Source of the DNA: Antedon mediterranea
Lineage: Eukaryota; Animalia; Echinodermata
Reading direction: 5' to 3'
Assembly: GCF_964355755.1 (NCBI RefSeq)
Contig: NC_092671.1
Location: 1,426,001 to 1,490,000 of the forward strand
Length of the DNA: 64,000 nt
The notes below the pieces were generated by a model, which made no database searches, had not been told where the DNA came from, and saw nothing but the letters and a program-made list of their open reading frames with translations. The position numbers and the translations under genes are program-made. Positions within the stretch are counted from its first letter, which is position 1; each line of letters opens with the position of its first letter. Shown here piece by piece: positions 1-64,000 of the stretch.

Positions 1-13
1 TATAATTCATATC

Positions 14-832
14 TATGGAACGCCGTTTACGCAACATTTCGATGATATGAATTTTATGACGCGATATGTGAATGAAATGCATCGATATGAATTGAATGGC
101 CTGATATATGAATGAAATGTTTTGAATTGAATGCTTTGAATTGAATTTTTTGAATGAAATGTTTTGATTGAAATGTTTTGAATGAAATGTTTTGAATAAA
201 ATGTTTTGAATGAAATGTTTTGAATGAAATGTTTTGAATGAAATGTTTTGAATGAAATGTTTGAATTGAATTGAAAAGTCAAACTATTGGCGGCGTATGT
301 CATTCCCGCTCGCGATTTTTTTTCAACCTCTTAATAGGCCTAAGCATGGGTACCCTCATCTCCTTTCAACGCTGTCATCAATATGAATCCTTTACAGAGA
401 CTCCCTAACAGACCTGAAACATTGGAATACATATTTCCGAACCCAGGTCTGTTAGGATTCTCTGTAAAGGCAGCGTGGAAGAAAGGAGATGAGGGTACCC
501 AGGCTTAGGCCTAAGAGGTTGAGAAAATAATCGCGAGCGAGAATGACATACGCCACCAATAGTTTGACTTTTCAATTCAATTCAAACATTTCATTCAAAA
601 CATTTCATTCAAAACATTTCATTTAAAACATTTCATTCAAAACATTTCATTCAAAACATTTCATTCAAAACATTTCATTCAAAACATTTCATTCAAAATA
701 TTCAATTCAAAGCATTCAATTCAAAACATTTCATTCATATATCGCACCATTTAATTCATATCGATGCATTTCATTCACATATCGCGTCATAAAATTCATA
801 TCATCGAAATCTTGCGTAAACGGCGTTCCATA
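14..832. mobile_element. Foldback (almost fully palindromic) non-autonomous DNA transposon, IS3EU-like
   Basis: Arms 14-416 and 444-832 are near-perfect reverse complements. Termini are TATGGAACGCCG...CGGCGTTCCATA, flanked by a 6-bp direct repeat CATATC (8-13, 833-838). Each arm has an internal 14-bp tandem unit GAATGAAATGTTTT. TAY..RTA ends with a 6-bp TSD fit the IS3EU superfamily as I recall it. Confidence 0.85.
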
Positions 833-3167
833 CATATCAGTGTGTTTCTAAAGTTTCATACATTTGTAACTATAGAGGGCAGCATACAAGTTAAAAAAAT
901 ATAAGGCTGGCTATCCTGTTAACATTAAAATTACAATGAGGAGGTGCGCTTGCAAAAAAATTGTTCTCTGGGAAGACAAAATATTCAGATCATAACCCTG
1001 AAATGATACTCAATCAATCAAAATCAATTTATCAATTCCATAAAACTAAGGATATAAAAATATGGCAAAGCTTTTAAGCCAAGACCCTTAAAAATAAATA
1101 AGGTAATAAGAAGTTATTTATATCAATAACAATAACAAACAGAATAAACTTGGACGCTGCTACCAGGACCTTGCTTATTAAAATGCACACATAAATACAC
1201 AATTGCAAAACCTATTTAATGTATCAGGTTAACTATAAAATAGAACAAAATTCAGGGTTTTATTATCCCTTTTCAAAATGTTTTAAAACACCATTGAGGA
1301 TTGTCTACCACAGTGCGTTTCCTATGTCAAACACCCTGTAATAAATCTCCTTTATAATGTTCATAATAGGACAATGTATAGACTTTATGTCTTTAAGTCA
1401 CAATCACAATACTAAGAATGTTACCACAAGCACAATCATTCTTTTTATTACACATACTAAATTCATTAATTTAAATAAGTTTCTTTTTCACAAATCTCAC
1501 ACATTTTGTGTTTATAAACAATCGTTATACTTTGTGGTTTTTGGAATATAGATTATTCATCTGCCATAACTTATGTTTTTATGAGACACAAGAGGGCAGC
1601 TTACCGACAAACTTTCTTTTTTTCTAATAAACGTCACTTTATGTTTTGAAATTTTCTACAAAAAGAAGAGTTATTGGTGAGATGTTTTGCCATCCTGTGA
1701 CATAATTTTCACTTGAAAAATATGAACTTCAATGAAAAAGAAAAATAGATATCAAAAATTAATTAATAATTTCACTTTAGTTTTCAAAAGGAGAGAGCAA
1801 GCGTCCCAAGCATTCTATGATTTGCCGCAAGACTCGACCTCCACATCACTAGCCTTACGTTCATACCTCTATACCACTAAGCTACTCCACAGTAGTTATA
1901 CAATTTATCATCCAAAAGAAAAGTTTAATCCATTGTATATTACAACATAACATAAAAAATTGAAAAGATTATGAAACTGGACAGCGTATTAATAATCGTG
2001 TGAGTGAACAAGCCCATACGGCGCTTCATTGCCAAGGAAAAAAGGTTGGAATGGTGTAACTCATGAAATTACCAGATTAACTGCTTTAAAAAGGCACCAA
2101 CAGTTTTACTTGTAGATTAGAATTTGATCGAACATCTTACAAACGCATCACTCTCTTATCTTTTCATCAACTAATGGTTTCCATATAAAAAAAAAAACAT
2201 CTATCATAATGCACTCGATTTTCAGTGCTGTATCTCCACATGACAGATATTCCATTTTTTTTTGTATAAAATTATAAAAACATTTTTTAAGAAGTTCTGT
2301 ACTAAACCCACATTAACAAACACCTGACAAAAATATTTTCTAAATTGTTGTATTTGTTATTATTTATGGTATTGAAAGGAAATAACTGCTTATAAAACTA
2401 TTAGCATCACATATGTTATAAATGTTATATTTGGAGGCTTGAACAGGTGTAGAAAGAAAAGTGCAAACCACATGAGACTTACAAATAAGGAAGTTAAAAC
2501 AAATATTTTCAAATGAAAAATAAAATTGATGATGGTTTTAACCCAGTTAAGTTAATGAGTAAGCCAGTCCTTAAGTATGTACTTCATTCATATAGCAGGT
2601 AAAAAGTAATTAAAACTTCAAAACAAAGTTCTATAAAATGGTTTAATACGGTGATGGTGAAATGTTGATTTTTATTAAACTATCAAAAATGAATTCAATA
2701 CACCAAAGAATCATAAAGGTGTAAGGTAATACACAAACTGCGCATAAAATACCAACAATTGCCATTTAATATCCCAGGGTACAAAATAAACATAATTGTT
2801 TTATTTTACGTTTACCTGAATAAACACTGTTATTGGCACTAAAAACCTCAAAGAATCTATCAATAAAACTTTTAATTTAAAACACATTCATCTTTTGAAG
2901 GATGTTAAACGTATTTTGACATTTAGAGCTACCTGTGTGTGCAAACTAAAATTAATGAAATCAAGTTTATATTATGTTGTTTTTTTGCCTCCTTGACCCT
3001 CTTATTAGCTCCAACTAAAGGCTGATTACTTCAAATTGGGTGGTAAAAAATAAGAAAAAATGTAAAAAGTAAAACTCTGAAATAATTAAAAACCGATTTA
3101 TAATACAAAAAAAAAACCTAAACAATCTTTTTATGTGCAGAAAATTCCAGTAATGATTATATGCACA

Positions 3168-5581
3168 TAGGGTGTGTAGAAAGCGACGACCTCGAATTGG
3201 ACGACCCCAACGACCCGGGCGACCTCGAATTGGACAACCTAGAATTGGACGACCCATAACACGAAACCGACGACCCTAGCCTAGCCTAGGCATGGCCTAG
3301 GCCTAAGTGTGGTATAACATCCCGAAGCCGAACATAGCCAAAGATCTTTAAACCATACCTTATATAATACTCGCAAGCAAGCAATTGATTGAAAAAATAC
3401 AGAAATATCGCCATTTCATAACGAACAGATATGGAACGCCAAGAGTGCATTCATTAAAACTGCATTCGATCCGATTAGCACACGAAATACCAGGTCAAAA
3501 TGGCCCCTTTTTCAGCGGCGGGTGAGAAGGTTTGACCGTATACAATGCATGTGTGAAATGTAAAGCTTTTCTTATGGCCCTCCCCCCATGCACATGTTCG
3601 CAACACGCTGCTTGGTAGGCCTATAGTGTTCGTTATAAGAAGACCAGATGTAATTATACGTCCATGGTTTAACCATGTAATGTATAATATTTATTTCTTT
3701 TTAATTTATTTTTAATATGTCGAATGCAGTTTTAATGATGCACTCTTGGCGTTCCATATCTGTTCGTTTGTTCGTGTCGACACATTCAGTATGAAATGTC
3801 ATTTACCAAACACTCTAAAGCTCGCAAATTACGACATGTGGAATATGCAGCTGATACTTACCTAGGGTACCAAAAGCAAGCTAACAACTTGCCTGTACTT
3901 TACATCTAAATTTTTACAACGCGACGATGTTTTTCACCGTTATATTATAAACTTGTCCTAGCCTAGGCCGGTATTATTTTTTTACACGCACGCCGGGTCG
4001 ATCGCGGTCACTATACTTCGCATGCAGCTAAAGTAAAATGACGTCCCGTTAAAGCGGGTCGTCACAGAGTCTCATGCATATTAATGAAGCAAACTTGCTG
4101 AGAGTGTTTTCACCACGCAACACATGCGACGCGAGATTTATCGAAACTCCGAGCCATCGACTGACGGTCATGTTTTTGACAATTAAAATCATGGCATAAC
4201 GATCGTTTAAAATTTAGCGGTCCGGCTCGATTACATTATATTTAGTGATTTGAAAAAAAACAAAACACCTCTTTTGTCATGATGTCATCGCAATGTGTTT
4301 ATGAGAATCATCGACGGGAAAGCAAATAAAACAACAAGGGTCATGAAATGCTGCAGCATTGTTAATATTTTAATAGTAATACGTTTTAATAAAATTTAGC
4401 CCTAACGGGATAATTTTCATAGGCATACAGTCCTAGCCTTTGTTTTTATTGTACTTAATAAATGGGCGCGTAGTATAGTAGCACTGACCATGTGGCTTCA
4501 TCAACTCTATTGATCGTCTGAGGTACCGCTACTCTACAATACGGGAGTGACGATCACAAAGGATGCCGACCTGCTTAGTGGAACGCGACCAAGCTCACCA
4601 CATGGCTTTTATCAACTTGCTCCTTTTACACTTAACTGTGAATGATCGTTGGTAACGCTAGAGATTGATAGTACACAAAGGATGTCGACGTACATGCTTG
4701 GTGGAATGCGATCAAGCTGGCGATGTGCTCCGACGTACTATTTTCACTATGAAAATGTGCAAACCATCGGTGATTGATGACCGTCGAAACGATACGTGTT
4801 TTTAAAATATATTTAATTAAAAAAAAAAAATATGCCCCCGCTAGATCCGCCACTGGAACCATACCCTCGAAATTTTTTTCTCTATATGCCTATGGCCACA
4901 AATCGCATTTCCGGCTATTCTCTTTTGTTTATGAACTATATTGTTGGTGTAATTTCCAGCTCACAAATTTCAATTGCCGACCTTAATATTGCCGACCTTA
5001 TATTGTCAGAGGACGGCATTCTCTTGCCGACCGAAATTAGGCTAGATCCCTCCTCCTTTCAAGCCTCCTAGCAACAACATGGTACATTAGGGATCGTATC
5101 ATTGAGACTTTAACAGGCATATTCACCATCATGTGGTGTTTAGGTAAAAAACCATGGAATTAAGATGATACCTGAATTCACTCAACCATTGCATCTTGCA
5201 CTTGCGTCCATGTGAGCTGCATGCTTTCTCTATCAAGCAGCTGGCTGGGCACGTCACACACGCACGCGGAGATCTGTGTAGGGGAATACCCTGTTATGTC
5301 AACCAAACAACAACTATGCTCTGTGTACAGCTCGCTAGCTCCAGAACCACGATGTTCAGCAGTTATAAAATAGAACTTATCTTGTAAATTTTAGTGTTAG
5401 GTTTTTATATTTTAGTTAAAATATATATATATATATATATTAATTAAATTTATTAAGGCTTGACTAGGCCTGTAGTGAACAATCGTCGTGTTGTGTTAGT
5501 ATGCCCAGCAAAAAAAAAGTGGGAGGCCAAGCGGAACTCGCTGTTCAGCGGGGGGATCGTACGATCCCCCCGATCCCCCTG
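3168..5581. mobile_element. CpG-rich composite repeat region (nested transposon remnants, class uncertain)
   Basis: Abrupt rise in GC/CpG. Short iterated motifs CGACGACC/GGACGACC at 3184-3276 and TTGCCGACC at 4975-5031. Internal inverted repeat at 3420-3469/3720-3768. MITE-type end CTAGATCCGCCACTG near 4842-4856. Boundaries approximate. Confidence 0.45.
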
Positions 5582-5650
5582 AGTAAAGTATCTTGTTGAT
5601 ATAAAGTTTGCGGTACACCACATGTATTAGTTCTGAAAAGAACTGTTGAG

Positions 5651-5699
5651 TTTCTCGACGTTTCGATCAATATACTTTGATCGTCCTCAGGAATGAGAA
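5651..5699 (-). ncRNA. Minimal type I hammerhead ribozyme motif (Penelope-like element type)
   Basis: Minus strand reads TTCTC-ATTC-CTGAGGA-C-GATCAA-agtata-TTGATC-GAAA-CG-TC-GAGAAA. It has an intact CUGANGA/GAAA/UH core, a 6-bp stem II and a palindromic ACGT stem III. Confidence 0.75.
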
Positions 5700-5755
5700 T
5701 GCAGAAAGTCCAGGAAACTTGGCAAGTATCTTGCCTAAGAATAGAGTCAATATGA

Positions 5756-5911
5756 TGATATGAACAGATTTTAACCCACCTCTCACTTCATATTTCAACC
5801 CCTTGACTATTACGTCATATCACTCTATTAACCTGATATGTACAGATTTTAACCCACCTCTCACTTCATAGTTCAACCCCTTGACTATTACGTCATATCA
5901 CTCTATTAACC
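5756..5911. repeat. 78-bp tandem duplication (2 copies)
   Basis: TGATATG(A/T)ACAGATTTTAACCCACC...CACTCTATTAACC occurs at 5756 and 5834 with 2 mismatches. Confidence 0.9.
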
Positions 5912-7597
5912 ATAGATATAGCAAGCCACTAACCTGTTTGATGTCCAAGAAGATGCTTCAATTATGCAGAGTAAAATCCTTCAAATTCAACCAATTCACA
6001 AATTGTAACACTACACACACATTAATCCATGCAAAGGGAAAGGGATGGTACTGTATACTAAACCTAATATGAAGGAAATACAAAAAGTAAAATGGTAAAT
6101 TAGACTGAATTAAAATATCTTATTTTACCACACAAGTTTTATTGCCAGATTGGTTCCGATATGATGAATCACACAATAAATTTTCAAAAACAAAAGGAGA
6201 AAACGTTTCTAAGAAAAGGCGAGTAGCCATTACAACTATCATGTCATCAGGATGTTTATAAATCAACAGATTATTACAAAGAGTCTTTCTTTACAAAAAA
6301 ACAAACCTCATCTGATCTACACTATCAGGTTGCTAGTGTTCATGTCGTGGAAACTTTATATTATATCCAAAGGCATTTTCTGCTTACTCGTAAATTTCCA
6401 AACACATGCTTATTTCCCTACACAAACTCATTGTTTATATACAAGAAAGGACACCAAAAAAAACAAATCAAATTAAAATCTTCTAGTCAAAACATTTCTT
6501 AATTTTAGATTTAAATAAGGAAAATGGTTAATCAAAAAAGATTTTAAGATGAATTAATTTTTTTTTGTATCTTGTATTATATAAATTAAAAAGTTTCTTG
6601 AAATGTTGTTACAATATTTTATCCAAATAACATTCTACCTGTACACCATATAAAGGAAACAGTTTTATCCCAGAAATGACAATGTTACCCCATATTATAG
6701 GGTTCAACGGCCGAGAATTTCCTACTTAAACGTCACTAACATCATCCGTTGTTAACTCAACCGCATAATGTATGAGGCGATAGGCAATATATCTGACTTA
6801 CTACTAAAAATGCATGTAAATTGGATACAAATGTGCTCATTTTATGCTTCAAATTTATGCTGTTATACAGTATTTGGTTTTTATAATGGACCATGTCAAA
6901 ATTATTATACTGAAGTTACTGCAGTAAATATAGTTTGTTGACCCTGATTATGCAAGTATATAATATATAATAGTAAGCTTTCTTTGCATTGCATTAATTA
7001 TCCTTCTATTTCTTTCATATTTTTATTGCAATTTTAAAATTGAAAAACGGGTCTTTTAACTTTAGTAATGATACTGTATCTTACTATGTTTTATTTGTAT
7101 ATTAATAGGAAATTATTAACTGTCAAATTAATGTTCCTATTATTTATAATAATAACATCATTAACATACACAATGAACTTTTAATATTATTCATAGAGTG
7201 TAATATTGCTATAATTGACATCCTAGATGTCTAATTTTATGCTCTATCTTTACACAGAATGTTTTGACAGCCATCATTAATATGTCATCAACCAACGAAC
7301 AAATTGATAATTGTTTTTACAGATGGTAGCAACTTAAGTTGTGGCATTTAATAACTATTTAGAATCTGATGGTAAAATTTGAAGGTCATAACTTAAGGAA
7401 CAGAATAGCATTGTTGAGATAAATATCCAATTTGAAAAGTTTTAATACTGCTTTAATAACGCTAAATTAAGTCTACCAGTAGATCTGCCAAAAGTTGACA
7501 AAGCAATTTAAACTAATTAAAAATGATAATGAATGAAGGTGATGCGGAGGAAAGATTTAATGAATGAACCACATTTTGGTATCTATTGATTAACGCT

Positions 7598-7716
7598 CAG
7601 TGATGTAGCCACGAGAAATAAAGTGGTGCTTGAACAATCTCTGTTCAAGCTACTGGGTTGTCAACCTCTGTAAAAAAGTGGTCACCTTACCAACCATACT
7701 GGTGGCTATGGCCCTG
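7598..7716. mobile_element. Short MITE with CAG..CTG ends
   Basis: Imperfect TIRs CAGTGATGTAGCCAC ... GTGGCTATGGCCCTG. No clean TSD. Confidence 0.45.
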
Positions 7717-8147
7717 GCGCTCCCCGTTAAAAAAATCCTGAATCTTCCCCAACATTCTCCAGAATTTTGACACCCCCAAATGAGAGCTTGGTGAAACAAA
7801 ACTTGCATAATGAAAAGGGTGATTAACTTTATCTTTATCTATCCTCCATGTCTGATTGAAATTTAATCAAAATATTTTGTTTTGACCATAGCTTTAAAAT
7901 ACTCAATAGTTCATCATATATTCATCGGCACACCCCAAGATCTAAGCCTTTGGGATGCCTCTCAATGCTTTCTAAAGAGATGGAATAATTCCTACATACA
8001 GTAGCTGTTGTAAATGGTTTGATCTTCTTTTAATCTTTGTTATCCTTGAAAGTTTACTTGCACCCAACTTGCATCTAGCATGTAAAGAGTTTATATGGTA
8101 AACTCAGAAAGTGAATAACCTACAGTACTACGGTTTTACTTTACTGT

Positions 8148-8346
8148 CAGTGGCACATGGCTATGAGAGCTCATTGGATTAACCCAGGGGCTCCAGAGCT
8201 CAGATGCCCAGAGCTAAGAGAGGCCGAGAGCTAAGAGAGGCCGAGAGTTAAGAGGGGCCCAGAGCATGAACAGCCCCAATGCAATTAACAAGCATTGGAG
8301 GGCCCTTTAAGAAACAAGGGGCCTTTTGCACCTCACTACGTAACTG
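8148..8346. mobile_element. hAT-like MITE
   Basis: CAGTGGC...ACGTAACTG ends with an 8-bp flanking repeat TTTACTGT/TGTACTGT (1 mismatch). Internal AGAGCTAAGAGAGGCCG repeats. Confidence 0.6.
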
Positions 8347-8559
8347 TGTACTGTATTCATATTGTGTAAAGGGCATATCATTTTGTATAGCAGCTGTAAC
8401 GTTAAATTTGATTGGGTTATTAAACTAAAATCTTAATAAAAATGTTCTTATAAACTCAAAAACTATATACAAATTATTATTTTACCTTGATCTCCAATAA
8501 TAGCTATAATATTTCAATTTTTTTTTTAGTAATTAAGGTAAATGAACTCGAAGTTTGCA

Positions 8560-8720
8560 CTAAAATTTAGTATCCACTTGACCCTACTACACAAAAACTG
8601 ACCTTGTGGTACACAAGTTAACATGTCTGACACGCTCTCACTCTCCAAGATCAACAGACTGGGCATGTATTTTGCGGTATAACGACTTTTAAAAACAGAT
8701 AAACAATTGACTTGTAAACA
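8560..8720 (-). mobile_element. Degraded LINE (CR1/L2-like) reverse transcriptase remnant
   Basis: Minus-strand translation SVSDMLTCVPQG resembles the GVPQGS RT motif. It is collinear with the remnant at 11.0-11.2 kb. Confidence 0.4.
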
Positions 8721-11030
8721 TTGCATTTGAACTCAATTAGATATTGTAAATAATTGAGCCAAACTTAAGCCTGTCATTCAATTAACTTAACTTTCATAAT
8801 TTTACTGCATACACTTGCTTTAAGCAAATGAGTCATCACGGATTGAAGATGTAAAAAACATTCTTAAAATCCTCAAATTACATAAGTACAGTATATGAAT
8901 CATGCTTTATTTTAAGTACCATACTTTAATTTAAGCTTCATTCACATTTTACTTTTTTGGTCAAACTACCAAGCGGTTCAGTCCGGTCAAGTCCTACGGT
9001 CATTCACACATTGATTGTCTTGTTTTAAAGAGTCAAACAATCTGAGAGTCGTGAAATCTACTAGCGAGAGCGCTTAATCGCGAAATGTTTCCATGAAACA
9101 TGCAACATGAAGTGACTAGCTGCGTGTTAACTGTTCAGACTTTCCATCTCAACTAAACGAATTTTACTTTTCAATGTTAAATAAAAGTATAAGAATTACA
9201 AGGACTACACCTAATTTTAAAATTATGTAAAGCAGAATTTGCATATTTTGTAAGGTGTTACTTCATAAATAAAAACATTATAGTGACAAAAACCAATACT
9301 AAAAGGAAAAAAAGATTTACCCATGAAATAAAATCAGAAACTAACTTTTAATATCTCAGCGTTATCAAATAGTTTATAGATCCACCTTGCCAAACCTAAA
9401 ATAAATCTAAATTGCACATGTTTCGCATTAACTATGATGCCGTATGATTCATTATTGATCCAAGATGAAGAGGTGGGAACAGTTGACTAACTTTCTCACA
9501 CTACCAAAACCAATACAAACATCATCATTCATAATATCTTCTTTAATTCTGCCTCCCACTTATGTATATGAATCATCATTGCTAATCTTTCACATGTTGG
9601 TGTCAAGGGCGCGGGTATTAGATTAAGTTCCCAAATTATGAATAATTAGATAAATAATGTACTTAAAAGTTTATATTGGTATCCCTGTCCTTGTAGTTTG
9701 TATGGACTTGATCATGGCTCTATGTAATGGCTACCAGTCTTGAATACTGTACTTCAACTTAACTGACCAATTCTCAGTCCCACCATAGTACAATACAGGG
9801 TCAGAACCAGATTATTGAAAACTGAAAATGAATGAGCTAGCACCCTTTTGTTTTTTAAGATTAAAAATTGTAAAAAGGTCAAAAATTCTACAAAAATTAC
9901 TGAATTTCAAAAATTCTGCATAGGTAAAATATCAAATTTATTAATTTACTGTACACAATTTGAACACAAAATTTATTTTTTAAGTGTGGTGCTTGTGAAA
10001 GTAGGTCACTATATTTCAGGTGGTGCAAACCACAGTCCAGTCTGGTTGAGTTTTATAATAAAATATCACTCAAGGCCAAAAGGAAGTAAATAAATAAAAT
10101 ATCAAATCTGGATTTTTAATGACATTTAAAAAAAAACATACAATGACCATTATTATAACAGTAATCTGTGAAAATTTTACTAATACTTTATACGGTATAT
10201 TACACAGAATTATTAACTAATCTTTAAAAAAAAAAGTGAATGACAAAAACAATTGCCGGATACAATAGTTTTTTACAACTTAGATAATACAATACATTAC
10301 TGTTATTAAGTTTAGCAGGTATTGCTGGAGACGGACGTCTTTGCACGTCGGCCGTCGCTCCCAGAGTTATCAATCTCTCACTCTCTCTGGCTGATACCAA
10401 ACTGGCATATTCCCAATATTGTTGGATATATAAAAATTGTCACAACTTACATAAAACAATGCAATACCGTTATTAGTTAGGTAAAATACAACATTCATTT
10501 AGTTACCAAGATTTATAAAAAGGAGTGGTACACTACACCTACCTTACTCAAGCGTAATCAACCAGAAAGTAAGGCAGAAAGTACAGAAACACTCCTATAT
10601 CATGTAATACAAGTCCCCAATCCTGTTCACCATATGTAAACACTTGTAATGTGGTTTAACAAGTTCAAGCAAGTATCTGATACAAAATGTGATTGTATTT
10701 CACATGTTAAACACTCATCCTTGATTGAAAAAGTATTTAAAAAAAGATCATATATCAAAATGTACCTGTATATAAACAGCTGTAGGACAGAGAGTAGAAA
10801 ATTTACCTTTATGTAAACACACCTGAAGGACAGATAGGATAGGCTACAAAAGTCAATATACCATTTAAGCTGTAACAAAAAGTGAAATAATATCCATCTT
10901 CATCAACAAGTTATTTTATCATCCAAGAAGATCTTTCCACTTGAGAGGAGACTGAAGACCACTTTTGAAATAAATCAGCTATTTTTCCCACTTTTAAAAC
11001 CTCTTCACCTATTTGCCAATTCATAGTAAA

Positions 11031-11240
11031 TTATTGCTCTCTTGATAGACAAACACCATATTTGGATAAAGGTATCACATGACTTGTTTTCTGACCAATA
11101 GGAATCACTATCACTGTACATTCAAGAAAACTTTGGAAGAGACCATTATATATAGAGGTAACAACTCTACTACATTTTTTATAATTATTCAATATTGAAT
11201 GCTGATCCAACATTTTTAATTAGTTGTGCAATAGATGGAG
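11031..11240 (-). mobile_element. Degraded LINE RT N-terminal remnant
   Basis: Translation LFQSFLECTVIVIPIGQKTSHVIPLSKYG resembles the FN.SL....P..WK.A.V.PI.K.G segment preceding NYRPIS in CR1-clade RTs. Confidence 0.4.
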
Positions 11241-14200
11241 GAATAATAGATAGGTGTGTGTTAACTTGAGGATTGAGGCCACGGCACTCTGATAAAAATA
11301 AAAGTACATATAAAGTTAATTTTAGTAAACAGCATAAAATAGAGATTATGCATATTTCTTCAAGGTAAAAAGATATTTACTCATTTGCACCTACTGGCTA
11401 AAATATTTTCATGTCCATTTTTAAAATGTCATAAGTCAAGATTTGGGTCATCTCATATTATCTCCTATGGATTCACCTACAGAAAGTATAGAAATGACAA
11501 TTATAGAGGGCAGCATTTACAAAATTAAACTTCAGAGAAGAAAATGCAAATGTTACAATTTGTGTTGGTTATATCAGGAATAATTCTAAACAGTTGTAAG
11601 TTTTCTTAAGAATCATCAAGGTACTTGATAGTTGTTAAGTTAGAAAGAATTAAAGTCAGATTCAAGTTGAGCTCTTTAAGCGTACCGTTCCACTTTTGTA
11701 GAAATTTGGCTTAATGATTTTCTATTACTTAAGCTTTGTACATTTCTTTTATGCTTTTAAGTTTTCTTATCAGTCTTAAGTATACTCCAAACTGGTCAAG
11801 TGATATATAGATTCATTGGCTTTACTTGGTCTTGGTGATGTTGCTTAACTTAAGTTACATCATACAGTTTTAAGTATAGAACGATGGTAATCTTGGTGCT
11901 AAAAACATCTTTACAGCTTTAGATCAGTAATATCTTATAAACATCAAATTAATAATGAACTTAAATTATGCCCTACATTTTATAAATTGTACAATTTTCT
12001 TTTTACTCATAACGGATTTAGTAGGCCTACATTTTGTAATTGAATGTCATGTTTTAACTTTGTCTAAACTATTTATTATGGTTTATATAGTATATGTTTG
12101 TATACAAGAATATATAGAATATATAGTATATGTATGTATAAGAATTAGTATAAAATTGGCATTAAAATTGCAAAGAACGAAGTAACAGAATACTGAATAT
12201 TTTATAGGAATATATATTTAGTTTTATACTCCAACTATCAGTATATAAGATTAAACAGACTTGTATTTTGAAATTTTAACAATGATTAATCATCAAAAAA
12301 TGACGAGATTCTTAAATTAATTTATTTGATATTCTGCCAAATTAAAATCTATCTATCAATATTATCATATTATAACAGAAAATGTGTTTATAGTAAGAAA
12401 ATTAGCCATGTCTATGTTAAATTTAACTACAGTAGATTCTAAATTCCGTCTATATTCTGGAAGAAAGTACATATGATAAAGGAAATAGACTTACTGTATC
12501 TATCATCATTGTACATCTAGGCTTATCAGTAAGTTATCTACAAACAATTTCTTCCAAAATCAAGGTTAAATTTTGACCCCTAAATTATAATGAAATCACA
12601 CAGTACGTAATTTTCTAAGTGCTTATTAAGGTCTAAACCCATTCTAATGCATTTACTTGCACACAATGTCATTATATCCATTCATGTATAATCACCTTCA
12701 TTATTATTTCATTAACTGTCTTCTTAACTTAAGCAACAAATCTTAATTTTGTGACTTCACTTCTACTAAACAGTGAGAAATTATCCCCAAGGGACAAAAC
12801 ACTGCTGTGACATCAGCAATTAACATTATAAATGGAAATAATAACTTAACTCATTCCTATAGTGCACTAAATTAGTTGAGCCTTCGTCCAATAATATGCA
12901 GTATACAGAATAGCAAGATGTCCTATTAAACTACGTTATATAATTTAAGATGCAATTGAAAGCGGACAGTAAACGAGAATGGCATTAAGATGTACAGAAA
13001 GAGGAATGCATGGCAGATGTTTATGTAAAATGTGCCTACAATATTTTACATCGCAACAATGATATAGTAATTGTGAATCTCAATAGAGTAGTAGTATATT
13101 TCTTTAGTAGTGTTTAAGACTTTTAAAGAGATTCCGATTTTAAAAAATAATGTTGAAAAAAATAAACTAATACTAATAGGTGAAAATTCTTTTATTTTCT
13201 TTGCATGATACAGTATTTGCACAATACAGTATGTTGATACTGTAAAGATAGGATACATTTTTTAATGGAGAAAAGGAGATATTGTGAAGCTTATGCTTAA
13301 AAGTGTAATAATTTCTTGGTTAAAATCCAGTCTACACATACAATTACAGTATAATACAAAAATTGTGATTTTAAACTGCTTTATATCAATGATTGAGAAA
13401 AAAGAAACAGTTCAGTGACAATTCTTAAGTAGAGCTCAAAAAGGACTTAGATACAGGTCATTTATTAAGTTTCTCCAATTAATTTTTAAAGCTATTAAAA
13501 TCTTCTAGAATATATACAATGGTTGTGATGAAGTCGTTCAACTTGTTTAAAAAAGATGCTAAATTAGATAATATCTTTTTGACTTACCTGTCAGAAACAC
13601 CGGAAAAAACTACAATCCAACTTGAAAATTCAATTATAAATATTAAAGCACTGTAATTATAATAATAACAAGCAATTCTATATAGTTTACGATTATTGGT
13701 TTTAATTGAAGAAAACCACAAGATGAAAGCTGGACAATGATGTTACTCAAGTTTATGATCACTAACTTAAATCAAAGAACGTACACTCGCTGCTTAACAA
13801 TGACATTATAGTAAACTTATAACGCGTTTAATACCTACTTATCACAAAATTATTTGATGATTGAAAGAAAGGCTTTGATTTCAAGACATTTTAAAAGGAT
13901 TTGCTGGTAATTGGGTGGAAAATGGATCTAGCTTGAATAGAGAAAGAGGTGTTAAGACGCCCTTTAAACCCCTCCCTCTATACACTAAGCATTTGCTAAA
14001 TTGTATAGACAGACTACATGTCTATGCGTGTTACGCTTATTACAGTATTCAAAAGCATATCATAATTTAAGTTCTATTCAGTAATATTTTACTAAATCTA
14101 TTTAAGCACAGTAAAGGCAACAATACAAACATGTATGTGTTTATTTAAATAATAGTTGGTAAACAAGGATTTACAAAGACTTTAAAGTCAAGGGTATTGC

Positions 14201-15290
14201 ATGGGTACAGTAGACAATATGACGGGTTACTGTCATTGTAAAGTTGTTAATTCAAATAGGCTTATACATACGTGAATAAACACTAGCATAACATGTGTGT
14301 AAAACATACAAAAACCGTGTTGGTGGGTTGATGCTGGACATGGGGCAAGTCTTCCTTGATGTTATTGATTTCAGATTAGAAAATAGTGATGGGCGAAATT
14401 ATTGAAACACAGTTTAGAAGAGCAGGCCTTGTATGAAGTAAAAGTCAAAGTAAAACATCCCTCATGGTTGCTGTTGAAAACTAGGTGCTCGCAATTTTCA
14501 ATACACACACAAATATATCCATGACTAAAGGTTTGCTTGAAAAAGGAATAGGGATTAGGTTTAATGAAATATCCCTGCAGCCTACTGCAAGATTACATTG
14601 CTAAAATGACCCATGTTGAACAGCCTACTCATGGATTTAGGGCTATACTATTCTGATGACCTAGTTTAGCATTATAAATATTTCAAACATTAATGTGAAG
14701 CATCTATGTGAATTATTTAGTTTATATTGATTTCTTTTTTATTCCATGGCATTGCAGTTTCAAGAACATCATTGCTGAAATATTTCCGCTGTAATGTTGC
14801 TCTTAAGATTGTTTAAAAGCTCCGAGTCTAAACTAACAGTAAATGGGAAACATTGCTGATTATCATATTTTCTAGTTTTTAACCCAGAAACTTTTGCAAT
14901 TTTGTATATTTTATTATAAATCTTCATTATAAACATTTTGATTAAAATAAAAATATATCGGACTATTTTACTATATCATTTTCTAGAAATCTAGGGTTGA
15001 TAAAATGTTTGTCCACCTAATTAAGTTCAATGAACGTCTACATCAACCGCAACATATCATTAATTTTCCAATTACTATAATAAACCCAGAATAAACCTAT
15101 CTATTTCTATTCCAAAGGAAGTTCACCATGAAAAAACTTGTTCTTGTGGCTACATTATAGTTAAGGCTATTCTATAAAAGGTCACATTTAAAAAAATTCA
15201 TTGTTACTGAAAATGGTTGGACGGTTTGGTTATGATAAGGTTCAAACTTAATCTAACGTATGGTATGGTCCTCCTATGACGGTAATCTAA

Positions 15291-16312
15291 GACCCCATTT
15301 ACACTTCAGCTTTTAGCGAGCCCGAGGCCGGCTCCGAGCCAAAAGTGCACAAGTGTAAACACTCTGGGACCAAACGAGCCGGCCTCGAGCCGGCTCAATT
15401 TTTAGCCTAGTCTAGAGTAGGCTTCAGGCCGGCAATTGCGGGCTTCGGGCCGGCACTTCGTATAGTGTAAACACTCGCGGTCATAAAATGAACGTTCTGG
15501 GTCAACTATAGTTTAAAGTTTACAAAACTTATTGCTGATGAACGGGAATTCTTCATTGAAATTAAATTGGTGAAGATGTATACGCCTTTTTCACGAAACG
15601 GAAGGCATCTTCGATCGATGACAAACAATGCCGTGCAACGAAGCGTAACCAACAGAAATAACATAGCGTTTTCAGGGGATTTCAGGACACCATGCGGCGC
15701 CTATGCTTATACACTGTGGTGTTTTGTTTTTTTCGATGGCCTTTAAGAAGTGAAAACAAATTTTCTAATTTTTTTCAATCACACAATTATGTAGGCTAAT
15801 CTTTAAAGAACATTTTACAGAAAAAATGTTGTCCATACGACTGTCCGTTGAGGAGTTACGAATTAATGGAGTAACTTGTCCTCCGAAAATAGGCTGAAAA
15901 CGCTATGTTATTTCTGTTGGTTACCCTTCGTTGCACGGCATTGTTTGACATCGATCGAAAATGTCTTCAGTTTCGCGAAAAAGGCGTATTGATCAACTAC
16001 TATATTCTTCAGAAAACGAGACGCAAACATTAGTAGTAAAGCAACAATACAATTGTTTTGATCCATATTAAATACCGTTTAATAATATTAACTTTTTAAG
16101 ACGGTTAGTGGGCGCACATGAGCGGATATGACGTGAATGTAGCAAAATCGTATCATCGAGCACTCTTCCGTGAGAGCAAGTGTAAACACAATAGTAGGGG
16201 CCCGAGGCCGGCTTTTTGGGTAAGTGTAAACACATTGCGGGCTAAAAAGAAAGCCGGTGTCGGGCCGACTTCGGGCCGGCTAAGAAATCGTCGATGAAGT
16301 ATAAATGGGGTC
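15291..16312. mobile_element. PIF/Harbinger-type MITE
   Basis: 18-bp TIR GACCCCATTTA(C/T)ACTTCA, TAA TSD (15288-15290, 16313-16315), and subterminal AGTGTAAACAC and GCCCGAGGCCGG repeats. Confidence 0.85.
15580..15989. mobile_element. Nested MITE with ~95-bp inverted repeats
   Basis: ATACGCCTTTTTCACGAAA...GCGTTTTCAG (15580-15674) is the reverse complement of 15894-15989. It lies inside the Harbinger MITE. Confidence 0.8.
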
Positions 16313-17067
16313 TAAGTATCTGGTCTACGGTACTCCAACTTTCTCTTTGATTTATCTCAGAGTATTAAATTTGCAAAGTAACTTTTACTTTAGAAAAAGT
16401 GAAGTCTGAACACCTCTCTCTTGAAATGTTTTCCGTCATTCCGACATTACGCTTTCCACGATTTCTTTCCATGTTTTTCTGTTTTGGGCAGGATGGGTTG
16501 TCATTGTGCTAAAGTCTCTATTTTTTCCTTTTAAATATGTTTTTATTTGGTTTATCCAGTTATCTTTTAGTGGTGGTCTTTTATTGTCTTGTTAGTTTTC
16601 TTCATTGTTTAATTGATGGAACACAGCTCTTGCAAACATTACAGCATGAAAACATCTAAATTTCATAAAATTTGCTAGTAAGACAAAGCAAGCAGGTACT
16701 TAGACACGTGATGATTTATCTTAGCATTATTAATGACATTGTTTAATGTGAAAAAAGTAGAATGTAACAGACCATTAACTAAAGTCAAAACAGGTCACTG
16801 TGTTCATAAACATTAATAATTTACAGAGTGAGTGAGCCTGCAACAAGGTAGAGATAGTACAAAAAACCCACATATAAACATACATAGTCAGTTTATGCTA
16901 GGCCACCAAGAAACAAGGCTTGTGTCAGACAATTGACACAGAACAGATTTACTCCCTATAAAAAACAAGTCCCCCTGATTTCCAAGCTTCTTCAGTCATA
17001 GTAGAAAAACAATGAATATACTGAAGTAAATTAGATTTCAACCAAAAACTACTTTTATAGTTACATT

Positions 17068-17120
17068 ACTCCAAGAGATGGTTGTACCATAACAACCGAA
17101 ACGTCAAGAGATTATCAACT
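17068..17120 (+). mobile_element. Degenerate Penelope-type hammerhead remnant
   Basis: CTCCAAGAGA-T-GGTTGT-accata-ACAACC-GAAA-CG-TC. Stem II, GAAA and ACGTC are intact but the CUGANGA core is mutated. Confidence 0.5.
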
Positions 17121-17694
17121 TTAGGCTACTCATTTACTTGTTGAAAAGATACAATACAATACAGTACAGTGTTCCACACATCTTACTTTACAATGTTTAT
17201 TCATCATGCAAAACTACAATCAACACAGATCACATTCAATCCTGCACTGACTTTGGGGGTTGGGACACCCGAGGAAACCTTAGTTCACAAAAAAACTCAT
17301 CTGAACTGGTTAGAGAGAAACCAAAATTCAATATTGGGACTATACCCGGGAATATGACTGTTTGTAAAAATCATAAAGTAGAGGATGGGATTAAAAGTGG
17401 GATTGTACATGAGAATATACGTTAGTATAAAATGAAAAGTCTCTCAATCAAATATGCTAATTGATGTATAAAAGGAATATTGAACAAACAATATAAGTGA
17501 GTAGAATAAACAACAGGAATCAGTCAGATGGAGGACAAACATCTACACAACTGTTGCAAAATGAAAATTGATGTGATTCTACAAAATTGAATTTTCTGCC
17601 TTATTTCATATTAAACCACAGGCATAACAAACACATTAGTAAAGTACGGTTGCAGCGTGTGCTTATAAAAAGAAATATAGTTAAGTTGAGAATG

Positions 17695-17742
17695 TCTCGA
17701 CGACGACGTTCCGGTTGTTATACTACCACCATCTTCAGGAGC
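17695..17742 (-). mobile_element. Degenerate Penelope-type hammerhead remnant
   Basis: Minus strand CTC-CTGAAGA-T-GGTGGT-agtata-ACAACC-GGAA-CG-TC. CUGAAGA is intact but GAAA is mutated to GGAA. Related to the copy at 17068. Confidence 0.55.
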
Positions 17743-18241
17743 AAACAGATTTTATTAGGCCTAAACACACAGTTGTTCTACTTCATATTCATTACTAAGC
17801 TAAAATCAACTTGATATATATTTGAGCTGTAAATCTTTTAAACATCAACATAAAGAAGATTTATAGATATTGTGAAGTCTAAATGACTTCATAGGTTGCT
17901 GCAGTAACCTGCTTCTTTCTAAGGATTTTTAATACTATACTTTTTTTTCTTAAAGATTATTTACAATTTGTGATTGGTTAAACATTTTCAAATTGCCAAA
18001 TGCGGGTGAAATACAAGGTAATACAAGATAATCTAAAATAATTAAATGCAACAACTATTTACAACATGCAAAAATTGGGCAAAAATTAAAGCACTTGTGA
18101 TGACCAACAACCAAACTACATCATGTTAGTTCATTGTGTGTATGTAGGAAAATTGGGATACCGTGTCCTCACTTCTCACCTAGACACAGATTTGATGGTT
18201 TCTAGTCCAGGCAACGAGTTACAGAAGTAAGGTTTACTATA

Positions 18242-19017
18242 CCGTAGTTCCACGGGTATAATCCCACCCCCCTTGTACGTGAAATTTGCCCGAATTTGGG
18301 AGGTGGGACTATACCCGGGGATTTCCCGCTGCATGAACTGAAAATTACGATATTCTTCTAGCTTTAGGCTATCTAAAAGCTATATTCCGATGTAGGCCTA
18401 GCAATTAGACAACCAGGCCAACTAGGCCTAGGCGGCCTAATTGGTCTTACCTGTGCTATGCCTACCGTATAGATTTTCCCCGAGATTTCTATATAAAAAA
18501 TACCCTAAAATGTGATCTAGGCTAGGCCTAGCTTCCTAAATCGACATGAACTCGATCATACCAGTTCTCCATGTTCACCCACACGCTCGAGCTCTCTGTG
18601 TAAATCGCATGTTGTTGCATGTGACACAAATTCTACTGCACAAGCCGGTCGGTATAGAGGGCGGTGTTTTTTTTACGGTAATCAAGCATGCACAGTAGTG
18701 TAAACAACAAGAAAGAATGTACACGACGGCGAAAGGATGTACAGAACGTGACGATCGGGGCATGCTAGCCTTAAGCTTGTATTCAACTTAACAATGTTTG
18801 ATGAGTTTTAAGTCAGCCAAATTCAGAGAAATTACTCAATTTTTTGGGTGAGAAATTGACGTCGGCCTAGCTAGCTACAGTAAGCCTAGGCCCACCTCTG
18901 GCCTAATGTTAAATTATACACTGGGACTTTGCCCGGGGATATGCTTGCGTGCGAAGGTAATCGTAAAGTCGGGGGTGGGATTATACCCGAGGTGGGATTA
19001 TACCCGAGGAACTACGG
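18242..19017. mobile_element. Tc1/mariner (pogo/Tigger-like) MITE
   Basis: 27-bp TIR CCGTAGTTCC(A/T)CGGGTATAATCCCACC, TA TSD on both sides, and duplicated subterminal GGTGGGATTATACCCG motifs. Confidence 0.9.
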
Positions 19018-19639
19018 TAATAGTAATAAAAAATCATTTGTTTTGATTAATTCAGGTTAAAATTTACCTTAAGCCAATAATTTTACTTATTTTTCTTAAA
19101 AAACTTATCCTATACTGTACTACGTCCATTTCATACAAAAAAAATAACTGGTTTGATAAATAAAGCCTAGTTTTTCAATTCAATTTTCATTACATTCAAA
19201 AATGTAAAATTCTTTTTTTAGATCAAATGAGGTAATTTTCTTTTTCTTTGATTCATTTTTAAAAAAATAGAAAGAAAATGTAGAAATTGAGAATATTAAT
19301 CAGAAATGACAATTTACAACAGAATATGTCGGCAGATCTTAAACACAGTGAATGCGGTATCTTTACAGCAATACAACATTCTTTGCATTTAATACACTTC
19401 ATTACCTTTTTGCATTCAATTCAATTTCCAAGTTCACTTTAACTGTCATTAGTGTCTTCACTAACAAGCAACATCAAACAACTTAAAAACTAAAACACTA
19501 TATAACAATTACAGAATAATGTTTGTTGATTACTTGGCAAAATGCTTGCAAATCATTTGCTAAGAATATTACGTGCTTTGAATGTTCTGTATCACGTTCA
19601 ATTTCCACAATTTTTAAGTTGTGAATTTTGTTTACAGTT

Positions 19640-19895
19640 ATATTATTATTATTTATAGTCAATATTTATATAGCGCTTTTCTGAAAGACCAAGGCGCTAT
19701 AAAAAAATATAAATCTTATATACAATCATTTACAAATCAAATACAGACAAAATTACAAAAGTCTTAAGTCGCTTCTTAAAAGATTGCACATTAGAAACCT
19801 CACAAACCCAATCAGGTAAACAATTTTACAATTGAGACCCCAGAACCAAAAATGACTTATCACCAAAAGACCGCTTAGTATTAGTTATTCCAATG
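19640..19895 (-). mobile_element. 3' end of an L2/CR1-clade LINE
   Basis: Minus translation TKRSFGDKSFLVLGSQL*NCLPDWVCEVSNVQSFKKRLKTF matches the typical L2 ORF2 C-terminus (GDRAF...LWN.LP...FK..LKT), followed by an (ATA)n tail. Confidence 0.7.
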
Positions 19896-20567
19896 CATCA
19901 TGTTTATTAATTTTAAGAAAAATTGATAGATATACATTGGTGATGTCACCAAAAAAAATATAAAAATATTCAAATCTTCAAAATAAGTCCTCAGCATTTC
20001 TCTCGGTTTTCTGAGTGCCTAACTAATTAACTCAGAAGAGTAAGTAAATAATTGTCTGTATGTCCAATTGTAGGAAACAAACATGACATTGTTTCCAAGC
20101 AATTTAATAAATCGAAAGCTTGAGAACAACTGCACAAACTGTTACATAGATTATGTTACTCAGTTGATGTAAATCACACGTTTCAAACCGTAATCCAGTC
20201 AAAAGTGTCACAACTATTTCAGTAGTAATGTTCAACGAAAAGCTTCCGAACAGAATGCCTGTTATATCAGGGCTACAACATCAAGGTTAAATGTATTAAA
20301 CTACGTACCTATGGATTTTATTAATAACCGATACTTTTTGTTAGTATAGTATAATATTTATAAGAAAAGCATAGTTTAGATCAATAGAAAATCTATGATA
20401 TGAAATATAATTACAATTATGGTAACATTTGTTCCTTAAAAGGAATGTTCCCTATAGATTATTATTTTAATTGAGAAAGACAATCTAGTCCCTGTGGGCT
20501 TCCTTCTGGATACACAAGGTGTCTCCTTTACGACAATTGTCATATTTTTCTAAATATTCCCTTTAAC

Positions 20568-20738
20568 CAAGACAGATGTATTACCAAATATCTATTACCA
20601 TACAGTGTATGACAAAGTATAAGACAAGACAGATGTATTACCAAATATCTATTATCAGACAGTATATGACAAAGTATAAGACAAGACAGATGTATTACCA
20701 AATATCTATTATCAGACAGTATATGACAAAGTATAAGC
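20568..20738. repeat. 57-bp minisatellite x3
   Basis: CAAGACAGATGTATTACCAAATATCTATTA...GACAAAGTATAAGA repeated three times. Confidence 0.95.
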
Positions 20739-21445
20739 GCATGCTTGGGAATAATCCCACCCCATAATTCAGGCTAAATATGGATTTGCTCAATCCCATT
20801 TTTAATGCAATCTGGGTATCATCCCATCCCCTAATTTTTCGTCAAATTTCATATAATATTATTCTCTCTGGGAATATATTCGGGTTCATACAGTAAATTT
20901 TAAAAATGTATTGAATTGCAATTGAATCAAATTGAATCAAAGAGGTCAGTGTACGACCTACGACATACATGATATCCAATGTCCATAGCGTAATAGTTTT
21001 ACCGCTTTCTAATTACAGATGCAATGGATTTGTTTGACAAGATCTAATCTTTTTTTCAATAATTAACAGCCTCAGAGACCTCTATGCTTTGCATCTGTAT
21101 TTAATTGCTAACATTTAAAATGAGTCAACGGTAAAATGTCATGAAATCGTGACTCATATTATAATGTCCAAAATAATTTATATGATGGTCAATATTAAAA
21201 CGGTTACTAGAAAATATTACAAGAAATTAGGAATGATAGGTATAAAATATAATTATAAATATATATATATAACATAAATCTTTATTTATGATACTGTACA
21301 AATTAGACCATTTACAAAACATGGAAGAATTATTTAGAGTATCCTTTCAATTGATCTCTTCATTTTGTGTCATTTTCAGTTTTCAATCGCCAATTACAAT
21401 TAGATATTTGGTTCAATAAGGAACAACTATTTGGTTCATAGTGTT

Positions 21446-21546
21446 AAGCCCTGTCTACACTATCAAACTTTATATTTAGGTATATCACTACCATATTTGG
21501 GCACATAAAACTTTTTGGACTAGTTTGATAATGTAGAAAGAACCTT
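21446..21546. mobile_element. Short MITE (CTGTCTACACTATCAAACT family), deleted copy
   Basis: Same termini and ATCACTACCATATTTGGGCACAT core as the copy at 35281-35404. Confidence 0.7.
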
Positions 21547-21985
21547 AAAGACACATAGGATCTGAACTATATCAATTGTCACAATATTTGCAATGTTCCA
21601 TGTCTCACAGAAGTTATTGCTGATCCTTTTAAATACTAAACTTTATTCACATTCATCACCTATGATTTACTTTTTTAATTTATATAATTTTCAGTTTTCA
21701 ATCTCCAATTATAAATGGTTCAAAAAGGGCCAACTATTTGGTTCACAGTGCTAAACATGATACCCTTGATTTTCCTCTGGTATTAAACTTAAGAACTACT
21801 CAACACTGTTGTTAATTACTACATCTTGGCCCTAACCATCACTTGCTACACACTTTCAATTAACATACCATGAATCTATCTCTTCCCTTTTCTTTCCACA
21901 CCTTCATTATAGAGATAATAACACACAAACCAAACAGCTAATATACAAACAGAAAATACACGACGGACAATCATCATCTGCTTAC

Positions 21986-22057
21986 CTTTTTTTGATCCGA
22001 AGCAGAACATCGACGAATGTTATTTTTAATTACCGGAGGTGCTCTCTTTGCTGCCAT
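21986..22057 (-). CDS. Putative first coding exon of an unidentified minus-strand gene (MAAKRAPPVIKNNIRRCSASDQKK)
   Basis: Acceptor TTATAG ending at 22076, good Kozak context AAGATGG, 24 open codons, and a strong donor AAG|GTAAGC at 21985. No downstream coding exon was recognised in the window. Confidence 0.5.
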
Positions 22058-23476
22058 CTTCACTGATAATATAATCTATAATAGAAGTGTAAAGTAGGCT
22101 GTGAATTCTGATTTAACAGAACCATTCTGAGAATGTCTTTTGCTAGTTTGTTGAATAGCAAGTAGGTTAAATTTGTAATTTTACGATAAAAATAAACGTA
22201 GATTCTGGTATCAATAGACAAATGGTGGATATACCGCAGTGATAATTGCAAAAAGGAGGGAACACTTTCAAAACACTGTTCTAAATTCTCCAAGCAGAAG
22301 TAAACCAGGCCTTTGAGAGCTAAGCTGATATTATAGGGTTAAAACAACTTTGCCTCAGGGTGCGATCTTTGTACCTGATGACAAGCTTGTTACAACACAT
22401 ACAATTCATCCTTATAAATGAGGGTTTTGACTCGATAAGTCAACTAAAAAAAGAAAAGAATGAATCGGAAGCAGGTGCAAAACCAGATATTTTTATCTCT
22501 TTACCTAATTTTAATTTTTTTTAAATACAATTACGGTAAAAATCAATCTGGTATGTCCGCTAAATATTCAAAAATAAAATAAGTTTTTTTAGAAAATATA
22601 AGAATAACCCTTATTAAATAATTTATTAAGCTTGTTCTGTTTTATTTATTAGATTTTTTATGATCATTTTGTAAAAAAAATATTCTATAACAAATTTAAA
22701 ATGAAACTTGATAGACCTCCTAGTCGAAATAATGATGCAACTTATCCATAAATAATCCATATATGACGTAAATGAAATAAGTTCATAAATTTATGCATAA
22801 ATGTACGCTTTTAGTGTCATAAATCATAGGATAGGATTACATACATAGAAACAGTACATTATGGTTTAGAACATAATGCATGCAGGATATTATAGACCTC
22901 ATAAAGTAGCATTAAAAAAACGAGGAAATCTATAATAAAATCACAATATTCATCATTACTATTATCCTTATTATTATCACTTTTATCATTACGATGATTA
23001 TGATTTGAGAAAATGATAATTTATTCCAAATCTTAGTACTGTATGTTTTTTACAATAATACAAAAGCTAAAAAAAAGAATGAAATGATACGGAAGTTATA
23101 ATTGACAGATGAAATCATAATAATGCATGTCCTAATTATCATCTAATCATTAATAAATCATGATTTGATAATGATCAACCTCATCATCATACTCATCATT
23201 ATCAACATTTTGTCTTTATTCTGATGGTGATAATCTGGCATCATCAAAATAATTGTATACAGTTACAAATACAGTAAATAACAAAATGCAGTGGAAAATA
23301 ATAAAATTCAGACAGAAACTTACCAATCACTCCTAATAAGGATTGGAACACAGCATGTTCAACAAGAGTAACATCCAAAATAAAACACGGCTTCAGAGAT
23401 ATACACTCAATACCATAATAGAGGGGGCTAGACAAACTTTTCTACAAACCACAAAATAAACAGTTTGCTTCTTACT

Positions 23477-23629
23477 AAATTTGGTTCTCACACAACGCAC
23501 ATGCAATGCAAGTGAGTTGACCAATCACAAGCGACAGTTTGGATGAGGATCCATATCCATGTTGTGATTGGCTGATTGATTGCCTTTATACATCCTTGCG
23601 TTGAAACCTAGTTTGGAAGAACCAAGCTT
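23477..23629. mobile_element. MITE (AAGCTTGGTTCC family), degenerate
   Basis: TTGGTTCT...AGAACCAAGCTT ends and an internal CCAATCACAA/TTGTGATTGG inverted repeat. Related copy at 33357-33486. Confidence 0.55.
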
Positions 23630-23685
23630 ATGGAACAAATCTCAATATATTAATTATTTTATAAAATATAAATCAAATTGCTCAT

Positions 23686-23940
23686 AACAAGAGCAGGAGG
23701 TTGAGCAAAAAAAGGATGAGCCTTGCGCAACATGCGGGTGACCTGGAACATGTATGCCGATGGTCTAATTAATTCTAGTTTTTTTCAATGTTTTTCCCCA
23801 ATCATTAAAAAAATCATGCTTTTGTTTTTAGAATGGAAAAAAGAAGCTCTGACTGATCCTACACAATGGGTACACAATTTGTGTTCTAGACACGGACATA
23901 TAGATAGATAGACGGACGAACGGACAGACAGGATACTGAC
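23686..23940 (+). mobile_element. Possible Helentron/Helitron-derived non-autonomous remnant
   Basis: Starts AACAAGAGC after an A/T-rich flank and contains a GACGGACG/GACA microsatellite like those in DINE/HINE-type elements. Weak support. Confidence 0.3.
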
Positions 23941-24139
23941 TGTTAGAAGGTCATACCTCCAGACTTTTCTCACCACCTTGCCATGCCATGCAAGACCCAA
24001 CCGGTCAGGATGCTGCTGTCCCCTCAACTTAAGCCCAAACTAAACAATGTTCATAAGAATGGTAACCTCGTCCTCGGGGGTAGCCTCTGCTTTAAATATT
24101 AGAATATCTGACAATAACTTACTTCAGTATTAAACTTAC

Positions 24140-24348
24140 CTGCTTTACTAGTACTATTTAAAGGCATAATGCATATAAATATAGCCTCTAATCATGGCAT
24201 ATGATACAATAAGGCTTCTCTTTCTTTTCCTTCTTCTTCTTGCTGCAGGTCTTCTTGCATGTTGTGTTGTCTGATTTGTTACGTCATAAAAGTCACGTGG
24301 GTTAACGCAAAAAATCAAATAAGATTGTACTTTTTTTATAGCCAATCA
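24140..24348 (-). promoter_or_regulatory. Candidate promoter and non-coding first exon of the minus-strand gene
   Basis: Donor CAG|GTAAGT at 24140/24139. Clustered CRE-like TTACGTCA (24279-24286), E-box GTCACGTG (24292-24299), minus-strand TATAAAA (24334-24340) and AGCCAATCA (24340-24348). Confidence 0.4.
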
Positions 24349-25554
24349 TTCGTTTTAAATATTAATTATTTATGTTTATTGTAAACATTTTAATCATTAT
24401 TCACCCTTTCTTTTCTTCTGGTCTTTCATAATTCATAATTATAAATTAATTCAAGAAAAACATTCAGTACACTCTCGATATATGACTAAAATACGTTTAT
24501 AAGGAATTGTTAAAAATAGGTGGCGTTATTTTAATTCTGAATTTCTGTTAAATCTTTTGTTTCACTGCATATTTTAAATCAACTGTCGAAATTCCATAAA
24601 ACCTTGAAAAGGGGCTGATTTTAGGTCTTTTGTGTGACGTCGTTCGTTTCGAGATGGGATTCTTTTTGAAATTACTTTTGCAAACTAAAGAGTGATTGGC
24701 TTCTTTTCGAAATAAATGCTGTAAATTTGTTACCATAACAATTAATTGGTTATCATACTAAGATTCAGACTAGAGAGCCATGCCAATTTTACATTTTGCC
24801 AACAAAATGCAGATAAGAAGACGATACAATCAAAGTACCATTTGGAAAATAATTATCTTTTTAAATAGAATGTATACGGTTTGATTATTAATATATTCAT
24901 CAAGTTGTCATAATTATAAACCATGCATGTTTATAATTGTTTATATTCCTTTGACATGGGGCAACACAATGCTGACATTTACACAGTCTATCTCGAAAAG
25001 AAGCTCATCGTGGGTTTGATTTTGATATGGGTTTCTTTTCAAGATTAATTTTTCCGCACCAAGTTTATTTTCGAAGTTTTACGTAGCTTCCTCAAGGAAG
25101 AGCGTCAGAGATCTGGAGGTCTCTGATCCACAAAATAAACTTTATTAGTAAAAAATGTAATGTCTTCCTTGAAAATAATATGGATATTATAATGCATGTA
25201 AAATACTTATATAAGAAAGAATGATACGATAAAATACAAATCGCAACATTTAAAATACCGAATTAAAAATCTTCTCTTGAATTTTGAATTCGAAGTGTGT
25301 AGCCTATTGCGTTTGGAACAACAACAGATAAAACATGAATAATGTTTGATTCGCCCGATTCGTTTATAAAATTCTCTCTTTTCCATAATTGTATTAACTT
25401 TCTTAGAGTTTGTTTTTCAATCACCGATTTCGAAAAAATATCACCAATATAATTATTTTCCAATGCATTTACTTTTGTTTCAGATAATGTTTCTCTATCA
25501 TTGTGACTGCCGAAGTAGGGCGTCGGATTGAATTCTGGAGGTCCCTGGTTCAAC

Positions 25555-25576
25555 CATGGAGCCTAATACCTCCATG
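25555..25576. mobile_element. 22-bp hairpin micro-element with 7-bp TSD
   Basis: GTTCAAC-CATGGAG cctaatac CTCCATG-GTTCAAC. Confidence 0.75.
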
Positions 25577-26134
25577 GTTCAACACGCTCGGCATCTATCA
25601 CCGATGTATTTTTAATGCATTTACGTTTGTCTCCGTGTAATATACAAATAATTAATATTTATGAGTGGATTGATACAAATAATTTCATGGGGAGGTGAAA
25701 GATTAAATTTCTAATTGGAATTTCACACTGAATGAAATTATTTGTATCATTCCACGAACATATAATTTGACCAACACTCCAATCAAATGACAGGAATATT
25801 TAGGTGTTATACAATATATTTTGTTCAATGTATACTGCATCTGTCATTCATTAGGAGAGCGTCAGATCAGAGTTGTATGTCTGACGGTCTCTTCCGATCG
25901 GCATCGATTTTTAATATTTCATTGATTTTTTGTTTCAGTGTAATATTTTTTTCAATGTATAGGCCTACTGTTAGCTTGCGAAATATGGGAGAGCGTCAGA
26001 CTTATCTGGAAGAGAAGATCTCGGCATCATCAATGTCCACACCCATATCTGTTTGTAATTCATTTAAAATTATATTATCCGCCAAAGTGAGCAATTACTG
26101 CCACATAACATAAGGCCAGCACATGGCACAATTC

Positions 26135-26520
26135 AATTTCAATTCAATTCATTTATTTTCCAGCAGAAGACATATAAAACATTATAGGCCTAATACAATA
26201 AAAAATACAAACACAAGAAAACTAACACCAGTCTGGCGTATTGTAGAAAAGTGACAAGTCACTATGCGAGTAGGCTACTCTCATTCTGGTGGTGCAGACA
26301 AAAACAAGTTAACAGCAAAATACATTAAATAAGGCAGGGAAAAACTTAGAGGAACCAAAAAGGCACAAATCAGTCACTTCAATAGGGAGGGTATCCCACA
26401 ACATCGGAAAGGAAATAAAAACAGAGTGGTAAAATGCATTGGTGGTACAAGTCGAACCCATATGCCTAAAAACTAATTTATAATTTCTACGAGAAACTGG
26501 TGTGGGAAACAATGCACAAC
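26135..26520 (-). mobile_element. 3' end of a CR1/L2-clade LINE
   Basis: Minus translation AFYHSVFISFPMLWDTLPIEV resembles the F..SF....P.LWN.LP C-terminal motif, followed by an (ATTGA)n tail at about 26130-26153. Confidence 0.55.
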
Positions 26521-27262
26521 ATATTTAACTCGTGGCACAACGAGGGAATTATATTGTTTCTATTATATCATTATAGGCAGAAACTGCCGAATAATAACCC
26601 AGGGTTACAATTAGAAGATTTATATTCCTCCCGCCCCCCCCCCCCCCCCCCTGGCGGACAGCCGCAAGAAGGCAGACCATAGTCCGCATGCAAAGGGACA
26701 GTCTGCAGTAGTGTAGCATCAGAAGATCCACTACCGAAGTGTGGTGGCGCTTAGCAGCTTAGTGAACCGAAACGGAGCCATTATTATTATCTTGTTGAAC
26801 TGGTGGTAAGCTAGCCTAGATTAATCCTACACAATTTTGGATTTTACGGCAGTTTCGGTGATTGAATACATCTTTACCATTGACTAGATTATTATTTACT
26901 CCTGGTATGTTACTGAGATCCACAGTTTCTTGAATATTATAGTATATTTAAGCGATATATCAAAGCCAAAAACCATTCCCCATAATCCATATTCAACGAA
27001 GCGAACAGTGAGTACGGTAGCCTAAGTTAGAGCAGTAAGAGACTAGCTTGATGGGGCGTGTTTCCCATATATTGGTGGCCTAGCATTTGAACCTTTATAT
27101 ACAAATGTACTGTCAGTAGGATAAGGCTTATATGGATATGTGTCGTATTAGTTGTAGTAGGCATAGGCCTAATGTAATAGAGTCTCTATTTTAAAAATAA
27201 ATATTCAGTAATTAATTTAAATAATTCAGTGGATAGGCAGGAGCTAGGCCTAGAGGCCTATC

Positions 27263-27291
27263 CAGGGAGTTGTTATAATAACAACTCCCTG
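27263..27291. mobile_element. 29-bp hairpin micro-element with 7-bp TSD
   Basis: GCCTATC-CAGGGAGTTGTTA taa TAACAACTCCCTG-GCCTATC. Confidence 0.8.
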
Positions 27292-27413
27292 GCCTATCTT
27301 TCAAGTTAGATGCCAAAGTACAATAGCTCTACTTAACTTACTGTAGTAATATCATTGGTGTTGTTACCCTAACATAGAGCAATTGTTTTTTGTTGAGTTA
27401 CAGATTAATCAAG

Positions 27414-28124
27414 ATGGGAGATTACAAAGTAACAAAGATTCTTGATGACAAGGGCGATATGCGGGATTGTGTCGAATTGATTCGTAAAAAAGCTGACGAA
27501 GTACCCGAAAAGATGAGATCTAAAACAAATATCATTGGTCTCCGACTCCAAGGAAATGACATCACTGATCTACCTGATTGGTTGGAAAAGTTCACAAAAG
27601 TTCAAGAACTCAATTTATCAGAAAATAAGTTTGAAAAGTTCCCGGCTGTTATTGGTGATATGGAAGCGATAAAAGTCTTAAAGATGTCGCATAACAAACT
27701 CACATCACTTCCAAAGGATATTACTTACCTTCATAGATTAGAAGAGCTTTATCTCGATTATAACGACTTCGAAGAAATCCCAGAAGTCATTTTTGAAACC
27801 AATATAAAGGAGTTGTACATCCGTAATAATAAAATCCGTTGTATCCCTGCTGGAATAGCGAAAATGAAATGCCTTGAAGTGTTAGTTGTGGATAATAATC
27901 AACTGGAAGAATTTCCAGAAGCGTTAGCTGAGATGCCAAACCTACGTGAAGTGTTTATCAAGAAGAATCAGATCGAGAGGTTACCGAGGGGGTTACTCGC
28001 GAAAATGTGTAAGCTAGAGGTCCTCGAGTTGGATGAAAACCCGCTGGATTCACCCCCTCACGAGGTGGTGATGAATGGAATCAAAGCAATGGTTAAATAC
28101 GAACAAGAGCATGAGAACGATTAA
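27414..28124 (+). CDS. Leucine-rich-repeat-only cytoplasmic protein, 236 aa, 8 LRRs plus C-terminal cap
   Basis: Long ORF with eight ~23-aa LxxLxLxxNxLxxLP repeats and the cap LDENPLDSPPHEVVMNGIKAMVKY. Acceptor TTACAG at 27403 and AAGATGG Kozak at 27414. Likely upstream UTR donor GTG|GTAAGC at 26805/26806. No signal peptide or TM segment. Confidence 0.92.
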   Translation: MGDYKVTKILDDKGDMRDCVELIRKKADEVPEKMRSKTNIIGLRLQGNDITDLPDWLEKFTKVQELNLSENKFEKFPAVIGDMEAIKVLKMSHNKLTSLPKDITYLHRLEELYLDYNDFEEIPEVIFETNIKELYIRNNKIRCIPAGIAKMKCLEVLVVDNNQLEEFPEALAEMPNLREVFIKKNQIERLPRGLLAKMCKLEVLELDENPLDSPPHEVVMNGIKAMVKYEQEHEND

Positions 28125-30570
28125 ACACATTTCAAATGTCAATAGGTTTTTATCAAAATTATAGAATGCGTTAAGAAATTTGTGGTAAATAATTATATAT
28201 TGGTAAAGCTGGTTGGAATGTGTATGGCTTTAAAGTATGTGAATGCAGTCATGCAAAATCAACAATGTTTAATATACTGTTGCACTATTTGAATGCTCTG
28301 ACTGTATTAAGCATTACCATAATAAATTTGCATGTCAAATTATGATCATAAAATTATACAAATATTATATTACTATCCAGTTGGCTAACAGTATGTTTTT
28401 CTTTATAATCTTACTGTACCTTGATATATTAAGTTTTTATGATCAAAAGATGTACTTTTTTTCTGTGTGTACCTTAATGTCTTGATGTACGTGTGATGAT
28501 TGGAACAATTGTACAGTAGTAGAAGCAATTCAGAGCTTTTTTACGGGTACATACAGTACATGTTAACAAATGTATTTGATGATTAAACAATTTAGTTGAA
28601 GCGTACTATATGTCGTTTTAATATTTAGATAGCGGGCTTATTGTAGCCTTTGGTTGTAAACACCTTGCATAATTGTGGCCTTAAAATACTTTTCCAAAAA
28701 ATAATATTGTTTAACCTTAAAACTGGAATGCCTTTTTAAGGTTATAAAATTGATAAATTAATACAAAATGATAAATAATATGTATTTTTCTTTTTTGAAC
28801 ATTTATATAGTTTTATCAACTTCAAAAACATAGTTTGAGTTTTAAAAAAATGCAAACAGACCAAATATTTAATCTTTTCATTGCCTTTGTAGGTGTGTCG
28901 TAACAGGTATTGTTTAGCATCTAAAGGATATGGTTGATTGACTCCGATGTATAGTGAGCGAGTAGGCATGCATTCACCATTCACAGTGGTTTTACTTGCA
29001 GATCTATTTTTCTACTTCTTGTTAATATAAAATAATCAATGTTAAGAATTTGGGTATTCCCCACCAACCATTGTAATTTATGTAATGTAATACAGTTTTA
29101 ATATTATATTTACACAGCATTTAAGAAATTTTAAACATAGAGAATAGTATATATCTCTAGGATAGAGTCTGACTTTTGTATGTTACGCTTATTACATAGA
29201 GATGTTATATTTAATGCTCATAGAGGCTTCAATGTTTTATGTAATTGAATTGGCTTGTTGACAGATTGGACATTAAAATTGTTTGTTTTACCAATTTTAT
29301 GTTTTTAAAATTAATCAAATGTATTTTTTTGTTCACAGTCACTACTGTATATTATCTGTTTTAATTATTAGTACTATAAAGAAATGTTTATGTATATTTT
29401 GCTGAATTTATATTTAAGTTAATTGTTAAGTTTTAGTTGTATCTTTATTACCAATATTATACTTTTTATTAACTCTCCCAGTACTAGTGGCCTAGCCCGA
29501 AAATCTGGTTTTAAATTGTATACTTTCTAAATACAGTAATCTGTACACACATTTGTTGTTGGACGAAATGAACAGATTTGACCAGTAGTAATAATTGGGT
29601 TTCCTATAAAGTTTACATTTTGAAAATGTAGTAATTTTACTAATAATTAGAAAAATGTTGTTTACTGTTACTACCTATTATTCAAGGAGTCTTTGCTACA
29701 GTTTAATAAAAGGAATAAGTAAGTCTTTAGGAAAATAAACAAAAAGCCTTTACATACCCTATTTTAAATGTATATACAGTACAACAGATGTACAGAAGTA
29801 CAATCAAGTTAACTGTAAAAAGATGTAAAGTTATAACACGCTGAATAAATTAAAATCGTATTAACACTAATTATTATCATCGATGTTTTCTCATTGAAAA
29901 CCAGACGAAGAGAGAGAAACTTACAAACAAGAAGAGTGTGTAAAACTCCGCGCGATTGTCCCTACAAGTCTGTAATTTCCTAATTGGACCAAAGAACCTT
30001 CATTCTAATTGGTCTAACCTTTTAAGCTACTGTACTTACTTACTATAAAAACCTTGAATTTGTGGACATTTTTATTCTGTATGATGACATTAAAAAAAAA
30101 AATTAATCCTGATACCTTGGCATACTAATACTACTAGATAAGTGTTTATTTTATGTATAATTTTCTTTATAATACACCATTTTTTATATTGTTTGGAGCT
30201 AATTTACTGGGAAAACCTTTGGGAGAACTCCATAATATTAATAAGAAAGAATGTCCATAATAAAATAAATTATTATAATTAAGATTCAAATACAGTATGT
30301 TTTAATTAGTTTGAATGTTAATTAAGTACTTCAGGCTGTACTGATACAAATAGCACAGCAGCCTGTGTTAATGTAGTATGTTATCTATGTATTGTAATGC
30401 ATTAACGAAAATATAATATAAACTGCCATAATAATTATATTCAAAAAATCAGAATATTTAGGAAAATAAGTTAATTTTTAATTATGCTTGTTAATCATGT
30501 TTTTGTTACCTTGGAGTTACATTTAAATATGTTACTTTTTTCTTTACATATTGTTTTGTTGCATATTATT

Positions 30571-30801
30571 AGGGACCATGTCAAATTATTCTACTGCAGT
30601 TTTACAGTAACTGCATATTGTTTACTATTTAACCTGTTTATGCAATTATTTATTTACTTTTTTTAGTAGAACCCTGATTATTGAACTGACATCCTCATAA
30701 TCTTCTACATTCAAATCAACTAAAATGTTAATGCAGTAACAAATGTAGTTACTGCAGTAGAGTAATTTTTATTTTGTATCGTGATATTCAACGTAGTCCC
30801 T
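30571..30801. mobile_element. MITE (AGGGACCATGTCAAA family)
   Basis: AGGGAC...GTCCCT ends with an internal inverted AATTATTCTACTGCAG/CTGCAGTAGAGTAATT. Partial copies near 6888 and 43676. Confidence 0.55.
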
Positions 30802-32332
30802 TATTTTGTATTGTAATCTAAAACATAGAATATTAGCTTGTGTGCACTCATGCATGCATTCTGTTTATACAATAATCAATGTAATTAACATTATTATTTT
30901 ATAGTGACATTTTAAAGGTTTCTGTTGGTTGATATACACTGTTTAGAGAAAGAATGTGTAAATTAGCTATGGCTTGTTAGGCTTATTGAGTGATTTTAAA
31001 CCTGGTTGTAATAAGTACAGTCAAATTATTGGTTCAATAATAAACAAAATAATATGGGAAAATATTTTGTTGGTTTTTTTTATAGTTTTTTTTAACTAAT
31101 GTAAAAACGGAATTAAGTAGACATAGATTTACTTTGAACACATAAAGACTTTACACATAGGCCTACTTTAATTAACCAAAATTATCATACAATAATACTA
31201 TTGAAAAAAAACGTATTAAACTATTCTAGTTTGTAGACAGCGATTTACTCAATATTGGTGAAATATTTTGGCACACATGGTGTTTCATATGTATAACACT
31301 GGAATCTAGTTTTATATTAAAGACAAAAATCTAAATTCTGAATAGTGAACTAACAACATAAGAAAAACAATGACTAGAAGCTTGGGTAAGTGTAAATACT
31401 GCTTAAGCATATGTAACCAAATTGAAACAAAGAACGTGACATTTACTGGTATGATTTCATTGCTTTTAGTCTTCTGAATAAATACAATAATCATGGTTGT
31501 AATCAAACAATAAATAAATATCAGCATAACCCTGGACAATATGTTGTAATTTATGAATAATAAATTGACATATTAGGTCAAGTATATGTTTTCATTTTGT
31601 GTGTACATTAATACAGTAAACTCTCCCATTACTGGACTTTTTGTGAAGTACAAAAGGTCCAAAATTCATTTCAGTTTTAGATTTAATTTTATTTGCCAAT
31701 TTAAAATGGAAATAGTATGAGTACATTTTCAACATTAAATTCTAAAATGTATATTAATAAAATTATAACTATATACAAAATATTTAAACATACTATATAT
31801 TATTTTAAAACAATCAATATTTAAAAACAGACATAAAATACCACAGTGTAACGCATTCGGAAATACCAGACATATTAGCAAAGCCCAAAGGTGTCCGGTA
31901 TTGGGTTGGGAGAGTTGACTGTATTAACAATAATGTATACATTTTGATGGATTAATGTACATCAGCAGGAAACATACGGTGCCAGCTTTTTAAGAATAAT
32001 ATAATTTTATGACTTGCTCTTTGTATATATTATGCTGAACTTTGCTTGTAATAAAACAATCATAGAGTAATCATGTAAATATATTATACAAATGATATGA
32101 TAGACCATAGAGATAACTAAACAGCCTGTATTCATGGAAAGGAACTTTAGTCTCCTCGGCCTTATCATCCAATTACTGTAGTAATAAGCAAACAATGAAA
32201 ATTTGAAAATTATATAATTAATTATTCAGTATGTTGAAAGATTACCAAATTGACTACACAGTAGGGCACAATAATAATTCTGATATTTTATATTGTAATT
32301 CATCATTGACACAATGGTAAAAATGCATTTAT

Positions 32333-32466
32333 AATAATACAGTAATAGTTCATTCTTATATAGCGCATATAAGCAACCTCTCAATACATTATTACCTCAG
32401 TCATTTTTTAGATCAAACATATATGGAAACATACTCCCATAATAATGCAGCTAGTAATCAGTGCAA
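32333..32466 (-). mobile_element. 3' fragment of the tRNA-derived SINE family also present at 50902-51100
   Basis: Reverse complement matches TGATTACTAGCTGCATTATGGGAGTATGTTTCCATA...GCGCTATATAAGA..GAACTATTA. Confidence 0.75.
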
Positions 32467-33356
32467 ATAATTAATTATTCAATGTGTCGAAAGATTATCT
32501 AAAACTGGACTACACAGTAGGGCACAATGATAATTCTGATATTTTATATTGTAATTCATCATTGACACAATGATAAAAATGCATCCCCATGTATACTGTA
32601 GTAGTAAACACTTTCAAAACATTTCCAAATTTCAAGTTTGTTGAATTAGCCAACACTGTTATGTACTCTCCTTTTCAAACCTTTTATGAGAACAAGTTGA
32701 GCTGATTTGGGCTGGTGACAGATCCAGCAATTAGTGATGCTAGCTTTAACAATAATCTGGTGTTAATAAACCTCATAATCTGGATTACCTCTACACTATT
32801 ATTATCATGGAGTACTCACTGATTTACTGATTACATTATCTATTGTTTAAAATACTATATTCTTTTCATTCATTCATTAATTCATTCATTGTATCTACTG
32901 TATGAAATCAGTACAATTTGAGTTATTGATTGAGACTTTAAAAGGGATGTACGGATATGGGAGGTGAAAATAATTGTGACATTCTAGTCAGGTGACCGCT
33001 TCATTTGCCTCTTAGCCCAGGTACACAAAGAAGTAATTCATCCACACAGTTGTTGCATGAAAAAAAGAAATTTATTTTTAAAGTATACAAGCATATCATA
33101 TAATCTTACTATAATCATACAAGTGGTTTTATGCAAATTAATTGACTGTAGCTCAATAAAATCTAAATTCTTATTATTTAGTATTCCATTATACTTGTGA
33201 TATAAAACTACATATAAATGTACTTAACAGTCAAAAGACGGAATTGGAAGGATGTAATCACGAAGTATCACATTTATACTTTCCAATTTGAAGAAATACC
33301 TCCTGATTCATTCTATTAAATGCAATTATTTATAATGAATATAAAAAAACGATACC

Positions 33357-33486
33357 AAAGCTTGGTTCCCTCAAGAATGCAACGTAAAAACGTAAACGCA
33401 CCACAGGTTATTGGACTAATCGAAGTGTGGATCATCAATTCACTTGCGCCTACGTTGGTTTGTTCCGTTCAAGTAGGAACCAAGCC
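33357..33486. mobile_element. MITE (AAGCTTGGTTCC family)
   Basis: GCTTGGTTCC...GGAACCAAGC terminal inverted repeat. Confidence 0.6.
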
Positions 33487-33711
33487 CAAAGGAACCAGCT
33501 CATAGGGAAGATGAAAAAAGAAACCATTTCCAAATTCCTATACAATTTAATCATTGTTATGGGCTAACTATATAATTGTATTACCTCATCTACATATCCC
33601 TCACTTATTTATGTTACACTGGAAGAATTTTATTTTCAAAATGTTTTATGTATTTTTAAGTAATTTACTATGTATTAGTGTTACACATGCATTTTCAGAG
33701 GTAGTCTCTTG

Positions 33712-34160
33712 ATATTAATTCACAGAATATCACTAATCTTTTATAATTAATCCAGAGAATATCATTAATCTATTACAATAAATCCAGAGAATATTACTAA
33801 TCTCTTTATATTAATCTACAGAATATTGTTAATCTCTTCATATTATTATTAATCTAGAGAATATCACTAATCTAGTAATCCAGAGAATATCGCTAATCTA
33901 TTAATCCAGAAAATGTTACTAATCTTGTATTATTAAAGACATGATTTAATGACGGAGGATGTTTTAAATCTAGAGAATATTGTTAATCTCTTCATATTAA
34001 TCTAGAGAATATCACTAATCTATTAATCCAGAGAATATCACTAATCTAGTAATCCAGAGAATATCACTAATCTAGTAATCAAGAGAATATCACTAATCTA
34101 TTAATCCAGAAAATGTTACTAATCTTGTAGTATCATGATTTAATGACAGAGGATGTTTTA
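33712..34160. repeat. Degenerate ~26-bp minisatellite with a higher-order duplication
   Basis: Many AATCCAGAGAATATCACTAATCT variants. A ~200-bp block ending CATGATTTAATGAC.GAGGATGTTTTAAA occurs twice. Confidence 0.85.
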
Positions 34161-35280
34161 AAAGACAATTAGGCTTGTTAACGGCATATGATACTATACA
34201 TTAATAAGCTGTTAACAATGGCAACTTGTAATAACTATACACACACAATCATACATACTTTGATATGAACAAGGTGGGCATATATTTTGTATCTACAATA
34301 ATTAAAAAAAAGAATTTTTAAATGTTATAAACAATCAGTTATTTTTACAATTTTGTTTATTTGTTCGTATTATTACCAATGATGGAAGTAAAAAATCAAA
34401 ATCAAAATATTCTTAAAATTATAAAATTAGTCTTTAAATTAATCAAGTACTCTATAAAAATGTATTGTACAGTAGTTTTTAAATTGTTGTTTTTTTCAGT
34501 TTGTACTTTACTCATATCATTTTTACACACCATTGATTTTCTTCCTTATAATGTTTACATTTTGATATTTAATGGTTGTCATTTGTCATATTTAAAAAAA
34601 GAGAATGGTCCTCCCTAAGTAGACTAATGGGCCTTATCTGAATAAAGTTACTTTAACCACGAGAGAAAGAACAGACTCCAGACCAGACTAAAAGGTCTCA
34701 TATTAAGCACCCATACATCCTGTTGGTTTTATATTTACAGACAAAATCATCTAAGTTAATGTTCTTGAAAAGACACATTTATCAACTATGTGATGTTAAA
34801 GGTAAGACCATGTTATGATAACATTTGATACATCAACATCCAACTAAAACACTTTACTGGCACATAGAACTGATCATTTCAAGTACATGCATAAAATACA
34901 TTAAAGTATGCATGTACTACACATATTGTTTGTAAAAACACATGAACATGTTTAATATGCTTGATGTTTAATAATGTGACTTATATGTAAAGTAATTCAA
35001 ATATCACATTCACAACATCAATAAAATAAGCACTTATTATATGTACAGTAGCATGTAGCATTGGAAGGGTTGCCATTACATGGGTAGCAATTAGCAAAAT
35101 TCTTTTTTCTATACAACATGCATAACACATGTACATAGCTTTTCTATATAACATGTGTAACACATGCATTGTCTATGAAATCTATGTATGCCGGGGTAAG
35201 CATGAAAGAGTAAACAAAATTACAGTAATAACACTTTCAATAACTGATATCATGACATAAACTTTCACACACTATCACAT

Positions 35281-35404
35281 AAGTTCTGTCTACACTATCA
35301 AACTTTATGTGAAAAATTTGATGTGCCCATATAATATGGACTTGATGATGTTATATCACTACCATATTTGGGCACATCATAGTTTGATAGTGTAGACAGA
35401 GCTT
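35281..35404. mobile_element. MITE (CTGTCTACACTATCAAACT family) just 3' of the receptor stop codon
   Basis: TIR AAG(T/C)TCTGTCTACACTATCAAACT / AGTTTGATAGTGTAGACAGAGCTT. Confidence 0.8.
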
Positions 35405-35500
35405 TAATCTATAATTTGGAAACATTCTTACATGGCTCTCTGTTTTAGTGAAGTCAGTCTTTATTTTTATATATATTGTTCAATATTGGCTTTGGTAGCC

Positions 35501-35626
35501 TTAAACTTTAACATCTTCGCCAGCAGCGAGGGAATCCAATGTCTTCTTAATTCGCAGTGTGGTTAGCCTAGCAGCTCCGTTATGATACCAACATTCTTTC
35601 ATCAGTTTTGCCATGATACGCATAGC
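35501..35626 (-). CDS. TGFBR1: TGF-beta/activin type I receptor (ALK4/5/7 class), exon 9 (last): kinase C-terminus
   Basis: [41 protein letters not shown], with acceptor TTTGCAG. Confidence 0.95.
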
Positions 35627-35866
35627 CTGCAAAAAGTTACAATTATTATATAAAAACAAATATTGCATACTCAATAGCAATTGAGGGTCACACTATGAAT
35701 TGGCTACCATTTCAGTTCAACATCTACACATAGGTCACCCTATTAACTGGCTACCAACCACTCATCATGGGTCACAATATTAATTGCCTAATTGTTTAAA
35801 TAAATGATAGGTTGAATGAATATACATGTTTTGGATTACTTAATCCATTTTCATGATTGTACATAC

Positions 35867-35997
35867 CTCAATAGAACTCCACCAGTTGGGGATAGAGGGC
35901 CTGTATTGATCAACACAAACAACTTTTCTCATTAAATCAATGTTGGGGTCTAACGGCACATACTCAAAGTAAGGCAAACAACTATCTTCAACGAAAC
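35867..35997 (-). CDS. TGFBR1: Type I receptor exon 8 (kinase)
   Basis: FVEDSCLPYFEYVPLDPNIDLMRKVVCVDQYRPSIPNWWSSIE, bounded by TTCCAG acceptor and GTATGT donor. Confidence 0.95.
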
Positions 35998-36402
35998 CTG
36001 GAAAAATAAAAAAAAACAAACATTATTATCATAATATTATATCTCTCAAAGAACAATTATTAGGACTTTCTTTCTGGATGGTTTAGCTTATTGTTTAGTT
36101 TATTAGTATCTCCATTGAGATACTCATACTCATGTCAAGAGAGCGAATGCCAAAATGACACGGAACAATGCTTAAATGTGCCAGTCACCTAGTGCATGCG
36201 CATATCATAAAAATGACTTTATAGGGTAGCAGTCGACATAGTAGACGTGAAAATCTGAAAGTCCCTATTGTATTGGTAACAGCAACATGACAAGGAAGCA
36301 AGTAAAAAGGTCAGGCCGGGTAAATGTAAATAAAATGTCACTATTTGAGATTTATACGGAATCTTCGAATTTTGAAAAAAAAAAAAAAATGTGATTGTTT
36401 AC

Positions 36403-36684
36403 CTCCAATGGTACATCTTCTGGCAATCTCCCAGAAAACTAAGCCCAAGGCATAGACATCAGCTCGCTTAAAACAATCAAAGTGATGAATATTAATGGAC
36501 TCATCCAAGACCTCTGGCGACATGTAACGTTTAGTTCCGACTCGGTGGTTTGGAGCAATATCTACTTCATCCGTTGCCGAGTTATGACGCACAGCCAAAC
36601 CAAGATCGGCAATGGAGCACTGGCCGCTACGCATCACTAAGATGTTTGTGCTCTTTAAATCCCTATGTGCAATTGCTGGCTTGC
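36403..36684 (-). CDS. TGFBR1: Type I receptor exon 7 (catalytic and activation loops)
   Basis: [16 protein letters not shown]...[10 protein letters not shown]...[15 protein letters not shown]...[17 protein letters not shown], with canonical AG/GT. Confidence 0.97.
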
Positions 36685-37093
36685 CTATAGTAAAAGATAA
36701 TTAGATGCAGGTTATTTAACATCAAAATTAGAATATACTAGTATAGTGAAATCTATTGGTTAAACTAATTAAATTCATTCATTAATTTTTGTTATTTCAG
36801 ATACAGTAGTACATCCATGGACATAAACATACAATACAAAGAAAATAAAATTAAAAAAATAAATCATCATCGTAAACGCTAATCGTCTTTAGACATTGCG
36901 CATCTCACTTGTGTTCGTTTTTGAGCAAGCATATGAAAAGTTCTGTTTCTTTTTTGATGTTTGCCATCCATGTTTTTTCAATTTGTGAATACGTTTTTGA
37001 ATCTCAAAATGAAAAAGATACAACTGAAATTTTATGCCCAATTAGTGTCCTCTTTGCTTGAGTGTGCTTGTTAATTGATTTACTTTATCCTAC

Positions 37094-37261
37094 CTTGCAT
37101 TCCAATGATTTCCATATGCAAATGAGTTAGACCATTAGCAATTGACCAGGCCATTTTAATCATTCCGTTTACAGTGATTGTTGTACGATTTAAGTAATCG
37201 TAGAGTGAGCCATACTCGTGATAGTCTGTGATCAGTAAAAGCTGCGTAGATATTCCACTAT
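37094..37261 (-). CDS. TGFBR1: Type I receptor exon 6 (L45 loop and hinge)
   Basis: [26 protein letters not shown]...[11 protein letters not shown], with canonical AG/GT. Confidence 0.96.
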
Positions 37262-38666
37262 CTGAAAGACAAAAGACGCCAGACATGTTAACATACAAAA
37301 TTCTAAAATAATGAAAATACTGTGACGCTTGGAGTGCGAGTTCAGTGGTGGGTCCAGGATTTTTATTTAGTGGGGCCTAAAAATGGTAAAATGAAATGCC
37401 TAACAGAACCTATTATCCTATCATTGGCATTGCAAATTTGGAAATGGCTAGCCTCACTTAAGTTGTTTTCACGCTGCTGCTCTAGCCCGCTACGTCCCAT
37501 TAGGACTACTCAATCAGAAGCTAAAGCAAGCAGCAGTTATAGTTCTAAGGACAGACAGTTTTGTGAAAATGGAAACTCCACTATGATTTATTGATTCCAG
37601 CTGCTACAGTAGACCCAAAAAACGGCTGGGAAAGAGTCTATTAGGACATGTCATGCTAAAATTACAAATCCCTATATTCACTGTCAGTGTCAGATATTCA
37701 TTGAATTATTATTGAAACAGTCCATTAAAGTTTGTGTTTGTAATAGGATACTTCACAATTGAAATATCTAGGGTGATGAAGTGACCCCCAGATTTGACCT
37801 TAGCAATAAAATTAACTAAAGTGACAGAAATTGAGTATTCACTTCTGTAACAAAAAAGTAATATTTATTCACATATAAAAAATGAAAAGAAACCCAAAAA
37901 CCATTGTCTGACAGACAATTTAAGTATTTGTTGCTTTAAATTACATTTTTTCAGGTAAAATAACTATCTATTATGTGACAATAAAATGACACATTCAAAA
38001 ACATTTGAAATAAAAAATATTTTTCAATAAGCGAGCAGCGTTTTTTGTAAGAAATATTTCTTGTTTAATTAATGATGAAATGTCCAAGTTACCATTAACA
38101 ATTATGTTGTTTTATTTTAATATGTTTATAAATTTGTATTTATTGAATTCATTTTTAATGATACAGTACATGTCTCACCACAGTATCCAGCCAAGCATGC
38201 AGTTTTAATTTTTCTTTTTTTTCCTATGAAAAAGGACGTCAACTACTACAATGTCATAATGATTGTCTAGACATGAGCTTATATAAAAGGATAAAGCAAT
38301 GGCATTGTAAACACACCCCAGTCAAGTACATTCAATAAATTAAAAGCCATTACAACAGGTACATGCCAACTAATTATTGTACTAACATTACAGTGCTACA
38401 ATAAATCATCAATATACTGTATATTACTGTATATAAGAATTTAAGCGTTTTGTCAGTCAAGGTAACTAACAAGACTATTTTGCATTCAGTTGTAGTTGAA
38501 CAATTTAGTGATGGTGACCCTAAACAGCATATGCTGACAATCAATGGGCCCTCATATAAACATTTACTGTATAACAAAAAAGAATGGAGTTGCTTTTTAA
38601 AAAACAGGTAGATTAGATTAACATTTTGTCATCGCATTGTGATCATTTTTTATACAGTAGTTACTG

Positions 38667-38690
38667 TATAGAGATATTAATATCTCAATA
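38667..38690. mobile_element. 24-bp hairpin micro-element with 7-bp TSD
   Basis: GTTACTG-TATAGAGATATTAATATCTCAATA-GTTACTG (palindrome with 1 mismatch). Confidence 0.6.
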
Positions 38691-38959
38691 GTTACTGTAA
38701 CAAAATATTACCTTGGATACTTTTCAGCTAACCTAACCTGGCCTACTTTTAATGTTTGATGTATGTTGAGAACAGGAACGCTAGTAGAACAAACACAAGA
38801 TAGAGAAATAACCTCATGACTTTTTACTTGACATGGTTATTATATGATCTACATTGTATGAGGGTCTGCACTAGAACAACATTCATTCTTCTTTTGTGCA
38901 AGCTTCAGGGAAAAAAACATAATAAAGTTAAAGTGTACATAAAAACTTGACAACAATAC

Positions 38960-39190
38960 CTTTATTGTCAGCTGCAATGAATCCAAGGATATTTTTGTGC
39001 CGAAGCATAACAGTTTGGTAAATTTCTGCCTCTCGGAACCATGATTTTTCCTCACGGGTAGAGAAGACCTTGACAGCGACTGGTTCGTTCCGCCAACTCC
39101 CACGATACACCTCCCCATAACGCCCTTTTCCGATACATTCTTGTATGGTAATCTGGCGAGCAATTGTACGCTGCACAAGTAGAGGAAGCC
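38960..39190 (-). CDS. TGFBR1: Type I receptor exon 5 (end of GS domain, kinase N-lobe)
   Basis: [77 protein letters not shown], close to ALK4/5/7. Confidence 0.97.
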
Positions 39191-39879
39191 CTGTAGATGT
39201 TAGAAAGAGATAATGGGTTAGAAATCGGACTGCTAAAGTCTCTGTTGTTGGTATTAACTGGCAATATGTATGTGTGTATTGTACATGTCTATCATGTCAT
39301 ACCAATTAAATTTAGTGGGTCAAATAATACATTTTTTCTTTTATATTTATTATCATATTTCAACCAATTTACAATATTTTTCAACATTTTTATTATTTTT
39401 CTAAAATAAGAAATGTTTTCCAAAAACTTGGCATGCCTCATGTCTGTTTTTTACTGTACTGTTTAAATTAGCTTTTTGATCATTCTATATTTAACACTGG
39501 TCAATGTACCAACAGGGCTGTTAGTTATTTGCATTTTGATTACAAATTATTATTTCTATTCAGAATTTAGAAATAAACATTTAAAAATATTGATAATTAA
39601 ATTGGTTTCTACAAAAAAAAAAGAATCCAACAATATTTAATACTATGAAAAAAAAAAATTATTATTATCGTTTCTAGTTATACATTTTTAAATAAATATC
39701 TGAATCACAACTGAAATCAAAAATTAATGAATAGTATAAGTTGAAAAATTCAAGATAAAAGCACATTTTGTTTAGTGAACAAATGACTGAGCGTATTTGG
39801 AAAAGTAGTACTGTACATTTTTGTTGTATTTATATATTTAGGAAAATTGCCTAAGGCTAATCATAAGCCAAGGATAACC

Positions 39880-40080
39880 ATAAGCGAATTCATTCACTAT
39901 CCGTCTTAAAGGTGGCAATCTCATTCACAAGAGAAATATACACAAGATGCTCTACTGTAAAGTCTTTGAGAGTGGAGTAATGAACTGTCATTAGAAAAAA
40001 TCCTGACACTGACAGGACTTGAACCCAGGACACTTGGATAGATAGCCAAGCCAAGCCAAGCATCATAACCACCAAGCCTC
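39880..40080 (-). mobile_element. Degraded tRNA-derived SINE
   Basis: Minus strand has an A-box-like GGCTTGGTGGTT and a B-box GGTTCAAGTCC. Confidence 0.5.
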
Positions 40081-40978
40081 AACTCAACAAAATCAGAAAT
40101 TGACTAATCAACTGTAAAATAATGTGTAAGACAAGACAGAGAGTATTTCATACTTCGTTACTTGTATATTATTCTTGAAATCACATGGGCATCCCAAATT
40201 ATCTAACGTAATTGCCTAGCTACAGGATATAAAAGGTTTCCCACACGAATGTCTAGACAGGGGAATGACGCAGTAGCACAGAGAGAGAAACAGAAATAGT
40301 AAAGACTAATAATATTAAGTCATTAGTACTCTTAAACTAGCATAGTGAAATATTACATATTTTAAGTACAGTAGTACGAATGTATTTTTTGGTTACTGTT
40401 TTATAATTTTACCTAATATTTATTGATACAAAAAAAGTGATGAGAATCTCCATAGCATTTCTATTTTTCCCCCCTAATTAATGTTATTTTACAATATACA
40501 GTACAGTATACAGTATGAAAACAAAATATAAAGCATAAAATGACTGATGTGTATTTCTGTGAAACAGAACTTAGATCCAGACGAAGATTAACATGCATAT
40601 TTGCAATTTTTCAACAAAAAACATGTAGTATTTTTTTAGCACAAAAAAGAATGTAATTGGAACTTGTAACAAAATAATCTTACTACTGTATGTCCGGCAG
40701 GGTCCAATGACATTAGATAAACAATGCTATTGTCTACAGCACCCTCGGTAGATATGTTAATACTCTGAACATTAGCATACATTATTCAAAATGTCAATGC
40801 CATAGTATGAAAGTACAAACAAAAGAAATTAAATAAATTCTACACAATATTCTTCTAAATTGAAATTTGTTTCGAACAATTTACCAAACTGTGAAATATA
40901 CTGTATGTATGTAAATGTAAGCATACAGTAGATATCTATTATCAAAAATGTTAAATTTATTATATTTTATCAATCTAA

Positions 40979-41819
40979 AGCCTCTTTCTCACAGATGTGT
41001 CTGCAATATACCGGTACAGTGCTGGCGTCGTGCCGGTATCGTGACCGGCATATACCCATTCTCATCGGACTATCGTGCCGGAAATATAACCGGTATATAC
41101 CGGCTTTCTGTGAGAAAGGAGTCGGGCATATTCGGCCAATAAAAAGTCTCTGACAAAATAATTATTGAGGGCGTCCTTTATTGTTATTATTTTTGTCTAG
41201 GGATATATGGCGGCGAATGTTAGGTTACAGATTATTATCTTCCTTTATAGCATATTTATGCAATATATGCTATGTACAGTATATTCTGCATATATTATAC
41301 AGGTACAGCAATTAATTAGCCGTCATCGGCAATCTGTAAAACACCTTAGAAGGCTGTACAATTTACAAGGCGACGAAGGGTCAGGCTAGTTAGGCACCAA
41401 CAAAGAGCTAGAGCCTAGGCCTATATGGCCTAGGCCCCTAGGCCTGCTATAGATTATGCTACAAATTTCTTCTTGTCCCCTTATTTTAAGCAGCTCTCTT
41501 ATCTCATTATCCCTCCAGTTCGACATTATTATTGTTAATTGAATTGAATCGGCGCCAAAGTGATACACTTGACCGCGCAAGGTGTCTGAAGCCTCGACAG
41601 GGAACCCCGGAATATAACGGCGTTACGTTCTCACAGAATGCCCGTCTGGCATTGCGGGGAATATCCCTAGAATATTACTAGGTCTAAAGCAGGTCATGTC
41701 AATGCCGGCATGGTGCCGGCATGATGCCAAGACGACCCGTTCTCACAGAAAACCATACCGGCATGGTAATGGTATATTCCCGCAATATTCCTGGCACTCA
41801 GCTCTGTGAGAAAGGGGCT
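40979..41819. mobile_element. Non-autonomous PIF/Harbinger element with Myb/SANT-like ORF remnant
   Basis: TIR AGCC(T/C)CTTTCTCACAGA, TAA TSD (40976-40978, 41820-41822), and internal TTCTCACAGA repeats. A minus-strand peptide MSNWRDNEIRELLKIRGQEEI starts at 41526. Confidence 0.85.
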
Positions 41820-42232
41820 TAATTGATATAGCTGCCAATTGCTATTGTGTAATGTATTTAATATCTAGGCCTAGCCTGCCATATCTACTGTTATCTTATG
41901 ATATCTTCTTACACTATTTTAATACCAGTTGGAGCCAATTAATTCTGGTGAATCTTGCTGGTAAAAAACTGGCTTTGTGAGAAAACTATTGCAATAATAC
42001 TAGGAATAATACTAATATTAGTTATCATAAAGAATCCTAATGGTAGCTATTTCCCTGAATATGTTTGCGGCTATCTGTATAGAAATACATTTGCCAAGTC
42101 ATGCGTGATAGCCGCTTTTTTTTAGTGATAGTACTGTACATACATTACATTATTACAAATTATACTATACATTATTTTGCCCATTTTAAAGAAAACAATA
42201 ATAATCCGTTCTACATGTTAATAATTAATTTG

Positions 42233-42482
42233 AGCACAAGTTAGCCTAGGCCTATGTATTTTTTAGCACAAGTTAGCCTATGTATTTTTTAGCACAAATT
42301 AGCCTAGGCCTCTGTATTTTTGAGCACAAGTTAGCCTAGGCCTATGTATTTTTTTAGCACAAGTTAGCCTAGGCCTATGTATTTTTTAGCACAAGTTAGC
42401 CTAGGCCTATGTATTTTTTAGCACAAGTTAGCCTAGGCCTATGTATTTTTGAGCACAAGTTAGCCTAGGCCTATGTATTTTT
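42233..42482. repeat. ~32-bp minisatellite x8
   Basis: AGCACAAGTTAGCCTAGGCCTATGTATTTTT(T/G) iterated. Confidence 0.95.
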
Positions 42483-42746
42483 GTGTTCAATCGAGTAGCA
42501 CTGCAATGCCTATCTATTCGGTAGACAACTAAACATAGGGTGATTTATTTCATGATAAGGCATACATACATTTCTCATTCATTGGCCATTTAAAAAAGTT
42601 GGGAGATCTATAGAAATGAGGAAAACTAAACATAGAGTGTACTTTATTTCGTGATTATTACATAGAGGACACTGTATATTTTCAATTTATTTTTTTCCCT
42701 CATGGGCCACTGAATAAGTTGGGAGGTATATAAATGATGAACTTAC

Positions 42747-42974
42747 CTGATCCTGAACCAGGTAGAGTTGGATCAATGATATCAATAAGGCTAGGGCCTC
42801 CATCCAAGAACTGAGTAGTATCTGGGTCAGTGATCAACATGTTAGGCATATTCTGTTGACAATGCCGAGCTATCAAGATAATCATTATGAGGATACAGAT
42901 AAAACATATAGGCACAGCAATGAGAGCAGCAAGTTCCAGTGTATCAAACTTGTTCTTGTTACTGTCCTTTAGAT
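42747..42974 (-). CDS. TGFBR1: Type I receptor exon 4 (transmembrane helix, juxtamembrane region, GS box)
   Basis: ELAALIAVPICFICILIMIILIA TM segment, ending DPTLPGSGSG. CTAACAG acceptor, GTAAGT donor, phase 1-1. Confidence 0.95.
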
Positions 42975-43413
42975 CTGTTAGGAAAAGAATGAGTATTAGA
43001 ATAATCAAAAGATGCTGTTGGCTGTTAAGTTGTGAGATTAATAAACAACTTAGGTAAGTAACTAGAAAGAGCTCAAACCACCACCAATGCTACTGTACAT
43101 ATCAATAAAACCGTATAATAAGGCTTTACAATGAAAATCTCTATGGTGAAACTGTCCATTGCTGTGGCAAACTTGATATTTGACCAAGGCATATGGAAAT
43201 TAAATTACATGTTCCCATTCAGCTATGAATCCATCCTTTAAAATCTTATGAAAATTGGGAAATAACTTTTGAGTAATCCTGCTAACAAAATGGCAGAGGA
43301 AAATATGCAATTATTATTGCTTCCCAGATTCCATTTTTAAAAAATAAATAAAATTAATCTGAAAATCTTTGCCACACATAACATTGTAAATTACTAAATG
43401 TTTGATTCAATAC

Positions 43414-43578
43414 CTTTACAGGTCTCTTCACATAACTCTAATGTTGTAAAGCTATTCTCATTCCCTCCACATCCAGAGTACTCAAACTGTACACAACGGT
43501 TAGCTTGTGCCATGTAAGCATACCTCACGAATTCTAATCCTTCGCAAGTACCAGTGTGTAGTGGCTGGTTACATATTA
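43414..43578 (-). CDS. Kunitz/BPTI domain exon inside the receptor gene (exon 3)
   Basis: VICNQPLHTGTCEGLEFVRYAYMAQANRCVQFEYSGCGGNENSFTTLELCEETCK has six Cys spaced 8-16-7-12-3 and the FxYxGCxGNxNxF signature. 165 nt, TTTTTCTTGTAG acceptor, AAG|GTATTG donor, phase 1-1, in frame with both neighbours. Confidence 0.88.
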
Positions 43579-44001
43579 CTACAAGAAAAACAAATACATT
43601 CCTCCATACAAAAGATACAATCCACATTTTTATGTATTAGGGCTAGAGATTTTGTTTACAACTAACAAACCATTAGGGACCATGCCAAAATTATTCTACT
43701 GCAGTTTACTGATACTATTTGGTTTACAGTACAATATTTAACCTGTTTATGGAATTATTTACAAAACTTTGTCAGAGTTTCCTTAAATCTAACTAGCGAC
43801 CAAACCATGTTTATTTATATATATATATATCACCGGTATATTTTATTCAATTATACACATAAAAATCAGCAGGGAAAAAAGTAACATTTTTCAGCTGAAT
43901 TGCACTTTATGATAACAGAAAAGGAATACAATTAAAAAAAAAACACATTTTATATTAGATGCACAAATGTCAAATGTGGCAATAGACAACAATAATTGCT
44001 G

Positions 44002-44083
44002 GTAGACCATGCCGATAGTAAGTAGACCATGCCGATAGTAAGTAGACCATGCCGATAGTAAGTAGACCATGCCGATAGTAAGT
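44002..44083. repeat. 20-bp perfect minisatellite x4
   Basis: GTAGACCATGCCGATAGTAA x4, about 18 bp into the intron after receptor exon 2. Confidence 0.95.
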
Positions 44084-44101
44084 CCCATTATTGATACTAA
44101 C

Positions 44102-44401
44102 CACTTGGTATAGGTGTGTATGGCAACATTATAATGTCCAAGTTGTCATTACAGTAGTCAGCATCGTTACAACACTTCTTCCCATAAAAGTTTGATGGAG
44201 CAGACTCCATACAACTGATATGCTTTGCAGAATCGTTTTTCCCTATTGTCATGAGATCTTCTTCAAGAATACAACCTAATGAGGTTTTCAATATTCTGCC
44301 TATTCTCTGTATAGCCTTTGCACATTGTCCATTCTTTCCAGCATCGCAATAATTGGATTTACATACTCTCATATTTGGATCATCACAAGAACACAAAATA
44401 C
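44102..44401 (-). CDS. TGFBR1: Type I receptor exon 2 (activin-receptor three-finger ectodomain)
   Basis: Ten Cys including CxC at the start and the CCNDADYCN Cys-box. 300 nt, phase 1-1, TTTTCAG acceptor and GTTAGT donor. Confidence 0.93.
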
Positions 44402-44931
44402 CTGAAAAATGGTGATTAAAAACAAAAAACATTTTTAAAACCAGCAGGTCAAATGAATCATTATTTAACTTTGTATATACAAATAATTATAGGCCTACGT
44501 AATTGTGTGTAAAAGCAATAATCAGAAATCAGTGGGTAGGCTAGTAGGTCTAGGCCTAGACGTCTTAAATTCCAACGCTTGTTCTTTAGTCTAGTAGGCC
44601 TAGTTAGGCCTACTTCCATTAAATTAAAAATATCATTATTATATTATTTATTAATATTATTAGGGCCTCTCTAGGCTAGGCCTAGCCTAGTCTAAATAAA
44701 GGATAGGGCTAGACTCTACCAAGTTATAGAATAGGCCTTAGTCTACCTTATTATTATGTCCACTATACTAGGAATGTAGCCTAGGCCTCTATGTAGAGCA
44801 AAGCTAGGCTAAAGACTTTATAATAGGCAAGGCTAGATCCATCCAACAGGCTAGGTCGGCTGGCGATATTTAATACGTTGTACGAAATCCTTTTCCACTT
44901 TCCTAACCACTTTCTTTTTGTTGAAACTTAC

Positions 44932-45004
44932 CAGTGACACAATGTGGAACAAAACACACTACAAAAACAGTAAAAGCTAAATATCTACAACTTATTAGTT
45001 CCAT
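44932..45004 (-). CDS. TGFBR1: Type I receptor exon 1 (signal peptide)
   Basis: MELISCRYLAFTVFVVCFVPHCVT hydrophobic leader, AACATGG Kozak, GTAAGT donor, phase 1. Full model is 1704 nt, 567 aa (512 aa without the Kunitz exon). Confidence 0.88.
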
Positions 45005-45380
45005 GTTTAATCAATTGTTAACATTATAAAAACATCCACACTTCACGAAAAACATTTCAAGCATGAAACAACAATCATTCAACAACGAGAGCAGTCACCA
45101 TTTTTTCCCGATTTATTCGTCAACTTTATTTGTAACCTTTCACCTCAGTTTGACCTCTTCTTCCTTTTTGTAATTTGAAATTAATCCGCTACATGTATTT
45201 TTCCAATGTTTTTATACTATTTTGCAAGGTAATTTAATTGTGTTTGATATTTATTGATATATATTTTATTATCGTTATTTAAGAACACTTTTATATTACT
45301 CATATTATTAATTGATGTTATATTTGTAAGATATAAGAGCATAATTATAACATTGCCTAAAAAAGAGTACGAATGTTTTT

Positions 45381-45831
45381 ACGCCGTTGCTAAAGATACG
45401 GTACCGTATCCATGCTTTTAAAAACTAAAGATACGGTAATTATAGAGGGCGCTTCCGTTTGCTAAAAGTACGGTAAAATTGCATTCCTAAAACTCGTACC
45501 TAAATATAAAAATCGTTCCTAAATATAAAACTCCTTCCTAAATATTAAACTCCTTCCTAAATATTAAAAACCTAACCCTCTAAATAATCTCTCTTAAATT
45601 AAAAACTAAAAAAAAAAAAATAAAAAAAAGACGTCAAGAAGAGTATCGAACCTACAACCCCTTAAGCCAAAGCCTCACCACATGCCCACTAGGCTACACA
45701 GCTAGCTTGCAGAAAACCAATGCAATAACCTATTTGATTAACATCCACATTACATAGCGCCCTCTATAATTACCGTACCTTTAGTTTTTAAAAGTATGGA
45801 TACGGTACCGTATCTTTAGACATAACGATGT
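45381..45831. mobile_element. MITE with ~70-bp TIRs between the two divergent genes
   Basis: CTAAAGATACGGTACCGTATCCAT...TATAGAGGGCGCT is mirrored at 45756-45819. Internal CCTAAATAT(A/T)AAA repeats and a B-box-like stretch. Confidence 0.8.
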
Positions 45832-45869
45832 TCGCCTAACGATGTTTTTAATTATTCATATGATCATGT

Positions 45870-46006
45870 CAGCAGAGAGGTCATCGACCGCGTCGACGAC
45901 GACGATATCGATGATATCCGGCAGCTCAATTTACAAACAAACAATACAAGTTCTTTTTTTGGTCCCCAGTCTTCTCTGTCATCAAGAGGCTTCCTTTTTG
46001 CGCTTG
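45870..46006 (+). other. Candidate ASB8 non-coding exon 1
   Basis: CpG-rich stretch ending at donor TTG|GTTAGT, followed by a CTAGG-rich tract. The start is approximate. Confidence 0.45.
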
Positions 46007-46035
46007 GTTAGTATATTAATTATTATTCATCCCTA

Positions 46036-46360
46036 ACTAGGCCTAGCTATAAATAAGGTCTAGCTAGGCATAACTAGCTAAGCTAGTACTAGGCCTAGGC
46101 CTAGCCTAGGCTAGGCCTAGGCCTAGCCCTAGTAGAGGCCCTACTACTAGGCCTAGGCCTAGATAGTAGGCTACAGTATCTTCTATTCTAATTCTAGCTA
46201 AAAATAAAGCTACTGCAATGAATGCAAGCACCTACTAGCTAGCTAGCTAGGCCTAGGCCTACAGTAAACTTTTATTAAAAAGAGGCATATAGGCCTAGGC
46301 TACTAGGCCTAGGCCTATTAAAATAGACTACTATTATTAGTAGGCCTAGAACTAGATAGA
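46036..46360. repeat. CTAGGC/TAGGCCTA low-complexity palindromic tract
   Basis: Dense CTAGGCCTAG iterations, with a similar tract at 44530-44860. Confidence 0.8.
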
Positions 46361-46757
46361 GGGCGACTCCCTTCTTTGTAGCTAGCTGAGAGGCCTACAA
46401 GTTAAGGAGTTGTACCCCACAACAAGCTGAGAATATCTTGTTTGGAATTCCTCATCCATCTAAAAAAAATTAAATTAATTAAAGCACACGCCCCCTTTCG
46501 GCTTCGCCCCCCCTCTACAAAATATACTGGATTCGCCACACAAAGCCATCAGTATTACTTGCTTGATACTTGCTTGATGTTATGGGTCGGTTAGAAAGCT
46601 AAATATGGCTTATATGACCCTTCCTGTCTTCTTATGACCAAAATATAGGTGCTTAGGGCTCCGGGTGTATACATAATGTTCCAAAGTGTTTATAAATGTG
46701 AAAAAGGAGTTGCGCAAAAAGATATAACAAATGTTGCCACCTGCACAGGTTGATATG

Positions 46758-47141
46758 TATAGAGTATCACGGTGTGACGTCACAACGATAGAGGGCGCTG
46801 CATGGTTGCTAGACAACCAAAAAATGCGTTCAGCGCTACTATGTTGATAACAGTAAAGATCTGTATTTCTATCAAATTATGTATCTTAGCTTGATTTTTT
46901 TTAACTTAAACTGTAGTTGAAGAATTAAATAAATTATTAAAAACAAATATTTAGTGATCTTTTAAAATTTTAGTTTGTTTTTATTGAAAATTATTAAGTT
47001 TTAAAATGACTACTTCAATAAGCCTATTCCAAACCATTGGTGATCTTGAAGTCACTCAGGCAGGCTGAACGCATTTTTGGTTGCGCTAGCAACCACGCAG
47101 CGCGACCTACCGTTGTGACGTCAGCACCGTGAAACTCTATA
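46758..47141. mobile_element. MITE with ~77-bp TIRs
   Basis: TATAGAGT(A/T)TCACGGTG..TGACGTCACAACG...ATGCGTTCAGC is mirrored at 47064-47141, around an AT-rich centre. Confidence 0.85.
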
Positions 47142-47173
47142 ATAATTTTTTTTTTTTTCATTTCTATTTTTAG

Positions 47174-47227
47174 GTTCAATGGAATTATAATTGATGAAAA
47201 AGTATCAAGGAATTTAATTAGAAATTG
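47174..47227 (+). other. Candidate ASB8 5' UTR exon 2
   Basis: Long polypyrimidine tract plus TTTTAG acceptor at 47173 and donor TTG|GTAAAT at 47228. Contains only short ATG-initiated ORFs. Confidence 0.5.
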
Positions 47228-47718
47228 GTAAATGTCTTATACTCTATAGGCCTACTGTAGTAGAAATATGAAAACAAATAGCAATTATTCTTTCATAGAT
47301 GCCCCTGAAAAAATAATTTAAACATTATTTTGTTACATAGGCAATTTATGTCACATTCATTTAATTGACCAAAAACATTTACATAAAACTGTAACTTAAA
47401 TAGTTAAATTAATATATAAATTCATTATTTTTGTATCAATCTATGTAAAAGTGAATAACTATTAAAACTACAAAATGGCCTATTCAAAAGTTTTTGTATT
47501 AATCGTCTACACCTGCTACTGCATACGAATAATAGTAATAATGTTATATTATAATATTGCCTTAGGCCCTAGTATATTTCATTGTGTAAATTGTGTAAAA
47601 AAATATATATACCACCATGTCTTTAACATGCTACAAATGGGAGAACAATAAGCCCCTCCATCCTCGCATAATAAGTAATAATGTACGCACATATATTACA
47701 CATACACATATATTTCAG

Positions 47719-48540
47719 GTGTGAATGTATGCTTCAGTAGTGTAATGGCGACTGCATGGTACATACTGTACACATAATCACATATATTTTCATATTTCTG
47801 CAGAGTGTGAATGTACGCTTCAGTAGTGTAATGGCGACTGCATGGTACAGTACTGTACACATAATCACATATATTTTCATATTTCTGCAGAGTGAGAATG
47901 TACGCTTCAGTAGTGTAATGGCGACTGCATGGTACAGTACTGTACACATAATCACATATATGTTCATATTTCTGCAGAGTGTGAATGTACGCTTCAGTAG
48001 TATAATGGCGACTGCATGGTACATACTGTACACATAATCACATATATTTTCATATTTCTGCAGAGTGAGAATGTACGCTTCAGTAGTGTAATGGCGACTG
48101 CATGGTACATACTTTACACATAATCACATATATTTTCATATTTCTGCAGAGTGTGAATGTACGCTTCAGTAGTGTAATGGCGACTGCATGGTACATACTG
48201 TACACATAATCACATATATTTTTATATTTCTGCAGAGTGTGAATGTACGCTTCAGTAGTGTAATGGCGACTGCATGGTACATACTGTACACATAATCACA
48301 TATATTTTCATATTTCTGCAGAGTGTGAATGTACGCTTCAGTAGTGTAATGGCGACTGCATGGTACATACTGTACACATAATCACATATATTTTCATATT
48401 TCTGCAGAGTGTGAATGTATGCTTCAGTAGTATAATGGCAACTGCATGGTACATACTGTACACATAATCACATATATGTTCATATTTCTGCAGAGTGTGA
48501 ATGTACGCTTCAGTAGTATAATGGCAACTGCATGGTACAT
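47719..48540 (+). repeat. 86/87-bp minisatellite x10 overlapping the ASB8 acceptor and start codon
   Basis: Units start at 47719, 47805, 47892, 47979, 48065, 48151, 48237, 48323, 48409 and 48495. Each carries ATGGC(G/A)ACTGCATGGTAC and is preceded by an acceptor-like YAG. Confidence 0.97.
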
Positions 48541-48751
48541 CATGGAGACAGCACAGCAACATTATCAGTTGTCTGAACGTTTGATACGAGCTGTAAGTGA
48601 CTGTCGTCTGAATGCACATGACACAGTTCTAGAACTCATCAACAAAGGAGCTGATGTAAACCAAGCCCATGGAACCCTGTTACCTCTTCATTGTGCATGC
48701 ATGGTCAGTGATAATGAGATGGTCCAACTGCTGCTACGTAAAGGGGCCAAG
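48521..48751 (+). CDS. ASB8: Ankyrin repeat and SOCS box protein 8, coding exon 1
   Basis: MATAWYIMETAQQHYQLSERLIRAVS...GADVNQAHGTLLPLHCACMVSD matches the vertebrate ASB8 N-terminus as recalled (MSSSMWYIMQSIQSKYSLSERLIR...HGTLKPLHCACMVSD). AAG|GTAAGT donor, phase 0. Confidence 0.93.
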
Positions 48752-48816
48752 GTAAGTACATGCTTAGTGTAAGGCTCGTTCAAATATGAATCCCCAAACC
48801 TTGTCTCTTGAAAATT

Positions 48817-48920
48817 GGGCGTGTGGCGCAGGGTGGACTACTGATTGTGAGACCGAGGTTCGAATCCAACTCTCGCCGCATTGCTTGTATCTTTAGGAAA
48901 GATACTTTACTTACGTTTGC
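48817..48920 (+). mobile_element. tRNA-derived SINE, 5' half (interrupted)
   Basis: A-box TGGCGCAGGGTGG and B-box GGTTCGAATCC. Same head as the copy at 53492. The 3' half resumes at 50902. Confidence 0.8.
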
Positions 48921-48995
48921 CAGTGTCGATTTTTGGTAATTTACACCCTAGATGGCTGGAAATGGTACTCTTGCACATAACATTTATGTTGAATG

Positions 48996-50250
48996 ACACC
49001 TCTAGTTTGGCCAGAAATAACACTTTTTATAGCGCGCTAGCAAACAGCAAAACGATCATAGCCTACTTTTCCGCCGCGCCGGTAAACATACGCGAAGAAA
49101 CATTTTTTTGCGTTCATTACGAACGTCAGGGGGAAGTCCTCAATGAAAAAAAATAGGCCTAAGCCTACTCATCAGTAGGACTAACTCTAGTTGGCCGGAA
49201 ACGAAACTTTATAGCGCACTAGCAAACAGTCAAACCATCGTAGCATACTTTTTCCGCCAGTAAACATACACGATAAAAAATGTTTTTGCGTTCAATACGA
49301 ACGTCAAGGGGAATTCCCCGATGAAATAAAACTAGGCCTACTCATCAGTAGGACTAACTCTAGTTGGCCGGAAACGAAACTTTATAGCGCACTAGCAAAC
49401 AGTAAAACCATCGTAGCATATTTTTTCCGCCAGTAAACATACGCGATAAAAAAATGTTTTCGCGTTCAATACGAACGTCAAGGGGAATTCCCCGATGAAA
49501 TAAAACTAGGCCTACTCATCAGTAGGACTAACTCTAGTTGGCCGGAAACGAAACTTTATAGCGCACTAGCAAACAGTAAAACCATCGTAGCATACTTTTT
49601 CCGTCAGTAAACATACGCGATAAAAAAATGTTTTTGCGTTCAATACGAACGTCAAGGGGAATTCCCCAATGAAATAAAACTAGGCCTACTCATCAGTAGG
49701 ACAACTCTGTAGTTGGCCGGAAAGGACACTTCATAGTGTGCTAGCAAACATCACGATCGTAGCCTACTTTTTCCGCCGGTAAACATACGCGATAAGAAAA
49801 ATTTTCTGCATTCATTACAAACGTCAAGGGGAATTCCCCGATGATATAAAAAATGCCTACTCATCAGTAGGACAACTCTGTAGTTGGCCGGAAAGGACAC
49901 TTCATAGCGCGCTAGCAAACAACCCGATCAGAGCCTACTTTTCCGCATGTAAACATACGCGATAAATGAAAAAATATGCCTACCGTACTCATCAGTAGGC
50001 AACTATAGTTGGCCGGAAACGACACTTCATAGCGCGTCAGCAAACATTAAAACGATCGTAGCCTACTTTTTTTTTCCGCCGGCGGGTAAACATATGCGAT
50101 AAAAAACATTTTTTTTGCGTTCAATTACAAACATTGGGGGCAAGAAGTCCCGATAAAATATAACTAGGCCTACTCATTAGTAAGACACCTCTAGTTGCCC
50201 GGAAATAAGACTTCATAGCGCACTATCATATAGGAAAACGATCGTAGCCT
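48996..50250. repeat. ~173-bp tandem repeat, about 8 copies
   Basis: Units CTCTAGTTGGCCGGAAAC...CCTACTCATCAGTAGG start near 49000, 49185, 49358, 49532, 49705, 49876, 50003 and 50189. Confidence 0.93.
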
Positions 50251-50267
50251 TCTTGAATGTATTATAC

Positions 50268-50288
50268 CAGGGAGTTGTAAACTCCCTG
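50268..50288. mobile_element. 21-bp hairpin micro-element with 7-bp TSD
   Basis: ATTATAC-CAGGGAGTT gta AACTCCCTG-ATTATAC. Confidence 0.8.
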
Positions 50289-50901
50289 ATTATACGATCA
50301 AAGCAGCTAGCATTGAATTGCGCCTAGAAAATTAATCACGCCTTTGTCATTTCATGATGTGCGTATGTTACCGACGAAAGAGTAAATCCCACCGATAGAG
50401 TCGATTAATTCAGTGTGATATTGAAAATAATAATATCATTGATATTTATTTTTAATACACATAACATTTTTACAAGAAAAACAATACAATCAATCATTTG
50501 CTTTATTTACAATACAAGTTACCACATTTTAGACAACAGCCAATACTAGAGATCGAAAGAGAGACATGGCAGTAACAAAACACGTGTTTACATCTCTCAG
50601 CGGCGGCCGGTGAAAGCGAGTCTCGGTTGTTTAACCCTTTGTTACGCAGTCTTTTGTTTCTTTGGCTTGTATCGTCTAGTGGTCATGTCACGTGTCTCGT
50701 ATGCATTAGGCTCTTTATGCATGCCGCGCCTCAGCTCTAGAGAAAGTACCTGCCTGTTAATCTATTCTTAGATTGGTTGTGGTTGATATTTTTAAGCGTC
50801 ACGGATAAGGTTTTAAGCGTCACGGCCGACCGTAAAGCGTCACGGTAGAGAACCCAAGCGTCACAGTACCATGACGCTTCAAAGGCCTGGGGAGAACACT
50901 G

Positions 50902-51101
50902 CGTTAGCCTCTCTCCACCCAGGTGTATAAATGGGTACCCGGTTAGATCAAGACACAACTTTGCGCTGATTACTAGCTGCATTATGGGAGTATGTTTCCA
51001 TACGTGTTTGATCCAAAAAATGATTGGGGTAATAATGTTCAGCGCTTAGAGAAGCTTGCTTGTAGAGCGCTATATAAGAGTGAACTATTATTATTATTAT
51101 T
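50902..51101 (+). mobile_element. tRNA-derived SINE, 3' half
   Basis: CTCTCCACCCAGGTGTATAAATGGGTACC central (CORE-like) motif, L2-type GCGCTATATAAG end and (TTA)n tail. Confidence 0.8.
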
Positions 51102-51591
51102 CCCACTTTTCTTGGTCTGCAAAAGTAATCTCGAAAAGAAGCCCGTCTCAAAAGCAAGCCCACTGTGTTCCTTATAAGATAGTATGGCCTTTTTTTCGAG
51201 AAAGACTATTTGAATATCAAAGGAACAAGGTGATTTAATGCCAGATAACTTGTGATGCATATATAATTTATGATAGAGTTTATATCGTACATTCATTTTA
51301 CAGTTTAAAAATGTTATTTTGATCACTAATATGTAAACTTGGCAGGTAAGGTAATTACACAAATTTTACAGCATTCATTTCGAAATGAAGCCCCCTCTTT
51401 AGTTTGCAAAAGTAATCTTGAAAAGAAGCCCACAAAGAGTACTAAACAAATGGGCTTCCTTTCAAGGTTTTATTTTATGCCACAAAGAAGTCCATTCCCT
51501 ATGCCTAAAATAATTATGGTTTATCCATCCTTTAAATGACTGTTGGATGTGAAAGAAATAATAAAATAATTCAATGTTTGTGTTTAACTAG

Positions 51592-52221
51592 GTTGATAGT
51601 GTAGATGGCTACCATAGAACTGCCCTTCACTATGCAGCAGAAAAGGATCCAGAATGCCTGGAGTTGTTACTGCTTCACAAGGCCAATCCAGACTCATTAG
51701 ATGCCAATAAGAACACACCACTCCATTGGGCCAGCTTCAAGAACAAATCTGAATGTGTAAGATTACTTCTAAGGTATGGAGCTTATGTTGATGCTCTTGA
51801 TTATAATGATGATACACCACTACTCTGGGCTGCGCACAAATGTAATTACGAGAGCATTAGTATTTTGTTAGAATACGGTGCTGACGTACATACCATAAAC
51901 GCTGGCTTGCAAACGTCAATATCCCGTGCTGCTTGTTTGCTGGCAAGCGGGTTGGAACCTCGGGACGAGCTCAGTCTTAACTTACTTATACAAGCTGCAG
52001 GTCAGTTTGACCTTCGGATGGACGGTCAGTTACCAAGTCTAGTGGAACGTGATCGAGAAATGTGCAATCGTATGTTGGCATATTGTCGAAACTGTCGTAG
52101 TTTACAGCAGCTGTGTCGATATAGTATACGTAAATGTTTACAAGGTAAACATCTACCTAAAGTCATTGCTAAACTTCCTATTCCAGTCATAATGCAACGG
52201 TTTCTGTTACTGCAAACATAA
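51592..52221 (+). CDS. ASB8: ASB8 coding exon 2 (ankyrin repeats and SOCS box)
   Basis: VDSVDGYHRTALHYAAEKD...TPLHWASFKN...DYNDDTPLLWAA, then SOCS box SLQQLCRYSIRKCL...LPIPVIMQRFLLL*. Acceptor AACTAG at 51591. Total 286 aa. Confidence 0.95.
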   Translation, partial: VDSVDGYHRTALHYAAEKDPECLELLLLHKANPDSLDANKNTPLHWASFKNKSECVRLLLRYGAYVDALDYNDDTPLLWAAHKCNYESISILLEYGADVHTINAGLQTSISRAACLLASGLEPRDELSLNLLIQAAGQFDLRMDGQLPSLVERDREMCNRMLAYCRNCRSLQQLCRYSIRKCLQGKHLPKVIAKLPIPVIMQRFLLLQT

Positions 52222-53491
52222 ATGCATCATTTAGTTAAAATAGGAAACAATTTTTAATAAGAATTTAAATTATACCTTAGGAGGAGGTTGAAAGACACAG
52301 ATGAAAAACACAGAATCAGACATGCTAGATCAATATTACACACAGTTACACAATTACACACAGTTGTCACTCTATTATTTTTTGTGCGACACAGCAAAAC
52401 GTCCCACGAAACACTAAACTTACTTTGACTCTTTACTAGTGAATACTATTCTGAATATCTACACCTTCAGTGCCACACATACAGATAATCGTTAAAAAAA
52501 AAAAAAAACTCTGCTCACAGTTTCATTGGAGAAATTTTCATTGTGTATAGTAGGGGCCTGTTATCTACAACCACTCAAAACAACAAAGCGATTTAAACCA
52601 TGTTATAATAATTTTTCAAAATTTTATGAATTATGAAGCAGCAAAATGATAGTAACACAGTCGAATAAGTTATCCGTTTTATCACCTTTAAGAAAGTTCA
52701 GTAATAATTAGAAATATATTTTGGTATGGGTATACCTGGATATTTGTAATTTCCTTACTGACAATAATCAAAATAATAACAAATATCGCAATTATTTTGA
52801 TCGATTACATTTTTTTATCTACTTTTTCTGCACAATAAAGTTGTCTAACCCCATTTCTATAGCAATATGTTTTTATAATACGATTCATTCATTAATATTT
52901 TAATATATAAATTTTCTTGGTATTAATAGGGTTTGCTGTGCAATGTACGAAATGTAGAATGCTTTTTATTCTGATAAAGAATATTAAAGTTTGATATTTA
53001 TAAACTTTCACAAACATATTTAAATACAAGGTACTGTATTAAATAATTAATATTATAAATAGGTAAATCTATCTTTTGCTATAAAGTGTACTTTATATTC
53101 AAAATGAAATACTATAATTATGTGCCAACATGTATATTATAATATTAGTTACAAAAGAGAAATAAATGTAGTTTTTATAGGCATTAGTAGAGTAATGTTT
53201 TAAATTTTAATTGCAGTGTAAATATTAATAAGAGGAGTTAATAAATATACTTTTAATTTCAATTTGGTATTGCAATCTTTTTTAAATATATTATTATTAA
53301 TTAATATTTATTCAGGCAAAAGATACAGGAAAGCACAAAGCAGCCTAAGCCACAAACATTTTATTTAAATAATAAATGTAACCACGAGTTTCTGTTCATA
53401 TTTTTTTTCCCTTTAATGATTTTTCTATTGCCAACCCATATTAGCCTCACCACACCCATCCCCACCAACGAACATTGCTGCACGTTAGTGA

Positions 53492-53632
53492 GGGTGTGTG
53501 GAGCAGTGTGTTGGACGTTGGACTACTGATCGTGAGATTGTGGTTCGAATCCAACTCTCGCCGCATTTTTTTAACTTTAGGCAAGATACTTTACTTACAT
53601 TAGGCGCTATATAAATCCAGGATATTATTATT
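53492..53632 (+). mobile_element. Internally deleted tRNA-derived SINE
   Basis: Same head as 48817 (GGTTCGAATCCAACTCTCGCCGCA) joined directly to the GCGCTATATAAAT...TATTATTATT tail. Confidence 0.75.
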
Positions 53633-56600
53633 GTTTAAAACGCCACTTTTCATGTGTTCTGTGTGGGAACCGTCAATTGTTTCATCATTATTCACGCCAG
53701 TCTTTTGTTTTTTTTTTAATATTAAATTTTACCATCGCATATTATGCTTTCTAGTCTTTGTTATTTCTGTAGATATAGTCATATATACTTTATTGTCCAT
53801 TTAAAAAACAGAAATGTGATTTTACAGGTAAGAAGTATGAAAATCATAATAGCTCCCTCTATAGTTTAGAGTATTGCTTTCACAATACCAGTACTTTAGT
53901 GTACACAATATCCAGGTACCTCAAGCGCCTTATTGTTTGTATTTGTACACAATGATACTATTGTTTGTCGACATGGTTAGAAATGTACAAACTATTGGTA
54001 ATAATTATTGATATAACTGTAGTGTTATTTTACTCCTGTCTCTCTGTGTTGGGGTGAAGGATACTGACACAGAGGATTATGTTGAGAACACAAGTAATTG
54101 ATTGTTGTAAGAGGAAAAATAAACAAAAATGTTGTAATTAAAGTAGCTATGTAATATTAGTTACGTATTTATATTCTGTGGAATAATCGTTGTTTCAAAT
54201 TAAGACTTGTTTTGATTATAATATATTTTTATTAATATAAAATGGCATTAGAAAACTATTTCATAAATCCTTGTATGATTATTAACAATTCAATAGTATC
54301 ACAGAGTTGTAGCCACCCATACGGTTGGTAAGATTTCAACTTGACCACTTTTTCACAGAGGCCTTTGACAACCTGCACAGGAAATTTTTCCAACAACAAC
54401 TGCACTACCATCGTATTACTACATCACTGTATCAGAAAGGACATATTTTGACACAATTTGATTTCACTTATTAATAACAACATCTAACAAAGTAAATTTA
54501 ACAATAGCTGTAGTAAGAATACAGTACCTAGTTGATAACCAAAATTAAAGTTTATTATTTCAAACCGATAGAAAGGTTTCTTATTGCAAGAAATGTGTGA
54601 TGTTCATTTGCCTTCATGATATAGAAAGATATTCACATAAAGCACATTAATATTATAAAGTATAATGTGTGAAGATTTCCATCTTGAGTACATTCATATT
54701 GTAAACGATTTAATACAAACACATTAATGTTTCACATTTAAAAAAATGTGATAAATTTCTTACAATAGGTATTGTAAAGAACATTTATAGTTGTTAAAAA
54801 TTGATAAAAATAATAAATATTGTAATTTTGCAATTAACATTCAAGTTCAGAAAAATATCCAAGATCTATATCCATTAATGTAAATCCAAGAATGCTAAGG
54901 TTTTCATTTTGGTTGCATTAATGTTATTAAGAAAATCGTGTACAAGATTTTTCATTTCAAATACATTAATGTTGTACGGGAAATCGTGCAAAGATTTCCA
55001 TTCAAGTACTATTAATGATGTAATAAAAGTCGTGTAACTATTTTCATTCGACGTAAGTAATGCGTGTTCGTAAGAGCAATTAAGATTATTGTCCTTGGGC
55101 ATGTAAAGCATTATGATAGCTATCTTCATCTGTATTAATGTCAAGAAAATAATATCCGTATCTCCTTGACTTCTCAATATAGCGTGAATAGTTTTCTACA
55201 AACATTTTTAGAGAGGCGCGATCTTGAATTGAATATAAAGGGTTTGAATCCTACTTGGTTTGTGTTGTCAAAATACAAATTGATTCCTTTTTGTACAAAA
55301 ACTATTTATTTTGGTACATTTTCAAGGATTTTTCACTCTCCCGATATTTCAGGTGACAATCCATTCACAGGATGCTAGCAAGATAATCTACATAAACAAA
55401 GTCTTCTAACAAGTCTTTTAGAATAAAGATGTTTTGTCTTGGGAAAAAATCACAAAAAAAACGTTTTTTTGGAAAGTCCCATATTCTTGTATGTATTTGA
55501 AAAGTTTTTTGGGCAACCAGACATTTTGTGGCTAGCCCAGAAGTGTTGGTTGTTTCAGAATTAACTGTAGTACTGGTTATCAATGATTATCTTGGTTGTC
55601 AGGTTGTTGAATTAAGTTCTGCTGCTCTCTCAGAATGCAACCTACTTCCGTCGATGTAACACGTGTTGTATCATACTTTCATTTTAAGGAACTTTGTTGC
55701 TGTAATCAGCTGACACTGACTGGCTATGTAATAATAACAATACATCGTTTGTAATTAGTATAATTTATAGACAAAACAACTCTAGAAGTATTTATAATTA
55801 GTTTTGTGTTTTATTGTTTTCCATTAAGGTTCATTAAGTATATGGTATTCAGAGCACGTTTGCGGGTGACTGACTAACATGTATGGTGTGTGCGTATATT
55901 TGTGTACAATTGTTATGTTTGGCTCCTCTGCCTTGTAACTAAATGGGTGAGTCACTAGAATGGAATTCCTGAGAACAATAGTTAAAATATCAATGATTAA
56001 TCAACTATGAAATACCATAGAAGATGATGTTATTTTGTAGAATATTATTAACCAAAAATTGTGTTGTTTTTGCGCTTATTGATATAATGCTTTGAACTTT
56101 CTGTCTAGTTATTGCAGATCAGCTGTAAAGTTAGAGACTAAAAGATTGGTTTACCGTTACCTCCTCCTTTAACATTCTTTGAGAGAAGTTTGATTTTCTG
56201 TATACATTACTAGTTACAACTCCTTATCCTACGCCATATCATAGCACTATGTCAGTGTATTATCTTCAATTTCTTCTAAAGAGTAGGGGATCGTCGTGAT
56301 CGTGATGTGGTAGGTGCTGCAATACTGGCTGCCCAATCTGAATTTTCTCAGTTTCCAGTTAAGCTTGAGGACAAATATAAATACCTTTACATTTTATTTT
56401 AAAGCCCACTTTTATACCATTCTTTGAGTAGAGTCCTACATTTGTATACAGTACTGCTAGTGCATTATCAATTTCGTCTTTAATTTCATTATAGGTCTTA
56501 CTTTCCGTTATCTTCATCAACTACTGTATTTTCCTTGCCTAAGTTTCCCTTTGAACTACTTTCCGGATACAAGCAAATATTAAGCTACGGTTTTGTAGCA

Positions 56601-58898
56601 ATCTTCAATAAGTCAGGCTGTTAATGTTTGATAGGTCTTTTTAATGATGATGATGATGGCAGTGTTTAAAGAGAGATAGTTGTATTGGAATACTAAACAT
56701 CAATTGATATCTAGAAATAATTAAGTATTTTAATAATACAAATCCAATCATACGCCAATAAACTGGAAACAGATTTTTAGTTATTATACCATCAATTTAT
56801 CATCATTTAAAAAATTAAAATAATATTTAATCTTTATTAATCGTTGAGTAATAATAAAAAGATCCAATAATGACAGAATCCAATTAACAGATTGTTGTGC
56901 TGCTTTTTTTGTTTTGTGCGTATACATCCATTTAGTTTGAGAAGCTCAGCTTGTGGTTGAAGCCAACCCTGAGCTATAAAACCCATCCCAATTGTGGATT
57001 AATTTTATATCAATTTGTATAGATCAAACCTATTGTGATCCACAACCTAATTTTAAAAGATGATGGACATTATATATAATAATATAAATAAATAATATTG
57101 TAATTGTTAAAATGTTTAGCTCATTATCGTTCCAAATTATCGTTAATAATGGCTAGTATATAAACATTGAGAATTCCATAATTATTACATAATTAGACCG
57201 TTAGTTCCGGAGTCTGTCTCTAGACGGATTCTCCCTGAGGGGGAGCGAGAGCTGGCTCCATAATCATCAAAGCAAAACCATAATACAAATTACACATGAC
57301 TCTCAAATAAACATCTGATTGTGAATGCCTAGTGTAATGCTTAAAAAAAAGTTTCTTTGCTTTTAAGTTTTTGATGGACAGATTTGAACAGAAGACATAT
57401 AAGTTGATTCAAACGCGGGTTTCACTTAACTTAACTCTTTTTAGACCCTTGCCCCAACTCTCTCTCCATATTTAAAAATCCTGGTTCCGCCACTAAAATA
57501 ATGATTATTATCCAATTGTCTCATAACAATCGAGTAACATGGCTCCTCCCCAGTCAGGTAACCAGGTACTACTAGAGGTGACCGTTGTTGAAGACAGCTA
57601 TTTAATTAACTCGGCATTTAAAGATTTCAAGGTTTTGATGGTACTATTTGTGAGCATTAAAGGTTGTCTACTATATACTGTTAAATGTACAACATACCTT
57701 AACAGAGGATTAAACAGATTTAAACCTCCCAAACTTATTTAAGCCTACTTCATTATTATACAGTAATCTCTAACTTTTAAGCTACTGTAGTCTTCCATTT
57801 ATGGATTATCTATCGAACCCTGATTTTAAATCATAATGACCATGTGAAGTACAATACCTGTATTAGAGCACTAGGACCAATGTATCTACCAACTTATCAA
57901 TTCAATAAAACTGGGAAAAAAAATCAATCAATGATCAACAAGAAAAATCAATATTGGGTAAAAATTTTCCTTTTTCTATGTGGGTTGGTTATGGATATTA
58001 ATTTCATTTCTACATGGTTTGGTGTTAGTTACTCTTTACAGGAAAATTTGCCATTAAAGAATAAAGAAAGTAATAAAGAAAGTAAAACTTATCTGTTTTC
58101 ATAGAAAACCGTATGGAAACAGAAGTGTATTTAAATAAATATAGAATAAATGAGATATTTTATATTTCAGGTTTTGCAGATTTGAAAATAAAACAGAATT
58201 TATAAAGCAGTAAGATTTATGCTTAGGTTCTTGCTGTACATCATACTGACATATTCTTTTTATATGGAATGGGTTTTTTTTACCTCCTCATGCATTTTAA
58301 ATCAACAACTTGGATTTAGTCTCCATTGTGAAACAAATTGCCTCGTTCTACCATTTTTCATCTCGATAACCTTGACATCAAAAAGAACCTTTTAATTAAT
58401 GTTTTTGTAATTTACCTAAATGACTGTAATCTATTAATAGTCTGGCCAATCAATACTCAGATCTTTAAAGGAGCTTGATAGAAAGAAGAAAACACAATTG
58501 ACAAAATTTAACTGTCTATGGCTATGATGGAGAATACCATAAATAAAATTCAAATAATGGTAATTTTGATTCATTTAAAAAAAAATGAATTTAATTCATA
58601 AATGTTTGTAATCTATAGATTGTCTAACCAATCAATACAGTGATCCTTAAACGAGTAAAAAACATAATTTAAAAGTGCAAATGTAGTGGTTGTTTTAATT
58701 TCATGTTTCAGCTCATTAATAAAAAGTATCTCTTTGTTTGTATAGGATTTGTCCTCCTACTTCTTATACAGTACAATAAATCCTGTACATTGAAACTGTT
58801 CTATTATGTTCTGTATATTATTATTAATATAATAATATAAATCCAAAGGCAAATAACTGGAAAATGACAATGTTGTGGGTATCAGCGGTTGGATCTTA

Positions 58899-59222
58899 GT
58901 GAGTGAGTGGCCGAGCGGTTAAGACAGTGGAACCGTAATTACGTAGCCATAACATCGGCAGGGGTTCGAGGCTCACTCACTCCATGGTTCTGGTGGTAGA
59001 ACGAGTCTTCTCGGATAAGGACTATAAACCGTAGGTCCAGTGTACACATCTAGCTCGTGTGCACTTTAAAGAACCTAGTACATCTTTCGAGACGAGTAGG
59101 GGGTTACACCGGTGTATTAGTACATCACAGCCACTGATCACCAACTGGGCCCTCTGGGAGACCAGTCTTTGACTGAAGAGGTTACCCAGTAAAATATATA
59201 TTTCAATTCAATTCAATTCAAT
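58899..59222 (+). mobile_element. Full-length tRNA-derived SINE with Deu/Nin-like central domain
   Basis: A-box TGGCCGAGCGG and B-box GGTTCGAGGC. Centre TCGGATAAGGACTATAAACCGTAGGTCC...TTAAAGAACC...GAGTAGGGGGTTACACCGGTGT resembles the Deu domain as recalled. (TTCAA)n tail. Confidence 0.8.
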
Positions 59223-61249
59223 CTCAATGGAGATACAAATAAAATAAGCACTGAAAAAATGATACTGTTAGTATGGAGATACAAATAAAATAAGCAAAAA
59301 TCTAAATCAAAAGGATAAAGTAAAATAGCCAGAAAATTAGCAAAGCTCTTATAATATTCTGTTTATATTATAATACCCTTTTTAACAGATAAAGCGGCCA
59401 ACATATATTTTTTACCTGACAACCCTGAAATGCCTCCAATATTGAGATCATGTATGATTTCTAGTTTCGATATCAATCATCTTGCCATGCAGGGTTTCAG
59501 TATCTTTAATACTTCTTTTTCTCAATAGATCTCTTACAAAGAGGGATATCAGATATTGTAAGCATTTCAGTCTTAGTATCAGTTTACATACTAAATTCAT
59601 TTGTATTTCTAGTTCCTTTTCTATTGCTTCCTTTCAACCAGTGTTGTGAATAGAATGTGTAGATTGGTTGGCAACTGAAAAGAGAGGGTATCAAAAGGTA
59701 CAGTGTTGAGTATAAGTAGTATCACCACCAACCCCATATAGGTGGGTCTCCCCTAAATATGGAAAATTCCAAATGGAAAATGTCATTAGGTTGAGTTTAG
59801 AACTTCATGTTACCATTTTTATGCCCTGGTACCCCTTCCCCCAACCTCTCTTATTTCAAAATCCTGGATCAGCTGCCGTCCCACCTCCCCATTTTCTGCT
59901 TTTTTTTTTTAACAAGGGTGGGTTTCAGTCAACACCTTCAACATACAGTTATGGATTTACTTTAATACTTTTTTTTGTACTTAACATGCTCATAATGAAA
60001 AAAATATTTTTCTACATTTACTGTATGATGGACCAGATACCAGCATATCGCTTGATTGGTTATATGAAATGTGTCTATCATTGCAATGGGTTTTTCTTTT
60101 CACAAATCAGGGTTTTTTATCTGGCACTAGAAAAGACTTACAAATAGTTGAATTTCTCAGTCACTTTTTGAATAATTGTTTCTGAAAGTAACCCCATACT
60201 AAAGCTCTTTAATCAATATATCCCAAGTATAACTAAATGCCTTTGAGTTTAAAAGGATGCCATTCAACAGGTAGACCGTAAAATTCTATCTTATGAAATG
60301 CCTACAATGTGAACAATGCATGCTAGCAAAATCAAGGCAGTCATTAATAATACTCAAGCAGGATTTTAATCCCTTTACAATAGTTGTGATTGAATTGGTT
60401 TCAGAATATCCGCTTTTTGACTTTAATGGAGTCAGTAAGCCATCCGACGTAAGCCTGTCTAAATAGCTTTCATCTCCATTCACAAAGTTTGACTTTATAT
60501 TTTACAATTGTGATTCAGAAAATGGTTTAAAGTGGAGTTGCTGTTGATTTATCTTTTGAAAGTTTTAATTAAATCCAGGGACCTGTTCATTTAATCCAGG
60601 TACCTGGATCAGTTTGGTGGACCAAAAATATGATGTTTGATTTATAAATCACACTATTCATTCATTCAATCTTTTATTTCGGAATCTCTGGTCCATAAAA
60701 AGTGAAAATACATATAATTGAAATAAAATAAACAAGACTAATTACTACTACTCATCTCAGGATGGCATTCCACCTGGAGAGCATCTTTGACTTAACTATT
60801 AGAAGTTGCTCACTATCTATATTATATTTAGCACACTACAGCTTACTGTATGTAGCATAACGAATTACTGTTACTGCTCGTCTGTGTAAATTAACCTTTA
60901 GTATAGATACACCATGCATCTTTACTCTACTATACTTCAGCATGATAATCTTGATTATGATTTATTGACTTGATTGATTCATTTGTATACTGCTTTTAAT
61001 TTCAAATTCTCATAAAGTCATATATAAGGTTTTTGTTTTTGTTTTTATTCATTGCTTTTTTATTATCAATATTTATTATTTTTTTCAAGGGTGACTATCA
61101 GTATCAATATCATTATTATGAAAACAATATAATTTTACCAAATTACTTAATTATTTACACATCTCAAATTAATTACCAGCACCATCATAATTTTTGTTAA
61201 AATTTCATATGCATCCAACAGCAAGAAAGTCAACAATCTTAGTTAGGGA

Positions 61250-61355
61250 GCGAAATTGAAACAGTTGTAAGTTTCTACAACCCTTGAACTAGGTCTGGAT
61301 TGAACCTGGGATCTTGGGATTGGAAAGCAAGCATCACCAAGCTACTGCTCCACTA
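61250..61355 (-). mobile_element. Degraded tRNA-derived SINE head
   Basis: Minus strand GTGGAGCAGTAG...CCCAGGTTCAATCC, A/B-box-like. Confidence 0.45.
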
Positions 61356-64000
61356 AATGTTACCATCATCTTCACCATCATCGTTATTTATCATCTTTTA
61401 CACTTGCGTCAACTTCATTAGAATAGCAACAGAATCAAAATGAGATCATCTGTAAGATTAAAATCGGAAGCCCATATTAAACAGCTTTACAACCTGAAAG
61501 ATAGTAAATGTGTGACTTCCACCTGTCTGTAACCCACACACCTCACCTGGGAACATTCCTATCTTTATTATACCTCAGTAATCATTCATACAAATTCTTT
61601 TATGTTCTTTCTTCTTTCAGGTGTACGATTTAAAAGATCCACACAAGTTGATGTTGCATTGTTTGTTTACTGCCCTGCCTCATTTAACTCAGTATAATAT
61701 GCATGTAGTGACGAAGATGAAACGTAAATAGTGATAGTGCCTCAATTAAAGTTTCATTCATATCTGGACAACAAATAATATTTTGCTTACATTCTCAAAG
61801 TAAAATAATATAGAAGGTAGGATTTGTCACAGATTTTGTATTTTGTGATGTTTTGTATTTGTCCATGTGTGTATGAACAATGTGTAGCTAAATATAGTTT
61901 AAAAGATTACTCCACTGTGGCACTTACTGTAGCGTGCCATATATAATAATTTTATATTGTTTGAAAGATTTGTCCACTATTCCATAGCATCCCATTTATA
62001 ATTTAATATAGTTCATTATAGTATAGATTATTCCATATCATTAATTTGTTTTTAAATAATATCCCATTTATAAATAATAAATTTAATATTTTTTTCAAAC
62101 ATAATATTCCACTATTTCATATAGCACCTCAATTACAATAATTTAATATAATTCCATATTTTCATTAACATTTCATTTATAATAATTTTCATTTATAATA
62201 ATTTTAACATTTATTTAAAGATTATTATTTAAAAAATAATATTTTAGTAGTATTATAATATAAAAATTAAAAAACTTATGCACAAGCAGAATATTAAATA
62301 TAATAATTATAATTTGATTGACATTACAATGTTTGAAATCTTTTTAATATTATCACAAAAAAATATATTATATTCATATTATTCTTTTAGTGTCTGTGTT
62401 AAAAAAACATTATTTTTTAGGTGAAATAATGGATTTATATATTTATTTAGTACCCATCTTATAAGGCGATTTATATAAGCCATACTCAAATGCCAAGTAT
62501 CCAACAAAGATACGCAAACGTATTAGTTTTTATTTTTGGAATGAAAACTAAAACTCCTACGTATGAAACTGAGAGTAGTGAATAATAAGTTGATCTATGA
62601 GAAGCTATCAGGGTGTTTTCAGCCTTGTCATGCAATCTTAACGTAGTAGATCGTTGTTGAAGGAATCGATAGTAGAGTTATAAAAGGTCAAAGGTGAACT
62701 AATGTTTTTACCTTGAATCTCTGAATTAATGTATTATGAAATACAGGTGAATGAGATTATTAGTTTATCATTCAATAGTATACAAATAATGGTGAAAGAT
62801 AAATTCTATTTTCATGATGCGCAGCCTGAGTGAAAATAAACACGATCGTTAAATAGTATGTACTATTGCATGCCATGTGACTTACAATCGTCCAATCAAA
62901 TGACAGGAATTTATTCAGGTGTGCCGAATAATCAGTTAAGTGTACAATATTCATTTCTAATAATTAGCCATGGCAAGTAGTTGCAGTTTTCTGTAAAAGA
63001 TGTAGCTACCTTTTATACAAAAATAATCTATTATCAATGACAATTTTCAGCGAGCCTACAAAACCTAAAGAATCTTAAAAGAGCCGCTTATAGCGTTTGA
63101 CAACATCAATTGCAATAATAGTACATTTTAATCCCAGTAATAATGATAATCACACGTACGCAACATTAGTAATGTTGTAATAATGAACAATGTGATGATG
63201 AAAATGCACTTATACATTTCAATTATCCTACCAATTTTCATAAAAGCTTTCTTCTTTCACCGAAAGCCTTTCTTGCCAATCTTGTTTATTATGGAAAACA
63301 CGTCTTTCAGCTTTTAACATATTAATTTTTACTTCTTATTTATTCTAATTTTCTGATACTGTAGAAAAGTGATTTACCTTATAACTTCTACTCATATTTT
63401 GTGTACCATTCAGGATTTACGGGAAAGGGCTATCATATAATTAAATAAGGAGTAATTTTATTTTAACTATCAAAGGGGAGCGTTAGTCCGAAGCCCACTA
63501 CTGACCTGAATTCTGTCCTGCCAGTGTAATATTCTTTACAGAAAACGTCAGTTTCAAATTTTTTTTCCTTTGTTTTCTTTACTGTACATTATGTTATTAC
63601 TTTTTATGGCGCTTCTCACGTTTCTTTTATTTTCTTCCTTACTATTAATATTAATAATAATAATAAATAATATTAAAAAGAACCGATGGGTGTAGAGAAC
63701 CAAACATTTGAAATGATATGTTTTGAGCCATAATTTCTTTTATTTGTTTCTATTGAAGAAGTAGAAATTAAACTGGTGTTGGTACCTTTCTTTTTTGTAA
63801 GGAATTTTTTGCAAGAAAAACCAAACAAATTTAGTTATAAAACCAAATTTCTTGAGCAAAGAAATGTGTTCATAAGTTTAAAATGGCTAAAAATATAATT
63901 TTATATTGACTTAAGTTTGGTTACTTGGTGATGGAAATTGTCATTGAAATTTAGTCCTTACACAGAGTGGTATATGCTTTCACTCGTTGTATTGCATATT

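Follow-up and report, generated by a model that had tools for sequence, protein, structure and literature searches.

The type I receptors of the ALK4/5/7 group (TGFBR1, ACVR1B, and ACVR1C, and Alk4/5/7 in sea urchins) are built from an ectodomain with a cysteine box, a transmembrane (TM) helix, a GS box, and a kinase. The accessible portions of two studies present a single Alk4/5/7 as the Nodal receptor of the sea urchin (PMC11239237) and report Nodal-receptor function for this sea-urchin ortholog, not for crinoids (PMC2772021, PMC11239237). Kunitz domains are known from other proteins: HAI-1/2 (SPINT1/2), TFPI, bikunin, and the C5 domain of collagen VI alpha-3 share the fold of the exon analyzed here, with PDB matches at E-values from 2e-19 to 1e-8, and none of them is fused to a signalling kinase, unlike the echinoderm receptor described below. 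The KPI domain of APP is a true inhibitor with an arginine at P1, and collagen VI C5 is a non-inhibitory Kunitz domain. In APP751/770, as here, a Kunitz exon lies in the ectodomain of a single-pass protein, and isoforms with and without it are described in the part of PMC3045794 that is available. However, APP is no kinase receptor, and in the echinoderm receptor P1 is unconserved and skipping is predicted in one species only.

The receptor of Antedon mediterranea has the layout of the ALK4/5/7 receptors, its ectodomain being probably of their three-finger, ligand-binding type, and adds to it a Kunitz domain in the stalk. This Kunitz-bearing receptor is real, expressed, ancient, and phylum-wide. 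Because type I architecture is near-invariant in the other animals sampled, an extra domain shared by a whole phylum constitutes a rare molecular marker of echinoderms. The domain also sits in a receptor that sea-urchin laboratories routinely manipulate, and it offers a natural experiment that sets a folded stalk module against shedding and receptor-complex geometry.

The Kunitz Exon and Its Inclusion in the Receptor Transcript

The DNA analyzed is a window of 64,000 nt from Antedon mediterranea (NC_092671.1, positions 1,426,001–1,490,000), and all coordinates given here are those of the window. The receptor gene is encoded on the minus strand by nine exons. The coding part of exon 1 (44932..45004; spliced contig and gene model) contains the start codon and a hydrophobic leader, likely a signal peptide; exon 2 (44102..44401; Pfam E 0.098 alone, alignment, and spliced contig) encodes the Cys-rich, Activin_recp-like ligand-binding domain and the proline-rich first half of the stalk; exon 3 (43414..43578; Pfam, spliced contig, gene model, and alignment) encodes the Kunitz/BPTI domain (amino acids 125–179, phase 1-1, P1 = Glu137); exon 4 (42747..42974; spliced contig and gene model) encodes the second half of the stalk, the TM helix, and the start of the GS box. 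The GS box ends in exon 5 (38960..39190; contig, gene model, and Pfam), which continues into the kinase N-lobe. The kinase extends through exon 6 (37094..37261), with the end of the L45 loop, and exon 8 (35867..35997), with the C-lobe, both placed by gene model and RefSeq comparison; exon 7 (36403..36684), with the catalytic loop (HRD, DLG), and the coding part of exon 9 up to the stop codon (35501..35626) are placed by contig and gene model. This nine-exon model is identical, letter for letter, to RefSeq XP_071941724.1 ("TGF-beta receptor type-1-like isoform X1"); the RefSeq isoform X2 of Antedon is shorter and still has the Kunitz domain. An ankyrin-repeat and SOCS-box (ASB-type) gene (48431–52221, plus strand) lies head-to-head with the receptor gene, and a leucine-rich-repeat coding stretch (LRR_4, E 6e-29) occupies 27378–28121 on the plus strand. 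Short tandem repeat arrays were noticed by eye at 42260–42480, 44000–44085, and 47696–48470, in introns and upstream DNA.

The first-pass annotation had described exon 3 as a stop-free 165-nt exon of phase 1-1, with six Kunitz cysteines and good splice sites, and it was exact in all these respects, coordinates included. The exon has a pyrimidine-rich AG acceptor at 43578 (...ttcttgtag/) and a GT donor at 43414 (AAG/gtattg) that is on par with the other splice sites of the gene. Its translation matches Pfam Kunitz_BPTI (PF00014) over model positions 1–53 of 53, with 63.9 bits for a cut-off of 21 (E 1.5e-17), as well as 116 PDB sequences, the top ones being SmCI, boophilin, TFPI, and bikunin. 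The six cysteines are spaced by 9, 17, 8, 13, and 4 residues, and the framework residues Gly12, Tyr23, Phe33, Gly37, Asn43, and Phe45, which together with this spacing characterize Kunitz domains, are all present. Compared with most orthologs, Antedon has one additional residue in the second gap, and this extra loop residue is found in crinoids and in one ophiuroid-like sequence. The cysteine pattern occurs only once in the window in a six-frame scan.

Five sequencing runs contain this stretch, three of which were aligned to it, and none is recorded as RNA; run X1 is taken to be RNA by guess, and its contig skips GT-AG introns. In this one run, from one study, a 1624-nt contig with a depth of 92.4 covers 44102–44275, 43414–43578, and 42746–42974, and its joints 42974–43414 and 43578–44102 skip 439 and 523 nt with GT-AG ends; these are the two junctions, 44102>43578 and 43414>42974, by which the exon had been proposed to enter the receptor. 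That the exon encodes a Kunitz domain and is included in the receptor transcript is thus practically certain. The same contig extends across the kinase exons into the 3′ UTR, and exons 1 and 2 are joined in a second contig of run X1; in runs X2 and X5, the long pieces listed read through the introns. Two other explanations of the exon were rejected: a chance ORF or pseudo-exon, in view of the Pfam E-value and of the spliced inclusion, and an exon of another transcript, because one contig carries both the Kunitz exon and the kinase.

Skipping of the exon, also put forward in the first-pass annotation, is clean as a matter of arithmetic: the model gives 567 amino acids with the Kunitz exon and 512 without, and both frames are open. 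No skip joint (42974–44102) is listed among the joints of the contigs from the single run X1, and, because contigs drop rare forms, this absence is no evidence against skipping. In Lytechinus variegatus, exactly 54 amino acids distinguish the RefSeq isoform X1 (616 aa; XP_041481444.1, identical by look-up to GenBank AIQ77880.1) from X2 (562 aa), and the gap in X2 extends from two codons ahead of the first cysteine to after Cys-Lys, with borders that match those of the Antedon exon. This comparison of exon borders, made in two species only, supports a common exon in Antedon and L. variegatus and, for the latter, a predicted isoform that skips it. The idea of a splice switch therefore draws support from a predicted L. 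variegatus isoform that lacks exactly the Kunitz domain, but none from Antedon.

The position of a mutated residue gives an indication for a third species. The activated-receptor clone of Paracentrotus, a sea-urchin mutant in wide use, is mutated at glutamine 265 (Q265D; PMC2772021, accessible part). The matching residue is at 269–271 in the Kunitz-bearing urchin proteins and at 217 in the skip form. Because 265 is near the former and far from the latter, the experimental clone likely contains the Kunitz domain, and the morpholino-rescue assays that already exist can test the domain directly.

Identity of the Receptor

The assignment to the ALK4/5/7 type made in the first-pass annotation is borne out by both structure-database ranking and phylogeny. 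The best PDB match of the Antedon kinase is TGFBR1 (553 bits), followed by BMPR1B (461), ACVR1 (458), ALK1 (392), and the type II receptors (185–216). In a tree with seven BMP-type outgroup rows, Antedon falls inside ALK4/5/7, apart from ALK1/2 and ALK3/6, with a split supported at 100/99. The GS box and Ser/Thr kinase of a type I receptor are recognized by Pfam (TGF_beta_GS, E 8.7e-11; Pkinase, E 2.9e-35), and a hydropathy peak at amino acids 189–220 corresponds to a single TM helix. The Activin_recp match of the Antedon ligand-binding exon is below cut-off, E-values of 0.1 or lower being obtained for 10 of 14 orthologs (best 2.8e-4); the cysteines of this exon and its CC-x-CN box align with those of TGFBR1. 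Structure prediction added little: AlphaFold2 models of the Antedon protein have a mean pLDDT of 40.9 at full length and 43.0 for the ectodomain, and a structure search (Atlas) gave no usable feature match, all structure matches having a TM score below 0.4. A profile of four ectodomains searched against PDB retrieved only Kunitz proteins among the best 60 of 143 matches, so its outcome concerns the Kunitz domain alone.

Compared with the Smad2/3 type of L45 loop, that of Antedon, NKDSGIST, shares NKD with NKDNGTWT, unlike IKGTGSWT or MTSRNSST, and is diverged in its second half. In the two crinoid receptors, the GS box (42747–42770, minus strand) and the L45 loop (37261–38970, minus strand) are both divergent: they read TLPGSGSG, with fewer Ser/Thr, and DNKDSGISTQ, versus TTSGSGSG and DNKDNGTWTQ in most other ALK4/5/7 receptors. 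The loop, near-invariant in most other ALK4/5/7 rows, is also diverged in asteroids (NKDSGMVT) and in a holothurian (NKDNGLCT). The divergence of the crinoid GS box and L45 loop could affect activation or the choice of Smad. At the other end of the protein, the echinoid Alk4/5/7 (P0006, P0011, P0123, and P0124) carry at the C terminus an additional proline-rich tail, about 50 residues long, that ends in Tyr-containing motifs and is absent in the other echinoderm classes. In the Holothuria leucospilota protein P0139 (1008 aa), a long insert inside the kinase resembles by eye a retroelement reverse transcriptase, and this NCBI model is probably an annotation chimera.

Distribution and Origin of the Domain

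The first-pass annotation knew of no type I receptor of this architecture. Although absent from the other receptors examined, the architecture is echinoderm-wide and already in RefSeq and Pfam. Among the best 120 of 3868 matches, PF00014 is listed on 11, which belong to eight echinoderm species (Antedon, Anneissia, Amphiura, Patiria, Acanthaster, Asterias, Diadema, and Lytechinus pictus) and three further sequences; carriers in Strongylocentrotus, L. variegatus, Diadema setosum, Asterias rubens, and Holothuria leucospilota emerged from cluster look-ups. By scanning 334 fetched proteins, 307 of them with kinase motifs, with a Kunitz profile built solely from unrelated control domains, we detected the domain in 23 of the 307, namely 18 records of 13 echinoderm species and 5 sequences placed beside these by clustering or grouping. 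All five echinoderm classes are represented among the 13 species: crinoids, ophiuroids, asteroids, echinoids, and holothuroids. Every one of the 14 aligned orthologs matched the Pfam Kunitz family.

The domain was absent from the receptors fetched for the hemichordates Ptychodera (both isoforms), Glandiceps, and Saccoglossus, and from the amphioxus, lophotrochozoan, arthropod, and vertebrate receptor rows among the matches listed. A search with the region itself returned, in the best 120 of 629 matches, eight proteins with both Kunitz domain and GS box, all of which were in the PF00014 carrier set; it missed the asteroid carriers, so its sensitivity is limited. Of 150 representatives at 50% identity, 136 showed kinase motifs, and a Kunitz domain was present in that of Patiria alone, in a sampling where clusters can hide members. 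There may thus be a rare carrier outside echinoderms. A different extra domain was observed in P0097 (Logan contig, 609 aa), an ALK4/5/7-type protein with an N-terminal Ig domain (Ig_3, E 4.5e-12) placed before Activin_recp, TM helix, GS box, and kinase. It is sister to Pecten on the tree and may represent a type I receptor that acquired an added domain independently, in an animal akin to bivalves; it is a single contig that could be chimeric.

In a tree of kinase sequences only, 12 carriers form one clade (100/99), and in a GS/kinase tree that includes BMP-type outgroups, the 8 carriers used are monophyletic (98/98) inside ALK4/5/7; rows missing an anchor motif, two ACVR1B in the former tree and one ALK3/6 in the latter, were left out. 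The Kunitz sequences themselves hold almost no signal of shared origin. From the position of the domain, its borders, and the kinase tree, we infer a single gain in the echinoderm stem lineage, which we consider very probable. The exon-shuffling origin suggested in the first-pass annotation stands in so far as this symmetric, phase 1-1 exon was likely inserted. A recent, crinoid-specific insertion was rejected, since other classes include carriers and all carriers form one clade in the kinase tree.

Several database records (XP_071941724.1, XP_798456.4, and XP_041481444.1/AIQ77880.1) are this protein or its orthologs, with PF00014 precomputed on cluster representatives; the architecture is already present in automatic annotations, under no other name than "TGF-beta receptor type-1(-like)". 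In the literature, no description was found by combining Kunitz with Alk4, type I, activin, or echinoderm TGF-beta receptors in searchable text, outside which lie key subscription papers such as the original surveys of sea-urchin TGF-beta receptors, and specialists may have noticed the domain earlier. The word "Kunitz" does not appear in the available main texts of PMC11239237 and PMC2772021. The legend of Figure S2 in the latter, as far as accessible, names only the TM, GS box, L45 loop, and ligand-binding cysteines, and the figure may bear on novelty. The Holothuria scabra receptor published in 2025 has 381 amino acids with its GS loop at 63–72, which is too short for the ectodomain, and neither "Kunitz" nor "BPTI" occurs in the accessible part of that paper (PMC12295056).

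Conservation, Stalk Geometry, and Possible Roles

The six cysteines are invariant in the 14 aligned orthologs. Between classes, identity is 0.42 for the Kunitz domain versus 0.37 for the ligand-binding domain; for the whole Kunitz domain it is 0.418 versus 0.396 among unrelated control Kunitz domains (42 domains from four proteins, 39 of them from two). Because identity barely exceeds this control background, it is apparently the fold that has mainly been retained. Some features do stand out from the controls: a glycosylation sequon, preserved across four classes, in 10 of 12 carriers (all 10 non-crinoids, and neither crinoid) versus 1 of 42 controls, a proline at BPTI position 9 in 9 of 12 versus 7%, and an acidic residue at position 42 in 11 of 12 versus 11 of 42, Tyr23 being enriched as well. 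Of these, the enriched non-framework positions 9 (Pro) and 42 (acidic) could mark a docking face.

Conservation that is largely that of a framework would also be expected of a near-neutral passenger, that is, an old insertion retained only since damage to a domain encoded by a constitutive exon would cause the receptor to misfold, and the predicted skip isoform suggests that the receptor can be built without the domain. However, clean loss is simple for a symmetric exon, yet the full form is present in every echinoderm species fetched; moreover, the sequon has persisted in four classes and, between Lytechinus and Strongylocentrotus, identity is higher in the Kunitz domain (0.88) than in the ligand-binding domain (0.71). 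We therefore consider a passenger very unlikely.

The least conserved part of the domain is the protease-binding loop, with a between-class identity of 0.23 versus 0.37 at the other non-Cys positions. Across 15 sequences, P1 is E, E, P, D, D, T, N, D, T, G, G, S, N, N, and N, without a single Lys or Arg; P1′ is Gly in both crinoids and neither Ala nor Gly in any of the 13 non-crinoids, so that the canonical-inhibitor combination of a conserved P1 with a small P1′ is lacking. The net charge of the domains varies from −7 to +2. Since P1 varies freely, a conserved inhibitor role appears unlikely, and the protease docking envisaged in the first-pass annotation is disfavoured on the same ground, as far as a single conserved protease bound by the canonical loop is meant. 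This would leave an active inhibitor with lineage-specific targets, whose variable loop tracks differing host or microbial cell-surface proteases. BPTI mutagenesis has shown a bulky P1′, and Pro, Asp, or Gly at P1, to be unfavourable for inhibition; the former is found in most non-crinoids and the latter in several sequences, and crinoids have a one-residue insertion in the loop. On the other hand, fold and framework are intact, control Kunitz domains are likewise variable at P1, so that variation alone does not exclude activity, and P1 alone does not predict specificity (PMC3209443, accessible part). Taken together, an inhibitor of this kind seems improbable.

As to geometry, a disulfide links the first cysteine of a Kunitz domain (Cys I) to the last (Cys VI), and the points where the chain enters and leaves the domain adjoin. 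By a rough hydropathy estimate, 84–93 amino acids separate the Cys box from the TM helix in the Kunitz-bearing forms, compared with 30 for the skip isoform and 34–37 for hemichordates and amphioxus; the stalk minus the Kunitz domain has about 30–38 residues. Given the Cys I–Cys VI link and the ordinary length of the residual stalk, the domain most likely branches off sideways from a stalk of ordinary length. The first-pass annotation had suggested that the module could lift the ligand-binding domain off the membrane, and an in-line spacer would fit a domain that lies between the two and adds 54–55 residues. But entry beside exit, and a residual stalk as long as that of the hemichordate and amphioxus outgroups, speak against this role, which we regard as barely credible.

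We tentatively rank first, before docking, inhibition, passenger, and spacer, a steric shield, a reading which falls short of being probable. In this reading, the folded domain that the Kunitz exon adds to the stalk of echinoderm Alk4/5/7, the type I receptor for Nodal/activin/TGF-beta, would protrude as a non-inhibitory side knob and protect the part of the stalk next to the membrane against proteolytic shedding. According to the accessible part of PMC13272619, human TbetaRI is shed by ADAM17 at A127/A128, near the membrane, and an antibody bound to TbetaRI blocks this cut by steric hindrance. The 12–15 residues from the last Kunitz cysteine to the membrane are exposed, and a sheddase could still cut there. 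The crinoid domains, without the sequon and with Gly at P1′, the Antedon allele with Lys at P1, and the few enriched non-framework positions also count against a non-inhibitory shield.

The side knob might instead serve to dock a partner, such as ACVRII, the EGF-CFC co-receptor Cripto, the matrix, or an endocytic receptor, and so tune the choice or range of ligands, with skipping as the off state. The domain has been kept in 13 of 13 echinoderm species although its in-frame loss is easy, and the enrichment of Pro9, Tyr23, and acidic 42 over controls is consistent with such a face. In the parts of the sources available, ALK4 requires a co-receptor bridge for Nodal (PMC11751877), and the APP Kunitz exon sets a precedent for an isoform-specific module (PMC3045794). 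By contrast, an identity near that of unrelated Kunitz domains, and so wide a range of net charge, fit one conserved partner poorly; we hold docking to be possible, if rather unlikely.

Whether as shield or as docking site, the domain might be a phylum-specific module in place since the echinoderm stem, whose inclusion or skipping would act as a regulated switch of shedding or co-receptor pairing and hence of Nodal range. This larger scenario is doubtful; if true, it would represent a receptor-level innovation dating from the time when the echinoderm body plan arose, in the workhorse receptor of sea-urchin axis studies.

Allelic variation in Antedon bears again on the possibility of an inhibitor with lineage-specific targets. 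Runs X1 and X5 have Lys at P1, and run X2 has the reference Glu; the loop of the Lys allele is an inhibitor-like C-K-G. This Glu/Lys polymorphism in the crinoid C-E/K-G loop, and the fact that all four differences observed in the Kunitz exon change an amino acid, are points in favor of such an inhibitor. But exon 2, the neighbouring ligand-binding exon, is just as rich in amino-acid changes, with 8 non-silent and 1 silent base differences, and the polymorphism is thus not specific to the loop. A rough comparison, based on several contigs and on listed differences only, gives 12 differences in 366 non-silent ectodomain sites versus 4 in 366 silent sites gene-wide (P = 0.037), which hints at an excess of amino-acid changes in the ectodomain. 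Allelic differences in 43414–43578 and 44276–44368 are almost all amino-acid changing, and the kinase exons show few differences.
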